From a virus (lineage: Duplodnaviria > Caudoviricetes): 64,000 nucleotides of DNA. Below the pieces are notes generated by a model, which saw nothing but the letters and a program-made list of their open reading frames with translations, was not told the origin of the DNA and made no database searches. The stretch lies in the IMG/VR virus record IMGVR_UViG_3300031088_000758, one strand, 5' to 3'. Positions within the stretch are counted from its first letter, which is position 1, and each line of letters starts with the position of its first letter. Shown here piece by piece: positions 1-64,000 of this stretch. A program made the position numbers and the translations under genes.

Positions 1-2
1 GC

Positions 3-827
3 GGAACAGCAGTTTTCATTGATGCCGAAAATGCTTTGGATCCGAAATATGCAGCTAAGCTTGGAGTTAATCTGGCTGAACTCGCGGTGGCTCAGCCAGA
101 CTCAGCTGAGCAGGCTTTGAACCTTATGCAAGATTTGATTGAATCAGGAGTTGTGGATATCATTGTTCTCGACTCAATTGCTGCTTTGGTTCCCCAGGCT
201 GAACTTGATGGAGATGCAGGAGATCATACTATTGGTCTTGTAGCGCGTTTGTTGTCTAAACAGTTGAAGAAGATGATTAAGCCAGCTAACCAAACAAATA
301 CAACTGTTTTGTTCATTAATCAGACTCGTGATGCTATTGGTTCCTTCTCACCTTTCGGTACTCCTCAAACTACAACTGGTGGTAAGGCTATGAAGTTCTA
401 CGCTTCACAAAGAATTGAGATCAAACGAGGTCAACAAGTAAAGAATGACTCTGGAACTGGTGACAGCAAAGAAATCATTGGTAACCAGGTGAAATTCAAA
501 ATTGTAAAGAACAAAGTTGCCCCTCCTTTCGGTACAGGAGAATCAGTTCTTACCTTCAACCAGGGTATTAACATTCCTGCTGAAATCATGGAGGTTGGTG
601 TTCAATACGGTATAGTTGAGAAACCAAACCTTCGTACTTATGTAGAAGTTGAAACTGGTGAAGTATTCGGTAAGAGTAAAGCTGAGGCTTTGGACAGGTT
701 AAAGAATGATGAAGAGTTGCTTAACCGTTTGATTAAGGCTTCGAAAAAGAAGATTACTGATGATTTGTTCCAGCAAGACACCAGTTCTCAACAAGAAGAG
801 GAAGAAGATTTTGACGAAGAAGAGTGA
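3..827 (+). CDS. recA: RecA recombinase (5'-truncated by the window edge)
   Basis: Frame is open from base 3 (GTAVFIDAENALDP). RecA motifs IIVLDSIAALVP, FINQTR, TTGGKAMKFYASQR and KIVKNKVAPPF; acidic tail. Confidence 0.95.
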   Translation, partial: GTAVFIDAENALDPKYAAKLGVNLAELAVAQPDSAEQALNLMQDLIESGVVDIIVLDSIAALVPQAELDGDAGDHTIGLVARLLSKQLKKMIKPANQTNTTVLFINQTRDAIGSFSPFGTPQTTTGGKAMKFYASQRIEIKRGQQVKNDSGTGDSKEIIGNQVKFKIVKNKVAPPFGTGESVLTFNQGINIPAEIMEVGVQYGIVEKPNLRTYVEVETGEVFGKSKAEALDRLKNDEELLNRLIKASKKKITDDLFQQDTSSQQEEEEDFDEEE

Positions 828-859
828 CCTTATTGTGGTTACATAGTATTTTCATAATT

Positions 860-909
860 TGAAGCAGGACACTACTTGACAAATAATACACAAGTAGTGT
901 CCTGCTTCA
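860..909. terminator. Long perfect inverted repeat, probable intrinsic terminator after recA
   Basis: tgaagcaggacactacttg ... caagtagtgtcctgcttca (19-bp stem). Confidence 0.75.
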
Positions 910-923
910 GTTTTGTGCTTAAA

Positions 924-952
924 TTGACTTAAGCATCATAGTTTGGTATAAT
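924..952 (+). promoter_or_regulatory. Sigma70/SigA-type promoter
   Basis: TTGACT-17 bp-TATAAT with extended -10 TG. Confidence 0.65.
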
Positions 953-1073
953 TATTATTGACAATATTATATTAATGTTATTTTTTTAAAATGTTTGTTT
1001 TTGTGATTTGACAAATGTTTTAAAATATGGCATAATAAGAGACAAGAAACAAAAAACATCTTTGGAGGGTTTA

Positions 1074-2279
1074 ATGTCTAATAATGTAAGTGAAACTGCT
1101 TTACGTGTTGCTGTTGCTGCACGTATGCCTGTAATGCTTGTTGGTGCACCAGGAACTTCTAAAACTGCAATGGTTAATGCTATGGCGGAAGAAATGGAAT
1201 ACGATGTTATTCCCATTATTCTTTCACGAATGGCTGAAACTGATGTGACAGGTTTTCCTACAAAGGGAAATTACGATGATGGTCATGAGACTAAATCCAT
1301 GACAGAGTATGCTCCTCAGTATTGGCAGGTAGAAACTCTGCAAAAGAAGAGTGTTATTCTGTTCTTTGATGAATTTTCAAATGCGCCACCTGATGTGCGT
1401 GCTTCTTGTTTGACAATTATGCAAGATCGTATGTTCCCTAATGGTGATGCATTCCCAGAAGAAACAGTCATTATCGGAGCTATGAACCCTACTGATTCAG
1501 CTGCTGATGGTTATGATTTGGATAAGCCTACTTCAAACCGAATGATGTTCCTGAATTGGAAACCCAGCACAGAAAGCTGGCTTAATGGTATGCCTGATAA
1601 TTGGGGCAAAGGTGTAGCGAATGATAACGAGGCGAAATGGCGTGGACTGATTGTTAGGTTCATTCGTGATAATCCTGGTTCTTTGCATAACGAAGGAAAC
1701 GATTCTGGCAGTAATGAAGCCTTTGGTGTGGATCAAAGTGATTCTTCGGCTATGGCTGTTTTGCAATACGCTTGGGCTTCACGTCGTTCTTGGGACAATC
1801 TTAGTCGTGTTCTGGGAACTCTTCATGAACAAGGTATTAAAGACACTAGTATTGAAGATGAGATTATTGCTGGAACAGTCGGTTATGCTGAGGCACATCG
1901 TTTCCGTGATTGGCTGAGGAAGAATAGTTCTTTGAATGTTAAAGAAATTATCGCTAACCCACGTAAATTTAATGGATGGGCAGGAATTGTTCAGGATGAT
2001 GCCAATCTTATTCTTCGTTCAGCAATTGATAGCCTGAAAGACGAAAGTAAGAAATCTCAGTCTGTGAAACACTTTGAGAATGTTTTCGATATTTTCAGGT
2101 TGTTCCAAGAAAACGATCGTGGATCTCTTGCTGCTGGGTTCCTAGATGAGCTTACGGGTTCTGTCCCTAGTCTGAAAGGAAAAGTTTCAGATGAAGAATT
2201 GGCAGGTTTGAGAAAATCAGCTCTTACAGTTCTTAAAAGCTACCATGATATCTTCAACCAACGAAAAGTCCAAAAATAA
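1074..2279 (+). CDS. MoxR/dynein-related AAA+ ATPase
   Basis: Walker A GAPGTSKT, Walker B LFFDEFSNA, GAMNP and RRSW motifs. ATG 1074 is preceded by GGAGG. Confidence 0.8.
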   Translation: MSNNVSETALRVAVAARMPVMLVGAPGTSKTAMVNAMAEEMEYDVIPIILSRMAETDVTGFPTKGNYDDGHETKSMTEYAPQYWQVETLQKKSVILFFDEFSNAPPDVRASCLTIMQDRMFPNGDAFPEETVIIGAMNPTDSAADGYDLDKPTSNRMMFLNWKPSTESWLNGMPDNWGKGVANDNEAKWRGLIVRFIRDNPGSLHNEGNDSGSNEAFGVDQSDSSAMAVLQYAWASRRSWDNLSRVLGTLHEQGIKDTSIEDEIIAGTVGYAEAHRFRDWLRKNSSLNVKEIIANPRKFNGWAGIVQDDANLILRSAIDSLKDESKKSQSVKHFENVFDIFRLFQENDRGSLAAGFLDELTGSVPSLKGKVSDEELAGLRKSALTVLKSYHDIFNQRKVQK

Positions 2280-2285
2280 GTGAAT

Positions 2286-2340
2286 AAATAGCTAAGAACG
2301 TCAAGTGGAAATAGTTGAAGCTTGACGTTCTTAGCTATTT
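2286..2340. terminator. Long perfect inverted repeat / terminator
   Basis: aaatagctaagaacgtcaag ... cttgacgttcttagctattt (20-bp stem). Confidence 0.75.
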
Positions 2341-2443
2341 GTAGCTTAAAATAGAAAAACAAAGTGTCAAAAATAAACGATTAGATCATTTTTCTTTGTT
2401 AAGATATGCTAGATGAATAACGTTGTGTTGAAAGAGGTTAAGA

Positions 2444-4723
2444 ATGTCGGATGCTGGTACTTTGTATAAAATGGCTCAGAGGCGATTAGTTGCCACTTTA
2501 ATGTATGTTGGTCAAGGAGCTAATCAGGTTTTTGAGATTGTAAACCCTGAAGACATGGATGAGCCAGCATTAGAGCTAATATTGACTTCCATGGTGAATT
2601 TAACAAGAAGAAATGAAAGCATTAGCCCAATTTCTGTTGCTCGTGAATTAGAATCTTCGGGTAATTTGGATAAAGCTGGCGGAATTTCTGAACTTCACTC
2701 TCTACACTCAGAAGGTGAAAAATATAGTCTTGAAGCTCCTATTGAAATGTATGCGGAAATACTTAGGGATACTAGTGCAAAAACTAGAATTAACTTTGTT
2801 CTAGATGAATCTAAGCAGAATTTTAAAGATGATTCAGGAATAAGTACCGTAGATGCTGTGTCAGAGTTGCAGTCAATTCTAAATCAACAATTAGTTGGAT
2901 TATCAAATGAGTCAACAGTTACAAGAGTACAAGTTAATGCTCAATCATATGAAGAAAGAATTGAAGAGCGCAGAAGAATTAGTGAAGAGAACAAAGAACA
3001 AGCTGATGGACTGCAGGGAATCCCTTCATTACTTCCTACATTAAATAAATACACACACGGATGGGCACCTTCTCAAATGATAACTGTTGGTGCTAGAACA
3101 GGTGTAGGTAAAGCACTTAGTATTGACACCCCGATTTTGACATCACAAGGATGGAAGGATATGGGTGATATCGCAAAAGGTGATTTTGTTTATGGAAGAA
3201 ACGGTAAATTAACAAAGGTTCTCAATGTCACGGAACACCAGTACGAAAGAACAGTTTATGCAGTAAGTTTTAATAATGGTGAAAGAATATTAGCGGATGC
3301 TGATCATTTGTGGATTGTTGAAGACCCTGAAAGCCGAATCGGAAAAAGCGTTGAAAAAGTTTTGACAACAAAAGATATCTTAGATAATTTAATGTATTCA
3401 GACTACCAAGGTACTAAGAGACTATCTTATTCTGTAAGAATTTCAGAACCATTAATCAACAAACATAATGACAATCTTTCAAATCCGTATAATTTTGGAT
3501 TGCAATTAGCTGAAGGTTTTGTTAATTTTGCTCTTTTGGCTGAGGAAGATATGAATGTTGAAACGTATTTAAAAGAATTGATACTAAGTTCTTTTGAACA
3601 ACGTAATGATTTCGTTTCTGGTCTTATTGAATCTGAGAAAGATGATACTCCTTATTTGTATTTTGCTGATTTTGTAGTTGCGGATTCTATTCGCACTATT
3701 TTTAGTTCATTAGGGTATATGACATTTTTTGATTTTGATGAGGAATTTAATTCTTATCGTGTGTCTTTTTATTCACCTAATGAAAACATTTCAATAACTG
3801 GAAAATATTCAACGTATATTACGAATATTGAAGAAGTTGAAAGTGTTCCTGTAAAATGTATTGAAGTAGACAATGAAGATCATACTTATCTTGCTGGACA
3901 TTCTTTGATCCCTACACATAATAGTGTTTTTGCTGTGAATAACGCTGTGGCAGCTGCTCGTGCTGGAAAATCTGTTTTGTTTTTTACCTTGGAAATGGGT
4001 AATGATGAAATTGATGACAGAATCATTGCTTCAATGTCAGGTGTTTCAATGTCAAGGCTTAAAGAAGGTAATTTAAGCGATGAAGATAAGACATTAGTAA
4101 AAAAGAGTCTTGAAGAGTTAAAAGACATGAAAATCATGGTGGATAGTGATCCCAGAGTGAATGTTGACACTATTAGGGCACGAGCTTTCAAACAAGCACA
4201 ATCACCTGAAGGTTTAGACCTAGTTATTGTAGATTATTTACAGTTGATTTCACCTGCTGGTAGTTATTCAAGTAGGCAAGAAGCAGTTGCCGATATTTCG
4301 CGTAATATGAAACTTACAGCGAAAACTCTTGAAGTTCCTATTATAGTTCTTGTACAGCTAAATCGTGGAAAAGGTGATGATGAAGAGGAAAACAAGCTCC
4401 CATCACTAGACCATATTCGTGAATCAGGCTCTATTGCTATGGACTCTGACGTTGTTATTCTTCTTCACAGAGATGATACTTTTGATGACACAACACCTCA
4501 TACTCTTGTTATTTTGGATAAAAACCGTAATGGTGAGTCGCATAAAGTTATTAGATGTCATTCAAATCTTGAATGTTCTCTCTTCCGTGAAGTTAAGAGA
4601 GAGAAAGATGTGTCAGAAGAACGTTTGACAGATGAAGAAATGTCAGAACTTGAAGCGGACATTGATTTAGATGATTTTGATGGTTATGATTTAGATGACA
4701 ATGATTTAAGTTTAGATTTATGA
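2444..4723 (+). CDS. dnaB: Replicative DNA helicase DnaB containing an intein
   Basis: GARTGVGK|S P-loop split by an intein; FFTLEM, VIVDYLQL, QLNR, IRESGSIAMDSD and KNRNG motifs. Confidence 0.95.
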   Translation: MSDAGTLYKMAQRRLVATLMYVGQGANQVFEIVNPEDMDEPALELILTSMVNLTRRNESISPISVARELESSGNLDKAGGISELHSLHSEGEKYSLEAPIEMYAEILRDTSAKTRINFVLDESKQNFKDDSGISTVDAVSELQSILNQQLVGLSNESTVTRVQVNAQSYEERIEERRRISEENKEQADGLQGIPSLLPTLNKYTHGWAPSQMITVGARTGVGKALSIDTPILTSQGWKDMGDIAKGDFVYGRNGKLTKVLNVTEHQYERTVYAVSFNNGERILADADHLWIVEDPESRIGKSVEKVLTTKDILDNLMYSDYQGTKRLSYSVRISEPLINKHNDNLSNPYNFGLQLAEGFVNFALLAEEDMNVETYLKELILSSFEQRNDFVSGLIESEKDDTPYLYFADFVVADSIRTIFSSLGYMTFFDFDEEFNSYRVSFYSPNENISITGKYSTYITNIEEVESVPVKCIEVDNEDHTYLAGHSLIPTHNSVFAVNNAVAAARAGKSVLFFTLEMGNDEIDDRIIASMSGVSMSRLKEGNLSDEDKTLVKKSLEELKDMKIMVDSDPRVNVDTIRARAFKQAQSPEGLDLVIVDYLQLISPAGSYSSRQEAVADISRNMKLTAKTLEVPIIVLVQLNRGKGDDEEENKLPSLDHIRESGSIAMDSDVVILLHRDDTFDDTTPHTLVILDKNRNGESHKVIRCHSNLECSLFREVKREKDVSEERLTDEEMSELEADIDLDDFDGYDLDDNDLSLDL
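3113..3922 (+). mobile_element. Class-3 (Ala1, W-C-T) intein of 270 aa in the DnaB Walker A; central endonuclease region looks degenerate
   Basis: Begins ALSIDTPILTSQGW; block B ADADHLW; block F VKCIEVD; ends PTHN followed by Ser. Confidence 0.9.
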
Positions 4724-4736
4724 GGAGTGTTGAAAA

Positions 4737-5141
4737 ATGAAAAAACCTGCAGCTAAACATAATCCACTTTTTATGAAAGATGAGAATGCGCTGGATTTTG
4801 GGGAAGATTTTGACCCTAAGGTTTTAACAGTTGAAGAAAAACAGGATGATTTTATGTCAAAATACATGGAGAACATAGATCCTGTGGGGAGATATGAGAA
4901 ATATTTTCAATCATCAGCTAAAAGTGTAGATCATATTCTTCGTGATGTTAAATTGTTCTACAAAAAACTTGTTTTAGAAGGTTCTTGGAGTGATCGTAAA
5001 TATGTTGAGGTAATTAACGATCTTTTCGAGAATAGGATTACTATTTCAGTTGTTACGTTAGATCGTTCAGGTTTGATGTATGATAAAGGACAGTTAACAT
5101 CTCAAAGAAAAGTTCGCCGTGGACGGGGGAGAAAGCAATGA
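4737..5141 (+). CDS. Hypothetical protein
   Basis: ORF with GAGGAG SD; stop overlaps the next start. Confidence 0.7.
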   Translation: MKKPAAKHNPLFMKDENALDFGEDFDPKVLTVEEKQDDFMSKYMENIDPVGRYEKYFQSSAKSVDHILRDVKLFYKKLVLEGSWSDRKYVEVINDLFENRITISVVTLDRSGLMYDKGQLTSQRKVRRGRGRKQ

Positions 5142-5932
5142 TGGAAGAAGATATGAACGAATCTGATTTGTTTTTTAAAGCTGCTAGTAATGGTAAGTAC
5201 AGCTATAAAAAACATAATGAAACTGATTTCGAAAGATTCAATAAATTTCAAAATGAGATTGATGAAAGATATTCTGAATTGGAAAGACAGCGTACTTTGA
5301 GAGAGCGCATAAATAGTCTAAAAAAATGGGATGAAAGTCTTCCTGAAAGATGGCGCGGAGCATCACTTAGCAATATAGAAAACCCCGCTGCTAAAGAAGC
5401 TACTGAGATAATTAACAAACTTGGAAAAGGCAGCTTCTTCATGACTGGTGATGTAGGTTCTGGAAAAACTTATATAAGTTACGCTATTGTACGTAAATAC
5501 ATAGGAAAAGGTTGGACATCACGTTCCCAGGTCAAAATTCTTTCAGAAGAATCAATGCTCAACTTAGCATATACAGGATTCGAAGGAAAATCAAAATTTG
5601 AGAAACTTTTTGATTCTCGCTATAACGTTTATATATTTGATAATGTAGGCGAAAGAGGAGAATACAACATAGTTAAAGAAGTTCCTCTTTGGGAGCGCAT
5701 GATTGACCATATTTACAACAATTCTTTATCCGCGATTTTTACTAGTCTTAATTCTCCAGTTGAGTTTTCTCAATTGATGAGTGATTCAGCTCAAGCTAAA
5801 TTTAGCCATCTCATCTCTGAGAGAATCATAAACGTTAAAGGGTCAAGGACTCCTGTTTTAAGCGATAATGATGATGTATACACGGAGAAAAAGAAAAAGT
5901 CTGATGATCCTTTCAGCGCTTTTGATGGCTGA
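5138..5932 (+). CDS. DnaC/IstB-like ATPase (helicase loader)
   Basis: LPERWRGASL, Walker A GDVGSGKT, Walker B-like IFDNVG, IFTS; close to dnaB. Confidence 0.75.
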   Translation: MMEEDMNESDLFFKAASNGKYSYKKHNETDFERFNKFQNEIDERYSELERQRTLRERINSLKKWDESLPERWRGASLSNIENPAAKEATEIINKLGKGSFFMTGDVGSGKTYISYAIVRKYIGKGWTSRSQVKILSEESMLNLAYTGFEGKSKFEKLFDSRYNVYIFDNVGERGEYNIVKEVPLWERMIDHIYNNSLSAIFTSLNSPVEFSQLMSDSAQAKFSHLISERIINVKGSRTPVLSDNDDVYTEKKKKSDDPFSAFDG

Positions 5933-6019
5933 TGCGTTGATTTATCTTTAAAAAACAGTTTTTATGGGGTTTTTTGGTGTTTAAATTGGTAAGATTAAAA
6001 AGTTATTAGTTTTAGATAA

Positions 6020-8386
6020 GTGTGGGAGAAAGATATGCCAAAAAGAACCGATAAAAATTACGTGGATACTGACATTAACGGGTTTTTTTCACATAAAGAC
6101 GAACCGATAAAGACAGACTTCGCTCCAAAAGCACCTGGATTTTTTGGTATTGTAGGAAAGTTGTTTAGTTTTGTTAGTGTAGCTGTGGTTATAGGTTTAC
6201 TTCTTACTTTGATGCCTACTGCAGCTATTAGTGGCGGGGTAATGGGAACGGCTGAAGCAGTAGACATATGGCGAGAACTCCCTGATGAACTTGATGATAT
6301 AAGTATCGCAGAGCGTAATGTCATGTATGATGCTAATGGTGACATATTTGCTCAAGTCTGGGCTGAAGATCGTGTGGCATTGGAATCGTTGGACGAAATT
6401 AGTGATTACGCTGAAAAAGGCTTGATAGCCACAGAGGATAAAAGATTCTATGAGCACACCGGAATTGACTATATAGGAACAGCACGTTCAGCTGTGAGTG
6501 GTTCTGGTGGTGGGTCTGGTTTGACTCAGCAATTGGTCAAGAATTTACAATTCTATAATATGGCTGGTAAAGAAGATAAAGAATCCGCAATTGAAACAAG
6601 TTATGCAAGAAAATTGCGCGAATTGAAGCTTGCTTATAACTATGAAGAAAATCATACAAAAGACGAAATTCTTCTTGAATATTTTAATACTGTTGCGTTT
6701 GGAGCACCTAATATTTACTCCATCGAATCAGCTTCACAGTATTTCTTTGGGAAATCAGCAAAAGATTTGACACTTGCTGAATCAGCCGTTCTAGTAGGTT
6801 CTGTCCAAAATCCAGTTATATATGATTTGAATGATGATGACCAAAAAGATTTGTGGAAAAATCGTCAATTAGCAGTTCTTGACAGAATGTTTGCTGAAGG
6901 TTATATAACACGTGAACAAGCACAGGAAGCTGCTGATGAGGAACTTACTCTAATTCGCAAAAAAACAAGTTATGGTAATTGTGCTTCAAGCAAATATCCT
7001 TTTTACTGCCAATATGTACTTGATCATTTAAGCAAGTCTCCAAGACTCGCTGAAACCCAAGAAGAAAGAGACGCTATTCTTGCTCGTGGTGGTTTACAAA
7101 TTAAAACATACTTAGAGCCACGTGTTGTGGATGAAATTAATGAAGAATTAAAGAACAGTTTTGGCAATGATTATCGTATTATTGCTCCTACAGCCGTAGT
7201 TGAACCAGGAACTGGAGGTGTCTCAGGTTTCGGTGTTAACCGAGAATACGGTGAAGGAGAAGGAAAGACTACTTTGAACTTGCCAAACACTCCTGTTGGT
7301 GTTGGTTCAACGTATAAACCAATTGTTTTAGCAGCTGCTTTTGATAGCGGTATGACTGAATCTGATCTGACATATAGTACACCTTGCCCATTCCGTCCTG
7401 ATGGCTACGATTATCCAGGTCAAGGATTCAAAAACTCTTTAGGGTGTAATAGTTTCCAAACTGGTGAATTAGACTATAAAGAAGCCACAGCTTGGTCTTC
7501 TAACACTTGGTATACAGATTTAGGAACTCGTGTAGGGTTGCCCAAAGTTAAGGAATTTAGTAAAGAGCTGGGATTGAATGTACCTGACAGTATTACAGAC
7601 AGAAGCCTTTCTCTTGTTCTTGGACCCGTAGAAAACAGCCCTGTTCAGATGGCAGCTGCATATGCAGCTTTTGCTAATCAAGGAATTTATTGTCCACCTA
7701 CTCCTGTTGCTAGTTATGAATATGCTGATGGAACAATACCTGCTATTCCTGATACTTATGACCCTGCATCAGAAGCATGTAAACGTGTTATGAGTCCTAA
7801 TACAGCAAGTTTGACTTTACAATCTTTGCGGGCTAATACTTATGAAGGTGAAGTTAAGAATCCTTTTGGTCGAACTGGTCAAGTGAGCGGTTATGATGCG
7901 GTAGGTAAATCTGGAACTAATGAAAGATTTGGATATAGCTGGGGACAAGTTTCTGCGAATTATTCAATGTTCATGAGTATCTATGATATGGATAGACCAA
8001 CTAATGAAGTATACGGTGTCACACGTTGGAGAGGTGCTACTCAATCTACTAATCCAGCTCCACAAGCAGGGGCTGCAGTATTACAAAGAGTTTTGCAAGG
8101 AACTCCAAAAGATAAGTTAGATTACAATAATAAAGATAAAAACAAAGAGACAGTTCCAGTAGAAAAACGTGATTTCTTTACTATCCCATCAGTCATAGGT
8201 ATGAAGCCTGCTGAAGCGGTTCAAGTTATGGAATCAGTGGGAATTACTACTCATGTAAGCAAAGAGACAAGAGATACACCTAACGAAAGCTATCCTGAAG
8301 GTGTAATAGTAGAACAGTCGTTAGAACCGGGAACTCAACTAGCAGTAGGAACTAGTAAAGAAGTGATCTTGTACATTACAGAATGA
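6020..8386 (+). CDS. Class A penicillin-binding protein (transglycosylase + transpeptidase + PASTA), PonA-like
   Basis: N-terminal TM. TG motifs EDKRFYEHTG, GGSGLTQQLVKN and RKLRE. TP motifs STYK, SSN and KSG. C-terminal PASTA (IPSVIGM...GVIVEQS). Start may be ATG 6035. Confidence 0.9.
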   Translation: MWEKDMPKRTDKNYVDTDINGFFSHKDEPIKTDFAPKAPGFFGIVGKLFSFVSVAVVIGLLLTLMPTAAISGGVMGTAEAVDIWRELPDELDDISIAERNVMYDANGDIFAQVWAEDRVALESLDEISDYAEKGLIATEDKRFYEHTGIDYIGTARSAVSGSGGGSGLTQQLVKNLQFYNMAGKEDKESAIETSYARKLRELKLAYNYEENHTKDEILLEYFNTVAFGAPNIYSIESASQYFFGKSAKDLTLAESAVLVGSVQNPVIYDLNDDDQKDLWKNRQLAVLDRMFAEGYITREQAQEAADEELTLIRKKTSYGNCASSKYPFYCQYVLDHLSKSPRLAETQEERDAILARGGLQIKTYLEPRVVDEINEELKNSFGNDYRIIAPTAVVEPGTGGVSGFGVNREYGEGEGKTTLNLPNTPVGVGSTYKPIVLAAAFDSGMTESDLTYSTPCPFRPDGYDYPGQGFKNSLGCNSFQTGELDYKEATAWSSNTWYTDLGTRVGLPKVKEFSKELGLNVPDSITDRSLSLVLGPVENSPVQMAAAYAAFANQGIYCPPTPVASYEYADGTIPAIPDTYDPASEACKRVMSPNTASLTLQSLRANTYEGEVKNPFGRTGQVSGYDAVGKSGTNERFGYSWGQVSANYSMFMSIYDMDRPTNEVYGVTRWRGATQSTNPAPQAGAAVLQRVLQGTPKDKLDYNNKDKNKETVPVEKRDFFTIPSVIGMKPAEAVQVMESVGITTHVSKETRDTPNESYPEGVIVEQSLEPGTQLAVGTSKEVILYITE

Positions 8387-8427
8387 TTTGCAGGTAAAGT
8401 TCAAATTTTAAGTTAAGGAAGATAAAA

Positions 8428-8925
8428 ATGACAATAAAGAAAGATGACGTTTTGGGCAAAGCAAAGAATGAGTTGGAAAGTTTCAAAACAGCAAAAGAAA
8501 AATTCGTCAATTCATACAAAGATTTAACAAATTCATATCAACAAGTATCCGATTCTATTGAAGAGTTGACAGATTTGAAAAAAATGATTGAAGAACAACT
8601 TGCAGAATTTAATGATATGGATGATTTGTCCTTTGAAAAAAGCGATTCTAACGGGAAGAAAGAACAAAAAGAAGAAAGTAGTAATTCTGCCTCTAAAAGT
8701 AGCAAAAAAGCCTCTTCTAGTCCAACTACACGTCCTTCCAGTGCTAAATCTAATACTAAAAAAGAACCTAATAAAGATTCCGATGAAAGCATAGATGAAG
8801 ACCAATCTGAAGAAGTTTCAGATCAGGATTTAGATAATGATTTAGGTATTTTGGACAAAGATTTGGATGTAGGTGAAGAAAACAAAAAGAACGAAGATGA
8901 AGATATAGATTTTCTTGATTTCTGA
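8428..8925 (+). CDS. Hypothetical coiled-coil/acidic protein
   Basis: ORF with AAGGA SD; low-complexity C-terminus. Confidence 0.7.
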   Translation: MTIKKDDVLGKAKNELESFKTAKEKFVNSYKDLTNSYQQVSDSIEELTDLKKMIEEQLAEFNDMDDLSFEKSDSNGKKEQKEESSNSASKSSKKASSSPTTRPSSAKSNTKKEPNKDSDESIDEDQSEEVSDQDLDNDLGILDKDLDVGEENKKNEDEDIDFLDF

Positions 8926-9008
8926 GTTTTTTGACAATATAAGTTGATAAAATACTTAAACAATAATAGTTGTATATTTTTATTTAAAACGTAATGAAAG
9001 GTTAGCTA

Positions 9009-10211
9009 ATGGAGCTGAAAGTAGAGATTAAAAGTTTTGTTGATGCTGTAAATTGGGTCACTAAAAACTACAATGGAAAAGATGATAGAGCTTACGTGGC
9101 TTTAACAATAGATGAAAACGGAAATGGAAAAATTTCCCACACAAACACTACTTCTTATATGAAAAGTGATTATACTGTACTTGATGTAAATTTTGACAAT
9201 GATGACGAAACAGAAGCTGAGTTTGCGATTGATGGAAACTTTTTACGAAAGTTTTCGAAAGCTATTGCAAGTTCTGACGGAGCATTGACTTTAAGTAAGA
9301 ATTTAAAAAGTAAGAGGACTTCTTTAGAAGCGAAAACCAAATCAGGAAAATTCACTCTTCCTTTATATGATGCGAAAATCTCAAAAGAGCCAAAAGTATT
9401 TGAACTTGGTGAGGTTGATGATAACGAATTCTTTGACATGTTGATTCGTGTTTCTAAGCTTTGTGATACAAATACTTCTGGTTCATCAATGTTTACTGGG
9501 GCTGTTGATTTCGGATTTAACACTGAGGATAAGAAGATTAAGCTTTTTGCTACGGACAGATTTGCTTTAAGTGAGGTTGTATTAGACTTTACGCCTGCTT
9601 CTAGTGATGATGAAGAGGTAGAGGAAGTTCTTTCAAAGCACCTTTTGTTACCTTATGACAAAGCTGGTTTAGTAGCAGCAACTAAGGGAATCAGCACTTC
9701 AATTTCAATAATCGCTGAAAGTGGCAATAAGGGTATTATGAGAGTTGGATATTCTTTCCCAGATGGTCGAATTGCTTTGTTCTCATTGCTTGATGCTTCT
9801 ACGTTCCCTAATGTAGATGCCATGAAAAAGAAAGCTCTAGACCCAGCAACTAATCATATTACTGTTTCCAAATCTGATTTGATGAACGCTATTAGTGTTG
9901 TTTCAAGTTTAGCATGGGAAGAAGACCACATATATCTCACCATATCACAAGATGGAATGACTATTTCTGATTCAAGCAATCAAAACGCTTTAAGTATAGA
10001 ACATTCTTCTGTTGAGTATGAAGGTGATGAGCCTTATCGTGCGAAATTCTTGCGTGCTACTTTGAACGAATCATTTAGTCCTATTACTACCGCTGATGTT
10101 ACTCTAAAATGGGGTTCCGAAAGTGCAGCTTTTGTTTTTGAACCAATTACAGAAGATGGCAAAGCAATTGACACTGTGTTTGTTATGTCTGTTTTGGCAA
10201 AGAACGAATGA
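9009..10211 (+). CDS. dnaN: DNA polymerase III beta sliding clamp
   Basis: About 400 aa; ATDRFAL (cf. ATDxxRL) and FP motif; replication-gene context. Confidence 0.75.
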   Translation: MELKVEIKSFVDAVNWVTKNYNGKDDRAYVALTIDENGNGKISHTNTTSYMKSDYTVLDVNFDNDDETEAEFAIDGNFLRKFSKAIASSDGALTLSKNLKSKRTSLEAKTKSGKFTLPLYDAKISKEPKVFELGEVDDNEFFDMLIRVSKLCDTNTSGSSMFTGAVDFGFNTEDKKIKLFATDRFALSEVVLDFTPASSDDEEVEEVLSKHLLLPYDKAGLVAATKGISTSISIIAESGNKGIMRVGYSFPDGRIALFSLLDASTFPNVDAMKKKALDPATNHITVSKSDLMNAISVVSSLAWEEDHIYLTISQDGMTISDSSNQNALSIEHSSVEYEGDEPYRAKFLRATLNESFSPITTADVTLKWGSESAAFVFEPITEDGKAIDTVFVMSVLAKNE

Positions 10212-10228
10212 TTTTGTAGTTTAAACCA

Positions 10229-10909
10229 ATGAGGGATGGGAATATGATAGGAATCGGTATTTTTGGGTTAATTATTATACCTTCAATTTGTATAATGATT
10301 CTTTCTTTAGCTAAGCCACCTAGCTGGCTTAAAGATAGTGTTCTTTTCCCTCATTGGTTTAAAATAAACATGGGTTCGTTGGTTTTTTCGATAATTCTAG
10401 CGGCTGTATCTTACTTCTTGATTCATGAGAATTTCATTGCTGAATTTAAAATTGTTCATACTTTAGCTATAAGTTTATTAACTTTTATTTTTGGTCAAAC
10501 AATATTTACTGATGGATGGTTGAGATTAGCTGATAGAAGAATTTTACGGATTGCTAATGTTCTGTCTCTTATATGCGGAATTGGTTTTTTGCTTATATTT
10601 GGCAATCAAACAATGATAATGATTTATATCTTAATGTTCTTGTTAGCAACTGTAATCGTATTCTTACCTATGATTGGCACAAGTGATGGACGTGCTATAC
10701 AACTTATAGTTCTAGCAACTTATCCGACATTAGGTTTAGATAGAATGCAGTGGGGGATAATTGTTTTTGTTCCTGTTATTCTTATTTATGGATTAGTAGT
10801 GGCAATAAAAAATAAAAACATTAAAGGAATTTTTACTAAGATTTCTGTTCCTATGGTTCCTTTAATGTTGGCTCCATTTATACTAGTTTTGATGCTTCCT
10901 GTATTTTAA
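10229..10909 (+). CDS. Polytopic membrane protein, A24 prepilin-peptidase-like
   Basis: Several TM helices; TD..LRL, IGTSD (GxGD-like) and VPMVP motifs. Confidence 0.5.
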   Translation: MRDGNMIGIGIFGLIIIPSICIMILSLAKPPSWLKDSVLFPHWFKINMGSLVFSIILAAVSYFLIHENFIAEFKIVHTLAISLLTFIFGQTIFTDGWLRLADRRILRIANVLSLICGIGFLLIFGNQTMIMIYILMFLLATVIVFLPMIGTSDGRAIQLIVLATYPTLGLDRMQWGIIVFVPVILIYGLVVAIKNKNIKGIFTKISVPMVPLMLAPFILVLMLPVF

Positions 10910-10989
10910 AGGTTGTTTTTGAAACTATGAGACAAACATTGGTTAAAATGATATTGCTATAAAAAGTAGAAAACAACGGAAGGTTTAAT

Positions 10990-11898
10990 ATGTCAGATAT
11001 TTTAGACAGTATTGATGATCTCATTGAAGATGATGATTATGATTTTAGTGATGCTCCTCAGATAGAAAATGCAGAGTTTGATAATTTTGCTGGAGATTTA
11101 GAGCAAGTTATTGAAGATGAAGGAGACATGAGCGAGTCAGAGGCAAAAGAGATTACTGAAGCTATTCGTTCAGCTGCAACAGCAACATATATTTTGCTTA
11201 CTCAGGCACATGAAGGAAAAGCATATAAGGCTCTCGGTTATGAAACTTGGGCGTCATATGTCAAAGAAGAATTTGAAATTAGCCCTCAAAGAAGCTACCA
11301 GTTGTTAGATCTTTCAAAAGTTATTAAAACTATTGAGGGTTCAGCTCCTGAGGGAACAGATGTTCGTTTAACAGAAGCACAAGCTCGTGATATTAAACGA
11401 GAGTTGCCGAAGATTACCGAACGCATTCAAGAAGAAACAAAAGATCTTTCTCCAGACGAAGCTCGTGAAAAAATTGATGACATTATTGATGAAGCTAGAA
11501 ATGAAGCTTCTGAGCAACGCAATTACGATGATAAAGCAACTGCTCAAAAAGAAAAAGAATTAGAAGATGCTGATCAAGAAGGTTATCACAGAGCGCTAGA
11601 AGATGTTGCTGATCAGATGCTTGAAGCTGATGCTACAACCAGACTAGGTGATAATGCGGATGATGAGTTGATTGAAGTAGAAGTTGAGGGTGACGGTGAT
11701 GGAATGTCACCACAGGATTCAATGGATTTGTATAATTTCGTTAACGCTATGAGTGGTATTTCTTCACTTCCTGAACCTGATGATTTTGTAAGAGTGGTTC
11801 CTGATGCTCGTTTCAGTGAAGTATATGAACAAGTTATGGAAGCTGCTTCATGGGTTAATCGTTTAGCAACTCTTATGGATATGAGAAAAGAATCTTAA
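10990..11898 (+). CDS. Acidic hypothetical protein with a possible DNA-binding helical domain
   Basis: AYKALGYETWASYVKEEFEISPQRSYQL resembles a motif I recall from phage/plasmid proteins. Confidence 0.6.
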   Translation: MSDILDSIDDLIEDDDYDFSDAPQIENAEFDNFAGDLEQVIEDEGDMSESEAKEITEAIRSAATATYILLTQAHEGKAYKALGYETWASYVKEEFEISPQRSYQLLDLSKVIKTIEGSAPEGTDVRLTEAQARDIKRELPKITERIQEETKDLSPDEAREKIDDIIDEARNEASEQRNYDDKATAQKEKELEDADQEGYHRALEDVADQMLEADATTRLGDNADDELIEVEVEGDGDGMSPQDSMDLYNFVNAMSGISSLPEPDDFVRVVPDARFSEVYEQVMEAASWVNRLATLMDMRKES

Positions 11899-11931
11899 TA
11901 TTCAAAGATTTCATTGATGTTCAGAATTATC

Positions 11932-11974
11932 ATTTGAGCGCTATAAGTGTGGTATAAGCTTATAGCGCTCAAAT
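11932..11974. terminator. Inverted repeat / terminator
   Basis: atttgagcgctataag ... cttatagcgctcaaat. Confidence 0.7.
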
Positions 11975-12128
11975 TGTATTTAGATTTGTTATAATATATT
12001 TATAATAGAAAGCCTAAGTAGAAGAATAAAAATATAAAAATATATATTCTGTCTTTCGAATTGATTTTTATATTTTCTTATGGTAGAATTCTTATTAAGA
12101 ACGTTTTATAACGAAGAGAGGTATCAAA

Positions 12129-14180
12129 TTGAACATTAATGATATAAAAGAATCGCAAACAATTGATGATATGGAACTGGACGATTTTGAAGAAGATATT
12201 TTTGAACCTTCAATCAGTGTTAGATTTGTAGATGAAAGCGAAACTTATTCGCCTCTTATGTATGAAGATCTTCCGACAGAATACCAAGACATTCTGGATA
12301 ATATTGCTTCTGAGATTTTAGATCCTCATAGTGGTCATGTAGGCATAGTTGGAACTGCTTTGGCTGGTAAAACCTTTCTTATTCATCAATTAGTGGGAAA
12401 TATTGACAGATACTTGGATCGTTTAGAACGAGACAATATGCATTTTATTCACGTTGATGATGACGATTTGGACAATATTATGTCTTTGCCTAACCGTTAT
12501 CATACTTATATTTCATGTGTCATGTCTCAGCTTTCTTGTTCAGAAAGAGATATTACTTTTTACACAGAAGATCCTAGTGTGGCTGCTAAATTGTTTAGCT
12601 TTACCAAAAAAGCTAGGATTATTTTAGAAGCTTCACACTCAACTGTTGAAGGCATTGCTCATATGGAACATAGTGGAGCAACAAAAGTATGGGGTTCATG
12701 GACATTCATTGATGTTAATGAGATCTTCCTCAAGAAAAAAGACCTTGTTAATTTGCTCCATATGACACTCAATGAAAAAATCATGGAAGCATTCAAGGTA
12801 GATTTAGACCGTAAGACAATTTCCCTCTTTTTGAATCATTGTTTAAAGAATATGCCTGAGCTTCTAGGGCAAGAAGGCACTCAAAAGAACAGGGTACTAG
12901 TTCCTATCGGCATTTGGTCAGTAGTATTGAGGCGTATGGGCGGAGTTATGGGTCTGTCTGAATCAGCTAAATTGCGTAGCCGAAATAATCAGATTGTCAT
13001 GGCAAAAGTCATTGAAAGTGTGTACTCTGACAATGCTGAACTATTCCAAGATTTTGTTCAAGAAGAAAACTCAGAAAATCTCTTAGTTATACCAAGTCCT
13101 GATGGACGTAGCGCTCTCAGGATTCCAATTCCTACCCAACTTTTTGAGCAGCTCCAAGCACAGGAGCAAGATGATGATGATAAGCCTGTTATTGCTCAAA
13201 AACTTGCTTTTAATAAAATTGATGAATTAGAGCAAAACCTACATAAAGAGGTTATTGGTCAGGACCCTGCAATTGATACTATTGTTGAGAGTATGGTCGT
13301 TCCAGCAGCAGGTTTGAACGACGATAGTAAGCCTATTAAAACTATGCTGTTCTTAGGTCCAACTGGAACAGGTAAGACTAAAATGGCATTAACTTTGGCT
13401 AAAAGTATTGCTGAAGAACCGCTTAATGTCATTCGTATTGATATGAGTGAGTATTCACAAGCCCATGAAGCAGCTAAATTGTTGGGAGCACCTCCAGGAT
13501 ATGCAGGATTTGAAAAAGGTGGTGTCTTAACAAACGCTGTAAAAAAACACCCTAACTCTTTGATCTTGCTGGATGAAATCGAAAAAGCTCACGCTAAAAT
13601 TTGGGATAGTTTCTTGCAAATCTTCGATGCTGGAAGAATGACTGATGGAAGTGGAAATACAATTGATTTCACACAAACTGTCATTGTTATGACTTCAAAC
13701 ATAGGTGCTAGTAAGATTAGCAAAAAATCCCCAGGATTTAGTGCTATTAGCGAAGCAGAAGCTTATGATAAGAGACAGAAAGACTCAAAGACTATTATCA
13801 CAAAAGCTCTTGAAGATGAGTTCCGACCTGAACTAATTAACCGTATTGACGAATTAGTAATCTTTAATGAACTTTCGCTTGAAACTTCACGCAAAATCGT
13901 TCGTAAAGAAATAGGTATCCTTGAAGAGCGCATGACTAAACAGGGTTATGTGTTAGGAGACATTGAAAACGATATTATTGATGAAATCTTGTCTAAATCA
14001 AATGTTTCAAAATATGGTGCTCGTGAAATTCAAAGAGTGATACTTCGTAATCTTAGCAGTCCAATCGCTCGAAATATGTTAGATAAGCCTCTGGCTAAAT
14101 CTGACAAAGAATTGATTGAATCCAGTACTTTGAAGTTGATTCTAGATAAAGAAAAAAACATTTTAGTTAAAAAAGTTTGA
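12129..14180 (+). CDS. ClpA/B/C-like AAA+ ATPase (intact D2 ring, degenerate D1)
   Basis: VIGQD, FLGPTGTGKT, RIDMSEY, GAPPGYAG, LLDEIEKAH, FRPELINRID, YGAREI. Confidence 0.88.
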   Translation: MNINDIKESQTIDDMELDDFEEDIFEPSISVRFVDESETYSPLMYEDLPTEYQDILDNIASEILDPHSGHVGIVGTALAGKTFLIHQLVGNIDRYLDRLERDNMHFIHVDDDDLDNIMSLPNRYHTYISCVMSQLSCSERDITFYTEDPSVAAKLFSFTKKARIILEASHSTVEGIAHMEHSGATKVWGSWTFIDVNEIFLKKKDLVNLLHMTLNEKIMEAFKVDLDRKTISLFLNHCLKNMPELLGQEGTQKNRVLVPIGIWSVVLRRMGGVMGLSESAKLRSRNNQIVMAKVIESVYSDNAELFQDFVQEENSENLLVIPSPDGRSALRIPIPTQLFEQLQAQEQDDDDKPVIAQKLAFNKIDELEQNLHKEVIGQDPAIDTIVESMVVPAAGLNDDSKPIKTMLFLGPTGTGKTKMALTLAKSIAEEPLNVIRIDMSEYSQAHEAAKLLGAPPGYAGFEKGGVLTNAVKKHPNSLILLDEIEKAHAKIWDSFLQIFDAGRMTDGSGNTIDFTQTVIVMTSNIGASKISKKSPGFSAISEAEAYDKRQKDSKTIITKALEDEFRPELINRIDELVIFNELSLETSRKIVRKEIGILEERMTKQGYVLGDIENDIIDEILSKSNVSKYGAREIQRVILRNLSSPIARNMLDKPLAKSDKELIESSTLKLILDKEKNILVKKV

Positions 14181-14215
14181 ATAACTAAAAAGACATAAAA
14201 AGAAACGGAGCAAGT

Positions 14216-15295
14216 ATGTCTCAAGACTACGGAATTGACAATGAAGGCACTGGTTTTGACTTTGATGATGAAGAAGACATTGAAAAAGTTTTTAACAGGG
14301 TCTCACAAGCTGCTGACCCTGGAGAAGATAATGATGATTCTCATTTAGCTTACGTGTATGACAATCAAAGTAATGATGAATACACTGAGGAAAAAGATGA
14401 TACGCCTTCCTCAATCTCAACAGTTGATGAGCATGTAGAATTTGAAGCACCAGTAGAAGCTGATGACAGTAGATCCAACAATTCTTGGGAAGTTGTCAAT
14501 CAAGATGATTCTTCTCAATTAGTTCATGAAGTTCCCACTTATGATGACAGTATTGATGCTGCTTCTGATGACAACTATGAAGCACATGAAGAATTTATCG
14601 TAGATGATTCAACTAGTGCTAATGAGTCTGAAGAAAATATTTCTCATGAAACTTTGTCACCTGAAAACCGAAGAGTTTACAATTCTGATTCGTCATATGC
14701 TGGTGAAGGAGATCTTCCAGAGACTCAACCTAAGAGGTATGGAACACATAGTTCTGGGACACCAGTAGAGTCTTACAGTGCTTCAACCCCATCTCCTACA
14801 CCACAAGATAATGTGGCACCATTGACAACACCTGTTGCTTCTTCTAGAAGGTTTAACATACCAACAGAGAAAGAAGATATAGCACATGCAGAAAGAGTTA
14901 TCAAAATTATTGATGTTTATAGAGGATTGTCAAACCAAAATGTTGTAGCACAATTAATCTATAATGAAAATGAAGTAGATCATAAAGATGAAGCCTCATT
15001 AGTTGTCAAAGCGTTAAGAGCTGATCCTGTTTTATCCGAAATGATGACAGCACTGCGTGAAGCAGCACTTGAAAAAGATCGAGTTGAAAGAGTATTCTAC
15101 ATTCTAAGATTAGAGCGACATTTGTTGAATTATTTAGGAGATTTTTTGACAACAATTGTTGGTGCTGAATTTACTGACAAGAACGATCAAATTGGGTATT
15201 CAAAACAAATAGAAACTGTTATTGAAGGTCTCGATTCTAAAATTGTTCAGATAGTTGCTGATGCTCAATCTGTTCTAGCAGCTGCACACGAGTGA
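14216..15295 (+). CDS. Hypothetical protein with acidic, disordered N-terminus
   Basis: Long ORF with GGAG SD. Confidence 0.7.
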   Translation: MSQDYGIDNEGTGFDFDDEEDIEKVFNRVSQAADPGEDNDDSHLAYVYDNQSNDEYTEEKDDTPSSISTVDEHVEFEAPVEADDSRSNNSWEVVNQDDSSQLVHEVPTYDDSIDAASDDNYEAHEEFIVDDSTSANESEENISHETLSPENRRVYNSDSSYAGEGDLPETQPKRYGTHSSGTPVESYSASTPSPTPQDNVAPLTTPVASSRRFNIPTEKEDIAHAERVIKIIDVYRGLSNQNVVAQLIYNENEVDHKDEASLVVKALRADPVLSEMMTALREAALEKDRVERVFYILRLERHLLNYLGDFLTTIVGAEFTDKNDQIGYSKQIETVIEGLDSKIVQIVADAQSVLAAAHE

Positions 15296-15301
15296 TGGTT
15301 A

Positions 15302-15349
15302 AATAATTATTGAGCACCAAAACAATAAATTTGGTGCTCAATAATTATT
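15302..15349. terminator. Inverted repeat / terminator
   Basis: aataattattgagcaccaaa ... tttggtgctcaataattatt. Confidence 0.7.
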
Positions 15350-15451
15350 GCAATGGAAAAAACATTATTAATTTGTAAAATTGGTAGAATATGACTAAAC
15401 AATAGAATTGTAGAACGTTGGTATGCTTATTAGTGGAGAGAATGGTCTAAG

Positions 15452-18181
15452 GTGAACGATAAAGTAGATTTATGGGATAATGACATTTTTGAAGAATTGT
15501 TTAATGGAATTGATGAAGATGAAGAAAAACTTCTCTCAGAAAAAGAGATTCCAACACCTAAGCATGTCCTCACTCGTAGAATGATTGAGCTACAATTAAA
15601 AAATGAAGAAATTTTACTTTTTTCCCAAGAAGATTTAACATCAGGTGATTTTTCAAATTTAATAAACGCTAATCATTACATACAGGATGATTATAATGTT
15701 TGCTCAGTTAAATTAACACCTATAAATTCCTTTGTATTGAGAAATTCCATGCGAGGATTTAAAAACATCATTGAAAAAGATGTGGCTAAAATTTTAGGCG
15801 AAAAAGCAAATATTATAGAACCTCCACATGCTTACATGACAGAAGACAAAAAGCATGTGGAAGTTAAAGTGCCTAATATAAATTTGTATCGAGAAATCTT
15901 AGGCAAAGTGGATGCTTATCCCACTAAGACAGGTTTTAGAGTTACTTTAAATAAGGTTCTAGACCTTGAATCCATGGTAGAAAAGATGGAATCAAATATG
16001 CCTAGAATAGTTTTTGATAAAGAAGTTCTACAATTAAACAGGGAACCCATTTTAGGTTTTGATGGAACATTAGAATCCTTAAAAAGTTTGCCCTTATCTT
16101 TACTGAATATAGTTGCTGCGGATAATCAAACATATAAGGCTAAGAAAGCGTCTACTGAAACTATTGAAGAAAAGATGAAAAAAATGGGAGTTAAAAACCT
16201 GTATGATCTTTTGTTCTGGCTTCCACGTAGGTACATTGACAAGTCCAATCCTCAAGACTTAATGGATCTAGTAGCTGGCGAAACAGCCGTAGTAGTAGGG
16301 CGCATAGACTCATCCTCTGAAATTCGTTCAGGAAGAGGTGGTGCTGTATTTAACATTAAAACAGATAATGGTCAAAAAATTAGAGCTAGCTTCTTTAATC
16401 AGGCATGGTTGCTTTCTAAATTCAAAGTAAACAATGAAGTCCTAATTACAGGTAAGTTTTCTTGGTGGAATGGTGAACCTCAAATCGGGGGTGCTTCTAT
16501 TGACCATGCTGAAGAAGCTTCACTTCTACCTATTGTTCCTGTATACAAGCAATCACCAAGTAAAGGTCTTACAACTCATCTTATAATGAGCGCTAATCGA
16601 GAGCTATTGTCTCGATTAGGTGACGTTAAACTTCCCGTTTATTTTAGACAACATGGCAGAATGGACTATTGCGAAGCATTAGCAGAATTACATTTCCCTA
16701 GTAGCTTGAATCGCCATAATGAAGCAGTTAATGACCTTGCTTATTATGAACTTGTATATATGCAATTAATTATTCAAGAAGCAAAAGAAAAAAGCATTGT
16801 TAAACCAGGCATAAAGCTAGAAATGTCAAAAGACAAACTACAAGCAAAAGCAATTAAATCTTTGCCCTTTGAGCTTACTACTTCTCAGAAAAGAGCTATT
16901 GTAACTTTAAACAAAAAATTTATCGACTCTAAACCTTCTTCTACATTGCTTTCGGCTGATGTGGGTTCAGGAAAAACTTTGGTAGCTCAATTGTCAGCTC
17001 TGAAAGCAATTGATGCTGGCGATTATCAGGCCGTTTTGATCGCTCCGACAGATATTCTCGCACGACAGTTATTTCTATCCTTTAAACGCCTTCTAGATAG
17101 CATAGAGACGGAGTACGGACATAAGGTTGAGATAGATTTTCTCAGTGGTGGAATGAAAGCATCTGAGAAAAAACCTATTCTTGCTAGAATCGCTGAAGGC
17201 ACAACTCAGATCATTGTTGGAACGCATTCTTTAATGTCTTCTGTAAAATATCATAATTTAGGGTACGTAGTAATTGATGAACAGCAAAAATTTGGAGCTG
17301 AACAAAGAAGCGTCTTGCTGAATTCCAGAACAGATAATCATATACCTGATTTAATGATGATGACAGCAACTCCTATACCTAGATCCACAGCGCAAGTTTT
17401 CTATGGGGATATTGATATGGTAGAGCTTTCTGAAAAGCCACCTGGTAGAATTCCGATTGAAACTGAATGGGTGAGAGAAGATCCCGAAGCAATTGTTGAT
17501 GAGTTAACTAACCCTATGTGGAATGATCTTGTTGTAGAATGTAAAAAAGGAAACCAAGCATTTATCATTACACCGTTAGTTTCAGAGTCAGATAAAATTG
17601 ATGCAGCATCTGCCGAAAAAGCATACAAAAGTTTGAGTCAATTGTCGTTAAGTGGTTTAAACATTGGAATGGTACACGGTCAAATGAAACAAGAGCTTCA
17701 AAAAGAAGAAATGGAGAAATTCAAGAATAAAGAATATGATGTTCTTATAGCGTCAACGATTGTTGAAGTTGGAGTAGATATTCCTGATGCTACTAGAGTG
17801 GTTATTCTCTCAGCGGAAAGATTAGGTGCTTCTTCTCTTCACCAGATAAGAGGTAGAGTTGGCCGAAATAGTAAACCTTCTAAATGCTATTTAGTTTCTC
17901 TAGGAAGAACAGAGAACAGTCAACTCAGACTTCAATCTTTGGTTGATAGTGAAAATGGTTTTGATATTGCAAAAGCTGATCTTGAACTTCGTGGTGAAGG
18001 AAAAATGTTCAGTGCTGATCAATCTGGACGTTCAGAAATGATATTTGCAAATCTTTCTAAGCACCGAGAAAACATTGAAAAAGCAAAGGAAGAAGCGTTA
18101 AGAATATTGAAATCCCCATTTAGGGAAAAAGCTTTAAAAGATAGTAGAGAAAAATTTGAATCAGATGCGAGGTTGATGTAA
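15452..18181 (+). CDS. recG: RecG DNA helicase with N-terminal extension
   Basis: LPRRYID, LPFELT, DVGSGKT, DEQQKFG, MTATPIPR, IVEVGVDIP, HQIRGRVGR, DLELRGEG. Confidence 0.93.
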   Translation: MNDKVDLWDNDIFEELFNGIDEDEEKLLSEKEIPTPKHVLTRRMIELQLKNEEILLFSQEDLTSGDFSNLINANHYIQDDYNVCSVKLTPINSFVLRNSMRGFKNIIEKDVAKILGEKANIIEPPHAYMTEDKKHVEVKVPNINLYREILGKVDAYPTKTGFRVTLNKVLDLESMVEKMESNMPRIVFDKEVLQLNREPILGFDGTLESLKSLPLSLLNIVAADNQTYKAKKASTETIEEKMKKMGVKNLYDLLFWLPRRYIDKSNPQDLMDLVAGETAVVVGRIDSSSEIRSGRGGAVFNIKTDNGQKIRASFFNQAWLLSKFKVNNEVLITGKFSWWNGEPQIGGASIDHAEEASLLPIVPVYKQSPSKGLTTHLIMSANRELLSRLGDVKLPVYFRQHGRMDYCEALAELHFPSSLNRHNEAVNDLAYYELVYMQLIIQEAKEKSIVKPGIKLEMSKDKLQAKAIKSLPFELTTSQKRAIVTLNKKFIDSKPSSTLLSADVGSGKTLVAQLSALKAIDAGDYQAVLIAPTDILARQLFLSFKRLLDSIETEYGHKVEIDFLSGGMKASEKKPILARIAEGTTQIIVGTHSLMSSVKYHNLGYVVIDEQQKFGAEQRSVLLNSRTDNHIPDLMMMTATPIPRSTAQVFYGDIDMVELSEKPPGRIPIETEWVREDPEAIVDELTNPMWNDLVVECKKGNQAFIITPLVSESDKIDAASAEKAYKSLSQLSLSGLNIGMVHGQMKQELQKEEMEKFKNKEYDVLIASTIVEVGVDIPDATRVVILSAERLGASSLHQIRGRVGRNSKPSKCYLVSLGRTENSQLRLQSLVDSENGFDIAKADLELRGEGKMFSADQSGRSEMIFANLSKHRENIEKAKEEALRILKSPFREKALKDSREKFESDARLM

Positions 18182-18183
18182 TA

Positions 18184-18786
18184 ATGTTGTTTTTTAGGCG
18201 TTTTCTTGTCAGGATAAAAAAAGAGTATAATACAAATAGAAAAAATTTGTTTTTATTTTCAACTCTTGCTTCTGTTTTGTTCATACTCATAGGCATTGCT
18301 GCTGATCTTTTTATCCCGTTTAATAGTTGGGGAAACCTAATAAGAACTCTTATACTCATTCCCACGGCTACCAGCATGTTCATATGGGGATACTCTATTG
18401 CTATACATAATCATTATAAAAAAATAGAGACAGACCCTATGTGGGTGCCATTCAGAGCTAGATTATCTCCCACATGGCGAAGAAGAACTGCGTTGATTGT
18501 AGGTGCTGTTCTAGTCGTAGGTGTATATGCTAATAGCCAATCAATAGGCTACACACCTATATCATCATTGTTTACAGCAATAGTAATCGGTTTAGTTGCT
18601 TTCATTAGAACAACCCGTGAGGAAGCACGTAGAGAAGAATTTGACATTCCCGATGAAAGAGACATCAGATACGATCAGCAAATGAAAAAAATTGAACAAG
18701 CTCGAAAAGAAGCGATTCACAAAAAACAGCTGAGAAAAGAAAATCGTAAAAACAAAAATATTTTAGATGATGAAACAGTAGAGTAA
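18184..18786 (+). CDS. Membrane protein (about 4 TM)
   Basis: Hydrophobic segments and charged tail. Confidence 0.7.
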   Translation: MLFFRRFLVRIKKEYNTNRKNLFLFSTLASVLFILIGIAADLFIPFNSWGNLIRTLILIPTATSMFIWGYSIAIHNHYKKIETDPMWVPFRARLSPTWRRRTALIVGAVLVVGVYANSQSIGYTPISSLFTAIVIGLVAFIRTTREEARREEFDIPDERDIRYDQQMKKIEQARKEAIHKKQLRKENRKNKNILDDETVE

Positions 18787-19166
18787 AGTCAAACTAAACT
18801 ACTGTAAGATTTTTAAAAAAAGTTATACTAATCACATTTCGTAAAGTATTGAATATAATATTGTCAACATGTCAAAAAACACCCTAAAAACGGCAATACT
18901 TTTATTATACAACAATAATTATTAAATAAAATTTTGATTAGAGAATAAAGATCCAACATAAAAAACAGCAGCGAAAAAAAAGATAGAAGTGATGAAAAAA
19001 TTTTTAAATTCGCCAAAAAACCAATATGCAGGAACTATAAAGATTAGACATCTAAAACATTAAAGAAAAAAGAAAATAGAGAATTTTAAATGATACTTTT
19101 GAGAAAAAGTTGATAAGATTCTACAACCAACTAGAGGAACACAGTTTTAAAGGAGAATGACAACAT

Positions 19167-21341
19167 ATGACTATGGTCAACGAAGAATTAGATTATACTG
19201 GCTCTGAACAGGAAGAGCTTGACTACCATTCATTAAACGCAAAAATTAACTTAGTAGGAACTGACGGAAAGCTTCAATTAGAATCCGATAAAGAAGCCAC
19301 ACGTCAATTCTTCTTAACTCATGTAAACCAAAATACAGTATACTTCCATAACTTAGAAGAAAAATTAGAATACCTTGTAGACAACAACTATTACGAAGAA
19401 GATGTTATTGAACAATATTCATCCGCATTCGTAAAATCTCTTTTCAAAAGAGCATACTCATACAAGTTCCGTTTTGAAAGCTTCTTAGGTGCATTTAAGT
19501 ATTACACTTCTTATACTCTTAAAACATTCGATGGTAAACGATACCTTGAACGTTTTGAAGATCGTGTAACAATGACTTCACTCTACTTAGCCCGTGGAAA
19601 TGAAGAAGAAGCTGAAAAAGTGCTTGATGAAATCATGACAGGTAGATACCAGCCTGCCACTCCAACATTCTTAAATGCTGGAAAATCACAACGTGGAGAA
19701 TTAGTATCTTGCTTCTTGCTTAACGTAGAAGATAACATGGAATCTATCGCTCGTAGCATTACAAACAGTCTACAGCTTTCTAAACGAGGTGGAGGAGTTG
19801 CTCTAAACCTGACTAACGTTCGTGAAACAGGAGCACCCATCAAACGAATCCAAAATCAATCAAGTGGAATAGTCCCTGTGATGAAAATGTTAGAGGACTC
19901 TTTCTCCTACGCTAACCAGCTTGGAGCACGTCAAGGAGCAGGAGCTGTTTACTTGAATGCTCATCATCCTGATATCATGAGATTTTTGGACACAAAACGT
20001 GAGAATGCTGACGAGAAAATTCGTATTAAAACATTGTCGCTTGGAGTAGTTATTCCTGACATTACTTTTGAACTTGCTAAGAACAATTCCGATATGTATT
20101 TGTTCTCTCCTTATGACGTAGAAAGAGTATACAAAGTTCCTTTTGCTGACATAAATGTTTCAGAAAAATACCATGATTTAGTTGATGACAAAAGAATTCG
20201 TAAAAGCAAGATTAAAGCTCGTCAATTCTTCCAAACAATTGCTGAAATTCAGTTCGAATCTGGATACCCATACATAATGTTTGAAGACACTGTGAACAAA
20301 GCAAACCCAATCGACGGAAAAGTCAAAATGAGCAATCTTTGTTCAGAAATTCTTCAAGTTTCAGAAACCGCAACATTCAATGAAGATGGAACTTACAAGA
20401 ACGTTGGTAAGGATATCTCTTGTAATCTTGGTTCATTGAATATTGCCAAAGCATTTGATTCAGCTGATTTTGCTCAAACAATTGAAACAGCAATCAGATC
20501 ATTGACAGCAGTTTCAGATCTGTCCAATATCTCTTCTGTTCCTTCAATTGAAAACGGTAACGATAAATCACACGCTATTGGTCTTGGACAAATGAATCTC
20601 CACGGATTCTTAGCACGTGAGCATATCCACTATGATTCAACAGAAGCAGTAGACTTTACAAATCTTTACTTCTATGCTGTAAACTACGAGTCTATCAAAG
20701 CATCTAACAAGATTGCTAAAGAACGTAATGAAACATTTGAAGGTTTTGATAAGTCTGAATATGCTTCTGGTGTTTACTTCCAAAAATACATTGAAAAAGA
20801 CTGGTCAATTGCTGAAACTGAAAAAGTGGCTAATCTTATGCGTCGTTCTTCAATCTATCTTCCTAAACCAGAAGATTGGGTAAAACTTGCCGAAGAAGTT
20901 AAAGAACATGGTTTGTACAATGCTTACAGACTAGCAGTTCCTCCAACTGGAAGCATCTCGTATATCAATAATTCAACAAGCAGCATTCACCCTATTGCCG
21001 CTCCTATCGAGGCTCGCAAGGAAGGAAAATTAGGACGAGTTTATTATCCTGCTCCTTATTTGAGTGATGATACACTTCCTTACTATAGGGATGCTTACAA
21101 AGTTGGTCCAAATGCTATTATTGATGTATACGCGGCGGCTACTGTTCATACAGATCAGGGTCTTTCATTGACTTTGTTCTATCCTGACACTGTTTCAACT
21201 AGGGATTTGAATAAGTCATATATTAAGGCTTGGACAGCAGGAATTAAAACTCTTTACTATGTCCGACTTAAGAATTCTGCAGTTGCGGGAACAGAAATAG
21301 AAGGGCTTGCATCAGACTACTGTGAGTCTTGTCAATTGTGA
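19167..21341 (+). CDS. nrdE: Class Ib ribonucleotide reductase alpha subunit
   Basis: [58 protein letters not shown]; C-terminal CESC. Confidence 0.97.
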
Positions 21342-21380
21342 GGGAACTGCCACAGCGTATGAATTTTTAAAAATTAAATA

Positions 21381-21425
21381 ACAAAGAAACCACCTTTTCG
21401 CTTTTTGAACGGGTGGTTTCTTTGT
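21381..21425. terminator. Inverted repeat / terminator after nrdE
   Basis: acaaagaaaccacc ... ggtggtttctttgt. Confidence 0.7.
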
Positions 21426-21469
21426 GTTTCTTGTTATAATAGCTATGTATAAATTTCAAAGAAAAAGGT

Positions 21470-23401
21470 TTGGGTATGACTGAAAAGAAAATGCTATCTG
21501 ATTATCCTAAGCTTGTTAATGAATGGGACTATGAAAAGAACATTGGTTTAGATCCTCATGTGGAGTCTTTTTCGGGAAGAACTAAAATTTGGTGGAAGTG
21601 TTCTTTAAATCATTCCTGGATGTCCATTCTTAGTAATCGAATAAAAGGTTCTCAATGTCCTTATTGTTCAGGAAGCAAAATCTTAGCAGGTTTTAATGAT
21701 GTTTTTACTGTCTCACCGGAATTAATAAAAGAATGGGATTTTCAAAGAAACAATGAAATAAAAATTGACCCATTGACATTAGGTATTGGAAATCATGCAA
21801 AAGTATGGTGGAAATGCTCTAAGGAATTTCATTCTTATGAATCTTCTGTAGCTTCAAGGATTCGCGGAAGGTCTTGTCCTTACTGCTCCAATAAAAAGGT
21901 TCTTGTAGGTTTTAATGATCTTGCTACTCACAATCCAGAGCTTTTAGAAGAATGGGATTATGAAAAGAATTCTTTAAAACCAGAAGATATTACGCCTGGA
22001 TCTGATAAAGAAATTTATTGGATTTGTAATAAGAAACACTCTTATTTGATGTCAGCACAACGTAGGACTAATAAATCAAATTCTCGCGGGTGCTCTGTTT
22101 GTACAGGCAAAAATGTTGTAAGATCAACTTCTATATTAGATATGCCTGAAATATTGAAATTTTGGGATTTTGATCGTAATAAAGTTGATCCTATGACAGT
22201 TCTGCCAGGCAGCAATAAAAAATATTGGTGGGTCTTTGACTGTGGACATAGCTGCCAGAAATCTCCAAAGTCTATAAAAAATGGTTCAAAATGCCCTTAC
22301 TGTGCTGTTGGTAATACTCAGCTATTGGAAGGATACAATGATTTAGCTACAAAAGCTCCAAATCTTGTGGCTGAATGGAGTGAAAATAATAAAAACTTGC
22401 TACCTTCGAATTTTTTATCTGGTTCTAAGAAGAAAGTTTGGTGGAAGTGTCAAAAAGATCATGAATGGCAAGCTGTAATTGATAATAGATATAGGCGAGT
22501 CGCATCTTGTCCTCAATGTTCTTCTAAAGGAACTTCGAAATTAGAAAAGGAAGTTCAAAACTTTATAAGAAGTATTCTTCCAGGCTCAATTTCTGTTGTT
22601 TTTAACTCTTATCAAATAATTAAGCCACAAGAGCTTGATATTTACATTCCTGAGAAAAGGATAGCAATAGAGTTCAATGGTTTATATTGGCATAGTGAAG
22701 CAACAGGCAAGGATAGAAATTACCATTATGATAAATGGAAAAAATGCCAAGATCAGGGTATTCAATTAATCACTATATGGGAAGATGATTGGCGTAATAA
22801 TAGAAAGATTGTTGAGTCCATGTTGAAGCATAAGATTGGTTTTTCTGATAATATGAGAGTTTATGCTAGGAAGACTTATGCTAAATTAGTTGACAATTTT
22901 GAAGCAAAAAATTTCTTAAATTATCATCATATTCAGGGTTTTAAAAATATTACAAAGAGTTTTGGGTTATTTGACAAAAGTAATGATGTTTTAGTTGCTG
23001 TTATATCTTTTTCTGTTGATAAGAATGTAGCAAGTTTAGATAGGTATGCTACTTCTTTTTCAGTAGTTGGAGGTTTTACAAAGTTGTTGAATTATGCTGT
23101 TAATGAGATAAGAAAAAGCAATTCTGAAATTGATATTATTACAACTTTTGCTGATCATGAGGTCAGTGATGGTGGTTTGTACAAGAAGAATGGCTTCATT
23201 GTTGATTCTCATGTAAAGCCTGATTATAAGTATATTTATAAGAATCAGAGATGCCATAAATTTTTGTTTAGGAAGAAAAGATTCGAAAAAGATTCTGATT
23301 TAGTGTTTGATGAGAATATGACAGAGAAAGAGTTGGCGGATGTCAATAATATATATAGAGTTTGGGATTGCGGTAAAACCAAGTATGTGAAGAAAGTTTA
23401 A
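21470..23401 (+). CDS. Zinc-ribbon repeat protein with PD-(D/E)xK/Vsr-like nuclease (probable free-standing homing endonuclease) and C-terminal VYARK domain
   Basis: Five EW...WWxC..H.....CPxC repeats; ELDIYIP..IAIEFNGLYWH and IWEDDW. Confidence 0.75.
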   Translation: MGMTEKKMLSDYPKLVNEWDYEKNIGLDPHVESFSGRTKIWWKCSLNHSWMSILSNRIKGSQCPYCSGSKILAGFNDVFTVSPELIKEWDFQRNNEIKIDPLTLGIGNHAKVWWKCSKEFHSYESSVASRIRGRSCPYCSNKKVLVGFNDLATHNPELLEEWDYEKNSLKPEDITPGSDKEIYWICNKKHSYLMSAQRRTNKSNSRGCSVCTGKNVVRSTSILDMPEILKFWDFDRNKVDPMTVLPGSNKKYWWVFDCGHSCQKSPKSIKNGSKCPYCAVGNTQLLEGYNDLATKAPNLVAEWSENNKNLLPSNFLSGSKKKVWWKCQKDHEWQAVIDNRYRRVASCPQCSSKGTSKLEKEVQNFIRSILPGSISVVFNSYQIIKPQELDIYIPEKRIAIEFNGLYWHSEATGKDRNYHYDKWKKCQDQGIQLITIWEDDWRNNRKIVESMLKHKIGFSDNMRVYARKTYAKLVDNFEAKNFLNYHHIQGFKNITKSFGLFDKSNDVLVAVISFSVDKNVASLDRYATSFSVVGGFTKLLNYAVNEIRKSNSEIDIITTFADHEVSDGGLYKKNGFIVDSHVKPDYKYIYKNQRCHKFLFRKKRFEKDSDLVFDENMTEKELADVNNIYRVWDCGKTKYVKKV

Positions 23402-23470
23402 TTTACGGTTTGTTTTGCTAAGATATTAAAAGTATATTAGTAAACACTAAATGATGAGGATAGTAGATAT

Positions 23471-24298
23471 ATGAAAAATACTGATAATGTTGCATCATCT
23501 GATTATGATGAAGGTCATGCTTTGACCAATGCGCATAGTAAGCCTAAAAAAGTTATTGAAAAAGTTGTGGATGGGAAAAAGACGAAAATAATAATTGAAA
23601 AAAATTATCCTTTACGTAATGGTGTTATAGGTTTTGCTTCGTTCCCTTTGCTTATGATGTTCAGTGTCATTTTTGTTATACCTTTTGTGTTTTTAAACGC
23701 TTTTACTTTTGCTACTGGTTTGATTTTGACGATTGCTGCTGAAATTACAACTATTTTAATAGCTTTGAAATATACTGATTCGTTGAAAGATTGGAGAACA
23801 AAATTAAGATTGCGTAATTTCGGGTGGAAAACTTTGCTTCTTGGGTTTGTTCTAGGTATATTCATGTACCTTCTGCTTCAAGCGTTGGCTATTATTTCAG
23901 CTTCATTAGGTTTCCCTGTTCAATCATCTGAGACTAGTGTTTCTTTGGGTGGCTTAGCTGGTTGGGAAAGAGTAATACTACTCTATATTGCAGCACCTTT
24001 TATTGTTCCTATGATTGAGGAAATTTTTTTCAGAGGATACACAATGGGATTCATTCAAGATGCTTTTAAAAACCCTAAGATTGGAGCATGGGTTGGTGTT
24101 ATTGTATCTTCTCTTGTTTTCGGTTTAGCGCATGTTCAAGGCTTTAGTAGTTATGGGGATATATTCTTAGTCTGCTGGACAACAATAATCGCTTTTGTTA
24201 ATGCTTTGTTAATGTTGAAGTTCAAATCTTTGTATCCTTCTTTTGCTTTGCATATGGGGTACAACGGTATTACCGTATTATCAACTATCTTCCTATGA
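23471..24298 (+). CDS. CPBP/CAAX-family (Abi) intramembrane protease
   Basis: EEIFFRG, FGLAH, HMGYN motifs; multiple TM. Confidence 0.88.
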   Translation: MKNTDNVASSDYDEGHALTNAHSKPKKVIEKVVDGKKTKIIIEKNYPLRNGVIGFASFPLLMMFSVIFVIPFVFLNAFTFATGLILTIAAEITTILIALKYTDSLKDWRTKLRLRNFGWKTLLLGFVLGIFMYLLLQALAIISASLGFPVQSSETSVSLGGLAGWERVILLYIAAPFIVPMIEEIFFRGYTMGFIQDAFKNPKIGAWVGVIVSSLVFGLAHVQGFSSYGDIFLVCWTTIIAFVNALLMLKFKSLYPSFALHMGYNGITVLSTIFL

Positions 24299-24392
24299 TT
24301 TAAATTTTCTCAGCGTTTTTAAAGTTTCTAAAATATGTTTAAGGCCCCTGGCTCATAAAACGAGGTTTTACAAAAAACTTTTCAAATAAACA

Positions 24393-24445
24393 AATTTACC
24401 CTCCTAAAAGCTTGCTATTTAACGAAGCTTTTAGGAGGGTAAATT
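24393..24445. terminator. Bidirectional terminator between convergent units
   Basis: aatttaccctcctaaaagctt ... aagcttttaggagggtaaatt (21-bp stem). Confidence 0.75.
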
Positions 24446-24512
24446 GTAAGCGATTATCAGGCTTAGAGAGATTATAAATATTTCTTTAAATTTAATCGAA
24501 TTAATGTTTATT

Positions 24513-25085
24513 TTAACACTTTGATTGTACCCTATTCACTTTTGTTTCTTCACGTATCTTTTTGAGCAATCTTAGTCTATCTTCTAACTGTTGTATTTCA
24601 TTATCTCCGTAGTACAGATAATGCAACCTTCGAGAGCGTTTCTTGTCTTTATATATGTCTTTTCGTAATTCTTTCAAATAAACTGAGAAAGGTTGACGTA
24701 TGTTATTTTGGTGTAAGTAGAAATGGTATTTATCGTGTGAAAGAGTAGGGTGTTCTTTATGTGTAAAGCGGATATACCCATTATCTAATGTTTCAATAGT
24801 ATAATCATTAAAATCTTTAATAAAGATCCAATTGAAATGTCCGCGACCAGTGTTTATGTAAGATAATGTTTGTGTTGAATCTTTTATCGGATTATAGTAT
24901 CGTAAATTACCGTTTTTGTCTTCTATTGCATTGTATGATTTTTTTGCAAGGTTCAAACATACTTGTTGTAATTCTGAAATTCTTTTTACAACATCTCTTA
25001 TCGTTAAATCATGTGTGTAGGACTGGTGGGGAGCTTCATCCTTAATGATGAACTTTGTAGTACTGGTTTCTTTAACATTGTTCAT
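24513..25085 (-). CDS. Hypothetical protein (4th gene of the Pth operon)
   Basis: ORF; ATGA overlap with the upstream gene. Confidence 0.7.
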   Translation of the reverse strand: MNNVKETSTTKFIIKDEAPHQSYTHDLTIRDVVKRISELQQVCLNLAKKSYNAIEDKNGNLRYYNPIKDSTQTLSYINTGRGHFNWIFIKDFNDYTIETLDNGYIRFTHKEHPTLSHDKYHFYLHQNNIRQPFSVYLKELRKDIYKDKKRSRRLHYLYYGDNEIQQLEDRLRLLKKIREETKVNRVQSKC

Positions 25086-25672
25086 TTTTTAATCTCTTTC
25101 TTGTAGTTTTCTTTTTGTGTCATTTCTTGTATGATTCTTGAAGCTTTTTGTTCTTGTTGAACCGTAATTTTTTCTTGAATTTTTTGTAGTTTTTGGTTTT
25201 CTCTGAGCAATTTTTCAATCATTTTTTCATTTTTTTTGATTTCTGAGACAGAGTTTTTACGAGTTTCTTCCTTCACTCTATCATTATGTTGTTTAATTTT
25301 TTGACGAATAAGTTTTGCGAAATCCCTATCACTCATATGGAAGAATTTGCGGGGAACTTTGAACTTCTTTACCTTGTCAGTGTTTCCGAGAAAGTATTCA
25401 AATTCAAAAATTTCTTCATAGGACGAAAAAGAATGTACTTTAAATCGTTGTATGTAATATAAGTTGAGTGTGAGGAATGAAAAATCATTTTCAAAAATTT
25501 TGTTTTTTGTCTCAAGGTCAACGTTTAACTTCCTCAAAATACTATTTGAAATAAGTATAAGATTTTCTACTTTTTTGTAAAGTAATTTATTAAATACACT
25601 CATTCTTTTTTCAATTTGTGCTTTTTCTTCTTGTAGCTTATTTATCTCTTTGAACTGTGATTTTATATTCAT
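25082..25672 (-). CDS. Hypothetical coiled-coil protein, paralogue of 25669..26202
   Basis: MSDRDFAKLIRQKIKQH versus LSNREFAKLVRQQIKKH; ATGA overlap. Confidence 0.7.
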   Translation of the reverse strand: MNIKSQFKEINKLQEEKAQIEKRMSVFNKLLYKKVENLILISNSILRKLNVDLETKNKIFENDFSFLTLNLYYIQRFKVHSFSSYEEIFEFEYFLGNTDKVKKFKVPRKFFHMSDRDFAKLIRQKIKQHNDRVKEETRKNSVSEIKKNEKMIEKLLRENQKLQKIQEKITVQQEQKASRIIQEMTQKENYKKEIKK

Positions 25673-26202
25673 GATGCTTGACCTGATTTCTTTTTCATTT
25701 TATACATATGATTAATTTCGCTTTCCAAAGCGTTTAAAGATTTTGTTTTATGTTTGAGGATTTCATCAAAATTTTGTAAAGTATTTTGTTGCTTTTGAAT
25801 TTTATGTTTTTTAATTTGCTGTCTGACTAATTTAGCAAATTCTCTGTTGCTAAGCTTTAACAATGATTGGGGAATATCCTGAATAAAGTCTTCGTTTCTT
25901 GACCTTGATAAAGTTCTTTTACGAAGGATAATCTCTATATAGTCATTATTTATACTTTGAATGCCAAAACGATATGCTGGTCTTATTGCTTCAGTATAAT
26001 TCAACCATTCTAGTTCTTCAGTGTGTATATTATTGTAATAATAAATACGGTTGTTTTTTCCAAAAGATTTTTTTCGTATTGAATTAGCTATACACATCAT
26101 TTCATGAAGCTTTTTGTTATAAAAATTCTCAATTTCGTAAATTTTTTCTTTACAATCGTTGTAATTATTAATCATTTGTTGGGTTTTAGTGTTATTTTTC
26201 AT
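25669..26202 (-). CDS. Hypothetical coiled-coil protein
   Basis: ORF whose ATG overlaps the TGA of the Pth-like gene. Confidence 0.7.
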   Translation of the reverse strand: MKNNTKTQQMINNYNDCKEKIYEIENFYNKKLHEMMCIANSIRKKSFGKNNRIYYYNNIHTEELEWLNYTEAIRPAYRFGIQSINNDYIEIILRKRTLSRSRNEDFIQDIPQSLLKLSNREFAKLVRQQIKKHKIQKQQNTLQNFDEILKHKTKSLNALESEINHMYKMKKKSGQAS

Positions 26203-26579
26203 TGTTCTACCTCTTCTTCGTTGTGGAAAGATTTACCAGCCAAAGGAAGGCGTGACAATAATCTCCGATTAGCTGTATGTGGTACAAACGCTAAAGAGGT
26301 GATTGAGTAATTTAAATCAGGTTCTCGGAAACATATAACATCGAGTTTTTTGTTTTGCGCTTCTTCATATAATTCTACAAGGGATTTTTCATCTTGTGTT
26401 TCAAGCGCAACTATATATTGGCTATTATTGTGCCATTTTGAGAATTCATTTGGTCTATAAATAGAAAAATCAGCGATAGCATGACTTATCTGAGCGATTT
26501 TATAGCCAGAAGTCAGATCACTGTGTGTAATTAAGTAGAGGGGTAATCTTGATTTGTTAGATTCGTAAGCCTAGGTCAT
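26199..26579 (-). CDS. Pth2-family peptidyl-tRNA hydrolase with an in-frame amber (TAG) at codon 3; absent from the ORF track
   Basis: Manual translation: MT*AYESNKSRLPLYLITHSDLTSGYKIAQISHAIADF...KWHNNSQYIVALET...FREPDLNYSITSLAFVP...LLSRLPLAG. AAAGGA SD upstream of ATG 26579; no later ATG/GTG/TTG before the conserved core. Confidence 0.8.
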
Positions 26580-26634
26580 TTTGAGTATTTCCTTTTCAGT
26601 AGTGTTAGTGTTTAGTGAAAATATTTTATTTTCG

Positions 26635-26706
26635 TGCTTCTGGTCAGAATTGAACTGACTAATAGCGGGTTTAGAGTCCGCTGCTTATCCATTTAGCATC
26701 AGAAGC
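26635..26706 (-). tRNA. tRNA with CUA anticodon (amber suppressor / Pyl-like); CCA not encoded
   Basis: GCTTCTG/CAGAAGC acceptor stem; GCT/AGC D-stem with GG in the loop; GCGGA-CTCTAAA-CCCGC anticodon arm (one A-C mismatch); GTCAG-TTCAATT-CTGAC T arm; discriminator A. Confidence 0.88.
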
Positions 26707-26741
26707 ATAGTAAAAAATGCCATTTTTAACATCTTTTACTA

Positions 26742-26770
26742 ATTATATCAAAAGATTATTTATTTGTCAA
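26742..26770 (-). promoter_or_regulatory. Consensus sigma70/SigA promoter for the tRNA(CUA)-pth operon
   Basis: Minus strand TTGACA-17 bp-TATAAT with TG extension, about 35 nt upstream of the tRNA. Confidence 0.8.
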
Positions 26771-26773
26771 ATA

Positions 26774-27337
26774 TCAAGCCATGGATCCTAGTATGATAAT
26801 AAATACAAAGAAAACAAACCATAGAACTATAAAGAATAACTGAATACCAGAAACAATCAAGCCTACTAGCGAAAGTGTTTTTCCAGTAGAATCATTAGTG
26901 TTTTTTGATTCGTTATATCCCATCCAAGAAAGTATTAATCCTACTGGAAAGAATATAAAGCTGAATATTAAGCCTAATAATGCTTTAATATTCAGTTCTT
27001 GGTTTGGAGCACTATAGCTTGAAGAGTAGGAACTCGAAGCCGTTCCTGGCTGTGTCCATTCTGGCGCGTTGTATTGTGCCTGTGGCGGGTTTTCTTCGTA
27101 TGGGTCAGAAGAAGGGCTATTATGGCTTGTAGGCTCGTTTTGAGAGGTATGAGAAGTCTCTGGTGAAGAACCTATACTATCTGAATAATTGTCAGGGTAA
27201 GAATTCGGTTGTACATAAGATGGTGCTGAATTCGCTGAGCTAAACATTTCATTATCATAATTTGGTAAATTTTGAGGAGTATGATTTTCTTTATTCGTGC
27301 TCTCACCATTGTTGTTATATGTATTGGGTTGTGTCAT
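26774..27337 (-). CDS. DUF4190-like membrane protein
   Basis: Pro/Ser/Asn-rich N-terminus, then ALLGLIFSFIFFPVGLILSWMG...GKTLSLVGLIVS. Confidence 0.75.
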   Translation of the reverse strand: MTQPNTYNNNGESTNKENHTPQNLPNYDNEMFSSANSAPSYVQPNSYPDNYSDSIGSSPETSHTSQNEPTSHNSPSSDPYEENPPQAQYNAPEWTQPGTASSSYSSSYSAPNQELNIKALLGLIFSFIFFPVGLILSWMGYNESKNTNDSTGKTLSLVGLIVSGIQLFFIVLWFVFFVFIIILGSMA

Positions 27338-27387
27338 ATATTCCTCCTTAATTGATTATAAAGTTATGTTTTGTAATATCTTTAAAA

Positions 27388-27732
27388 TCAATTATATTCG
27401 CCAATGTAGTCTTCTTTGTTGATTTTTTCAATTTCATTCAGGTTTTTTCGAGAATTATTGTTTAATTCTTTAAACTCTTCTATTAATTGAATTGCTGTTG
27501 CCTTAATATCTGAAGGTTGAGTTACCTCTAGCAAACTATCAGTCATATAATTGCTTGTTCTTGTATTATAGAATTCGGGCAATGGTCTGGGAATAATCGC
27601 ACTGAGGATAGCTTCTTTTGTGTCATTCCTCCGTAGCGACATGATCAACCATCCTTTGCCAAAATTCTCTATTTTAAAATAATGGTTTTCTGGTGGTTTT
27701 TCAATTACTAATTGCATTTTTCGTCCTTTCAT
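27388..27732 (-). CDS. Hypothetical protein
   Basis: ORF within an operon. Confidence 0.6.
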   Translation of the reverse strand: MKGRKMQLVIEKPPENHYFKIENFGKGWLIMSLRRNDTKEAILSAIIPRPLPEFYNTRTSNYMTDSLLEVTQPSDIKATAIQLIEEFKELNNNSRKNLNEIEKINKEDYIGEYN

Positions 27733-28469
27733 GATGATTGGCGAAGTGGTGGATAAATTTCTTTAGCATTACCTGCTTTGTAAAGTTGAGATTCTCTGCC
27801 ACCTTCAATTTTTGATGAACGTTTGTCATCAACGGATTCAAGTAAGTGAGGAACGCTTTGGATTTTTCGTCTAAAGTTGCTTGGAACAATTTTTTCGCCC
27901 CAGACGATTTCGTATACTTTTCTAAGTTCGCTAATTGTAAAAGTATCATCATCTAAGAAATGGTGAGCCACAGGTGCGTACTCAATTTTTGATCTGACTC
28001 GGTTTAGTCCATCTTCTATAATTGTTTTATGGTCAAATGCTAATTCAAAATCTTCAAGAACGTCTTCCACAGCAAAGAAACGCGCTTCATCAGCATCATC
28101 TCCAGCTTTAGGTGTGCTAGCATGAGGAATAAGAGCTACATAGGCTGTTGATATGACGTATCCACGAGGATCCCGAACTGGGCTTCCGTATGTCTTTAAT
28201 TGTTCAAGATATCCATCAGCAATTTTTAAATTAGTTTCTTCGACTAATTCACGAGCAGCAGCTTCATCGAGATTTTCTTTTGTATCTACAAAACCACCAG
28301 GTAATGCCCATTTTCCTTTGTGTGGATGTCCTCCGCGCTTTACAAGAAGTATAGATAGTTGATTATTCCTGATTGTAAAGATAGCAAGATCAACAGTACC
28401 AGCAATAGTAGGATATTTGCTCATATCGTAATTTTTAAGAAACTCTTCTTCTGTGATTTCGGTGTTCAT
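27729..28469 (-). CDS. NrtR-like Nudix hydrolase / winged-helix regulator
   Basis: WALPGGF, AAARELVEET, RDPRG, LAFDH; C-terminal FTISELRKVYE...SNFRRK. Confidence 0.88.
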   Translation of the reverse strand: MNTEITEEEFLKNYDMSKYPTIAGTVDLAIFTIRNNQLSILLVKRGGHPHKGKWALPGGFVDTKENLDEAAARELVEETNLKIADGYLEQLKTYGSPVRDPRGYVISTAYVALIPHASTPKAGDDADEARFFAVEDVLEDFELAFDHKTIIEDGLNRVRSKIEYAPVAHHFLDDDTFTISELRKVYEIVWGEKIVPSNFRRKIQSVPHLLESVDDKRSSKIEGGRESQLYKAGNAKEIYPPLRQSS

Positions 28470-28499
28470 TGTAATTCTCCGTATCTTCGATTTATCTGA

Positions 28500-29024
28500 T
28501 CAGTATACTTTAGTTTTGTTAATAATATTGTCTTTGTTTAAAATCCAGAAATTTGCTTGTATGTATCGAGATTTTTCAACTTTAAAAATTCTTTTCCATG
28601 ATTCTTCTTTAAGGTTTCCAGTAAGATTGAAATAATATTCGAAGGATTCTTCATCATCCTCATTTTCTGGGATACCTATGTCGTTTAACACATAATGCCA
28701 TTTGTCAAAGTCAGATAATAAAACTTCTTTATCAGGTATTTCAACTTCTAATATGTAATCATTTTTTGTCAAATTTTTGTAATATGAAGTTCTTCTATCT
28801 ATTTTATAAGGTTTTCCACGATAAGTGTGCCATGCCCATATAGGATAGGTTATTTCTTCGTTGCTTTTGGGAATTGAAGAATTCATTATTTTGGATAACC
28901 ATTTATAAGAGTTTTCAAATTCGCATTCTTGAATAAGTTCTGATTTTTCTGGATCACATATGAAATAATTCTTTTCATCAATTTCTTGAATTACTGCTTC
29001 GGGTTGAATAGTGAATAGTCTCAT
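28500..29024 (-). CDS. DUF3841-like protein
   Basis: YPIWAW, VLLSDFDKWHYVLN, SWKRIF, IQANFW. Confidence 0.75.
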   Translation of the reverse strand: MRLFTIQPEAVIQEIDEKNYFICDPEKSELIQECEFENSYKWLSKIMNSSIPKSNEEITYPIWAWHTYRGKPYKIDRRTSYYKNLTKNDYILEVEIPDKEVLLSDFDKWHYVLNDIGIPENEDDEESFEYYFNLTGNLKEESWKRIFKVEKSRYIQANFWILNKDNIINKTKVY

Positions 29025-29206
29025 TCTAAACCTCCGTCATCAATACCTTTCCAGTAGGGTATTGATGATTGCGATTTTATTTCTTCATGCCATTTTATAT
29101 GTTGTTTTCGAGCGGGAGTTATTGATCCACATATCAAACATATGAACAGCTTAGTTTCTTTCTCCGTTTTTGGGTTTATCTTAGGAAGTTCTTTAAACTC
29201 AACCAT
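29021..29206 (-). CDS. Small C2H2-type zinc-finger protein
   Basis: CLICG...HIKWH. Confidence 0.55.
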   Translation of the reverse strand: MVEFKELPKINPKTEKETKLFICLICGSITPARKQHIKWHEEIKSQSSIPYWKGIDDGGLE

Positions 29207-29221
29207 ATCACAATCACAACC

Positions 29222-29767
29222 TTATTCGTTATTCATTTTCCTATTATCATCAATTTTTTGTTGAATCTCTTTGTAGATTTCAGGATCAAATTCAGGAATA
29301 TTTAATTCATGGTTTTTGAAAATATTAGTTCTTTCTTCCATTATAAGTATTTCTTCATGTGCTTTTTGTACATTGTTAGCAAGCTCAAAAGATTGTCCAA
29401 AGTTTCCTTCGTTAACGTATTTAGTGTATTGCGCGAATACTTCATTAAAATTATTCAATGTTTTTTCAGAGTCAAGTTTAGGGTCATAATTGATATGAAT
29501 CAAAACTTGTTTAACAGCGTCTTCTTTTACCCCAGAAGCACCATTCGGTAGTCTTACTATTTGTTCTAGTCCATGTTTTGCAATTAGTGGTTTGAGAAGG
29601 TGTGGAAAATTAGTTTCTTCATTTGGAAAAGTATCAATGTTTACACCTATCCATCCACAGGAACAAGAAGGATGGTATTGAGGAGGTTCTCCCCATCCAA
29701 GTACATTTATAACTGCTTTGTGCTGAGAATCGTTGCTTATGTATTCATTGTTGGACATTTTTACCAT
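29222..29767 (-). CDS. Hypothetical protein (CSCGW motif)
   Basis: ORF with SD. Confidence 0.6.
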   Translation of the reverse strand: MVKMSNNEYISNDSQHKAVINVLGWGEPPQYHPSCSCGWIGVNIDTFPNEETNFPHLLKPLIAKHGLEQIVRLPNGASGVKEDAVKQVLIHINYDPKLDSEKTLNNFNEVFAQYTKYVNEGNFGQSFELANNVQKAHEEILIMEERTNIFKNHELNIPEFDPEIYKEIQQKIDDNRKMNNE

Positions 29768-29789
29768 CCTTCTTGTTCCTGTTTTATGC

Positions 29790-30365
29790 TCAGATTACTT
29801 TAATGCCGTTTTCAGGAAGATCGTAATCTAATGAGTTATCCACTCGATCTGAATCAATCCCCACAGTATAATCAGACCAAACAGTTGTATTAAATCCTTC
29901 TTGAGCTGCATCAAGAGCTGTAGCTTTTACACAATGCTCAGTAGCAATTCCTACAACAGTTACATCAGATACTTCAAGGACACGAAGAACTTCGGTTAGA
30001 GTTTGTCCCTCTACTGTCTGTCCCTCAAATCCTGAGTAAGCAGCTTCGTACATTCCTTTACGAATATTGATATGAGGAACAGATTCTAAAGCCTTCTGTA
30101 AAACTGGCACAATTTCTGAGCCTTTTTCTTCGGCAACACAATGAACCGGCCAGGTGTCCACAAAATCAGGATTCTCGGAGAAATGTGTTCCTGGGTCAAT
30201 ATGCCAGTCTTGAGTAACTACAATGTGATCAAACATCTTTTGGAAAGTGTGAGGAACTTTGTCTGCTAAACGCTCAGCAACAAGTGTTCCACCATCAACA
30301 GCCAATGAACCACCCTCAACAAAATCATTTTGGACATCTACAATAATAAGCGCATTTTTAGTCAT
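29790..30365 (-). CDS. pncA: Nicotinamidase / pyrazinamidase
   Basis: VDVQNDFVEGGSL, QDWH, WPVHC, YSGF, GIATEHCVKATALDA. Confidence 0.95.
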   Translation of the reverse strand: MTKNALIIVDVQNDFVEGGSLAVDGGTLVAERLADKVPHTFQKMFDHIVVTQDWHIDPGTHFSENPDFVDTWPVHCVAEEKGSEIVPVLQKALESVPHINIRKGMYEAAYSGFEGQTVEGQTLTEVLRVLEVSDVTVVGIATEHCVKATALDAAQEGFNTTVWSDYTVGIDSDRVDNSLDYDLPENGIKVI

Positions 30366-30415
30366 GATAATTTATCTCCTTTTTAAATTAAACAATAATA
30401 TATTTTTATATTTTC

Positions 30416-30640
30416 TTACATTTCTTCGATGTAGTCATCCATATAAGACCTAAGCAAACTCAAATCAGAACGTAAATTTTCGTATTTTTCTGTAATTTGT
30501 TTAACAAGTTCAAAGAATTCTGGGTTCTCTTCTTCTTCAAGCATTGTATGATTCATACCGTATTCTGTAAAACCATAATCTATACCTTCATATTCAAGTT
30601 TGCTACAGAAGTCTCGAACACTCATCTTTGCATCATTCAT
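30416..30640 (-). CDS. Hypothetical protein
   Basis: Short ORF overlapped with the upstream gene. Confidence 0.6.
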   Translation of the reverse strand: MNDAKMSVRDFCSKLEYEGIDYGFTEYGMNHTMLEEEENPEFFELVKQITEKYENLRSDLSLLRSYMDDYIEEM

Positions 30641-31170
30641 TGAGTCAGCCTCTCCTTCGTCCAGTCAATAATCTTTACAATATCCTTTTTAGTAAGCCCC
30701 ACACGTCCATTCGTATGAATAATTAATGGTAGCTCCCTAAAATGACCTCTGATGTAATCACCCCAGAAGAAAGGTGCTAAATCATCAATCCAAATAAAAG
30801 GACGAGGGTTTTTAGCTTGATCTTCTAGAATATATTCAGCTTTCCAACGAGTCCACTCCATCTTGCTTCCAGCATCTTTGTTAAGAACTGCTTCAGTGTG
30901 TTCAGAAAGGTTCTTAAATCCCATGATTTCTGAAGCTTGTACAATGTTGCTACCATCATTCCAAGTAGTATGCCAAACAAAATCATACAAACCTGTTTCC
31001 AGTAGTTCAGACATGCTCTTCACAACCTCTGGATTCCACTTGATTTCATCCTTGTTTCGTAGAAAATGACTATTTTCAATTTCAATGGTTGCTGAAGCGG
31101 TTGCTGAACTATCAGAAACGTTAAAGACACCATCAAAATCAGAATAAATAACAATCTTAGCAGATTTCAT
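30637..31170 (-). CDS. HAD-superfamily phosphatase (RNA-repair 'Swiss Army Knife' type)
   Basis: DFDGV, WHTTW, WK, FIWIDD, GLT motifs. Confidence 0.75.
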   Translation of the reverse strand: MKSAKIVIYSDFDGVFNVSDSSATASATIEIENSHFLRNKDEIKWNPEVVKSMSELLETGLYDFVWHTTWNDGSNIVQASEIMGFKNLSEHTEAVLNKDAGSKMEWTRWKAEYILEDQAKNPRPFIWIDDLAPFFWGDYIRGHFRELPLIIHTNGRVGLTKKDIVKIIDWTKERLTQ

Positions 31171-31289
31171 TTTTTAAATCCTAACATTTTAAAATTACGT
31201 ATGAAAGGATTATAACATTAATTAGAGTTAAAAGTCAAACTGATTATTAGGATTATATGTTGTTAAAATCGAACTGAACAGTTTCAACA

Positions 31290-31493
31290 TCATCTTCCAT
31301 AATAACCATCCGCTTTTTCGATTTTTATTGAAGTGTACCACTCACCTTCTCTGTCTTTAACCAATATAGCTTTGGTTGTACTATTTAAATCAACTGTAAC
31401 AGATGAAATTGAAGAATCTGTTTCTTTCAGCTTTTGTGCAGTATTTAAAAGGTTCTCAATTTGATCTATTGTAATCTTCCCTGAATCATTCAT
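31290..31493 (-). CDS. Hypothetical protein
   Basis: Short ORF overlapping the pncB end. Confidence 0.55.
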   Translation of the reverse strand: MNDSGKITIDQIENLLNTAQKLKETDSSISSVTVDLNSTTKAILVKDREGEWYTSIKIEKADGYYGR

Positions 31494-32808
31494 TGTTGTC
31501 TTCTCCTAACAAAGTAGCCTCAAAAGCGCTTTCTCCGGCTGATGTGAGCTTTGCTTTTAGTGGCAAAGTATCTAATGTTTCTTTATGTAATTTTCTTGAT
31601 TCTTCAATTGTCGGAATATGAAAGTTTCCATTTTCTGCATAAACAATCTGTAATTTTTTGATTGTTTCAGTTTCTTCAATTTCATTAAAAGTGAAAAATT
31701 CTTCAAGAATGATTCCATTAGAATCATACTTACGGTAAGCGTTTTTAAATCCGCCTACTGATTTTTTCCCACTAGCTTTTTTGGCTACTGGTGTCATGTT
31801 CCCTGATTCATCTTCTCTTTCAACTAATTTAAAAACCATTCCAGCAGTAGGATGCCCTGATCCGGTCACAACACGTGTTCCAGCACCTACTTTATCTACT
31901 GGTGTTCCATTGTCTAAAAGTTCAGAAATAGTGAATTCGTCAATGTCTGAAGAAAGTACAATTTTAGTATTCACAGCACCAAGTTCATCAAGGAGTTTTC
32001 TTGCTTTAATGGTTTCTTCGCGCAGATCACCTGAGTCAATTCTAATGCCTCCAAGATTTGAACCAGCTACTGCTACGGCGTTGCGAATTCCTTGTTGAAT
32101 GTCATAAGTATCCACTAGAAGAGTAGTAGATACACCTAATGCCTCTACCTGTGCTTTAAATGCTTCTACTTCATCTTTAAACGCAAGAGTAAAAGCATGA
32201 GCACTAGTTCCTGAGACGGGGATATTATATTTCATCCCCGCTTCTACGTTAGAAGTAGTGTCAAAACCAGCAATATAAGCTGCTCTTGCTGAGTCAACAG
32301 CTGCAATCTCATGAGTTCTCCTTGAACCCATTTCAATAAGAGGCATTCCTGAAGCTGCAACTACCATTCGAGAAGCTGCGCTCATCACAGCTGAGTCGTG
32401 GTTTAAAATAGATAACAAAACTGTTTCGAGAAGAACAGAATCCCCAAAAGTTCCTTGAACAGTAAGAACAGGGCTGTTAGGGAAGAATACATCACCTTCC
32501 CTGTAGCCAATGATTGTTCCTTTAAAAGAGTAGTTTTTAAGGTAGTCAATTGTTTCATCTTTGACAACAGGGTTACTTTGTAGGTATTTTAATTGTTCAT
32601 CCGTAAATGTAAAATTTTTGACAGCAGAAATAGCTCGGTTAATTCCTCCTACTACACCATACCTTCTGCCTGATGGTAGCCTTCTAGCAAACAAATCAAA
32701 CGTTGCTTTTTCGTAAGCTTTTCCTGAAATAATTGCTGCTTGAAGCATAGAAATTTCGTAAAAGTCCGTAAGCAAAGCTGTACTTGTACTGTGATTTTGG
32801 TTAATCAT
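31486..32808 (-). CDS. pncB: Nicotinate phosphoribosyltransferase
   Basis: LLTDFYEISM, EMGSRRTH, GTSAHAF, LLVDTYD, IRIDSGDL, GMVFKLVE. Confidence 0.95.
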   Translation of the reverse strand: MINQNHSTSTALLTDFYEISMLQAAIISGKAYEKATFDLFARRLPSGRRYGVVGGINRAISAVKNFTFTDEQLKYLQSNPVVKDETIDYLKNYSFKGTIIGYREGDVFFPNSPVLTVQGTFGDSVLLETVLLSILNHDSAVMSAASRMVVAASGMPLIEMGSRRTHEIAAVDSARAAYIAGFDTTSNVEAGMKYNIPVSGTSAHAFTLAFKDEVEAFKAQVEALGVSTTLLVDTYDIQQGIRNAVAVAGSNLGGIRIDSGDLREETIKARKLLDELGAVNTKIVLSSDIDEFTISELLDNGTPVDKVGAGTRVVTGSGHPTAGMVFKLVEREDESGNMTPVAKKASGKKSVGGFKNAYRKYDSNGIILEEFFTFNEIEETETIKKLQIVYAENGNFHIPTIEESRKLHKETLDTLPLKAKLTSAGESAFEATLLGEDNNE

Positions 32809-32848
32809 TTTTTCTGCTCTCTTCTATCTTAGTTATAAGTTGTTGTTA

Positions 32849-33220
32849 TTATTCAACAATCTCTTCCAGGTCAAAAATCGTATTAAAATTCAGTAATTTA
32901 TTTTGTATCATAATTTTGTGAATTTTATGTAATGTTTCCATGTCAATATTGTTTTCTTTAAGGCTTTCTTGAGTTTTTCGTATTTTCTTTACTTTGTCAA
33001 GATGGCGCTTATGTTCTGAACCTTCTATGGTCCATTTACCAGGTTTATCTACTTCGTAAAACCAGCCGCATTGGTCTTCGTGATGAAGCTTGCATTTTTT
33101 CTCATGTAGAAGTTCAGCAAGCTCTTCATCGGAAAATTCCCTAAGCATTATGCTTTTTCGCTGTTCCATCAAAGTCTTGATTTGCGCATCTAATTGGCTG
33201 ACTTGTGGATTGTTGTTCAT
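32849..33220 (-). CDS. Hypothetical protein with H-C-H-C motif, paralogue of 33277..33582
   Basis: LHEKKCKLHHEDQCGWFY; start after AAGGAG. Confidence 0.7.
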   Translation of the reverse strand: MNNNPQVSQLDAQIKTLMEQRKSIMLREFSDEELAELLHEKKCKLHHEDQCGWFYEVDKPGKWTIEGSEHKRHLDKVKKIRKTQESLKENNIDMETLHKIHKIMIQNKLLNFNTIFDLEEIVE

Positions 33221-33224
33221 TGTT

Positions 33225-33262
33225 TTCTCCTTGTTCTTTAACCGGCGTAAGAGCAACCCGGA
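33225..33262 (-). repeat. 38-bp direct repeat, copy 1 (leader + SD)
   Basis: ttctccttgttctttaaccggcgtaagagcaacccgga, identical to 33587..33624. Confidence 0.9.
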
Positions 33263-33276
33263 AAATATTTTCGTTT

Positions 33277-33582
33277 TTAAAGTGCTTTAATGATAGAAAC
33301 TATTGTTTCAAAATCAGAGATTTTCAAAAGTTCTTGTGCCTTGGACAAATATGTTTTATGAGAATATTCTCTCCAATCATGAATTTCATCTACAATTCCA
33401 TAATACCAGGAGCATTCTTCGGTATGGTCAGCATTGCATTTGCACTGTTTGTCATGAATATAGACCGCTAATTGCTGATCTTCCTTCATGTTAGTGATTT
33501 CTTTACGTCTTTTCTTAAGGTTCTCAACTGTTTTCTGCGCTTCGTTGATAGCGTCATCTAGATCGTTTATGTTAAAAGTCAT
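33277..33582 (-). CDS. Hypothetical protein with H-C-H-C motif
   Basis: IHDKQCKCNADHTEECSWYY; start after AAGGAG. Confidence 0.7.
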   Translation of the reverse strand: MTFNINDLDDAINEAQKTVENLKKRRKEITNMKEDQQLAVYIHDKQCKCNADHTEECSWYYGIVDEIHDWREYSHKTYLSKAQELLKISDFETIVSIIKAL

Positions 33583-33586
33583 TATC

Positions 33587-33624
33587 TTCTCCTTGTTCTT
33601 TAACCGGCGTAAGAGCAACCCGGA
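33587..33624 (-). repeat. 38-bp direct repeat, copy 2 (leader + SD)
   Basis: Identical to 33225..33262. Confidence 0.9.
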
Positions 33625-33704
33625 TGTTTTTAGTTCTAATGTTTATATCATACATTATAACAATTTAAATATCAAGTTGATACTTAAAATCGTGTCTTAT
33701 ATCA

Positions 33705-33752
33705 CAAATAAGGGAAAAACAGACTACCAAATTACTGTTTTTCCCTTATTTG
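33705..33752. terminator. Inverted repeat / terminator
   Basis: caaataagggaaaaacag ... ctgtttttcccttatttg. Confidence 0.7.
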
Positions 33753-33780
33753 CTAGGACTTAATTGATTTATACCGCTTT

Positions 33781-34128
33781 TCAGTTGTAATCAATATATG
33801 AAGAGATTTCACCAACTGGAAGAAGATCTAATGACTCTTCAAAAGTTTTTCCTGCCAACTCTTTAAGTGTAGGAAGTTTTTCATCAACTCCAAAACTGTC
33901 ATCAAGATCATACCAACGTGAAAGGTTTTCGTCTTCACCAGAAACATTCAAAAGATCTAGAATTTCAGTTTCGGAGTAAACTTCACTGGAATCATTGTCA
34001 TAGAACACAATTCCACCCCGTGATCCATACTCAGTTCCCCCAAAAATTACTAGAGACTGGAGCACAACAAAGTCAGGTGTGTAGTCATACTTTGGTTCAA
34101 TAGCCATAATTTTCACATTCTCCTTCAA
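33781..34128 (-). CDS. Hypothetical acidic protein
   Basis: ORF; likely start near MAIE after AAGGAG. Confidence 0.6.
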   Translation of the reverse strand: MKENVKIMAIEPKYDYTPDFVVLQSLVIFGGTEYGSRGGIVFYDNDSSEVYSETEILDLLNVSGEDENLSRWYDLDDSFGVDEKLPTLKELAGKTFEESLDLLPVGEISSYIDYN

Positions 34129-34194
34129 AAGATTTTCAATATTAGTGACATTATCTTATCATGTAGGTTCTTAAAAATCAAGTTTTCAGAAAGA

Positions 34195-34230
34195 AAAATA
34201 GCAACTAAGGCTAAAATTAGTTGCTATTTT
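34195..34230. terminator. Inverted repeat / terminator
   Basis: aaaatagcaactaa ... ttagttgctatttt. Confidence 0.65.
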
Positions 34231-34260
34231 CTATCTATCAGGGATTATGTTAATTAAAAA

Positions 34261-34821
34261 TCAGTTACTTTTTTTAACACTATCAAGATCATATACTTCT
34301 GAGGAATCTTCAGTTTCATCTTTTTCGGCTTCCTCATTAGCTTCATGATCTTTTGAATCTTCTAATTCTAATTTTGTATCAGAAGATTTAAAAACCTCAG
34401 ATTCAAGCTTGTTATCATCATCATCCACTTCTACTGTGCCAGAGTCTTCTACTTTAAGTATAGAAGCAGCTACATCTACAATTCCTTGTAAGTCTTTTCT
34501 GTATTGTGCTTCAAATGCTTGGAGAAGCGCAATTTGAGTCTTTTGTGCTTCAAGCTGAGCTGCAGATTCCTGAATTAAGTTTGCAGCTTCAATTTTTGCT
34601 TGCTCCGTTTTTTCAGTGTGAACTTTTTCAGCTTCTTCAAGCAAACGAGAGGCTGTTGCTTCAGCATCACTAAGTATCTTATGGGCTTCTACTTCTGCTG
34701 TCTCAATTAACTGGTCATGTTTAGCTTGTCCTTCTTCTACGTGCTCATTGTATATCCTTTGAGCAAGTGCTAAAACACCTTCTGCTGATTGTCCTGATCC
34801 TACATTAGCGGGTTCTGTCAT
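34261..34821 (-). CDS. DivIVA/Wag31-like coiled-coil protein lacking the N-terminal lipid-binding domain
   Basis: AEGVLALAQR...AEVEAHKILSDAE...LQAFEAQYRKDL resembles the actinobacterial DivIVA C-domain (VLxLAQ...LRxFERxYRxRL). Confidence 0.6.
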   Translation of the reverse strand: MTEPANVGSGQSAEGVLALAQRIYNEHVEEGQAKHDQLIETAEVEAHKILSDAEATASRLLEEAEKVHTEKTEQAKIEAANLIQESAAQLEAQKTQIALLQAFEAQYRKDLQGIVDVAASILKVEDSGTVEVDDDDNKLESEVFKSSDTKLELEDSKDHEANEEAEKDETEDSSEVYDLDSVKKSN

Positions 34822-34970
34822 GTTTTCTCCTAACATTGATAATACATTAGCTAATGTTTTTAATATCGACTTTTGTTGACTTTTAAAAAAATAACTCCAT
34901 CTTAAAGCATGTTTTAAAAGAAAATGTTTTTGGTTTTTATAAATTTATATTAATAACAAAATAGGTGAAT

Positions 34971-35000
34971 TTGACAGCATCAGTTTTTTTGTTGTATAGT
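34971..35000 (+). promoter_or_regulatory. Sigma70-type promoter
   Basis: TTGACA-18 bp-TATAGT. Confidence 0.55.
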
Positions 35001-35040
35001 AATAGCATAATGTTAATCTATGAGAGGAGAGTGTTTTGCG

Positions 35041-35682
35041 ATGAATAATCTTTATAAATATCCGCGTACACCTCATCTCCCTTCTTCACTTGGCGCAACT
35101 TCAGATGATAAGTATGCTTCAAAGGAAACTATTGATTTTTTGAAGAGTGGAGTAGAACTTGTAGTTACAGAGAAGCTTGATGGCGGAAATCTTACTTTTT
35201 ATCGTGATGATTTCCATGGTCGTTCGCTGACTTCAGGAACTCACGCTTGGGATACTGCTGCTAAGGCTCTTTGGTCCTCTGTGCGACTTGAAATTCCTGT
35301 GGGTTGGCGTATCAGTGGAGAGAGTCTTTACGCTAGAAGAAGTGTTCCTTATGACAACCTACCAGGTGTATACATGGTTTTTGGTATTTGGAATGAGAAT
35401 AATGAACTAATTTCTTGGGATGATACTGTTGAATGGTGCGAAATGCTTGATCTTCCACATGCTCCTGTTCTTTACAGAGGCAACAACTTTGACGAGGCAA
35501 TAAACATTTGGAGCAAGACTCTTAATGATTCAGTTTCTGAAGGCTTTGTTCTTCGTAATTCGGAAAGCTTTACTTATGAAAACTTTGCTAACAATATAGC
35601 TAAGTGGGTCAGAAAAGATCATGTGAGAACTTCAGCAGATTGGAGGCACCGCTCAGATTTTGCGGTTAATACCTTCCAATGA
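35041..35682 (+). CDS. ATP-dependent RNA ligase family nucleotidyltransferase
   Basis: KYPRTPHL, TEKLDGGN (motif I), SGES, EGFVLR, AKWVR. Confidence 0.85.
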   Translation: MNNLYKYPRTPHLPSSLGATSDDKYASKETIDFLKSGVELVVTEKLDGGNLTFYRDDFHGRSLTSGTHAWDTAAKALWSSVRLEIPVGWRISGESLYARRSVPYDNLPGVYMVFGIWNENNELISWDDTVEWCEMLDLPHAPVLYRGNNFDEAINIWSKTLNDSVSEGFVLRNSESFTYENFANNIAKWVRKDHVRTSADWRHRSDFAVNTFQ

Positions 35683-35693
35683 TAAAAACTAAG

Positions 35694-35737
35694 GTAATCC
35701 CGGAACAATGTATTTTTAGCTATTGTTCCGGGATTAC
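35694..35737. terminator. Bidirectional terminator
   Basis: gtaatcccggaacaat ... attgttccgggattac. Confidence 0.75.
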
Positions 35738-35767
35738 TTTATAATTCTAATGAAGCAGATCTTTTAA

Positions 35768-36316
35768 TCAGTTAGAATAGAAAAGTTGTAATTCTTCGAT
35801 TGCTTTATCAAATTTGTCAATATGCCCTGAATAGAAATAAACAAGAGCCTCAACAAGATTAAACCACAAAGCTAAACTACCAATTTTGGGAAGATTCCAC
35901 ACGTCAAAGCTCGTGTCTGATTCAAAAATACTTTTACCATTCTTAATAAGCGAAAACTCGTTGCGTACAAAAAGGTTAAGAATTGATACAGATTTGTCCC
36001 GGCTGCAAGCTCCACCTTCAAATTGACTAATATGAAATTTAACGAAATTGTCAATAGTAGAGATATGTTTATAAACTGATTTAATGCGCCAAGCTTCTCG
36101 GCTGTCAGTTTCTCTTTCTATTAAAGCATCAATGATTGTGTCCATCTTTTTCGATTGCTTATATGAATAGCGTTCAAAATTGCTTATAGATGGAAATTTT
36201 TCAAATTCTTCAAACGCAACAGCAATCTCTTCTTGATACTCAATAAAATCTCTTTTTCGAAAAGTTTCTGACATGGATGTAAGAAGTTCTTCAAGTTCGT
36301 TATTAATGTTTTCCAC
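35768..36316 (-). CDS. Hypothetical protein
   Basis: 182-aa ORF. Confidence 0.65.
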   Translation of the reverse strand: MENINNELEELLTSMSETFRKRDFIEYQEEIAVAFEEFEKFPSISNFERYSYKQSKKMDTIIDALIERETDSREAWRIKSVYKHISTIDNFVKFHISQFEGGACSRDKSVSILNLFVRNEFSLIKNGKSIFESDTSFDVWNLPKIGSLALWFNLVEALVYFYSGHIDKFDKAIEELQLFYSN

Positions 36317-36561
36317 TATATACTCTTTTCTTTGTTCCTCTACAAGTGTTACCAGGATAGCTTTAACAAACTATTGTAGCATATGACTGTAGGAGTAGTC
36401 AATTTTCTTCGAAAGTTTAGTTCTATCATGACAAAACAAATAGTTCATTAACTATTCCGTAGCAAACTAGGCCAAACAGGCATGAATATGGATAAAGCTT
36501 GTTTCAACCTGTTTAAACAGCTATTTCTTTATCTTTGTAGGATCTTGACTGTGATAATGAA

Positions 36562-38118
36562 CTATTTGTTTGAATTTTTCTCGAAAATCTTGTCGAAAAG
36601 GTTAAATGCTTTTTCTCTCAATTCAGGATTATTTGTGATAGGTAAATGATCATAGTTATTGAACTTTTCCTTATTTAATAATCTATTGTCAATTCCTAAT
36701 CTTGAGGAACTATAATGCTCAAAAAGTCGGGCAAAAATCTCGGTATTTGTTGAAAGATATTCCCTTCGACTCTGAGGTTCACCAGCTGGTATGTCCAAAT
36801 TTTTAGTATATTCTTTGGCAATCTCTCTGAATTCAGGTCTTAATGAAGCATTATCTTTTGCAACAAGGTCAAGATAATGTCCATATTCGTGCACAAATGA
36901 TTCTGAGGTGCGAACATCCACTGCCAAAGAGTTTAAGGAGCTTGCGAAGAGCCCCGTTGCATTATGTTTGCCTAGTTTTTTAACAAATATGCGTGGCTCT
37001 CTTCCTTCTGGAATTGGAGGAAGCTTATCTTTTATCTCGTTGTAGGCTTTTTCAAAGTCCGCTAACTCGCCAGGATCAACATCATTATCTAATTCAACAC
37101 TTTTAAAACTATTGTTTAAAGAGCTGTTTTTCATCATATCTTTGCGGATATCATCTGTATTCTTCTTTCTGTCAAAAACTCCTGCAATCTTTCCCGAATG
37201 TTCCCTAACGTATTTCTTTTGAGCAATGAAGTTAGAGCCTTCTAATTGAGCATCCTCTAACTTTAACAAAGCATCTGTTATCATGTTTCTCGAATAATCA
37301 GATTTTTTTGCTGTCATAACAATTTCGTTCCGCAATGCCTCTGGAATCTCTTCGTTATCCTTAATTGCTTCAATAATAGCTTGGTTTTTCAACGCAAAAT
37401 CTTTGCTTTCAGCTTCAACACTTTCGGTTTTTATAATAGTTTTTATAATGTTTATACCAGTCTTTTTTTCAGCGCGAGCATTTCCAGCCACTTTTCGTAA
37501 ATCAAGTTTATTCCAATATTTATAAGCTTTGAAATATTCATTACCTGTCCTGAATGCATAACGATTAATTTCAGCTCCCGCATTGCCATCAATCACAATT
37601 ACTTCTTGATCTTCTAACTGCGCTTTCCAAGCTCTATTTGATTTAAAACCCTTTAAAAGTCTTTCGTCATTTATTTCTTGAATATTCTCAAATCCTTGTT
37701 CTGAAAGAAGTTGGATAGCCTTTTCGTTGTCAATTCCATTGTCAGAAGGCGCAGACAGTGAAGTGAGAAGTCTTGTACCTAATCCATTAACTCTTGTATA
37801 GCGAAGTTTTAACTCAGCTTCAGTAGCTTCGTTTTTAGCGAATTTTCCTCTTAAATCAGCATTAAAGAAACGGTTAGGTACACCTTCGAAATCTTCGTTA
37901 AATTGTTCTTCTTGTTTCTTGAACTCTTTTACAAAGGAATAACGAATCTTTTTATCTGTCAAACCGTGTTCCTTTGACAATTTTTCTTCTATGAAGGATT
38001 GTGCCTCTGAAACGTTAGTGTAGTGCCTTGTATCATCTTCGTCCTGATAAAACCTGCAGTTTGTTGGCTTTTTTGCTTTGCAAGGTTTCACCTCATCTTT
38101 GTTGTTTATATGGAACAC
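36562..38118 (-). CDS. HCCH-tag protein with C-terminal zincin/LPD1-like domain
   Basis: N-terminus FHIN...C.A....C...HY; C-terminal HEYGH and YLSTNTEIFARLFE. Confidence 0.7.
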   Translation of the reverse strand: MFHINNKDEVKPCKAKKPTNCRFYQDEDDTRHYTNVSEAQSFIEEKLSKEHGLTDKKIRYSFVKEFKKQEEQFNEDFEGVPNRFFNADLRGKFAKNEATEAELKLRYTRVNGLGTRLLTSLSAPSDNGIDNEKAIQLLSEQGFENIQEINDERLLKGFKSNRAWKAQLEDQEVIVIDGNAGAEINRYAFRTGNEYFKAYKYWNKLDLRKVAGNARAEKKTGINIIKTIIKTESVEAESKDFALKNQAIIEAIKDNEEIPEALRNEIVMTAKKSDYSRNMITDALLKLEDAQLEGSNFIAQKKYVREHSGKIAGVFDRKKNTDDIRKDMMKNSSLNNSFKSVELDNDVDPGELADFEKAYNEIKDKLPPIPEGREPRIFVKKLGKHNATGLFASSLNSLAVDVRTSESFVHEYGHYLDLVAKDNASLRPEFREIAKEYTKNLDIPAGEPQSRREYLSTNTEIFARLFEHYSSSRLGIDNRLLNKEKFNNYDHLPITNNPELREKAFNLFDKIFEKNSNK

Positions 38119-38213
38119 TTTAACTCCCTAATATGGCAAGAATATGTCTGATTTGACTTTATAGTATATTTTCTATATTATATAAATAATGTCTTTCGTT
38201 ATAGGAGTGGATT

Positions 38214-39323
38214 ATGCAAGTTTTGAAAAGAACACCTGCTATGGTTATTTTTTTTATGTTTTTTGTAGGGTTAATTTTTGTTCCAGCGTCAGCTAATGCT
38301 CAAGGTTTTAAAGATGTGAAAAATGGGCAGGCATATAGCAAAGAAATCACTAGGATGAGTAATTTGAAGATAACTTCTGGTTACGGAGATGGAACTTATC
38401 GACCTAATTCATCTGTTCAACGTGATCATATGATTGTCTTTATTTATCGAGCTATGGGTTCTCCCTCGTACAACCCGCCAAAAAAATCGCCTTTTACTGA
38501 CATTGATTCTAAGAATCCTTATTACAAGGAAATCATGTGGGCACATAAAGAAGGTATTACTTCAGGTTATGCAATGAAGAACGGAACGAAACAGTTTCGA
38601 CCTAAAACAAAGGTGCGTAGAGATCATATGGCTGTGTTCTTGATGAATGCTTCAAATGATAAAAAACCTTCAGTTAAGAGCAAGCCGTTTAAAGATGTCA
38701 AGAAAAACTATGCTTATGCTAAAGAAATCCAATGGATGAAAAACAATGGTATCTCCACAGGTACAGGAAGTGGTCATTACAAACCTAAATCAAACACTAC
38801 TCGTGGTCATATGGCTGTGTTTATTACTAGTTGGTTTGATTATTCTGTCTGGCCTAATATGGCTTCTTCTAAAGAGCAAAAAGATTGGACAGCAAGCCTT
38901 CCAAAAGCTTGTAAAAATATTGAAATTCGTGACTTTGTGAATACTAATCCGAACAAAAATGGTGCTTCCTTCAACGCTAGTGTCAAATATGATGGTAATG
39001 GTGTTATGTACTATACGTTGAAGATTAATGGCAATATGAAGCCAAGTTCTGCAGCTGCTAAGGCGCTTATGAAGCATGAGTGTGGACATGTTCTTATGGG
39101 CATTTACTCTGATAATAAGGGGCGTTCTGTTTTTCGTGCGCAACTTGATAAAGGATGGCCAGCATCAAACACATTACGTGTAGAACATGCTGCAGACTGC
39201 ATTGCAGATCAGCTAGGTGCTGTTCGTCAAACCAGTAATTATAAAGTAGGATATGGAACTAAATGTTCATCTGCTCAAAAGAACGTAGCAAAGAATATTG
39301 TAAACTATTCACAATATAGATGA
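38214..39323 (+). CDS. Secreted protein: 3 SLH domains + HExxH zincin-like domain
   Basis: Signal peptide (ANA); SLH repeats (FKDV...GTYRP...RDHM); HECGH...EHAADC. Confidence 0.85.
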   Translation: MQVLKRTPAMVIFFMFFVGLIFVPASANAQGFKDVKNGQAYSKEITRMSNLKITSGYGDGTYRPNSSVQRDHMIVFIYRAMGSPSYNPPKKSPFTDIDSKNPYYKEIMWAHKEGITSGYAMKNGTKQFRPKTKVRRDHMAVFLMNASNDKKPSVKSKPFKDVKKNYAYAKEIQWMKNNGISTGTGSGHYKPKSNTTRGHMAVFITSWFDYSVWPNMASSKEQKDWTASLPKACKNIEIRDFVNTNPNKNGASFNASVKYDGNGVMYYTLKINGNMKPSSAAAKALMKHECGHVLMGIYSDNKGRSVFRAQLDKGWPASNTLRVEHAADCIADQLGAVRQTSNYKVGYGTKCSSAQKNVAKNIVNYSQYR

Positions 39324-39405
39324 AATCAAATTTAAAATACTTAATTTTATCTTTCAATATGTTAGATATGATATAAGATATTAAAACAAAAAGGAACCTA
39401 ATAAA

Positions 39406-40698
39406 ATGATAAAAACAATCCATAAAAGATTGCTGTCCATCACTGCTAGTTCTGTCCTTGTAGGAATGATGTTTGCTGCTGGTTTATCACCAGCTATGGC
39501 TGACCCTGGTTCTTCTGATCCTCTTCATGAAGATGGAATTTCGGAAGAAACTACTGAAACAGTTATTGAAGCTGATGAATTGCAAGAAGCATTAGAGACA
39601 AAAGACAGTGACCCCCTTGTGTTTCATGGTAGTGCTTCTACTACAGCCGCCAAAATCAAGTTTAAGGACGTTAACAAGTCCACTATTTTTTATAACGAGA
39701 TTACTCAACTTGCGGATTATGGCGTGACTGAAGGTTGGAAGAATAAGGATGGTTCTAGAAGGTACGAACCATTGTCAGAAGTTAAACGGGATGCTGTGAT
39801 TGTGTTCCTATATCGTGCGATGGGTTCACCAGAATACACTGCGCCTAAGAAATCACCTTTTGCTGATGTGAAGACAAATAACGTTTTTTACAAAGAAATT
39901 GCCTGGGCGCATGATACAGGCATTTCTACGGGGTGGAAAATGAAGGATGGAACACGTCAGTTTAGGCCACATCAAAATGTTAAGCGTGATGCTATGGCTG
40001 CATTCTTAATGAGAGCTAGCGGAGATAAAGCGCCTTCATATAAAAAAGCTTTTAAAGATGTTTCAGCTAACACGGTTTTTGCAGCCGAAATTCAGTGGAT
40101 GAAAGATAAAGGTATTTCTACTGGTTGGGCTAATGGAACTTATCAGCCCTTGTCTAATACGAAGCGTGATGCTATGGCAGCATTCATGATTCGATGGTTG
40201 GATAAAACTCCTCCTTCTACTTCTAAAACCCGTAAAGCAACGGTGAAAGAACAAGAAGATTGGACTTCTTATTTACCTTCTGCATGTCAAAAAATCGAAA
40301 TCAGAAACTTTAGAATCACAAATCCCTCTAAGAAGAGCGCTTCCTTCAACGCAAGCGTGACATATGACAAAAATGGAGAAATGTATTATAGTTTGTCAAT
40401 TGATGGTAATTTGCCTTACTATTCAGCACCTGCTAAGGCACTTATGAAGCATGAGTGTGGACATGTTCTTATGGGTATCTATTCCGATACCAAAGGGCGT
40501 TCTGCGTTTCGTGCTGAACTTGATAAAGGATGGCCTGCATCAAACACATTGCGCGTAGAAAACGCTGCTGATTGTATTGCTGATGAATTAGGTGCTATTC
40601 GACAAACTAGTAGTTACAAAGTAGGATATGGAACTAAATGTTCATCCGCTCAAAAGAATGTAGCAAAAACAATCACAAATTATTCAAAAAATCGTTGA
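39406..40698 (+). CDS. Secreted protein: 3 SLH domains + HExxH zincin-like domain
   Basis: Signal peptide (AMA); SPFADV..FYKEIAW...KRDAMAAF repeats; HECGH...ENAADC. Confidence 0.85.
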   Translation: MIKTIHKRLLSITASSVLVGMMFAAGLSPAMADPGSSDPLHEDGISEETTETVIEADELQEALETKDSDPLVFHGSASTTAAKIKFKDVNKSTIFYNEITQLADYGVTEGWKNKDGSRRYEPLSEVKRDAVIVFLYRAMGSPEYTAPKKSPFADVKTNNVFYKEIAWAHDTGISTGWKMKDGTRQFRPHQNVKRDAMAAFLMRASGDKAPSYKKAFKDVSANTVFAAEIQWMKDKGISTGWANGTYQPLSNTKRDAMAAFMIRWLDKTPPSTSKTRKATVKEQEDWTSYLPSACQKIEIRNFRITNPSKKSASFNASVTYDKNGEMYYSLSIDGNLPYYSAPAKALMKHECGHVLMGIYSDTKGRSAFRAELDKGWPASNTLRVENAADCIADELGAIRQTSSYKVGYGTKCSSAQKNVAKTITNYSKNR

Positions 40699-40706
40699 AT
40701 GTAAAT

Positions 40707-40756
40707 AAAAATAAAATTATCTTACATAAAACTACTGTAAGATAATTTTATTTTTT
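40707..40756. terminator. Inverted repeat / terminator
   Basis: aaattatcttaca ... tgtaagataattt core with A/T flanks. Confidence 0.6.
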
Positions 40757-40844
40757 CTAAGTTAGAAATAAAAAGCGTAATAAGATATTATAAAAACGTG
40801 CCATGATTGAAAAATTCAATATGGTTAAATACAAGGAAAAACAA

Positions 40845-41639
40845 ATGAAAAAAATATTTTCTATAATTGCTCTTATCGTAACAAGTGTTATGTTAAGCTC
40901 TCTAGCAGCTCCTGCAATGGCAGCTCAGCCTTTATATACAGTAGCAAAGACTACTACTCAAACTGTTGTTAAAAGCAATACTTTGAACATGCGATCAGGT
41001 GCTAGCACTAAGCATAAAGTTGTAAAAAACCTTAAAAAGAACAATGTTGTTTCTAAAACTGGCAAAAAATCAGGAAAATGGGTTCAAATCAAAGTTAGCA
41101 AAACAACAGGATGGGTTCACTCTTCTTATTTAACTGCCAAGAAATCAACTAGTTATGCTCCTGCTAAGCCCCGAGTGGCGACAGCAAGTGAACAAAAAGC
41201 ATGGACAGCTAGCCTTCCTGCTGCCTGTAAAAAAGTTCAAATTAAAGAATTTATTCATGTTAACAAAAACAAGAATGGGGCTTCTTTTAAAGCAAGTGCC
41301 AAATACGATAGTAAAGGAAAGATGTACTTTACTTTAAGCATTGATGGTAATATGAAACCTACTGATGGTGCAGCTAAGGCACTTATGAAGCATGAGTGTG
41401 GACATGTTCTTATGGATATCTATTCAAAAGGCAAAGGAAAAACTAACTTCCAGAATACTCTTAGCAAAGGATGGGCATCTTCAAACAAAATGAGAGTTGA
41501 AAATGCAGCTGATTGTATTGCTGATCAGTTAGGTGCTGTTCGTCAAACCAAAAATTATAAAGTAGGGTACGGAACTAAATGTTCATCTGCTCAAAAGAAC
41601 GTAGCAAAGACAATCACTAATTACTCTAAGAATCGTTGA
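40845..41639 (+). CDS. Secreted protein: SH3b domain + HExxH zincin-like domain
   Basis: Signal peptide (AMA); LNMRSGAS...W...GWVHSSYL; HECGH...ENAADC. Confidence 0.85.
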   Translation: MKKIFSIIALIVTSVMLSSLAAPAMAAQPLYTVAKTTTQTVVKSNTLNMRSGASTKHKVVKNLKKNNVVSKTGKKSGKWVQIKVSKTTGWVHSSYLTAKKSTSYAPAKPRVATASEQKAWTASLPAACKKVQIKEFIHVNKNKNGASFKASAKYDSKGKMYFTLSIDGNMKPTDGAAKALMKHECGHVLMDIYSKGKGKTNFQNTLSKGWASSNKMRVENAADCIADQLGAVRQTKNYKVGYGTKCSSAQKNVAKTITNYSKNR

Positions 41640-41655
41640 TTTTAACTAAACATTA

Positions 41656-41700
41656 AAAGCTGGGGATAAAAGCTAAATAATAGCTTTTATCCCCAGCTTT
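41656..41700. terminator. Inverted repeat / terminator
   Basis: aaagctggggataaaagcta ... tagcttttatccccagcttt. Confidence 0.75.
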
Positions 41701-41771
41701 CTAGATATAATTAACTAATAACTGTGTTTGATAAGATTATACAAATAGAACCAATGGATACTGAGGTTAAG

Positions 41772-42842
41772 ATGATACGTTTTGAAGATTTACAGAATAA
41801 AATTAATGGTTTAGTGTACGGCTCAGCTTTAGGTGATGCATGGGGTTATAAAACAGAATTTCAAAAATTCGATAGTATTAAAAGAAATCCCGCTCCTATA
41901 CCCGAAGAATTAGTGGTTTCAGATGACACACAGATGAGCATTTACACTATAAAGGCAATTGAAGAATTGTTCAACCAATATAGCATTCATGAAATAGATA
42001 ATATTGCTTATAATGTAGAGCTTCAAAATTTTGCGAGAAAAACTTTTGCTAAACATTATTCTGAGTGGTATTCTGATCCTAGAAATAATCGAGCGCCAGG
42101 AACTACTTGTATTCAGTCATTGCAAAAATATATTAAAACTGAAATAAAGCTACGTGGAAATGAAGGTAGTTGGGGTAATAATAAAAAAGGGTGTGGCACA
42201 ATAATGCGTGCTCCATGGATAGGAGCTCTGCCTCTGAAAAGAGAAACTATTGCAGTGCTATCAATTCTCCAGTCAGAAACCACACATGCTCACCCTACAG
42301 CTGGTATCTCTTCTGCTGTAGCTTCATTAATGGTCAACGATTTATTCAATGAAACATATAATTTATTAGGAAATGACGAAGCCTTTAGAATTGCTTTTAA
42401 AATAGTAGAAGAAATTAAAAGAATAGAGATTCCTTTGGTTGAAAATTCTTTATTAGGCATTCAAGAAGTAGAGAACACTCTAATTGACAGCGTTAATAAA
42501 TGGGAGTTATTTTTCCATTCACAAGATGACTATGATATGAATGTTTATTTTGGTGAAGGGTGGATAGCGGAAGAGGCATTGGCTAACTCGATAGCATCTG
42601 TAAGTTTGTATTCACCTTCTTTTTTGAACAATTCTTTAAAAGGTGTTCAAAGATTAGTTTATACTAATGGAGATTCAGATAGTATAGCATCAATAGGTGG
42701 GGCTTTCTTAGGTGTTTACAATGGTTATAATTCTTTTGATTATCACATAAAAGAAGACATTGAAGAATACTACAAAAGTGAACTTAAATATGTATCAAAT
42801 TTTCTTATTGACACGATAAAAGATAATGTTGAAATATATTGA
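41772..42842 (+). CDS. ADP-ribosylglycohydrolase (DraG/ARH family)
   Basis: GSALGDAWG, SDDTQM, GCGTIMR, TTHAHP, GDSDSIASIGGA. Confidence 0.9.
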   Translation: MIRFEDLQNKINGLVYGSALGDAWGYKTEFQKFDSIKRNPAPIPEELVVSDDTQMSIYTIKAIEELFNQYSIHEIDNIAYNVELQNFARKTFAKHYSEWYSDPRNNRAPGTTCIQSLQKYIKTEIKLRGNEGSWGNNKKGCGTIMRAPWIGALPLKRETIAVLSILQSETTHAHPTAGISSAVASLMVNDLFNETYNLLGNDEAFRIAFKIVEEIKRIEIPLVENSLLGIQEVENTLIDSVNKWELFFHSQDDYDMNVYFGEGWIAEEALANSIASVSLYSPSFLNNSLKGVQRLVYTNGDSDSIASIGGAFLGVYNGYNSFDYHIKEDIEEYYKSELKYVSNFLIDTIKDNVEIY

Positions 42843-42959
42843 TTTTTATCATGGGTTATGTTTTTATTGTATAATTTTATTTTCTATTTAGATATAACAT
42901 AGAGTTGTTTAAGCAACTTTTCTTTCGTTAATAAAATAACAAAAAGGATTATATAACAT

Positions 42960-45014
42960 ATGAAAAGCATAAAAAAGAAAATTTATATTACAGCTGCTGT
43001 TCTTGCAGCTACAGCACCTGCTTTGATAGGTGTTCCAGCATTAGCTGATCCGATAACAAACTCTGATACGGTTGCCTCCTCAGGACAGGAGGCAACCGTA
43101 AAGCTTATTATTGCTAGTCTGAGTATTCGAGATATTCCAGATGCTTCCGGTGAAAGACTTGGTGTAATTTCCAGAAATACACCTGCTGTTGTTACAGGAA
43201 ACGTTGAAGGAAAATATACAGAAATATTTCATGAAGGTATTACTGGTTGGGTAGAAACACGTTTTGTGAAAGATTACGAAGGTGAAGCCCCTCAATTACC
43301 TCAACCTGAAGAACCTATTGAAGAAACTTCCGAAACAGTTCAAATTATTGCTAGTTTAAGCATTCGTGAAAAGGCTGACTCTACAAGTACTAGATTAGGT
43401 GTAGTTCCAAGATTGTCTATTGCTAAGACTACAGGAAAAACAGAAGGAAGCTATTCAGAGATTACTTATAATGGTATTACTGGTTGGGTAGAAACACGTT
43501 TTGTAAAAGATTACGAAGGTGAATTGCCTGAAGAGCCAACTACACCTGAACCTGAAACACCTGAACCTGAAACACCTGAAACTGGGACAAAAGAAACAGT
43601 TCAAATCATTGCTAGTTTAAGCATCCGTGAAAACGCTGATTCTACAAGCACTAGACTAGGTGTAGTTCCAAGGCTATCTATTGCTAAGACCACAGGTGAA
43701 GTTGAAGGAAAATATTCTAGAATCGTTTACGAAGATCTTACTGGTTGGGTAGAGACACGCTTCGTGAAAGACTATGAAGGTGAATTGCCTGAAGAGCCAA
43801 CAACTCCTACTCCTGAACCTGAGACACCTATTGAAGATACAACAGATGCCAGAAGAACAGTCACTGCTAGTATCAGTCTCTTCAAAACAGGTGAAGCAAA
43901 TGAAAGAATCGCTGGTGTAGTCAGAAACACTAATGTTACGGTTACAGGAAAAACTTATGGTAAGTATACCGAAGTTTCCGTTGATGGTCTTATTGGTTGG
44001 GTAGAATCAAGATTTGTTAAAGAATATGACGCTGAATTTGATGTAACACCTTCTGAAGACTTAAACCCTTCTGATAAGGGAAGTGTTGCTGAATTAGGAA
44101 AACAAGAAGTAAGAAGCCCTAATGCTTATTTCTACCAAAAAGCTGACGCTAAGAGTTTAGTTGTTGCTAAACTTCCTAAGTATTCTGTTGTTGAAGTTTT
44201 GGAAATTGATGGTCCATGGGCAAAGGCTAAACTTGAAAACGGAAAAGAAGGATATGTTGTTGTAACTCACTTAGGTGAATATGTTGCTGATACTTATTCC
44301 AAATGGAAACTATCAACTGATAGAATGATTCACATCTATGATACAAATGAATCAGGAAGAACAAAAATAACTTCTGAAACTGCGGGAAGACCAATTGAAG
44401 TTCTAGAAACTAAAGGTACTTGGACTAAGGTTAGAATTTATGACGGAACAAGCACTAGAATTACTGATGGAACTGTTGGTTGGACTCAAACTTCAAAATT
44501 AAAGAATTTCAATCCTAGTGAAGTTACATCAAATGCTTATTATCAGCCTGCAAGCGAAAGAGTTCAACGTCAATGGACTGATGCTCTTCCTAGTGTTTGT
44601 AAAGACACTACAATTGCTCAGGTAGATATAAAGAACACTGATAAAACTGGTGCTAGTTATATTTTCTCCACAAAAGTTGATAGTGAAGGCGGAAACTTCT
44701 TCATCATTACTATTGATGGAAATATTGATCCATTTAGTGAAACTGGTCAAGCAATCATGAAGCATGAATGTGGACATGTTCTTATGACTAAATACGATCA
44801 AGAACATGGACGCACTGCTTGGAGAGCTTTCTTAGACCGTGGATGGCCAAATCGTGAAGCAAGTAGAGTAGAAAACTTAGCAGATTGTATTGCTGATGAG
44901 TTAGGTGCTACTCGCGGTGGAGTTGGTTATGGTACAAGATGTACAGATGCTCAAAAACAATTGGCTAAAGAATTAGTTGATATGTATGCACCTGATGCAC
45001 GTGAAAATTCTTGA
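42960..45014 (+). CDS. Secreted protein: about 6 SH3b-like repeats with PETPE linkers + HExxH zincin-like domain
   Basis: Signal peptide (ALA); IIASLSIR...TGWVETRFVKDY repeated; HECGH...ENLADC. Confidence 0.85.
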   Translation: MKSIKKKIYITAAVLAATAPALIGVPALADPITNSDTVASSGQEATVKLIIASLSIRDIPDASGERLGVISRNTPAVVTGNVEGKYTEIFHEGITGWVETRFVKDYEGEAPQLPQPEEPIEETSETVQIIASLSIREKADSTSTRLGVVPRLSIAKTTGKTEGSYSEITYNGITGWVETRFVKDYEGELPEEPTTPEPETPEPETPETGTKETVQIIASLSIRENADSTSTRLGVVPRLSIAKTTGEVEGKYSRIVYEDLTGWVETRFVKDYEGELPEEPTTPTPEPETPIEDTTDARRTVTASISLFKTGEANERIAGVVRNTNVTVTGKTYGKYTEVSVDGLIGWVESRFVKEYDAEFDVTPSEDLNPSDKGSVAELGKQEVRSPNAYFYQKADAKSLVVAKLPKYSVVEVLEIDGPWAKAKLENGKEGYVVVTHLGEYVADTYSKWKLSTDRMIHIYDTNESGRTKITSETAGRPIEVLETKGTWTKVRIYDGTSTRITDGTVGWTQTSKLKNFNPSEVTSNAYYQPASERVQRQWTDALPSVCKDTTIAQVDIKNTDKTGASYIFSTKVDSEGGNFFIITIDGNIDPFSETGQAIMKHECGHVLMTKYDQEHGRTAWRAFLDRGWPNREASRVENLADCIADELGATRGGVGYGTRCTDAQKQLAKELVDMYAPDARENS

Positions 45015-45045
45015 AAATCATTTTAAAAAGATAAAACGATAACAA

Positions 45046-45095
45046 ACAACAAAAAGCACCAAAACTTTTAATTTAGTTTTGGTGCTTTTTGTTGT
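45046..45095. terminator. Bidirectional terminator
   Basis: acaacaaaaagcaccaaaact ... agttttggtgctttttgttgt. Confidence 0.75.
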
Positions 45096-45265
45096 CACTT
45101 AGCAGCGTTTAAACATCTGCGTCCCTTGCTAGCACATACACTCTTCTTTCGGCATCGCCATACCTTCTTGCCGGAGTAATTGTTCCGCTGCCACATGAAC
45201 TTCGCTCTACGAGTCCTGCGGCACCGAGTACAAGTATGAAGCATAGTATCCTTCTCGTCATTCAT
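45095..45265 (-). CDS. Small basic Cys-rich protein (56 aa); absent from the ORF track
   Basis: MNDEKDTMLHTCTRCRRTRRAKFMWQRNNYSGKKVWRCRKKSVCASKGRRCLNAAK; AGGAGG SD; upstream promoter and downstream terminator. Confidence 0.7.
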   Translation of the reverse strand: MNDEKDTMLHTCTRCRRTRRAKFMWQRNNYSGKKVWRCRKKSVCASKGRRCLNAAK

Positions 45266-45306
45266 AACAACATCCTCCTGGCCTTAAACTCTTGTGTAAT
45301 AATTTT

Positions 45307-45336
45307 ATTATATCATAAATACAATATTCTTGTCAA
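45307..45336 (-). promoter_or_regulatory. Sigma70-type promoter for the small Cys-rich ORF
   Basis: Minus strand TTGACA-18 bp-TATAAT with TG extension. Confidence 0.65.
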
Positions 45337-45594
45337 ATTCCTCAAAAAAGCCTCTTAACCTTAGTCAAAACGTAAAAATATTCTCTATAAAAAATCCTTA
45401 AAACACCTTAGAAAATATACCCCAAAAAGATTCCTATTTAACAACGCTTTTTGGGCTATATTTTTATATTTTTAGAAGCTTTTAACGAAAAACGTTTTTT
45501 AGGGTAAGAGGGGACCAAACTTAAGAAATAATTCGCCACAATGCTTTACATGGTTTTAGTTGCCACTCATCTTATTGTTTCACAAGGAATAATC

Positions 45595-46248
45595 TCATAT
45601 GAATTTGAGAGAACTTGAATCTTTTGATTTTGTATGAACATCACCGTTTTTAAAACCTATTGTTATATGTAAATTATGTTTAGGTAATTCGAGTCCTCTT
45701 CTGTATTCATCAATCTCTTTTGAATCAGCTGTAATGAACCATGCTTCCTTATCGTTGTCAGATACAGAACCAATTCCAGTTAAAGCAACACTGAAATCAG
45801 GTAGATCAATATTTTGACCTTTTTTCTTTAAACTTCTGGTTTCTTTAGGAGATAAAGCTGTAATGTGAAAATGATATCCTCCATCACGATTGATTTTAGC
45901 CTCTTCCATTTCTTGGGCTAAATCATTTCCAATTTCATTTCGCCACACTTTTAAATATTGCTGAATTGATTCTTCGGGAATACTTAACCCATAATAACTA
46001 CCACCCTTTTTAGCCTTAAGACGTGAAGATAGTGTAATTTGAGGAAGATTTACTTTTTTAGGAAAACCATTATTGCTCTTCTTATATAGAACTGTTTGTG
46101 AAAGATTCAACATTTTCTCTTCGTAAATTTTCTGTGCTTCTTGCACGTTGTCATAATGAGAATCGTTCGAATCTCTTGTGATAGGGCAATTTCCCTTTTT
46201 AGCTGAACATAGTTTAGGTCCATCTTCTGTTATATGATAATTATTCAT
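45595..46248 (-). CDS. HCCH-tag protein with 2H phosphoesterase domain
   Basis: N-terminus YHIT...C.A....C...HY; two HxT motifs (FHITA, LHITI). Confidence 0.8.
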   Translation of the reverse strand: MNNYHITEDGPKLCSAKKGNCPITRDSNDSHYDNVQEAQKIYEEKMLNLSQTVLYKKSNNGFPKKVNLPQITLSSRLKAKKGGSYYGLSIPEESIQQYLKVWRNEIGNDLAQEMEEAKINRDGGYHFHITALSPKETRSLKKKGQNIDLPDFSVALTGIGSVSDNDKEAWFITADSKEIDEYRRGLELPKHNLHITIGFKNGDVHTKSKDSSSLKFI

Positions 46249-46356
46249 AACTAGTATTCCTTAAGTCTTTATAAGCATATAGTAATATTATCTAATGAAT
46301 TGTTAATTTCACTAACATAAATTACCTAAAAAGTGGATAGTGTTTTTGTAAAAAGT

Positions 46357-47112
46357 TCAACAAGAATATAGTAATTCTTCAATTTTTAACATATTGGCTG
46401 AAATAGTTTCTTTACGTAAGGATTTATTTCCTTTCCATCTAATGGTAGGAATAACTGTTTTCCATTTTATTGATTTAACAGTATAGCCTTCATTAACAAG
46501 TATAGTGTTCATTCCGTCAATGTGTTTAGCACCCCAAAAAAGATATACATTGTTTTTAGTTTTCAAAGCCTTATCCAAAGCAACTTTATTTCTTCTATGT
46601 AAGATTATATCTTCGTTATCTATGCTCACATTACTAGAACCTACACTCATCAATACCATATTACTTAATGGTGAGGAACCAATATTAAGAACATGATTAT
46701 TCAATAACTTAGTTTTATTGTTTTGAGTAAATTTTTTCAAATTGTCTATCATTTCTTTGTTGAATATTTTATCTGTAATCTCAACATCTTCAATGTCGTA
46801 ATTAAAAATCTTCCTGTTATCACAAAGATTTTTGTTGATGTAAGTCTTTTGGTAGTCAAGGTTGAGGACAGAAGCAAAAGTTGAATAAATACTATCTAAT
46901 AGATGTTTATTGTGTAAATTTTCTTCTTTCGTGCTGATTATACCTTCTAGATGAACTTCACCATCAAATCCTTTGATTTTGTCTAAAATTTTTTCATAAA
47001 ATCTTCTGTCTCCGATATGAACTGCACCTTGAATAACTATTTCTTTATTTTTATTCTTGTATGTTATTTCAGGAACTTGGACACCAGATGGTCTCATTCT
47101 AATAAATTTCAT
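46357..47112 (-). CDS. TraB/GumN(Tiki)-like protein
   Basis: GAVHIG, LEG, RRN, FWGAKHIDG motifs. Confidence 0.5.
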   Translation of the reverse strand: MKFIRMRPSGVQVPEITYKNKNKEIVIQGAVHIGDRRFYEKILDKIKGFDGEVHLEGIISTKEENLHNKHLLDSIYSTFASVLNLDYQKTYINKNLCDNRKIFNYDIEDVEITDKIFNKEMIDNLKKFTQNNKTKLLNNHVLNIGSSPLSNMVLMSVGSSNVSIDNEDIILHRRNKVALDKALKTKNNVYLFWGAKHIDGMNTILVNEGYTVKSIKWKTVIPTIRWKGNKSLRKETISANMLKIEELLYSC

Positions 47113-47160
47113 GTAAAGCCTCTCAAATATTTAACGTATGCTAATTTTATCAATATATTG

Positions 47161-49128
47161 TTATTGTATTTGATGTTTTCTCGCAGCGTCATTTACTCTT
47201 CCTAAATGAAGAGCTTTTTGTCGTTCATCAGAAGTTGCTTTACTGATTAAAACTTTTTTATGAATAAATAAAGACTCTTGAAAAACCCTTAATGCGTTCA
47301 TCATCATCATTGTATCAGTTATAGCATTATGAGCACCTTCATAGGCAATTCCATTGTCCTCACTAAAAGTTTCAAGATTGTTTTTAGATGAAGCTGACAT
47401 CAGATTTGAACAGATTTGCATTGTATCTAAAATAATTAATTCATCATTGTCAAGAAGTTCCGCGAATCCCATTAGATTAACGATTAGCCAGTCCCTTTCG
47501 AACGAAGAATTGTGAGCAACCATCACACCTTTTTTCAGAGTTTCTAGAATTGTTTTTTGAATCGACAATTCATCAAAACTTGGTTTACCTTCTATGTCAC
47601 TTACATCAATTCTATGAACTGTTGAATCTCCAGCACCAATAGTCATTTTAGATAAAGCTGGTATGTCATGTAGAGTTGCTAAAACTGTTTCTTGTTTGCC
47701 GTTAGGGTATGAAACAACAATACCAGTTTCAATAATTCGCCCTTGCTTAGGTGACAATCCGTTTGTTTCTATGTCTATACCGATTAGAGGGGTGTTTCTT
47801 TGAAAAGGATCATGTTCAGCATATAAAGCAGTTAAAGTATCTTGAATAATAGGATGTTCTATTTTCTTACCATGTATTTCTTTAATCTTGTCAAATTTAG
47901 ATTTAACATTGACATAAGTTGTTTCAAAACTTTCGCCATTATAAGCTGAAAGTTTACGTGCTGATTCTTTCATGTTTAAAGTTCTAGGGAAGCCTTTTCT
48001 GGATTGTGATGGAGCAACAACATTTCTCAAACCTTTTTGCCTTACAGCAGCGCGAGTTTTAACAACATTTTCCCAAAAATCTTTAACTTGAGCTAACATC
48101 TGATTCCACTCATCAATGATACGAGGCTCTTTCATGTCTAAATGGTATTCACGATAAATAACATCATCTAAGACAGCCACAATAACTGCTTTATCTACAT
48201 CAGCGTTTTTTGCATACCATATTGCTTGCATCCGGTAGTTTGCCGGAACAGCATTAAAACTATCAGCAGGATCCCCCCATTCATCTGTAAGAGATCCCGT
48301 TTTTATTTCAATAATGCTTATAGGGTTGCCTTTTTCATCCAGTTCTAAACCATCAAATTGAGCACGCATAAAATCTAATTCATCTTCACCAATCCAACGA
48401 GAATCACATATAGCAATATTTTTATCTGGATTATTATCAGCATATTGACAAAGTATATACTCTTCCCAATTGTTTCCACGTTGAATAGCTTGGCTAGGTT
48501 CGCTGTATTCTTTCTCAATAACACCTATTTTAATATTGAATAAATCTTTGTAGTACTGCGTTGCATATTTAGGATGTGTTTTCATTATTTTTGAAACATC
48601 ACTACCACCAATTCCACCAAGTTTATACTCTGTCCATTCCTCATCATTTTTAGGCTTTTTGTCGTTAATAACAAAATTACCAATACGTTCTGAATAGTAT
48701 TTTTGAATTGACGGAATACCTTCTACTTTTGAAGTATTTCTTAAATAAGAAAGGCAAGAAACAGCTCTTGCGGTTATCTCACGATAATCATCTAATTTTT
48801 TATGGATTAATAATGATTTTTCGTAAATATTGCGGTACTTTAAAGAATGTTCTCTTACATCAACATAGCAAGTTTTCTTTTTTCCGTCTGAGTGGGCAAT
48901 ATTGCCTTTTGCTATGTTGATGTTCTTATCAATTTTAGCAAGCTCTTCTTTAAGTAAGTAGGAATGTTCTAATACGGAAAGAAATATTTCATTAGATAGT
49001 CTTTCATTGATCAATTTCTCTAATTTGCAATAATCTTTTTCGGATAACATTTTATTTATTGATCTTATGATATGAGATTTTTTAGTAGTATCTTCTATTT
49101 CAAAGTTTTCATTGATTTCAATAAGCAT
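47161..49128 (-). CDS. Fusion of a YqaJ/lambda-exonuclease-like domain and a DEDDh 3'-5' exonuclease
   Basis: GIGGSD, RGNNWE, FDGL, IEIKT, QAIWY; then DIET, AHNSSFE, LDT, HNAITD. Confidence 0.85.
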   Translation of the reverse strand: MLIEINENFEIEDTTKKSHIIRSINKMLSEKDYCKLEKLINERLSNEIFLSVLEHSYLLKEELAKIDKNINIAKGNIAHSDGKKKTCYVDVREHSLKYRNIYEKSLLIHKKLDDYREITARAVSCLSYLRNTSKVEGIPSIQKYYSERIGNFVINDKKPKNDEEWTEYKLGGIGGSDVSKIMKTHPKYATQYYKDLFNIKIGVIEKEYSEPSQAIQRGNNWEEYILCQYADNNPDKNIAICDSRWIGEDELDFMRAQFDGLELDEKGNPISIIEIKTGSLTDEWGDPADSFNAVPANYRMQAIWYAKNADVDKAVIVAVLDDVIYREYHLDMKEPRIIDEWNQMLAQVKDFWENVVKTRAAVRQKGLRNVVAPSQSRKGFPRTLNMKESARKLSAYNGESFETTYVNVKSKFDKIKEIHGKKIEHPIIQDTLTALYAEHDPFQRNTPLIGIDIETNGLSPKQGRIIETGIVVSYPNGKQETVLATLHDIPALSKMTIGAGDSTVHRIDVSDIEGKPSFDELSIQKTILETLKKGVMVAHNSSFERDWLIVNLMGFAELLDNDELIILDTMQICSNLMSASSKNNLETFSEDNGIAYEGAHNAITDTMMMMNALRVFQESLFIHKKVLISKATSDERQKALHLGRVNDAARKHQIQ

Positions 49129-49190
49129 TATTCACCTTGAGCTTTTTATTGATTTTTATCGAATATCAAAAGAATCTTTGAATATTTAGG

Positions 49191-50207
49191 TTATTCGTTT
49201 AGTGATTTGTTTTCATCTACTATTTTGTCAACTATCTCTATATATGCTTTCACATCGTTGTAAAAATCTTTTTGTTCGTTTTTAGTAAGATTAGCAAAAG
49301 TTTTCGCACTTTCCCCACGATTTTTCTTCAACCGATGAATAGCTGAGTATATTTCTTTTTGTGCGCTGTAAACATCACCAATTTTATAAGCATTTTTCTC
49401 GTAAATTTTTTCCATGTCATTCACAAAGTCTTTGTTAAGCTTTTGAGAAGCATGTTCTCTTATATCTTGTTTGATTTTTTCAGATAAAATATTTTTTCGC
49501 CATATTAAACCTTTAAATGCGCGTTTTGGTTCTAATAAATGGTTTAATTCAGAAGCTACATATTCATCTGCAACATTTTCAATAATTGAACGATTACTCA
49601 TCTTTTTGGAAGATATCATGGCTTCTGCAGGCATGATAATTTCCCATGTACCTTTTTCAGGTTTATTCTCTTTTGACCATTCATTCCAATCCGATAAAAT
49701 CATTCCACTGTTCCAAAACTTTTCAGCTGCTTCTTTGAATTTTTCGCTTTCAGCACCATATAAATTTTGAATAGATGATGCTTTCTCATAATCTTCAACA
49801 TTGTAAACATATACAGAATTAGCATCAATAGTTATCTCATGACTATCTAAAGCACCTTCATGTTTGTTCCACTGGTTGCCTCTCACCCACCTAGCATGAG
49901 AATTCAAGTCAGGACTAGCAAATATACCTTTGTATCTGCCTTGTCTTCCCTCCGGTTTAAATTTATCCATATCTTGAAGAATGCTTTCTAAACTTTCAAA
50001 ATATGTTTCAGGTGGAGTTAATGTTCCCACACGATAAACTTTCATTTTCTTCACAGGTTTAATCGTTTTTGTTGACATGCTATTTTCGTAATGTTTTTCA
50101 GCTTCTTCTTTGCTGTCAAAATGAGGAGATTGTTCACCAAAAGGGCAATTGCCATTGGACGCTGAACATTGCTTAGCATTTCCATCTTCGTTTATATGAA
50201 ATCTCAT
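49191..50207 (-). CDS. HCCH-tag protein; possible ADP-ribosyltransferase-like domain
   Basis: FHIN...C.A....CP...HF tag; VYR...IFAS...WEII could be an R-S-E triad (tentative). Confidence 0.55.
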   Translation of the reverse strand: MRFHINEDGNAKQCSASNGNCPFGEQSPHFDSKEEAEKHYENSMSTKTIKPVKKMKVYRVGTLTPPETYFESLESILQDMDKFKPEGRQGRYKGIFASPDLNSHARWVRGNQWNKHEGALDSHEITIDANSVYVYNVEDYEKASSIQNLYGAESEKFKEAAEKFWNSGMILSDWNEWSKENKPEKGTWEIIMPAEAMISSKKMSNRSIIENVADEYVASELNHLLEPKRAFKGLIWRKNILSEKIKQDIREHASQKLNKDFVNDMEKIYEKNAYKIGDVYSAQKEIYSAIHRLKKNRGESAKTFANLTKNEQKDFYNDVKAYIEIVDKIVDENKSLNE

Positions 50208-50237
50208 TGTTGTTCATCCTTGTGAATTATGTTTGTA

Positions 50238-51167
50238 TCATTCTGAAATTACAAAATAATGTGCTTTATGTGCGCCATTGTTACGTAAATCTTTTAAGCG
50301 ATGATATCCGTCTACAATGTGATATGTATGTCTATTTTTATCATAGAAAGCAACACCAGCTATTTCTTTTGATGAGTTAAAACTTTGCATAGGTCTTTGT
50401 TCAACGCGGTTATAGTAATGAGTTGCTCCTATCTGAATTTGATGAGTATTCAAAATTTCCGCTCGAACATGATTCGATCTTTCTACATAGCCACTTCTCT
50501 TTTCGCCATTTTCCTCAGTTAATTGTGTTTTCAAAGCTTCCAATGGGTTTAATCCTGTCGTATCTACACCTTTGCTTCGAACATATTCTAAAACACCATC
50601 TTTATCAACAGCGTTATTTCTTGAATAATAATATTTTTCAATGTCTTTTAAAGCCATGTCACTATTGAAAAAGGTAATAGTGACATCATTAAGGTTATTT
50701 CCATAGACATAATAATTATCTAATTCTTCTGCTCCGTGTGCTTGAAGAATTTCTGCAACTTTATCTTTGCTGTTTTCATCGTAATAGACTATTTCTTCTG
50801 CCCAAGAATTAACATCAACGTAAGACACTTCAAAAGAAGTTGGATCAATAATACTATCCCCTTCCTCATCTTCTATATAATCATAATCGTACTGTAAGAA
50901 ATACGATGGTGATATAGACGAAGATAAAGAGCTTGTATAAAAACGATCTGATGATTCTATGTTGCGAATTTCATCGCGCTTTCTTTCTAAAGCCGATTTA
51001 TTCTGAATAGTTTTTGTCATTCCTAATTCTTTTGATAGTATGTTTTCAATGTGCTGTTTAGCTTCATTTCTGTCAGTGAAATGTTGCCCTCCAACAGGAC
51101 ATTGGCGTACATCAGCTTTACAGATATTTGGCTGCTTTGTTGCCTGATTAATGTGATAATTAGTCAT
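50238..51167 (-). CDS. HCCH-tag protein with C-terminal ParB/Srx-like motif
   Basis: YHIN...C.A....CP...HF tag; YHIVDGYHRL. Confidence 0.7.
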   Translation of the reverse strand: MTNYHINQATKQPNICKADVRQCPVGGQHFTDRNEAKQHIENILSKELGMTKTIQNKSALERKRDEIRNIESSDRFYTSSLSSSISPSYFLQYDYDYIEDEEGDSIIDPTSFEVSYVDVNSWAEEIVYYDENSKDKVAEILQAHGAEELDNYYVYGNNLNDVTITFFNSDMALKDIEKYYYSRNNAVDKDGVLEYVRSKGVDTTGLNPLEALKTQLTEENGEKRSGYVERSNHVRAEILNTHQIQIGATHYYNRVEQRPMQSFNSSKEIAGVAFYDKNRHTYHIVDGYHRLKDLRNNGAHKAHYFVISE

Positions 51168-51267
51168 TGTTAGCTCCATATTAAAAATACCTTCAAAATA
51201 TGATTATCTAAACACTGTATTTTTAAAATATTTGGGTATTCTTTATATTGAAATTTTTCAACTACTA

Positions 51268-52593
51268 TCATTGATTTCTTGGGTCATCCGGGTCTAAGTT
51301 GTTCCCACTATACCCATTCTTATCTGCCCATTCTTTAAAACCGGGCAATTGTTTGCTAAGAATAGCGGTCCAATCTAGCTTTTCTGCGTTCTCAACTAAA
51401 TATTTATCATCAGGCAAATCACCTTTTTGTGCTTCCTTCATGAAAAACGCTAAACTGTCAGCTGCTTGTTTAGTATCCCCAAAAGAAATTTCAGCAAAAT
51501 AACCATGCTTATTGCTGCTTGCATAAGGTAAATCCCCTGAGTCCTTATTCCAATTAGTCAAACCATTAATAATGATTGAATCAGTGTTGCGATGTTCATA
51601 TACGCTGAAACTGCGAGTATTACCGTCAGGCTGATACACAGTATAAACATTTCCTACTTCACGACCATTAACAAAAGCGTCAACTTTTACATTTTTAACA
51701 CCGTTTTCTTTTAAAGAGTTTTTTAATTCTTCATTTGGAAAAGCGAGTGCTAAATATGCTTTTTGATCATAAGGATTACCACTTTCATCTTTAGATAACA
51801 TGGCAAACACTCTTTGATCAGGATTCATATACGAAGTTTCCCATTCATGTCCCATGTTCAAATCATCATAAGCATCAGCTTTGAGGGTCAATTTATCACC
51901 TGCATTAATACGATTCAAAGCTTCATCAACATGTTTCTCGTCACCAAAACTAGTCTTTCCATAAATAGAGTTATCTTCAATATAGCTTTCATAAGCGCTT
52001 TCTAATTCACTAGGATTATAAAAAACCTCTTTCAAATCACTACGATCACGAGGTATCACTAATTCGTGTGTTTCTTGTTCCCATTTTTTACGAATTGCTA
52101 AAACTTTTGGTAACTCTGTTAAATACTCATCACGATATATAGGATCGTTGCTACTCCAACCACTCTTCTTAAAACGGTTCTTTTTAGGTCTCAGCATTTT
52201 AATTAAATCATCAGCTTTTTTGAAGTCTTCGTCACTGACATTATTCTTATCTAAAATTTTGGCAACTTTCTCAACTATAATAAAATTCTCTTTTTCATCA
52301 GCGGTCCAACTGTTTTCATCTCGAAAAATATTATCATAAATGTATTTTATAGTGCTGCTGTCACGCGCTGTGCTAGGATTTATAATTTTTGATATACGAT
52401 TATCTAATCTGTCAATATCCGCTGATTCAGCTTCCATCGTAATTTCATAACTCTTTTGAGCGTCTTCTTTAGAGTCGAAGTGTTGAACAGCAACAGTTCC
52501 ATTTTTACTGAATTTGCAACCCTTAGCAGTTTTTGCTTGACACTTATTAGCATTGCCAGTTTCGGGATTAACGTGATAACGCACTGATGACAT
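51268..52593 (-). CDS. HCCH-tag protein, cargo unknown
   Basis: YHVN...C.A.....C...HF tag; AAGGAG SD. Confidence 0.7.
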   Translation of the reverse strand: MSSVRYHVNPETGNANKCQAKTAKGCKFSKNGTVAVQHFDSKEDAQKSYEITMEAESADIDRLDNRISKIINPSTARDSSTIKYIYDNIFRDENSWTADEKENFIIVEKVAKILDKNNVSDEDFKKADDLIKMLRPKKNRFKKSGWSSNDPIYRDEYLTELPKVLAIRKKWEQETHELVIPRDRSDLKEVFYNPSELESAYESYIEDNSIYGKTSFGDEKHVDEALNRINAGDKLTLKADAYDDLNMGHEWETSYMNPDQRVFAMLSKDESGNPYDQKAYLALAFPNEELKNSLKENGVKNVKVDAFVNGREVGNVYTVYQPDGNTRSFSVYEHRNTDSIIINGLTNWNKDSGDLPYASSNKHGYFAEISFGDTKQAADSLAFFMKEAQKGDLPDDKYLVENAEKLDWTAILSKQLPGFKEWADKNGYSGNNLDPDDPRNQ

Positions 52594-52644
52594 ATTAATG
52601 CTCCTTTTTAAAAATATACTATTTTAGTATCTAAAAGAAAAACA

Positions 52645-53691
52645 TCAATTAGGGGTGTATCCTTCAATCCAGTCTTCAACATACTTTAAAGGTGTTTCAT
52701 CATTATATTCAGGAAAATTGACAGAAGGAACAATTTCTTTGTTAGGGTTTGTTAAATGTTTTGTATAATCAAAACCCTGCTGAGTGAAACTGCCACTTGA
52801 ATGAACTTTCTCAACATTGTGTTCTTTCGCCAACTCATTTAATAATTTCTTCATATACCCTTGTTGTCTGTATTCTGGACGAGTTTCCAATGTCATTAAA
52901 TGTGGGCCATCATCTTCTAAGCGATAATGTGCCACAGCAACTTTCACTTCATCAACTTTCAAAAAACTTACATAACTACCATTAAGTTTTTTCATCGGTT
53001 TGTCTAAAACAGCTGTCTCCAACAAAGGATTGTATTCGTCTGGTTTAACTTTTGGCAGTTCAGCAGCTCGTGGATCTGGAGGTGGTGGAATATAATCTTC
53101 AACCCCCATGAAAGAAATTTTGTCTAAATCTTTTTTCCAATTGTCTAAACTGTCAACATATGGGTAATCCGCATTAGGATTTACTTCACTATACGCAAAA
53201 TCAACAACGTATTCTTCCCGTGCACCAGTATCAGGATTCTTCACAGTAAAAATATTTGCTGAATGTTCTTGTATCTCGTTTCCAATTGGTGTATATGTTG
53301 TTGTCGAAAGTGGGATAAAATATTCTTCTTCATCATCTTCCATTGGCTGAGAAAAAGCACTTATATAATCTGCTATTGCTTTGCTGTTTCCTTGTGAATG
53401 TTCTTGGTATGAGGATAAATCAAAATATTCCCATTCTTTTCCATTAATAACGATTTTTCTACCGGATTCATTAATAGCAACAACTGTGTCCATATTATCA
53501 TTTTCTATAACTTTCAACCATTTAGTTTCAGCTACGCTTTTAATTGGTTTTGTTGACATAATCTTTTCGAAATGTGCTTGTGCTTCTTGCTTGTTGTTGA
53601 AATGTGGCATTGAATCACCGAAAGGACATGATATAGATGCCTTACACGGCTTTGCTTCACCCGTAGATGGACTTATATGGTATTTACTCAT
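52645..53691 (-). CDS. HCCH-tag protein with C-terminal GNAT acetyltransferase
   Basis: YHIS...C.A...CP...HF tag; LETRPEYRQQGYMKKLL acetyl-CoA motif A. Confidence 0.75.
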   Translation of the reverse strand: MSKYHISPSTGEAKPCKASISCPFGDSMPHFNNKQEAQAHFEKIMSTKPIKSVAETKWLKVIENDNMDTVVAINESGRKIVINGKEWEYFDLSSYQEHSQGNSKAIADYISAFSQPMEDDEEEYFIPLSTTTYTPIGNEIQEHSANIFTVKNPDTGAREEYVVDFAYSEVNPNADYPYVDSLDNWKKDLDKISFMGVEDYIPPPPDPRAAELPKVKPDEYNPLLETAVLDKPMKKLNGSYVSFLKVDEVKVAVAHYRLEDDGPHLMTLETRPEYRQQGYMKKLLNELAKEHNVEKVHSSGSFTQQGFDYTKHLTNPNKEIVPSVNFPEYNDETPLKYVEDWIEGYTPN

Positions 53692-53773
53692 TGTCTATCT
53701 GTATCCTTAAAAAAGTCTCTTAAAACACTATATATGACTTTCTAATGTTTGCGAAGATGTGTACTCCAATTTT

Positions 53774-54433
53774 TTATAAGTCATATGCTACGAGAACATT
53801 ATCTTGAGTGTATCCAACTTGACCACCATCAACCATTCCCACCCAAGAAGGAAGAGATTTATAATCAAGGTTTTCTATCGGTGATACCCTTTCCATCTTA
53901 ATATAGAATAAGTCATCTTTTTCAATTGCTTCTGTTTTAGCAATAGGAATATAATCTTCAGGACTTTTTATGTACCCATCACTAGTTCTCACTTCAAGAG
54001 AAGATGCTGTGACACCTTCATCAGTAATAGGTATTTTTATTACAGAATCTTTCTCCATGAAAACTACACGAGTTCTTGCGCATACGATACTATCTGTTTT
54101 ATTCATATATTCATACACAAGTTCTAAAGTCTTATCCGCATATTCCTCACCAAAAGCCGAACTTAATTCCTCATTTACTATACGATATGCTAAAGAAAAA
54201 TCATCTTTATGCTTTTCAGGGACTTTGTATTTCCCAATTTTAACCAATTTTTTAGAATGACTTTTGTTTAATTTCTGTAATGAATCATGTTGTTCTTCGT
54301 ATATTTCACTTGCCCATTTCCTGGCTTGGTTTAATGAACCTTCAAAATGAGGTGAATCGCTACCTAATGGACATTGGATTCGAGCTGAACAAATTTTAGC
54401 ATCTCCATCATTATTTATATGGTATTTTGTCAT
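53774..54433 (-). CDS. HCCH-tag protein with minimal kinase-like domain
   Basis: YHIN...C.A...CP...HF tag; RVVF...VIKIP...E...MERV...QVG...LVAYD. Confidence 0.6.
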   Translation of the reverse strand: MTKYHINNDGDAKICSARIQCPLGSDSPHFEGSLNQARKWASEIYEEQHDSLQKLNKSHSKKLVKIGKYKVPEKHKDDFSLAYRIVNEELSSAFGEEYADKTLELVYEYMNKTDSIVCARTRVVFMEKDSVIKIPITDEGVTASSLEVRTSDGYIKSPEDYIPIAKTEAIEKDDLFYIKMERVSPIENLDYKSLPSWVGMVDGGQVGYTQDNVLVAYDL

Positions 54434-54488
54434 TTTAAAACACTCTTTGTTTGTCATCATTTATATTTTGTGCGAATACCTTGTAATT

Positions 54489-55325
54489 TCAGTATCCTCT
54501 TGTTTCATAAATTTCTTTTTCAAGCTCTCTTCTCTTCTGTTCAAGCTTTTTAATTTTCTGCTCTTGTTCTTCTTTTTTCTGTTTTCTTTCAGCGTCTTCA
54601 CGAAGAAAAGCTTCAGCACCTTCATCACGAATTACAGAAGTGATTATAGAAGCGCCATTATGTTTTGAATTCCTTACATCATCTATACTTTTTCCCATTA
54701 TGTAGCTATCTTTCATTGAATTCATTGTAGTTTTATCATTGTGCAATAAAACATGGTTTCCTAAATGGCCTGTTTTTATTCTTGCTGTGTAATTTACAGG
54801 ACCCGAAGAATTAGGATACATAGAAACTGTAATAATATCCCCGGTTTGAACTTCTGAAAGTGGAACTTCTTTAAACTCACCAACAGGCTTGACAGTTTTG
54901 TCAGTATGATACAACTCTCTATCATCGTACAAAGTAGTATTTCCACTGTAATGAAATTTATCTTGTATCTCCTTTTCGGAATACCCCTGGGCTTTGTACT
55001 TGCTGTAGAGAGTGTCAAATTTGTCCATTATCTTCTGAGTATTTTTATTAGATTTTACTAATTGTTTCTCACGCCTTTTTTCTTCTCTACTTTTCTTCGC
55101 AGAAGACTTAGCAAAAGTACCATAATCTCTTTGAAGAGCATTTTGAGCAACATCACTTTGAGGGTCAGCTTCAATCATCATGCTTTCATAATCGGCCTGT
55201 AAGTCTTGTGCTTTCTCCGAATCACCAGATTGAATTGCTTCCTTAATCTCATTTTCGTAACTCTTTATAGCAGTATCTTTTGCACAAAATTTACCTGCTG
55301 CATCATGATAAGGGTTGCCTGACAT
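54489..55325 (-). CDS. Hypothetical protein with N-terminal NPYHDAAGKF motif
   Basis: ATG 55325 follows an AGGAG SD. Confidence 0.65.
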   Translation of the reverse strand: MSGNPYHDAAGKFCAKDTAIKSYENEIKEAIQSGDSEKAQDLQADYESMMIEADPQSDVAQNALQRDYGTFAKSSAKKSREEKRREKQLVKSNKNTQKIMDKFDTLYSKYKAQGYSEKEIQDKFHYSGNTTLYDDRELYHTDKTVKPVGEFKEVPLSEVQTGDIITVSMYPNSSGPVNYTARIKTGHLGNHVLLHNDKTTMNSMKDSYIMGKSIDDVRNSKHNGASIITSVIRDEGAEAFLREDAERKQKKEEQEQKIKKLEQKRRELEKEIYETRGY

Positions 55326-55510
55326 AATAAATCTCCTAAATAGAACTTCATTTTCTTGTTTTTCTAACAAAAACTTAAACAATAGAACCTACTGCCCTAA
55401 ACAACATTATTTTGTCCTTGTTTACCGATTCGAGAACAATATTTGAAAATCTACTTTTAATAAATTTGATAAACTATTCCACAGAAAAAACGAAAGGGCC
55501 TGCTAAAACA

Positions 55511-56736
55511 ATGAAAGAATATAATGATGAACTGTGGCAAAAACTTGAAAAAGAATATTCATCAAAAAACGATAATCCCTTTTCAAAAATAACTCCCGGA
55601 TCTCATAAAATTTATCAATGGATATGCGAAAACCATGAAGAAACATATAGCAGCAGTGCAGCTGCAAGGTTCAGAGGACAAAACTGTCATTACTGCTCAA
55701 ACAACAAGATTTTAGTAGGATACAATGATCTAGCCACTAAACATCCAGAATTTTTACAAGAATGGGATTATGAGAAGAATGATATAACCCCGCAACAAGT
55801 TCAACCTAAAAGCAGCAAAAAAGCATGGTGGATTTGTCAAAAAGGACACTCTTATCATCAACATATATATAAACATACAGATGGAAGAAAATGTCCGTAT
55901 TGCGCTGGAAGAAAAGTGCTAGAAGGCTTTAATAACATAGAAAACGAAAACTTAATCAAAGAATGGGACAAAAAACTAAACAGTAAAACAATCAGTGAAT
56001 ACACAAATGGTTCAAACCATATTGCCTACTGGATTTGTCCGTTGAACCACTCTTACAAAGCATCTATATATAATAGAACTCAAAGAAACTATGGATGTCC
56101 TTATTGCAGTGGAAGAAAAGTTCTTCAAGGTTTCAATGATCTTAAAAGCCAAGCTCCTGAAATCCTTAAAGAATGGGATTATGAAAAAACGATCATCTAG
56201 AACCTACAAAAATAACATACAAAAGCACTAAAAAAGCTTGGTTCAAATGTTTAAGTTGCCATCATGAGTGGAGAACACCTATCTATAACCGAAGCGTTTT
56301 AAAAACAGGATGCTCTCAATGTGCTTATAATGTAACTGTGTCAAAAGGAGAATTAGAGCTTAGAGAATTTGTTCGAAAAATAGTTAATGTAGAAATTGAG
56401 TTTAACAATCGAACTATTCTACATCCGATGGAAATAGATATCCACATACCAAGTTTAAGGATAGGAATAGAGTACAATGGCGATTATTGGCATAGCGAAG
56501 AAAAAATACAACAATTGAAGAATATGTCAGCTGTTGGCTATCATTGTAGGAAAATAATTATGGCGAAACAAAAAGATGTTCTTCTCCTTATGGTATGGGA
56601 AGATGATTGGAAGAATAACACCGGGAAAGTTCAAGAATATTTAAAGAAAGTTTTTCATTCATCAAATGAGGTTCTTTCTGTACATGAAATCGAAGTTCCA
56701 TCTATTCTGGCAAAAACTGAAAGTGATATTATTTAA
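55511..56736 (+). pseudogene. Zinc-ribbon repeat endonuclease split by a 1-nt frameshift near 56185 (ORFs 55412..56200 + 56338..56736)
   Basis: Adding one A to the A6 run restores EWDYEKNDHLEPTKITYKSTKKAWFKC..., continuous into SKGELE...EIDIHIP...IEYNGDYWH...WEDDW; paralogue of 21470..23401. Confidence 0.75.
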
Positions 56737-56770
56737 GAATATGAATGTAATTAAGTAGTTAGGGAACTTT

Positions 56771-56926
56771 ATGAAAATTAAGGAAATCAGAGAGATTCAG
56801 CCTGAACTGGCAAGGTGTATCGAAGTTGACTCCCCCGACCGATTATTTGCGGTTGAAGGAACCAGAAAAGATTCTGACAAGAATAACCAAAACAGCAGTG
56901 CAGCTAGTAAAATTATCACCCACAAT
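56771..56926 (+). mobile_element. Split intein C-fragment (class 3 type)
   Basis: MKIKEIREI...block F Cys; terminal THN followed by Ser. Confidence 0.85.
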
Positions 56927-57586
56927 TCAGTCATCCAGCGCAATATTCTGTTCGGCGCTATTCTTCGTCCTGATAGTTGGCGAGTGCTTTGCATAGATTT
57001 GAAGAAAGTGGAATTATCAGGATACAGGGCTTACTCTAATGTTGTATTAGGCGTCGCCACAACTATTGAAGATGCTTTAACTGTTCTAAGGTTTGCTCAA
57101 CAGACAATGATGAAAAGATATGCGGAGATGGAATCCTTGGGCGTAAATAATTTCTTAGATCTTCCAGAACAGGGCCAGGCACTAATGCTAATGGTCGATG
57201 AAGCAGGTGAATTGCTTTCTCCCTCTGGTGTAAAAGCGCTGGTAAGTTCAACAATTCTTCCAACTCCTGATGGTAAAATAAAACTAGAAAATTTAAACAT
57301 TGGCGACACAATTTATGACAATTACGGACAAGAAACCGTTATCACTAATAAATACACACCAGTTGAACAATCACGTTATGAAATAAAAATAACTAGTGAT
57401 AAAACAAAAATTAGCGAAAATTTTGTTGCTGGTTCAGAACATAACTGGGTTGCTTATTTCACGTATCCTGATGGTGAAGTTGAAGGTCCAGAAATTGTTG
57501 ATACACAATACTTATATGAATTTAAAAAACACCAAGAAACATTCCCCATTGAAGAACGCACAACTGTTAAATTTAAAAAAGGCTGA
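56771..57586 (+). CDS. Split-intein gene fragment: IntC - internal FtsK/SpoIIIE ATPase segment - IntN
   Basis: aa 1-52 IntC (RCIEVD...ITHN); aa 53-155 SV...IDLKKVEL...MMKRY...GVNN...LMVDEAGELL; aa 156-271 IntN (ALVSSTILPTPDG...IGD...GSEHNW). Confidence 0.88.
   Translation: MKIKEIREIQPELARCIEVDSPDRLFAVEGTRKDSDKNNQNSSAASKIITHNSVIQRNILFGAILRPDSWRVLCIDLKKVELSGYRAYSNVVLGVATTIEDALTVLRFAQQTMMKRYAEMESLGVNNFLDLPEQGQALMLMVDEAGELLSPSGVKALVSSTILPTPDGKIKLENLNIGDTIYDNYGQETVITNKYTPVEQSRYEIKITSDKTKISENFVAGSEHNWVAYFTYPDGEVEGPEIVDTQYLYEFKKHQETFPIEERTTVKFKKG
57236..57583 (+). mobile_element. Split intein N-fragment (Ala1, block-B HxW)
   Basis: K|ALVSSTILPTPDGKIKLENLNIGD; AGSEHNW; stop reached with no C-terminal HN. 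Confidence 0.82.
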
Positions 57587-57726
57587 TCTTTATTTGTTAA
57601 TATTGTCCATGTTCAAACTTTAAAAATTGTCAAAATACTATACGGAATAGTTTAAAATCAGTTGCTATATTTAGGTTATTTAATCTGTTTTTCTTGGTAA
57701 GATACATATAAGAAAGACAATATTGA

Positions 57727-59556
57727 GTGGAGCTTTTGCAAATGGCGGATAAAATATGTGAATGGTGCAATGAGAAATATAATGGTGCCAAGAATAGTCG
57801 CTGGTGCAAGAAGCCTCATTACAAAACTTGCGATAATCTTGAATGCAACAATACTTTCATCATCAAAGAAATGAAACGCCCAGCTAAAACTTGTTCAAAA
57901 CCTTGCGCTGATGCTCTTACAAAAATTAATTCAACAAAAGAAAAAGTTTGTCAATGGCATAATTGCGGAAAGACTTTCACAAGTTCTAAACATGATGCTA
58001 TGTATTGTTCGAACTCTCATTACGATACATGTGTTGTGTGCAAAAATGAGTTTGAAATACACACGGTTCATAAGCCTGCTAAAACTTGTTCAAAAAAATG
58101 CGCTTGGAATTTAGTGGAAGATGTTGAAAGTGTTGTTGAAAAGAGGAAAAAGAGCAATCAATTAAAATATGGTGTTGATAATCCTTCTCAGGCTCAAAAA
58201 ATTAAAGATAAAAAAACTAAATCAGCGCAAAAAAGATATGGTGTTGATAATGTTTCACAAGCTGAAGAAGTAAAAGAAAAAAGGGTGGGAACGTTTATTG
58301 AACGTTATGGTGCTGATAACCCTATGAGAAACAAAGATATTCAAGAAACTCTTAGACAATCCATTAATGACAAATATGGAGTAGATAATGTTTTTGCTAA
58401 TGAAGAAATTAAGTTAAAAGTTAAACAAACTATTCTTGAAAAATACGGTGTGGAGAATATTTCCCAGCTTCCTTCTAATCAAGACAAAGTTAGAGCAACA
58501 ACACTTATTCGATTTGGAGTGGAAAGTGTTCTACAGTTACCAGAAAATCAATTAAAAGCGAGTTTAGCGAATGGCAAAAGAATCTCTAAAATAAATAAGA
58601 AATGGAAAGAGATCTTAACAAAAGAGGCCAATAAAGAATTTAAGATGGAAACGCATTTCGGTGATAACTACTACGCTGATTTAGGTTATGATAACGTCCT
58701 TATTGATATCAACCCAACAATAACGCATAATTCAACCAATTCTTTTGTCCATTTCACTAGTATTTGTAAAGTTGATGGTTGTGAAAAGAAGTCTCACGCT
58801 CCAAGAGATACAGAATACCATCAGAAACGCGCTCTGATGGCTGAAGAGAACGGATATGTTCTTCTCCAATATTTTGACTGGTATGATCCTGAGATTTTCA
58901 TAAGTATTGTCAAATCAAAACTTAAACAAGAAGATAAAAAGGTATATGCGCGGAAAACTGTTCTCAAAGAAATTAGCCAAGCTGATGCTAATCGTTTCTT
59001 CCGGGAGAATCATCTTATGGGAGCCAGCAATGGGCAAACTTTGTGTTTAGGCTTATTCTATAATGATGAGTTAATCCATGTTCAAACTTATGGTAAAGCA
59101 CGTTTGAACAAGAACTATGAATGGGAAGCTATTCGTTCAGCATCTAGAATTAATCATCATATTCCAGGCGCTTTTAGTAAATGTGATAAATATTTTTTCA
59201 ATAAAATGAAACCTAAGAGTGTTATTAGTTATGTTGATTTAAGTATTAGTCAGGGGCATACTGATTCTATGTTTGATGGCTGGGTTCTGAAATCATTGAA
59301 CAAACCTTCCGCTACTTGGGTGAGAGTAATTGAAGATGAAGCAGCAAAGATAGAGAACCGGAAACCTTTGCCAAGATTTGTTAAAGATTCTGCTGCAAGG
59401 CGTGTTAGTGCAGACAGGTTGCTTGGATTTGAAGTTGGAGAAAAATATCCACGTTTTGATGAAAACGGTTTAAAGATAACTAATGATTACGTTTTTATGT
59501 CAGAAGGTTATATGAAAGTGTTTGATGCTGGTACAAGAACTTATGTATGGCAATGA
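57727..59556 (+). CDS. Probable homing-endonuclease-like protein: Cys-rich zinc fingers, KYGVDN repeats, nuclease-like domain and VYARK domain
   Basis: CxxC/CSxxC motifs; six (K/R)(Y/F)G(V/A)(D/E) repeats; ADLG...IDINPT..H; KVYARKT. Confidence 0.65.
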   Translation: MELLQMADKICEWCNEKYNGAKNSRWCKKPHYKTCDNLECNNTFIIKEMKRPAKTCSKPCADALTKINSTKEKVCQWHNCGKTFTSSKHDAMYCSNSHYDTCVVCKNEFEIHTVHKPAKTCSKKCAWNLVEDVESVVEKRKKSNQLKYGVDNPSQAQKIKDKKTKSAQKRYGVDNVSQAEEVKEKRVGTFIERYGADNPMRNKDIQETLRQSINDKYGVDNVFANEEIKLKVKQTILEKYGVENISQLPSNQDKVRATTLIRFGVESVLQLPENQLKASLANGKRISKINKKWKEILTKEANKEFKMETHFGDNYYADLGYDNVLIDINPTITHNSTNSFVHFTSICKVDGCEKKSHAPRDTEYHQKRALMAEENGYVLLQYFDWYDPEIFISIVKSKLKQEDKKVYARKTVLKEISQADANRFFRENHLMGASNGQTLCLGLFYNDELIHVQTYGKARLNKNYEWEAIRSASRINHHIPGAFSKCDKYFFNKMKPKSVISYVDLSISQGHTDSMFDGWVLKSLNKPSATWVRVIEDEAAKIENRKPLPRFVKDSAARRVSADRLLGFEVGEKYPRFDENGLKITNDYVFMSEGYMKVFDAGTRTYVWQ

Positions 59557-59689
59557 ATAAAAATATATGACGTTTTAAAATTTTGGTTTCTAAAACTTCA
59601 AAATTATTTATTATTCTAAGATAGAAAACTCTTTGTTAATATTGTTTATTCATAGTAAACGATTAAAATGTCTATTAGGTAGGTTCAAT

Positions 59690-60541
59690 ATGTTTTATCA
59701 TGTAAGTAATGATGGTGTCCCAAGAGTTTGTCATGCAACATCACCTTCTAAGTGCCCTATATCTAAAAGCGGGGATTTAAAAGAACACTTTATGGATACT
59801 GTAGAAGCAGCAAAAGCCTATGAAAACCATATGGAATCAAAAAATTCGAAAAACATTCTACAAAAGACCAAATCTTCCAAAAATGATTCAACTGGTTCTT
59901 TTTCCTATGTTGATTCTGATACAGTTAATCTTTTTAAAAACAAAATTCAAGAACTTTACCCATTGTTTAAAAATTATTCTCATGATTACACTAACTATAA
60001 TCCTGATGAACGACCTGGTGAACGTGAATTCATAGAAAACTATAACCCTAAGAAATACACGGATAAAGATGTCTCATATACCGCTGATAATATTATTTTG
60101 CGTGTAGATCCAGAAGATAATGTTTTAAAAGTTCTTATGATAAAAAGAGGTGGACATCCTTATAAGAATCATTGGGCACATCCTGGTGGTTTTATTGATG
60201 ATATAAAAGATGGTACAGGTTCTATCATGCGGTCTGAGACAAGGTTTGAAGCGGCTTCACGCGAACTTAAAGAAGAAACTGGAATGATTGTTGAACCACA
60301 TCAAATGGACGCTGTAAACGTCTATAAACACCATGGAAGAGACCCCCGTATGGATGTTCACATGAATACGCATGTCGTACTTATGGATGAAGAACGTGAG
60401 TTTGAAGCAGCTGATGATGCTACTGATGCAAAGTATATTCCTGTTTCAGATATCTATTCTGATAAAATTGATGTAGCTTTTGACCATAAACTAAGCATTA
60501 AAGATGCGTTAAACTTTGTCATCAAATCAAACAAAAATTAA
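59690..60541 (+). CDS. HCCH-tag protein with Nudix (ADP-ribose pyrophosphatase-like) domain
   Basis: YHVS...C.A.....CP...HF tag; WAHPGGF, AASRELKEETG, RDPR, AFDH. Confidence 0.85.
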   Translation: MFYHVSNDGVPRVCHATSPSKCPISKSGDLKEHFMDTVEAAKAYENHMESKNSKNILQKTKSSKNDSTGSFSYVDSDTVNLFKNKIQELYPLFKNYSHDYTNYNPDERPGEREFIENYNPKKYTDKDVSYTADNIILRVDPEDNVLKVLMIKRGGHPYKNHWAHPGGFIDDIKDGTGSIMRSETRFEAASRELKEETGMIVEPHQMDAVNVYKHHGRDPRMDVHMNTHVVLMDEEREFEAADDATDAKYIPVSDIYSDKIDVAFDHKLSIKDALNFVIKSNKN

Positions 60542-60597
60542 ACAATGTGAATATAGTAATAATATATCGAACATGACAGTAATGTATAAGATATATC

Positions 60598-60626
60598 TTG
60601 ACAAATATAGAATCTCCTTGTAGAAT
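60598..60626 (+). promoter_or_regulatory. Sigma70-type promoter
   Basis: TTGACA-17 bp-TAGAAT. Confidence 0.6.
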
Positions 60627-60669
60627 TAGTTCGAAAATATAATTCTAAAATTCTACAAGGAGATTCTTC

Positions 60670-61212
60670 ATGGTCCGTCGAAGCGTAGAGGACATTAAAA
60701 ACGATTACAACCTGCATACTGCTGTTTATCATCAGAGTAAACAAGCTTACAAAGAAGCAGAAATTAAGCATGAACAGAAACAGAGCAAATTTTACACAGC
60801 ATATTTTATTTTGTTTGCCATGAGTTCAGTTGCGGTTTGGTTTAGCACTCACAGTATTGAAACCTTAATCGGTTATATTTTTATGGGATTTTTCGTAAGT
60901 GTTACCTTAACCTCACATATCTTTGTTTCAATCTTTACCGATAGAAGCACACCGCAAGCTGCAGATTATAATTGTTCAAGGACAGAGCGCGAAAAATACG
61001 TCAATGACATTAAACACGAGATTGTCGAATCTATGATTCAAGGCCATATTATGAAAATTGATTTTAAAAAGTCTAGTTATTCTACGTGGAACATGATTGT
61101 TACACTAGATGAAGATAATAAGTCTCATGAGTACTATGCTGAATTTTTCTTTGATGATGAAAAATCAACTATTGATGTTAATGTTCATGAATTTGTCGCT
61201 AAAAACAACTGA
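60670..61212 (+). CDS. Membrane protein (2 TM)
   Basis: AAGGAG SD; two hydrophobic segments. Confidence 0.7.
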   Translation: MVRRSVEDIKNDYNLHTAVYHQSKQAYKEAEIKHEQKQSKFYTAYFILFAMSSVAVWFSTHSIETLIGYIFMGFFVSVTLTSHIFVSIFTDRSTPQAADYNCSRTEREKYVNDIKHEIVESMIQGHIMKIDFKKSSYSTWNMIVTLDEDNKSHEYYAEFFFDDEKSTIDVNVHEFVAKNN

Positions 61213-61303
61213 CTTCAAATAAGATTAATAAAATCTTCTGACTACTAATCATAGTGTTGTATTTAAGTATTGCTATCTAACACATTTATTCGAAAGGCAT
61301 AAT

Positions 61304-62053
61304 ATGTCCATCTATAGTCTCTATTCTGCTTTTAATAAAAAAGAATTTTCTAAAATTGACTCTAAACAAATTTTTCAAAAACTACAATACACTTCGTTAT
61401 CTGGAGAAGTGAGAGATTTAAATTTTGACAAAGATGAATTCAACAAAGATAGAGTAGAATTTGAAAATCTATATGGGTATTCTAGCAATGTTAAGTATTA
61501 TTTTTATCAAGATTCAGAAGATTCTACATATGCTTATTGTATAGTTAATATAGGTTCCCGAAAGTATCTTTTTAGAGTAGATGGTAAAAAGTTTGTAAGA
61601 AAAAGTATGTTCTCCAATGAAAAGAAAATCAGATGGGGAGCTTTATACAGATTATTGTTGAAAACTAAAAAATACTCATCAGATGACATGCAAACAAAAA
61701 ATATCGCTTTAACAACGCTTCATGATTATAATATGTACGGAATCAATTGTTTTCAAAAACCAAAACACAATAATTCTTTGAGTGAAAATTATTCGAATAT
61801 GCTAATTCGTGTTTTTGAAGCGAAATTCAGTATTGATGAAATCGGATTAAATAAAATAGAAAAAGTTTTTCATGCAACTAAACCTCATGATGTTTTATAC
61901 AATGATTTATTAATTAAGTTAGAAAATTCAGCAGATTTGTATAATCTTAAAAAAACAGAATATTATACAGCTATCAAAAACTTAAAAGACACAATTAATC
62001 ACTATGATAGAAAAGAATTTGAAAGAAAACAGTTAGAAGTTCTTTCTTCTTGA
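61304..62053 (+). CDS. Hypothetical protein
   Basis: 249-aa ORF with SD. Confidence 0.65.
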   Translation: MSIYSLYSAFNKKEFSKIDSKQIFQKLQYTSLSGEVRDLNFDKDEFNKDRVEFENLYGYSSNVKYYFYQDSEDSTYAYCIVNIGSRKYLFRVDGKKFVRKSMFSNEKKIRWGALYRLLLKTKKYSSDDMQTKNIALTTLHDYNMYGINCFQKPKHNNSLSENYSNMLIRVFEAKFSIDEIGLNKIEKVFHATKPHDVLYNDLLIKLENSADLYNLKKTEYYTAIKNLKDTINHYDRKEFERKQLEVLSS

Positions 62054-62142
62054 AATTTAGTTTGAAAATTTTACTCTTATGTTGAATTTTTCTCATACTT
62101 AGAGAATGCATCTCATCAGAAACCTTAATAAATACTTTAACT

Positions 62143-63909
62143 TTAAGGTTTCTGATGAGATGTTTTTTGTTTGAGTTCAGCTAATTCTCTTCTGCACTTA
62201 AAACATGAATACAGATCTTTACCTTTTCTTGGAACTGGTTTGATTTCAGTGTTGCATATTACACAATTCCAATCATGAGGATTAGAACAGAATAGTTGGT
62301 TCTTGTTCTTAGCTTCGAATTCTTTGTGGCATAGTTGACAAACATTTATTAAGGCTTTCTTCTCAAAGAGAGGTTTTCTTGATTCCTCTTTAATCTCTTT
62401 TTGACAGATGCTGCAATCCTTATTGGTTTTACCTTTGCTTTCATCATGATATCTGTGTGCTGCTTTGTCAGCAGTACATTTGCTACAGCTTTTACCTTTG
62501 TGCTTTGTTTCACCGTGAATTAAACATTCTCTAATGTTTATAGAACCTTCGGCGCGACATTTTGAACATTTTCCATTCATATGTTTTGTTGTGCCATGAA
62601 TCAAACATTCTTGTATCTCTACAATGTTTTCACGACACTTTAAACATTCGCTGTTGACAAAATATGTTTCGCCATGGACTTTACAGTTGTCTAATGTATA
62701 TTTTGTGTTTCGGCATTTGTAGCATTTGTTTCCGACATGTTTAGTTAAACCATGATTTGAGCAATTCTTCATGGTGATATTTTTTTCATTCAAGCATTTT
62801 CGACATTGATTACCTATGTGTTTCGTGTTACCGTGAATTTCGCATTTTTTGGTATTGATAGATTTTTCGGCAGTGCATCTACAACAAGTTTTTCCAGCAT
62901 GTTTAGTTAAACCATGGATTGAGCAGTTTTTGTCCTCAAAACGCAAAAGTTGTCCTCGATTAAAACCTGTGTAATGACCACCTGTAATACTATTTAAACA
63001 ATTTGGATCAGTGTGCCAAAGATCTTGAATTAACTCTTTTTCATGACGATATGCTTGTGATCTAGTGTCAAATATACTTAGGACTTCTTTTTTAAGAGTT
63101 TTTCTGTATTTCTTTTTCCAGTTGCCAAATTTATTGTTTTCAGATGCTTTGCCTCCGCTTCCATAATAGCCATCATTTAGGCAGTCTTCTATAGTAATTT
63201 CGCTATAAGGTTTCTTAACACTTGAAACTCCATAGTAGTACTTTTCAGATTTTGATGAAGTTATTTTATAAGTGTAAAAGCTAATGTTTGGATTAAACCA
63301 AGCATAGACTTTATCACCAGTTGTTTCTTCTATGCTCCATCCTAACTCTTCAACGAATAGTTCTATATTTGTTTTTCTTTTTCCGTTCTTATGAAAAACT
63401 TCACCTAATGTAGTTCCGAGAATATTATCAGGACCTAAACTTACAACATAAGGAATTGAAAGTTTCTCTTTGCCTCTGGCAGTAGAAATATTCTTATTTG
63501 GAGCAATTAAGTAACTTTTTGTTTTGTCTTGAGAAATTAGCTTAAAACCAGCATGTTCATAAACTTTTGTATTTTCGCCTGTTGTGTCTTGATAAGTAAA
63601 GATGTCATAAGGCGAAAATTCTTGTTTGTAATAGTTGACTAGTTTACTGGCACCACCTGTAACCCTGACATTTTGCTTAAAACACAGTCTTAAAAGCTCA
63701 GTAGAGTATTCAGCTTTTTTCGCGGAAGTTCTTGGGGAGCAAAATTGTGCTACAGCAATAAGTTCTTTTTTGTATAAAAGACCAATACTGAATACTCTTG
63801 TATTAGGTGCGGCAGAACCGCTCGAATGATAAGCCTCAACAAAGCTTTGTGCTGTTTCTGAATCAATAACTTTCACAATTGTTTTTCTTGCGTATACCCT
63901 TCGCTGCAT
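62143..63909 (-). CDS. VYARK domain + GIY-YIG-like endonuclease + six CxxHG...CxxC zinc-finger repeats
   Basis: RVYARKT N-terminus; YTYKIT...YYYG...YYGSG...EKELI...CLN; repeats such as CSIHGLTKHAGKTCCRC. Confidence 0.7.
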   Translation of the reverse strand: MQRRVYARKTIVKVIDSETAQSFVEAYHSSGSAAPNTRVFSIGLLYKKELIAVAQFCSPRTSAKKAEYSTELLRLCFKQNVRVTGGASKLVNYYKQEFSPYDIFTYQDTTGENTKVYEHAGFKLISQDKTKSYLIAPNKNISTARGKEKLSIPYVVSLGPDNILGTTLGEVFHKNGKRKTNIELFVEELGWSIEETTGDKVYAWFNPNISFYTYKITSSKSEKYYYGVSSVKKPYSEITIEDCLNDGYYGSGGKASENNKFGNWKKKYRKTLKKEVLSIFDTRSQAYRHEKELIQDLWHTDPNCLNSITGGHYTGFNRGQLLRFEDKNCSIHGLTKHAGKTCCRCTAEKSINTKKCEIHGNTKHIGNQCRKCLNEKNITMKNCSNHGLTKHVGNKCYKCRNTKYTLDNCKVHGETYFVNSECLKCRENIVEIQECLIHGTTKHMNGKCSKCRAEGSINIRECLIHGETKHKGKSCSKCTADKAAHRYHDESKGKTNKDCSICQKEIKEESRKPLFEKKALINVCQLCHKEFEAKNKNQLFCSNPHDWNCVICNTEIKPVPRKGKDLYSCFKCRRELAELKQKTSHQKP

Positions 63910-64000
63910 AGTTGCTCCTGTTCTTCTTTATTGATAATTGTATCTTACCAAAAAATCTATTACAATGCTATGTTTTTAACATAATTGAGCAGTGCTTTAA

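What the first reader, a model, noticed from the sequence alone, without database searches (positions are those of the whole stretch)
26199..26770. Amber-suppressor tRNA directly upstream of a peptidyl-tRNA hydrolase gene whose third codon is TAG
Seen, on the minus strand: a perfect TTGACA-17-TATAAT promoter, a 72-nt tRNA with anticodon CUA (26706-26635), and 55 nt later SD-ATG ACC TAG followed by 123 open codons with Pth2-fold motifs (LYLITHSDL, AQISHA, FREPDL, ITSLAF, LSRLPL). There is no alternative start before the conserved core. Known: Pth recycles dropped-off peptidyl-tRNA, and two-codon minigenes (lambda bar type) promote drop-off. Inference: the hydrolase is made only when the co-transcribed tRNA out-competes RF1 at codon 3. 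This would be a self-contained, stop-codon-gated switch sensing RF1 activity or tRNA charging. Without suppression the mRNA is a Met-Thr minigene, which suggests feedback. Standard gene callers miss or truncate the gene.
Basis: partly seen in the sequence, partly recalled or inferred. Interest (0 to 1): 0.93.

Follow-up and report, generated by a model that had tools for sequence, protein, structure and literature searches.

The report
Stop-codon-gated phage tRNA-hydrolase gene
A giant phage that otherwise uses the normal genetic code keeps the stop codon UAG as the third codon of a small tRNA-hydrolase-like gene and places its own UAG-reading tRNA just in front of it, so the enzyme is probably made only while that tRNA overrides the stop; this would give the puzzling suppressor tRNAs of standard-code phages a conserved target.

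Summary
On the minus strand lie a perfect sigma-70 promoter, a canonical tRNA with anticodon CUA (26635-26706), a 55-nt spacer, AAGGA, then ATG ACC TAG and 123 open codons. The read-through product passes Pfam PTH2 and folds as Pth2.

The window comes from a relative of a complete 345-kb jumbo phage and reads well in code 11. This is the only credible gene with an internal TAG.

The TAG is not a lesion:
- Four close relatives keep tRNA(CUA) + ATG-NNN-TAG while codons 2 and 4 vary.
- dN/dS after the TAG is 0.12-0.30, with synonymous sites saturated.
- 22 lineages of the family carry a TAG at codon 2-6, always followed by a purine. They include cultured Serratia, Yersinia and mycobacterial phages and 460-735-kb uncultured phages.
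- 17 of these lineages have a UAG-reading tRNA within 4 kb.

Best reading: a translational AND gate, in which the enzyme and the coupled downstream genes are made only when the phage suppressor tRNA beats RF1.

What the gate senses, which amino acid is inserted and what the enzyme cleaves are all untested. One huge phage has the TAG but no detectable suppressor tRNA.

I found no description in the papers searched. This scan has already noted the same pairing on other DNA (96 notes, at least 58 genomes).

The parts
26742..26770 (-). Sigma-70-type promoter: TTGACA, 17 nt, TATAAT, with a TG extension
   Evidence: 12 of 12 matches, the only perfect site in 24300-27500. Promoter-like TTGACA...TATAAT sites also precede the tRNA in L001-L004.
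26635..26706 (-). tRNA with anticodon CUA (26674-26672). Features: G1-C72, C2-G71, discriminator A73, 5-nt variable loop, A31-C39 mismatch, no encoded CCA.
   Evidence: ARAGORN; Rfam RF00005 50.3 bits. Cloverleaf across 8 relatives: 96% of cells paired, 9 of 19 pairs with changes on both sides, 0 of 500 shuffles as high.
26580..26634 (-). 55-nt spacer between tRNA and start codon, holding AAGGA (26594-26590) 10 nt before the ATG. No terminator-like site is predicted in it.
   Evidence: Rfam finds nothing in the spacer at E<=1.
26571..26579 (-). ATG ACC TAG: start codon, variable codon 2 and the conserved in-frame amber codon (26573-26571), followed by G at 26570
   Evidence: Relatives read ATG CAA TAG A, ATG TCA TAG G and ATG ACG TAG G. 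The base after the TAG is a purine in all 22 lineages examined.
26199..26579 (-). Amber-gated PTH2-like gene (126 aa if the TAG is read through; TGA stop at 26199-26201)
   Evidence: Pfam PF01981 30.8 bits. AF2 pLDDT 91.8. Foldseek top 15 hits are all Pth2 or Pth2-like chains. dN/dS 0.12-0.30.
25669..26202 (-). First downstream gene (177 aa, unknown family). Its ATG overlaps the PTH2-like TGA as ATGA, which suggests translational coupling.
   Evidence: The family is conserved directly after the gated gene in L001-L004, G001 and L106.
25082..25672 (-). Second downstream gene (196 aa), a paralogue of the same unknown family, with an overlapping start
   Evidence: AF2 pLDDT 91.1: long helices plus a three-stranded sheet. 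No PDB fold match.
24513..25085 (-). Third downstream gene (190 aa), the overlapping last member of the co-oriented chain
   Evidence: It gave no BLASTP hit at E<=1e-3 to the other family members. It was included in alignment A6.

Best explanation
This is a suppressor-tRNA-gated operon of a standard-code jumbo phage.

One promoter transcribes the tRNA(CUA) and, 55 nt later, an mRNA whose third codon is UAG. Ribosomes that start at the ATG meet UAG with only fMet-Thr on the P-site tRNA. If RF1 wins, nothing useful is made, and the genes behind, joined by ATGA overlaps, are poorly translated. If the matured and charged phage tRNA(CUA) wins, the full Pth2-fold protein is made and translation can pass on to the coupled genes.

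The cassette is therefore an AND gate, or coherent feed-forward loop. Output needs both the transcript and a working suppressor tRNA. This delays and sharpens expression and ties it to the tRNA(CUA)/RF1 balance.

Shown:
- the anatomy;
- the Pth2 fold;
- conservation of the TAG;
- selection on the ORF;
- linkage to suppressor tRNAs;
- absence of genome-wide recoding.

Inferred:
- that the tRNA is expressed, charged and decodes UAG;
- that read-through is the only route to the protein;
- that coupling extends the gate to the downstream genes;
- what the enzyme hydrolyses.
For: (1) Anatomy is confirmed, and no canonical start codon follows the TAG before the conserved core.

(2) Four close relatives (L001-L004; proteins 66-79% identical) keep promoter, tRNA(CUA), spacer, SD and ATG-NNN-TAG. 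Codon 2 is ACC, CAA, TCA or ACG and codon 4 is GCT, ACA or GCA.

(3) Between the window and L001-L004, dN/dS after the TAG is 0.13-0.18 with dS>=1 (0.12-0.30 over all pairs). The frame is therefore translated, and the TAG has survived saturation of silent sites.

(4) The tRNA is under structural selection.

(5) This is not recoding.
- The window has 60 well-packed code-11 genes and only this one carries an internal TAG.
- The related complete 345-kb phage G001 gains almost no coding coverage if TAG is read as sense (0.856 to 0.882). Its lone tRNA(CUA) sits 127 kb from its 42-tRNA array, directly before GTG CTG TAG.
- Neighbouring genes on relatives' contigs lack internal TAGs, with one exception in L108.

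(6) The same early TAG appears in distant family members.
- All 8 database proteins tested that show Q at residue 3-5 are really TAG.
- 39 of 85 full-length representatives show such a Q.
- It is present in five uncultured 460-735-kb phages and in Serratia phage BF and Yersinia phage fHe-Yen9-04.
- It lies directly before the annotated GTG start in mycobacteriophages Bxz1 and Myrna.

(7) A UAG-reading tRNA lies within 4 kb in 17 of 22 lineages that carry the early TAG, on several different tRNA scaffolds.

(8) The base after the TAG is a purine in 22 of 22 lineages. From my own knowledge (Bossi 1983; Miller and Albertini 1983), this context favours amber suppression.

(9) An engineered circuit of the same design works in E. 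coli (PMC7969014).
Against: - Nothing is experimental. Expression, processing, charging and decoding by the tRNA are all assumed, and reads over the TAG could not be checked.
- The uncultured 635-kb phage LR745206 has TAG at codon 4, but none of its 60 ARAGORN-called tRNAs reads UAG. Either the tRNA is not always phage-borne or another route to the protein exists.
- In several lineages the codon after the TAG is GTG or ATT, which could serve as a start. In Bxz1 and Myrna the SD spacing fits the GTG after the TAG better than the ATG or GTG before it.
- In G001 and L011 the gated ORF keeps only the first helix of the family and lacks the EPD motif, yet the gate persists. The enzyme itself may therefore not be the point.
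- G001 ends 40 of 373 genes in TAG, so a strong suppressor would be costly.
- The canonical Pth2 lysine is not conserved.
Confidence: 0.72

Rival explanations
1. Leader-minigene model. ATG-NNN-TAG is a two-codon upstream mini-ORF that ends at the TAG. The hydrolase-like protein is then made by termination-reinitiation or by a non-canonical start just after it, without any suppression. The nearby tRNA(CUA) would serve another purpose.
For: In several lineages the codon after the TAG is GTG (L106, L108, Bxz1, Myrna) or ATT (huge phages, fHe-Yen9-04), both of which can start translation. In Bxz1 and Myrna the SD spacing favours the GTG after the TAG. LR745206 has the TAG but no detectable suppressor tRNA.
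Against: In the window clade the codons after the TAG are GCT, ACA or GCA. The first possible near-cognate start (ATT) lies inside the first conserved strand. In Serratia phage BF the next codon is AAT. The mini-ORF is always in frame with the gene. The stop is always TAG, never TAA or TGA, and a tRNA that reads exactly that stop is linked in 17 of 22 lineages.
Confidence: 0.1
2. Pseudogene. A chance nonsense mutation (for example CAG to TAG) inactivated a Pth2-like gene that happens to lie next to a suppressor tRNA.
For: A single in-frame stop very early in a gene is what a fresh lesion looks like. Gene callers treat it as one.
Against: The TAG is kept in 22 lineages whose silent sites are saturated. 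dN/dS after it is 0.12-0.30. Codons on both sides of it vary.
Confidence: 0.02
3. Genome-wide TAG reassignment (code 15). The phage reads TAG as an amino acid in many genes, and this TAG is just one of them.
For: Phages with suppressor tRNAs and reassigned TAG are well known (PMC13037316; PMC10879173). TAG is rare as a stop in the window, ending 2 of 60 genes. Gene callers chose TAG=Q for some relatives' contigs.
Against: No other credible gene in 64 kb has an internal TAG. G001 shows no gain in coding under TAG=sense and ends 40 genes in TAG. The gated genes carry exactly one TAG, always within codons 2-6, and none in the other 110-290 codons.
Confidence: 0.03
4. Closed-loop homeostat, a functional refinement of the gate. 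The Pth2-like enzyme acts on the suppressor tRNA itself, or on products of UAG read-through. Its suppressor-dependent synthesis would then feed back to hold read-through at a set level.
For: The gene and the tRNA travel together over long evolutionary distances and on different tRNA scaffolds. Standard-code jumbo phages carry such tRNAs with no other known target (PMC5852040). The family is a tRNA-ester hydrolase fold.
Against: There is no evidence on the substrate. G001 and L011 keep the gate although the enzyme's catalytic half is gone. The coupled downstream family may be the real cargo.
Confidence: 0.13

Closest known systems
Stop-codon-recoded phages with phage-encoded suppressor tRNAs (TAG read as Gln, 'code 15': crAss-like, Lak and some jumbo phages)
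   Same: A phage-borne tRNA(CUA) is thought to let in-frame UAG codons be read, and this has been proposed to time the translation of certain genes (PMC13037316; PMC10879173).
   Different: In those phages dozens to hundreds of TAGs are scattered through many, mainly late, genes, and coding density collapses under code 11. Here the genome is standard-coded. A single TAG sits within the first six codons of one small gene family, with the tRNA next to it.
Orphan amber suppressor tRNAs of standard-code jumbo phages (for example Xanthomonas phage XacN1)
   Same: tRNA(CUA) genes occur in a jumbo phage that uses the normal code.
   Different: [quoted passage not shown] Here a conserved target is proposed: an early TAG that gene callers hide. 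XacN1 itself was not examined.
Jumbo-phage PTH2 (Iyer, Anantharaman, Krishnan, Burroughs, Aravind 2021)
   Same: [quoted passage not shown]
   Different: That survey does not mention an in-frame amber codon or any link to suppressor tRNAs. Many carriers are simply unannotated.
Synthetic suppressor-tRNA coherent feed-forward 'leak dampener' (Ho et al. 2020/21, NAR)
   Same: The inducing input drives both a suppressor tRNA and the regulated gene, which carries silent nonsense mutations, so output needs both (PMC7969014).
   Different: That circuit is engineered. This one is natural, conserved in phages, and gates a tRNA-directed enzyme.
prfB (RF2) autoregulation through an in-frame UGA, and lambda bar two-codon minigenes
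   Same: An early in-frame stop makes the output depend on how efficiently the release factor acts. A two-codon ORF with a strong SD resembles a bar minigene, whose toxicity depends on Pth (own knowledge).
   Different: prfB uses a +1 frameshift, and its product is the very factor being sensed. Bar minigenes are free-standing, are not in frame with a gene, and have a defined last sense codon. Here codon 2 varies and the frame continues into a conserved protein.

Membership tests
PTH2 peptidyl-tRNA hydrolase family (PF01981) | Sequence match to the family profile above the curated threshold | tested here: met
   30.8 bits against a gathering score of 23, residues 20-100. The family profile A3 hits solved Pth2 chains at E 9e-12 to 2e-4.
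PTH2 peptidyl-tRNA hydrolase family (PF01981) | Pth2 alpha/beta fold | tested here: met
   AF2 pLDDT 91.8, pTM 0.82. The Foldseek top 15 are all Pth2 or Pth2-like chains: 2zv3, 1q7s, 3erj, 1wn2, 1xty, 1rlk, 1rzw and 2gax (TM 0.55-0.74; 0.64-0.74 for the best). The next hit is at E 0.2.
PTH2 peptidyl-tRNA hydrolase family (PF01981) | Conserved active-site residues of canonical Pth2 (GK...AQ..HA and D-A-G motifs) | tested here: inconclusive
   AQxxHA is kept, and Q30 and H33 are invariant in 69 sequences. The Gly-Lys lysine aligns with Gly-Tyr. The Asp of DAG aligns with the invariant E86 of an EPD motif.
PTH2 peptidyl-tRNA hydrolase family (PF01981) | Hydrolysis of peptidyl-tRNA | not testable with these tools
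   Needs an enzyme assay.
Amber suppressor tRNA | Canonical cloverleaf with a 7-nt anticodon loop and anticodon CUA | tested here: met
   ARAGORN; Rfam 50.3 bits. The loop is CUCUAAA with U33 and A37, and the G18 G19 and T-loop elements are present.
Amber suppressor tRNA | Structure maintained by selection | tested here: met
   9 of 19 pairs have compensatory changes, 96% of cells are paired, and 0 of 500 shuffles score as high.
Amber suppressor tRNA | Is expressed, CCA-tailed, aminoacylated and decodes UAG | not testable with these tools
   CCA is not encoded. The amino-acid identity is unknown: G1-C72, C2-G71, A73 and a short variable loop, with no clear parent among the 42 tRNAs of G001.
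Code-15 (TAG-reassigned) phage | Many conserved genes interrupted by in-frame TAG; coding density recovers when TAG is read as sense | tested here: not met
   One gene in the 64-kb window. G001 coverage is 0.856 against 0.882, with 40 TAG stops.
Pyrrolysine system (ARAGORN's label 'tRNA-Pyl') | tRNA-Pyl architecture (short D loop without GG, 3-nt variable loop, no TΨC) and pylS/pylBCD genes | tested here: not met
   The tRNA has GG in the D loop, a GTTCAATTC T-loop region and a 5-nt variable loop. The label follows from the anticodon alone. The pyl genes were not searched for.
Lambda bar-type toxic minigene | Short SD-led ORF of two to a few codons that ends in a stop | tested here: met
   AAGGA-10 nt-ATG ACC TAG. 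This is a match in form only.
Lambda bar-type toxic minigene | A specific last sense codon or tRNA that is sequestered; a free-standing ORF | tested here: not met
   Codon 2 varies (ACC, CAA, TCA, ACG, CTG, ACT, TTA, AAA, GAG, AAG, TCG, ACA). The mini-ORF is always in frame with a conserved protein.
Suppressor-tRNA coherent feed-forward gate (synthetic 'leak dampener' design) | The same input drives the suppressor tRNA and a gene with an early nonsense codon | tested here: met
   One perfect promoter lies upstream of the tRNA. No promoter with 10 or more of 12 matches, and no terminator-like site, was predicted between the tRNA and the gene on that strand. This rests on sequence only; no transcript was observed.

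The most novel reading that the evidence does not exclude
The tRNA(CUA) and the Pth2-like gene form a self-contained, autoregulated module. The enzyme's synthesis reports how well UAG is being read through. The enzyme, perhaps together with the coupled unknown proteins, acts back on the suppressor tRNA or on the products of read-through. In this way standard-code giant phages would hold a controlled level of stop-codon suppression in the infected cell. This would be the conserved purpose of their otherwise 'orphan' suppressor tRNAs.
Probability: 0.2. Interest if true: 0.9.

Novelty: new variant of a known kind. Interest (0 to 1): 0.8.

Why it matters
Amber suppressor tRNAs are repeatedly reported in jumbo phages that use the standard code. 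Their targets have been an explicit open question; the XacN1 authors found none (PMC5852040).

A single conserved early UAG in a Pth2-like gene, hidden from gene callers, offers a concrete target. It would also be a natural example of a translational AND gate built from a tRNA and a stop codon.

The idea is directly testable, because cultured phages carry the same pairing: Serratia phage BF, Yersinia phage fHe-Yen9-04, the Erwinia Eneladusvirus phages and mycobacteriophages Bxz1 and Myrna.

It also has practical consequences:
- A whole family of phage genes is missing from, or truncated in, annotations.
- Contigs that carry it can be mis-assigned to code 15.
- The cassettes are a source of natural suppressor tRNAs with matched, well-suppressed UAG contexts.

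Tried and rejected
- The loose tRNA DNA pattern gave 83 loci, of which only two (L011, L084) were true tRNAs.
- No whole genome is held for the window.
- The amino-acid identity of the tRNA could not be found by similarity to the 42 tRNAs of G001: identity was at most 70% with no clear parent.
- A tblastn with the Serratia BF gene failed because I gave wrong coordinates.
- P0128 as a query did not reach Xanthomonas phages, so XacN1 was not examined.
- The downstream 196-aa family has no Pfam or PHROG hit, no Atlas lead and no PDB fold match despite a confident model.
- Rfam found no ribozyme or other RNA in the tRNA-gene spacer.
- Pseudogene and genome-wide recoding readings were rejected on the evidence given under the rival explanations.
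I did not look for virion genes in the window.
Full report
**What is there**

On the minus strand of the window lie, in order:
- a perfect TTGACA-17-TATAAT promoter with a TG extension (26770-26742);
- a 72-nt tRNA with anticodon CUA (26635-26706; ARAGORN; Rfam tRNA 50.3 bits, E 1.3e-9);
- a 55-nt spacer with AAGGA 10 nt before the start;
- ATG ACC TAG (26579-26571), then 123 open codons to a TGA at 26199-26201.

No ATG, GTG or TTG lies in frame after the TAG until the far 3' end, so the mechanical ORF list shows a 571-nt 'empty' gap. The stop of this frame overlaps the ATG of the next gene (ATGA). Two more co-oriented genes follow with overlapping starts.

**What the protein is**

Read through, the product (P0001, 126 aa) passes Pfam PTH2 (30.8 bits against a cut-off of 23). 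It also matches phage families phrog_1866 and phrog_3668.
- With an alignment of 69 relatives, AlphaFold2 gives pLDDT 91.8.
- The 15 best PDB matches are all Pth2 or Pth2-like chains (MJ0051, Bit1, AF2095, PH1539, Sulfolobus Pth2 and others; TM 0.55-0.74). After them nothing scores better than E 0.2.
- A profile search of 1.84 billion representatives finds 1289 relatives.
- In 69 of these, Q30, H33, W49, E86 and D88 are invariant.
- Against solved Pth2 enzymes the AQxxHA motif is kept. The canonical Gly-Lys becomes Gly-Tyr, and the Asp of DAG aligns with E86 of an EPD motif.

So this is a Pth2-fold, tRNA-ester-hydrolase-like protein of a divergent, mostly phage clade. Its substrate is not established.

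**What the element is**

The window has 34% G+C and is tightly packed with code-11 genes.
- 33 of its 60 proteins have tblastn matches, in syntenic blocks, in IMGVR_UViG_3300045988_179014.
- That record (G001) is 344,889 bp, has inverted terminal repeats, and CheckV estimates it 100% complete.
- The matches include the pncB-HAD-pncA-DUF3841-NrtR block that abuts the tRNA.

The window is therefore from a jumbo-phage relative.

**Is it recoding?**

No.
- Only this gene has a credible internal TAG in the 64 kb.
- G001's coding coverage barely changes if TAG is read as sense (0.856 to 0.882), and 40 of its 373 genes end in TAG.
- G001 has 42 tRNAs and a tmRNA clustered at 83-99 kb. Its single tRNA(CUA) lies alone at 226.6 kb, directly upstream of GTG CTG TAG.
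- In the window TAG ends only 2 of 60 genes, against 41 TGA and 17 TAA. Both TAG-ending genes have a TAA 4 or 10 codons later. This fits a genome that lives with a suppressor, but it is weak evidence by itself.

**Is the TAG a lesion?**

No.
- Four close relatives recovered through the protein databases have the same promoter-tRNA(CUA)-spacer-SD-ATG-NNN-TAG layout (L001-L004, from four sequencing samples).
- In these relatives codon 2 is ACC, CAA, TCA or ACG and codon 4 is GCT, ACA or GCA.
- Between the window and these relatives silent sites are saturated (dS 1.0-1.4), while dN/dS is 0.13-0.18 (0.12-0.30 over all pairs).
- The frame behind the TAG is therefore translated, and the TAG itself has been held fixed.
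- The tRNA shows 9 of 19 stem pairs with compensatory changes and 96% of cells paired, which none of 500 shuffles reached.
- The acceptor stem GCUUCUG/CAGAAGC with A73 is identical from the window to G001.

**How wide is it?**

Much wider than this clade.
- Every database protein that I traced to DNA and that shows 'Q' at residue 3-5 is really TAG (8 of 8: P0002, P0003, P0018, P0030, P0085, P0088, P0032, P0139).
- 39 of 85 full-length representatives carry such a Q.
- Other representatives are truncated calls that start just after the TAG (P0004-P0007).
- tblastn against deposited phage genomes finds the gene in five uncultured 460-735-kb phages with TAG at codon 3 or 4.
- It also finds the gene in an unannotated gap of the cultured Eneladusvirus jumbo phages. 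These are Serratia BF and Yersinia fHe-Yen9-04, where I read TAG at codon 4, and six Erwinia phages, whose DNA I did not read.
- It is present in some 200 mycobacteriophages of the Bxz1 type. In Bxz1 and Myrna, ATG TAG or GTG TAG lies immediately before the annotated GTG start.

In all, 22 lineages have a TAG at codon 2-6, each followed by a purine. Two family members have none: LR745208 and the T4-like phiAS5.

**Linkage to a UAG-reading tRNA**

Among the 22 lineages with an early TAG:
- Directly upstream: the window clade, G001/L011, L106, L109 and L108. The L108 tRNA has anticodon UUA.
- Downstream by 7 nt to 3.6 kb: L128, Myrna, Bxz1, L126, LR756500, LR756501, Serratia BF and fHe-Yen9-04. 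The fHe-Yen9-04 record itself annotates 'tRNA-Sup-CTA'.
- Too short to tell: three contigs.
- No such tRNA within 4 kb: two huge phages that I did not scan further, plus LR745206.

LR745206 was scanned whole. It has 61 Rfam tRNA matches, 60 of them called by ARAGORN when introns are allowed, and none reads UAG. That is the one clear exception.

The tRNAs fall on several scaffolds. Most share G1-C72, C2-G71, A73 and a short variable loop. The inserted amino acid cannot be told from sequence.

**Mechanism**

The best-supported reading is a translational gate. The protein needs both the transcript and a matured, charged tRNA(CUA) that out-competes RF1 at a UAG placed where the nascent chain is only two to five residues long.

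Because one promoter drives both parts in this clade, the cassette has the logic of a coherent feed-forward loop. This is the design that synthetic biologists built to remove leaky expression (PMC7969014).

The ATGA overlaps suggest that the gate also governs the genes behind.
- A 170-200-aa family with an SDRDFAK motif follows the gated gene in the window (two recognisable copies, and a third gene of similar size with no BLASTP match to them), L001-L004, G001 and the distant L106.
- Its confident model (pLDDT 91) has two long helices and a small sheet, and matches no solved fold.
- In G001 and L011 the gated ORF has lost all but the first helix of the Pth2-like fold, yet the tRNA, the TAG and the downstream family remain. 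This hints that the gate, not only the enzyme, is what is conserved.

What the gate senses is inference only. It could be RF1 activity, tRNA integrity or charging, or simply time.

The two-codon minigene form is real. However, codon 2 is not conserved and the TAG position varies, so sequestration of one particular tRNA is unlikely. A looser feedback, with the enzyme acting on suppressor tRNA or on read-through products, is not excluded. I give it about one chance in five.

**Known or new?**

- Jumbo-phage PTH2 has been noted (PMC7824862; PMC3622015).
- Suppressor tRNAs in jumbo phages have been noted (PMC11662467).
- 'tRNA-Pyl' has been listed without comment for the Erwinia phages (PMC7760394).
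- The XacN1 authors looked for targets of their two tRNA(CUA) genes and found none (PMC5852040).
- Eight full-text searches found no paper that links an early amber codon in a Pth2-like gene to a phage suppressor tRNA. Subscription journals are not covered.

Within this scan the same pairing has been reported before on other DNA: 96 notes in at least 58 genomes. Several follow-up reports reach the same reading, and one later check put the bold reading at 20 in 100. Those notes are not independent evidence.

**Verdict**

The feature is real, conserved and not an artefact. I class it as a new variant of stop-codon read-through control by phage suppressor tRNAs. It is unproven experimentally but directly testable in cultured phages.

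Noticed in passing
window 24513-26202 (-); L001 6324-7404; L084 50-631 (-); L106 1878-2405: A family of 170-200-aa proteins of unknown function (conserved SDRDFAK motif) always follows the gated gene, often with ATGA overlaps and in one to three paralogous copies. The AF2 model is confident (pLDDT 91): two very long helices and a three-stranded sheet. It has no Pfam, PHROG, Atlas or PDB match.
   Followed up: partly
L084 621-893 (-) = G001 about 226.2-226.5 kb; L011 11537-11809: In the 345-kb relative the amber-gated ORF (GTG CTG TAG..., 90 aa) keeps only the first helix of the Pth2-like family and lacks the EPD motif. The tRNA, the TAG and the overlapping downstream gene are all retained.
   Followed up: partly
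window 1-64000: Stop-codon use is 41 TGA, 17 TAA and 2 TAG in DNA of 34% G+C. TGA dominance is unusual for AT-rich DNA. Both TAG-ending genes (36562-38118 minus strand, 55412-56200 plus strand) have an in-frame TAA 10 or 4 codons later.
   Followed up: partly
window 27729-32808 (-); L001 263-5339; G001 226.7-230.5 kb: A deamidating NAD-salvage block (pncB, HAD phosphatase, pncA, DUF3841, NrtR-type Nudix; L001 also has nadE) lies immediately upstream of the tRNA and is syntenic in both relatives.
   Followed up: no
L001 5759-5798; L002 944-986; L003 620-664; L004 2201-2243: A conserved hairpin (GATAGAT ... ATCTATC) lies between the promoter and the tRNA in four relatives. The window has a different small hairpin there (26712-26736). 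It may be a processing or regulatory element of the tRNA leader.
   Followed up: no
window 26635-26706 (-): The tRNA has A rather than U at position 8 and an A31-C39 mismatch at the bottom of the anticodon stem. The mismatch is kept in six of eight relatives; G001 and L011 have U-A there.
   Followed up: partly
L124 (Bxz1) 2480-2488; L125 (Myrna) 2471-2479: In mycobacteriophages Bxz1 and Myrna a start-stop pair (ATG TAG, GTG TAG) fills the spacer between the SD and the annotated GTG start of the 'peptidyl tRNA hydrolase' gene. A tRNA(CUA) lies 0.3 kb and 0.13 kb downstream. It is annotated as tRNA-OTHER in Bxz1 and as tRNA-Ser in Myrna.
   Followed up: partly
LR745206.1 (W02), tRNA arrays at 342-344, 365-369, 388-390 and 407-408 kb: This 635-kb phage has about 60 tRNAs but none that reads UAG, although its Pth2-like gene has TAG at codon 4. 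ARAGORN also reports one tRNA with a four-base anticodon 'gtag' and two intron-containing tRNAs.
   Followed up: partly
window 21470-23401 (+): A 643-aa protein with five DUF4379 treble-clef zinc-finger repeats and a weak Mom-like C-terminal region lies just before the strand switch.
   Followed up: no
L108 46-723: On the contig with the tRNA(UUA) version of the cassette, the gene upstream of the tRNA also has an in-frame TAG at codon 10. It may be a second gated gene in that lineage.
   Followed up: no

What the first reader, a model, noticed from the sequence alone, without database searches (positions are those of the whole stretch)
56771..57586. IntC-extein-IntN gene: middle piece of an FtsK-like ATPase joined by two split class-3 inteins, or a natural cyclisation cassette
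Seen: the ORF starts with a 52-aa intein C-fragment ending THN/S. It continues with 103 aa of FtsK/SpoIIIE ATPase running from the Walker A Ser to just past Walker B, and ends in a 116-aa intein N-fragment beginning with Ala. Both halves have class-3 signatures (Ala1, block-B Trp, block-F Cys, block-G Thr). No other FtsK piece lies in the window, and the gene is flanked by two endonuclease-like genes, as in fractured genes. Inference: the ATPase is built from at least three separately encoded, dispersed polypeptides by two orthogonal trans-splicing reactions. If the two halves instead react with each other, the layout is that of SICLOPPS and would give a cyclic protein. Naturally split class-3 inteins would also be useful as tools.
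Basis: partly seen in the sequence, partly recalled or inferred. Interest (0 to 1): 0.9.

Follow-up and report, generated by a model that had tools for sequence, protein, structure and literature searches.

The report
Middle piece of intein-stitched phage ATPase
This giant-phage gene encodes only the middle third of a membrane-anchored FtsK-like DNA-pumping ATPase, flanked by halves of two different self-splicing inteins; the other pieces are elsewhere in the same genome, and one of the inteins is itself encoded in three separate genes, which has been reported only for engineered inteins.

Summary
ORF 56771-57586 (271 aa) is a 52-aa intein C-fragment, 103 aa of FtsK/SpoIIIE ATPase (Pfam positions 53-154), then a 116-aa intein N-fragment.

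The main reading, a middle piece joined by two trans-splicing reactions, is supported. Both partners lie on the same 727,572-bp huge-phage contig. The C piece (P0123, 58-aa IntC plus the FtsK C-terminus) starts 54 nt beyond the window end. The N piece (P0329) ends in Walker A GGGTGGGK plus only 15 intein residues.

The missing middle of intein 1 is a free-standing 215-aa ORF (P0348) 6.9 kb downstream of the N piece. Junction 1 is therefore an apparent natural three-piece split class-3 intein. The N piece also carries a contiguous class-1 mini-intein. In total, four polypeptides and three inteins make one ATPase.

Relatives show every state at junction 2 (absent, contiguous, split). About 97 clusters share this ORF's layout, and the catalytic residues are invariant.

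Cyclisation is not supported, because the two halves belong to different, separately conserved inteins.

Splicing itself is inferred, not shown. The scan had already noted the same system from the N-piece side of this genome (e1-5525475) and in other genomes.

The parts
56771..56926 (+). IntC1: the 52-aa C-fragment of split class-3 intein 1. It carries block F Cys16 (56816-56818) and block G T50-H51-N52. It has a roughly 12-aa insertion compared with the 40-aa median of relatives.
   Evidence: C16, H51 and N52 are invariant in 66 clusters. IntC1 length has a median of 40 aa (n=143). It is predicted to dock on P0348 and the N-piece tail.
56927..57235 (+). Middle extein, aa 53-155. It runs from the Walker A Ser (+1 nucleophile S53) through Walker B (DEAGE) to K155 of an FtsK/SpoIIIE-type ATPase.
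   Evidence: PF01580 positions 53-154, 31.8 bits. phrog_1358 FtsK/SpoIIIE-like, E 8e-11. The AF2 model matches the E. coli FtsK motor 2ius_A at Z 6.8, rmsd 3.8 over 118 residues, followed by EccC and TcpA.
57236..57583 (+). IntN2: the 116-aa N-fragment of split class-3 intein 2. It carries Ala156 and block B H224/W226. Its partner IntC2 is on the C piece, just outside the window at window-equivalent 64054-64944.
   Evidence: The model has pLDDT 86-96, and residues 156-198 superpose on the class-3 MchDnaB-1 intein 6riy_A at rmsd 1.2 A over 43 residues.
55412..56736 (+). Two adjacent ORFs (55412-56200, zinc-ribbon DUF4379 repeats; 56338-56736, nuclease domain). Together they are colinear with one homing-endonuclease family, so they are a split or decayed HEN immediately upstream of the piece.
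   Evidence: The first ORF covers phrog_559 positions 110-305 and the second covers 307-419. phrog_3339 scores E 4e-24 on the second ORF.
57727..59556 (+). Free-standing homing endonuclease (609 aa, DUF7487) between the middle piece and the C piece.
   Evidence: phrog_3339 E 2e-56; PF24308 E 2e-43.
62143..63909 (-). A second endonuclease-like gene (588 aa), the last gene before the C piece.
   Evidence: phrog_3339 E 7e-25, phrog_559 and phrog_314.

Best explanation
The ORF is the third of four polypeptides that a huge phage uses to make one membrane-anchored FtsK/SpoIIIE-type ATPase of about 670 aa.

The four polypeptides are:
1. N piece P0329 (486 aa). It has transmembrane helices and the N-extein, and it contains a contiguous class-1 mini-intein (140 aa) that splices in cis. 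It ends with Walker A GGGTGGGK followed by a 15-aa tail (S-L-A-I-N-T-L-V..), which is only the first strand (block A) of intein 1.
2. P0348 (215 aa), a free-standing protein encoded 6.9 kb downstream of the N piece. It supplies the rest of the N-lobe of intein 1 (block B, ..SGNHLWY..), interrupted by a conserved helical insertion domain.
3. This ORF, which is IntC1 - 103-aa extein - IntN2.
4. C piece P0123 (296 aa), which is IntC2 (58 aa) plus the FtsK C-terminal part. It is encoded 6.5 kb downstream of this ORF.

Inferred mechanism at junction 1. The tail, P0348 and IntC1 assemble into one HINT domain. Cys16 of this ORF (block F:4) attacks the K471-S472 bond of the N piece, which is the class-3 branched thioester step. 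The N-extein is then passed to Ser53, Asn52 cyclises, and the result is ..GGGTGGGK-SVIQR...

Inferred mechanism at junction 2. IntN2 pairs with IntC2, whose own block-F Cys does the same chemistry, giving ..SGVK-SEEGK...

What is shown here: the anatomy, the presence of all the pieces in one genome, their conservation, and a predicted three-way interface. What is inferred: splicing, the order of reactions and orthogonality.
For: Same genome. P0001, P0123 and P0329 each sit on a contig of 727,572 bp, and each is carried by the same three-contig pattern. L046 is identical to the window over 9,947 nt, which puts the C piece at window-equivalent 64054-64944.

Colinearity. The N piece ends at the Walker A Lys, the middle extein covers Pfam positions 53-154, and the C piece reaches positions 194-219. 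Forms without intein 2 read through the junction without a break.

Junction 2. Among 226 clusters, 97 have IntC1-MID-IntN2, 70 have IntC2-CEXT, 36 have no intein 2, 13 have a large contiguous intein 2 and 2 have a contiguous mini-intein 2 (examples P0110, P0111 and P0204).

Junction 1.
- In 120 N-piece clusters the tail after GGGK has a median of 17 aa, with consensus [SA]-L-[SA]-V-D-T-x-V. IntC1 has a median of 40 aa.
- The missing part is P0348. It matches the N-extension of P0066, a natural variant in which that part is fused to IntC1 (E 9e-20).
- The P0348 family profile hits the solved gp41-1 intein (E 4e-9, intein residues 16-71) and class-3 DnaB inteins. It also hits the window's own DnaB intein (E 3e-7).
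- Eleven inteins appear in the VIA top 50 (Z 3.1-4.7, rmsd 1.7-3.0 over 40-49 residues).
- About 90 representative clusters are stand-alone proteins of mostly 190-260 aa, and the block B His is invariant.
- In four IMG/VR huge-phage records (CheckV completeness 100) the N piece, the central ORF (0.9-9 kb downstream, same strand) and the IntC1 piece (90-115 kb away) are all present.

Predicted complex of tail + P0348 + IntC1. The score is ipSAE 0.75 against a best control of 0.01. That mark was reached by 58 of 80 solved complexes and 2 of 110 mismatched pairs. The runs agree in at least 88% of contacts, and the partner pLDDT is at least 81. The interface includes tail residues 468-485. Solved split-intein complexes exist, so this pass shows likeness to an intein assembly, not binding.

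Catalytic residues. C16, H51, N52 and S53 are invariant, and +1 is Ser in 143 of 143.
Against: - There is no experimental evidence of splicing, and no RNA or protein data were examined.
- Pfam does not recognise P0348 as a Hint domain. Foldseek gave no significant hit, and the VIA Z-scores are modest.
- Block B:12 is Trp in only 55 of 75 central fragments, and G:5 of IntC1 is Ser more often than Thr (88 against 55). The canonical WCT triad is therefore not strictly kept.
- Residue 1 of intein 1 is Ser in 76 of 120 clusters, including this phage, so a class-1 first step cannot be excluded for those.
- That all four genes lie on one molecule rests on the contig-length label and on a scan note. 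I did not read the 727-kb contig itself.
Confidence: 0.75

Rival explanations
1. Non-covalent clasp. The intein fragments no longer splice and only hold the ATPase pieces together, as proposed elsewhere in this scan for split polymerases.
For: Dead half-intein clasps were proposed in this same genome for DnaE (note e1-5525525). Junction 1 is unusually fragmented. The WCT triad is imperfect.
Against: The residues needed only for chemistry are invariant: block-F Cys, terminal His-Asn, +1 Ser (143 of 143), and block B His of the central fragment. Both breaks lie inside the nucleotide-binding core (after the Walker A Lys and after Walker B), where a bulky retained intein would be hard to tolerate. 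Contiguous intein 2 forms must splice to give a working ATPase.
Confidence: 0.1
2. Cyclisation cassette (SICLOPPS-like). IntC1 and IntN2 of the same polypeptide react with each other and release a cyclic 103-aa protein as the main product.
For: The IntC-extein-IntN topology is that of SICLOPPS. The two IntC fragments share the block F core (9 of 17 identical). In 12 clusters the IntC2 query also hit IntC1.
Against: - Each half has its own partner in the same genome.
- 36 clusters keep IntC1 with no IntN2 at all, and 15 have intein 2 contiguous with its own IntC2, so the two are independent inteins at two insertion sites.
- IntC1 and IntC2 are separate conserved families. Their own HMMs score 84-94 bits, while cross-scores are 15-22 bits.
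- In the AF2 monomer IntC1 is unplaced (pLDDT 31-51) while IntN2 is confident. The SICLOPPS chain 5ol6_A aligns only to model residues 201-271, inside IntN2.
- IntC1 lacks any N-lobe unless P0348 supplies it.
Confidence: 0.03
3. Decaying relic. The gene was shattered by homing endonucleases, the pieces are non-functional, and the ATPase is lost.
For: There are many endonuclease genes around the pieces, one of them itself broken. The pieces are dispersed.
Against: The same ORF boundaries and complete open frames occur in about 97 (middle), 70 (C), 120 (N) and 90 (central) sequence clusters, down to about 45-50% identity with invariant functional residues. That pattern indicates purifying selection, not decay.
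Confidence: 0.03
4. Assembly or gene-calling artefact at the ORF ends.
For: The source is a metagenomic contig.
Against: The identical protein is carried by three contigs, including an independent Logan assembly that matches the window with 0 mismatches in 9,947 nt. The start (MKIK..) and the end (..KFKK-stop) are conserved in relatives. The N piece ends in TAA followed by further in-frame stops.
Confidence: 0.01

Closest known systems
Engineered three-piece split inteins: Ssp DnaB and Rma DnaB (Sun, Yang and Liu 2004, J Biol Chem 279:35281, cited in PMC2677866 and PMC11923092), and Npu DnaE and gp41-1 (Weis et al. 2023, bioRxiv 10.1101/2023.01.30.526203)
   Same: One HINT domain is rebuilt from a very short N peptide carrying block A (11-15 aa), a middle fragment carrying block B, and a C fragment of about 40 aa carrying blocks F and G. 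The split sites correspond to the same loops.
   Different: Those inteins are man-made and class 1. This one is natural, conserved in many huge-phage genomes and class-3-like. Its middle fragment carries a conserved helical insertion domain of about 125 aa and is a gene of its own. Weis et al. state that natural inteins had so far been found only as one or two genes.
AceL NrdHF, the first reported naturally split class-3 intein (Hoffmann et al. 2020, PMC7891396)
   Same: It is a naturally split intein from a metagenome that uses an internal block-F Cys. It tolerates variation of the WCT triad, and both nucleophiles lie on the C-side fragment.
   Different: It is a two-piece intein joining two exteins in NrdHF. 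Here there are two split class-3 inteins in one host protein, one of them in three pieces, and the host is an FtsK-like ATPase.
Fractured genes (Dassa, London, Stoddard, Schueler-Furman and Pietrokovski 2009, PMC2677866)
   Same: The host genes are phage-type metagenomic genes broken at split inteins, with free-standing homing-endonuclease genes beside the breaks. The relative L012 has exactly that layout: N piece - HEN - rest.
   Different: In this phage the pieces are not adjacent. The middle and C pieces are 6.5 kb apart with five genes between them. The N piece is on another Logan contig, about 160 kb away according to scan note e1-5525475. One protein carries three inteins. I found no mention of FtsK or of class 3 in that paper.
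Atypically split inteins with a short IntN (AceL-TerL, GOS-TerL, consensus Cat, PDB 6DSL)
   Same: A short N fragment is followed by a long remainder. The variant in L012 (25-aa tail plus a roughly 240-aa IntC) is of this kind.
   Different: The IntN is 25-37 aa in those (from my own knowledge), against a median of 17 aa here. In those, the remainder is one fragment, not two.
Class-3 DnaB P-loop inteins (Msm DnaBi1 6bs8, MchDnaB-1 6rix/6riy)
   Same: They share the insertion point after the P-loop GK and the motifs A-L-S-x-D-T, H-L-W, C-I-E-V-D and T-H-N|S. The window's own DnaB (2444-4723) carries such an intein, and P0348 matches it at E 3e-7.
   Different: Those are contiguous and sit in a helicase.

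Membership tests
FtsK/SpoIIIE (PF01580) P-loop ATPase | Profile match above the curated cut-off, with Walker A and Walker B in order | tested here: met
   The middle extein scores 31.8 bits against a cut-off of 24, at positions 53-154. Walker A GGGTGGGK is on the N piece, Walker B DEAGE is on this ORF, and the C piece reaches positions 194-219. The model's best structural matches are FtsK 2ius_A (Z 6.8), EccC and TcpA.
Intein, class 3 (intein 1: tail + P0348 + IntC1) | Block F:4 Cys, block B His with B:12 Trp, G:5 Thr, terminal Asn, +1 nucleophile; residue 1 need not be a nucleophile | tested here: met
   C16, H51, N52 and S53 are invariant. P0348 H54 is invariant and W56 is present (W in 55 of 75 relatives). 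T50 is present here (family: S 88, T 55). Residue 1 is Ser here (family: S 76, A 44). The Ala1 members cannot use a class-1 first step.
Intein, class 3 (intein 2: IntN2 + IntC2) | The same WCT signature plus a non-nucleophilic residue 1 | tested here: met
   A156, H224 and W226 are on this ORF. IntC2 on P0123 has ..LYCISVD.. and ..PTHN|S. G:5 is Thr in 59 of 60, and +1 is Thr or Ser.
Intein (any class) | Protein splicing activity | not testable with these tools
   This needs expression and mass spectrometry or Western blot.
Naturally split (two-piece) intein | Complementary N and C fragments on separate genes of one genome, each fused to an extein | tested here: met
   Intein 2: IntN2 on this ORF and IntC2 on P0123, 6.5 kb downstream on the same contig.
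Three-piece split intein | One HINT domain distributed over three separately encoded polypeptides, the middle one without an extein | tested here: met
   The fragments are a 15-aa tail, stand-alone P0348 with its own RBS and stop, and the 52-aa IntC1. P0348 is homologous to intein residues 16-71. The predicted three-way interface scores 0.75 against a best control of 0.01. Co-occurrence holds in 5 genomes. This is genomic and predicted only.
Fractured gene (Dassa et al. 2009) | Split-intein halves of one host gene separated at one locus by a free-standing endonuclease gene | tested here: inconclusive
   An HEN gene follows the middle piece directly and another precedes the C piece, but five genes (two of them not HEN-like, e.g. 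NUDIX) lie between. The N piece is remote. The relative L012 fits the definition.
SICLOPPS-type cyclisation cassette | IntC and IntN of the same intein flanking the segment to be cyclised | tested here: not met
   The two halves belong to different inteins with different insertion sites and different partners.

The most novel reading that the evidence does not exclude
The free-standing central fragment (P0348) is not just a leftover of gene fragmentation. It would be a trans-acting licensing factor. The ATPase could be joined at its P-loop only when this third protein is made, or when its conserved helical, weakly winged-helix-like insertion domain (invariant R70, R125, G131, Q167) binds a ligand such as DNA. 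That would make it a natural conditional protein-splicing switch timing a DNA translocase during infection. Its operon-like coupling to a degenerate FtsK-like 281-aa gene would fit a dedicated assembly module.
Probability: 0.15. Interest if true: 0.9.

Novelty: new variant of a known kind. Interest (0 to 1): 0.8.

Why it matters
- If the pieces splice as inferred, this is a natural protein assembled from four gene products by three inteins of two mechanistic classes.
- It would include the first natural three-piece split intein, and it would be a natural case of tandem trans-splicing, which needs two non-cross-reacting split class-3 inteins.
- That would show that extreme intein fragmentation is evolutionarily stable in huge phages.
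- It would give a large natural library of short-IntN (12-17 aa) class-3 parts, with hundreds of sequence clusters, for three-input logic, peptide ligation and multi-segment protein assembly.
- It raises the question of whether splicing is used to control a DNA-pumping ATPase.
- For annotation, it explains a set of orphan 'hypothetical' ORFs of about 210 aa and of 260-300 aa in giant-phage genomes.

Tried and rejected
- No whole genome is held for this window. There was no DNA match in the isolate phage collection or in IMG/VR by exact pattern.
- tblastn of the ORF against isolate phages found only an intein-bearing Gordonia terminase. The N-extein has no match in isolate phages.
- Pfam and PHROGs give nothing useful for P0348 except a weak hit to an intein-bearing terminase family. 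Foldseek against the PDB gave no hit at E <= 0.001, only weak MarR-like rows for the insertion domain.
- BLAST of the exteins against the Bacillus phage Kamfam DNA translocase aligned only the C-extein, so colinearity rests on Pfam coordinates and on the junction-2 read-through forms.
- I considered that IntN2 might serve both inteins. I rejected this once the separate central ORF was found, and because IntN2 has its own block A.
- I considered stop-codon read-through of the N piece, because this genome encodes an amber suppressor tRNA. I rejected it because the stop is TAA, followed by further in-frame stops.
- Paper searches for a natural three-piece intein, for split inteins in huge or jumbo phages, and for inteins in FtsK found no prior description. 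The library does not hold subscription journals.
- I did not examine RNA or read data.
Full report
**The object**

The ORF at 56771..57586 (+) is real. It is 271 aa long, starts at an ATG preceded by an AGGGA Shine-Dalgarno-like site, and ends in TGA.

Pfam puts FtsK_SpoIIIE on aa 53-152, matching profile positions 53-154 of 221 above the curated cut-off. PHROGs gives FtsK/SpoIIIE-like for the same stretch, and gives intein-bearing terminase families for aa about 151-252.

The window is part of a huge phage:
- It encodes a DnaB-type helicase, a ribonucleotide reductase, a Lon-like protease, helicases and an exonuclease.
- It encodes several homing endonucleases of one family.
- The protein is recorded on a contig of 727,572 bp.

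**Boundaries fixed by natural variants**

A search of 5.8 billion proteins found more than 200 relatives. Aligning representatives shows the following:
- Proteins of about 380 aa (P0110, P0113, P0102) have the same first 155 residues and then continue directly into the FtsK C-terminal region (GVK|SEE..).
- P0111 has a contiguous mini-intein exactly there.
- P0204 and P0208 have a large contiguous intein with an endonuclease-like insert there.

The last 116 residues of our ORF are therefore the N-fragment of an intein inserted after K155. Its residue 1 is Ala, and the C-extein +1 residue is Ser or Thr. All these proteins begin with the same fragment of about 40 aa, ending [ST]HN|S before the Walker A Ser.

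**The C piece**

I searched with the C-terminal part of P0110 and found P0123 (296 aa) on the 727,572-bp contig. It consists of 58 aa ending ..LYCISVD....PTHN, followed by SEEGK.. and the rest of the ATPase.

Its locus, L046, also contains our ORF and is identical to the window over 9,947 nt. This places the C piece at window-equivalent 64054-64944, which is 54 nt past the window end. Five genes lie between the two pieces: an HEN, a NUDIX gene, two unknowns and an HEN-like gene on the other strand.

**The N piece and the surprise**

The relative locus L012 gave the N-extein (P0228). It is a protein with transmembrane helices that ends ..GGGTGGGK|ALSIDTW...

Searching with it found P0329 (486 aa) on the 727,572-bp contig. 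P0329 differs from most relatives in carrying a contiguous class-1 mini-intein (140 aa; C-I-T-G-E-T.. to ..V-T-S-N|C) 11 residues before the end of the extein. Only 15 of 120 clusters have this intein.

After GGGTGGGK it has only 15 residues (S-L-A-I-N-T-L-V-E-V..) and then TAA. Across the 120 clusters:
- The tail has a median of 17 aa, and 88 of 120 are 20 aa or shorter.
- The consensus is [SA]-L-[SA]-V-D-T-x-V, which is intein block A.

IntC1 has a median of 40 aa. Fifteen plus 52 residues cannot make a HINT domain, and the block B region is missing from both pieces.

**The missing part is a gene of its own**

In L012 the missing part is present as a 195-aa N-extension of the middle piece (P0066). 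That locus is a conventional atypically split intein, with an endonuclease gene (P0227) between the halves.

Searching four IMG/VR huge-phage records (CheckV completeness 100) with that extension found, in each, a separate ORF of 210-260 aa. It lies 0.9-9 kb downstream of the N piece on the same strand. The IntC1-bearing piece lies 90-115 kb away.

In our phage the same ORF (P0348, 215 aa) lies at L045:18311-18958. It is 6.9 kb downstream of the N piece and has its own ribosome-binding site.

Evidence that P0348 is the central part of an intein:
- It contains ..ASGNHLWY.. (block B His, with Trp at B:12).
- Its family comprises about 90 representative clusters at E < 1e-10, nearly all stand-alone proteins of about 190-260 aa.
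- H54 is invariant, and so are four residues in the inserted domain.
- A profile of the family hits the solved gp41-1 intein (E 4e-9, intein residues 16-71) and class-3 DnaB inteins (E about 1e-6).
- P0348 also hits the DnaB intein in this window (E 3e-7).

The AF2 model (pLDDT 92) shows N-terminal strands, a helical insertion (about residues 60-186) and a final strand. Foldseek gave no significant match. VIA-align placed 11 inteins in the top 50 (Z 3.1-4.7, rmsd 1.7-3.0 A over 40-49 residues), spanning residues 31..211 on both sides of the insertion.

**Predicted assembly**

I folded the N-piece end (residues 452-486), P0348 and residues 1-80 of this ORF together.
- The score was 0.75 against a best control of 0.01. 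That mark was reached by 58 of 80 solved complexes and 2 of 110 mismatched pairs.
- The runs agree in at least 88% of contacts, and the partner pLDDT is at least 81.
- The interface covers tail residues 468-485; P0348 residues 1-57, 130-141 and 188-205; and IntC1 residues 1-33 and 45-62.

Split-intein complexes are solved, so this pass shows that the three fragments look like an intein assembly. It does not show that they bind.

**Census and conservation**

Classifying the 226 clusters retrieved gave:

| Architecture | Clusters |
|---|---|
| IntC1-MID-IntN2 (this layout) | 97 |
| IntC2-CEXT | 70 |
| IntC1-MID-CEXT (no intein 2) | 36 |
| Large contiguous intein 2 | 13 |
| Contiguous mini-intein 2 | 2 |
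| CENTRAL-IntC1-MID-IntN2 (P0066) | 1 |

Conservation of the functional residues:
- In 66 middle pieces C16, H51, N52, S53, K155, H224 and W226 are invariant.
- The +1 residue of intein 1 is Ser in 143 of 143.
- IntC2 has Thr at G:5 in 59 of 60.

Matching N, middle and C pieces share contig lengths in several other large contigs, for example 436,884 and 697,643 bp; for 211,039 and 183,504 bp only the middle and C pieces (and, at 183,504, the N piece) are matched. This pattern fits purifying selection on a splicing system, not decay.

**Cyclisation**

The two halves on this ORF belong to different inteins.
- IntC1 occurs without any IntN2 in 36 clusters. Intein 2 occurs contiguous with its own IntC2 in 15.
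- The two IntC families are related: 9 of 17 residues are identical around block F.
- They are nevertheless clearly distinct. Their own HMMs score 84-94 bits, while cross-scores are 15-22 bits.
- In the AF2 model of the ORF alone, the extein and IntN2 are confident but IntC1 is unplaced (pLDDT 31-51).
- The SICLOPPS chain 5ol6_A aligns only to model residues 201-271, inside IntN2.

A cyclic by-product cannot be excluded, but nothing supports it as the function.

**Mechanism (inferred)**

I call both split inteins class 3 for three reasons: the invariant block-F Cys, Ala at residue 1 (44 of 120 for intein 1, nearly all for intein 2), and Trp at B:12.

The inferred course of the reaction, from established class-3 chemistry, is:
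1. The block-F Cys attacks the N-junction peptide bond.
2. The N-extein moves to the +1 Ser or Thr.
3. The terminal Asn cyclises.

At junction 1 all the nucleophiles (C16, N52, S53) sit on this ORF, while the scissile bond sits on the N piece and block B sits on P0348.

Caveats: intein 1 of this phage has Ser1, G:5 of IntC1 is often Ser, and no activity has been measured.

**Literature**

- A naturally split class-3 intein is known. AceL NrdHF was described as the first, with none among 1,701 class-3 inteins (PMC7891396).
- Three-piece split inteins are described as synthetic only. A 2023 preprint states that natural inteins had been found encoded by one gene or by two.
- I found no paper on this FtsK system or on a natural IntC-extein-IntN gene, within the limits of the library.

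**Earlier notes of this scan (consulted after my own analysis)**

- e1-5525475 describes the same three-piece intein from the N-piece side of this genome, about 102 kb before the window start.
- e1-5525523 saw the middle and C pieces together.
- e1-5327510 reports the N piece in another genome.
- e1-5341805 and e1-5406527 report the IntC-extein-IntN layout in giant-phage terminases.

My results agree with these notes. They add the link between the two ends, the census at junction 2, and the tests of cyclisation.

**Verdict**

The system is a new natural variant of a known kind (split inteins), and it is of high interest. Splicing itself remains to be shown.

Noticed in passing
window 2444-4723 (+), intein at about 3113-3922: The DnaB-like replicative helicase carries a contiguous class-3 intein after its P-loop (..GVGK|ALSIDT.. 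/ ..DHLW.. / ..KCIEVD.. / ..PTHN|S) with an inserted domain. Its motifs closely resemble FtsK intein 1, and P0348 matches it at E 3e-7. The FtsK intein is therefore probably a relative of the DnaB P-loop inteins.
   Followed up: partly
L045:10001-11461 (N piece P0329), residues 321-460: A third, contiguous class-1 mini-intein (140 aa; Cys1, T-x-x-H block B, ends ..TSN|C with no penultimate His) sits 11 residues upstream of the split junction. It is present in only 15 of 120 N-piece clusters.
   Followed up: partly
L045:17398-18243 (+); also L041:623-1486 and L042:632-1477: A conserved 281-287-aa ORF lies directly upstream of the central intein fragment. It overlaps the fragment's start codon in two relatives and is fused to it in P0367. 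It has no Pfam or PHROG hit. The ESM Atlas places it among FtsK/HerA/EccC-like ATPases (feature score 0.92; structure TM 0.55-0.60 on a low-confidence model). It seems to lack a Walker A, so it may be a degenerate partner ATPase domain.
   Followed up: partly
window 21470-23401, 55412-56736, 57727-59556, 62143-63909(-); L045:11556-12791; L046:11021-13693: One homing-endonuclease family (phrog_559/3339, with DUF4379 or DUF7487 zinc-ribbon repeats and a Vsr/MTES_1575-like nuclease domain) has at least seven copies near the pieces and near the ribonucleotide reductase gene. The copy at 55412-56736 is broken into two ORFs.
   Followed up: partly
L013 and L037 (IMGVR_UViG_3300044557_000292, 419,707 bp): A more distant huge phage has the first intein at a different site, five residues earlier (before TGGGKS), and split differently. 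The N piece ends ..LDVDTMVW.. plus an acidic tail, and the 87-aa IntC begins with block B (..EEHLWTV..). No central ORF was found there, so part of the N-lobe is unaccounted for.
   Followed up: partly
L012 (Logan SRR26820223 contig, 4,271 bp): This is a two-piece variant of intein 1 in classic fractured-gene layout. The N piece has a 25-aa tail, followed by a 456-aa endonuclease gene, followed by a 456-aa protein in which the central fragment is fused to IntC1-extein-IntN2.
   Followed up: yes
G002 (IMGVR_UViG_3300012642_000011): 71484-73951 and 363626-366093: The N piece and the central ORF occur twice in inverted orientation, in a record classed as having inverted terminal repeats. This may be a very long inverted duplication or an assembly artefact.
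   Followed up: no
L045:15735-16901 (-): A bacterial-eRF1-like (baeRF family) gene lies between the N piece and the central fragment, in a genome that other notes say carries an amber suppressor tRNA.
   Followed up: no
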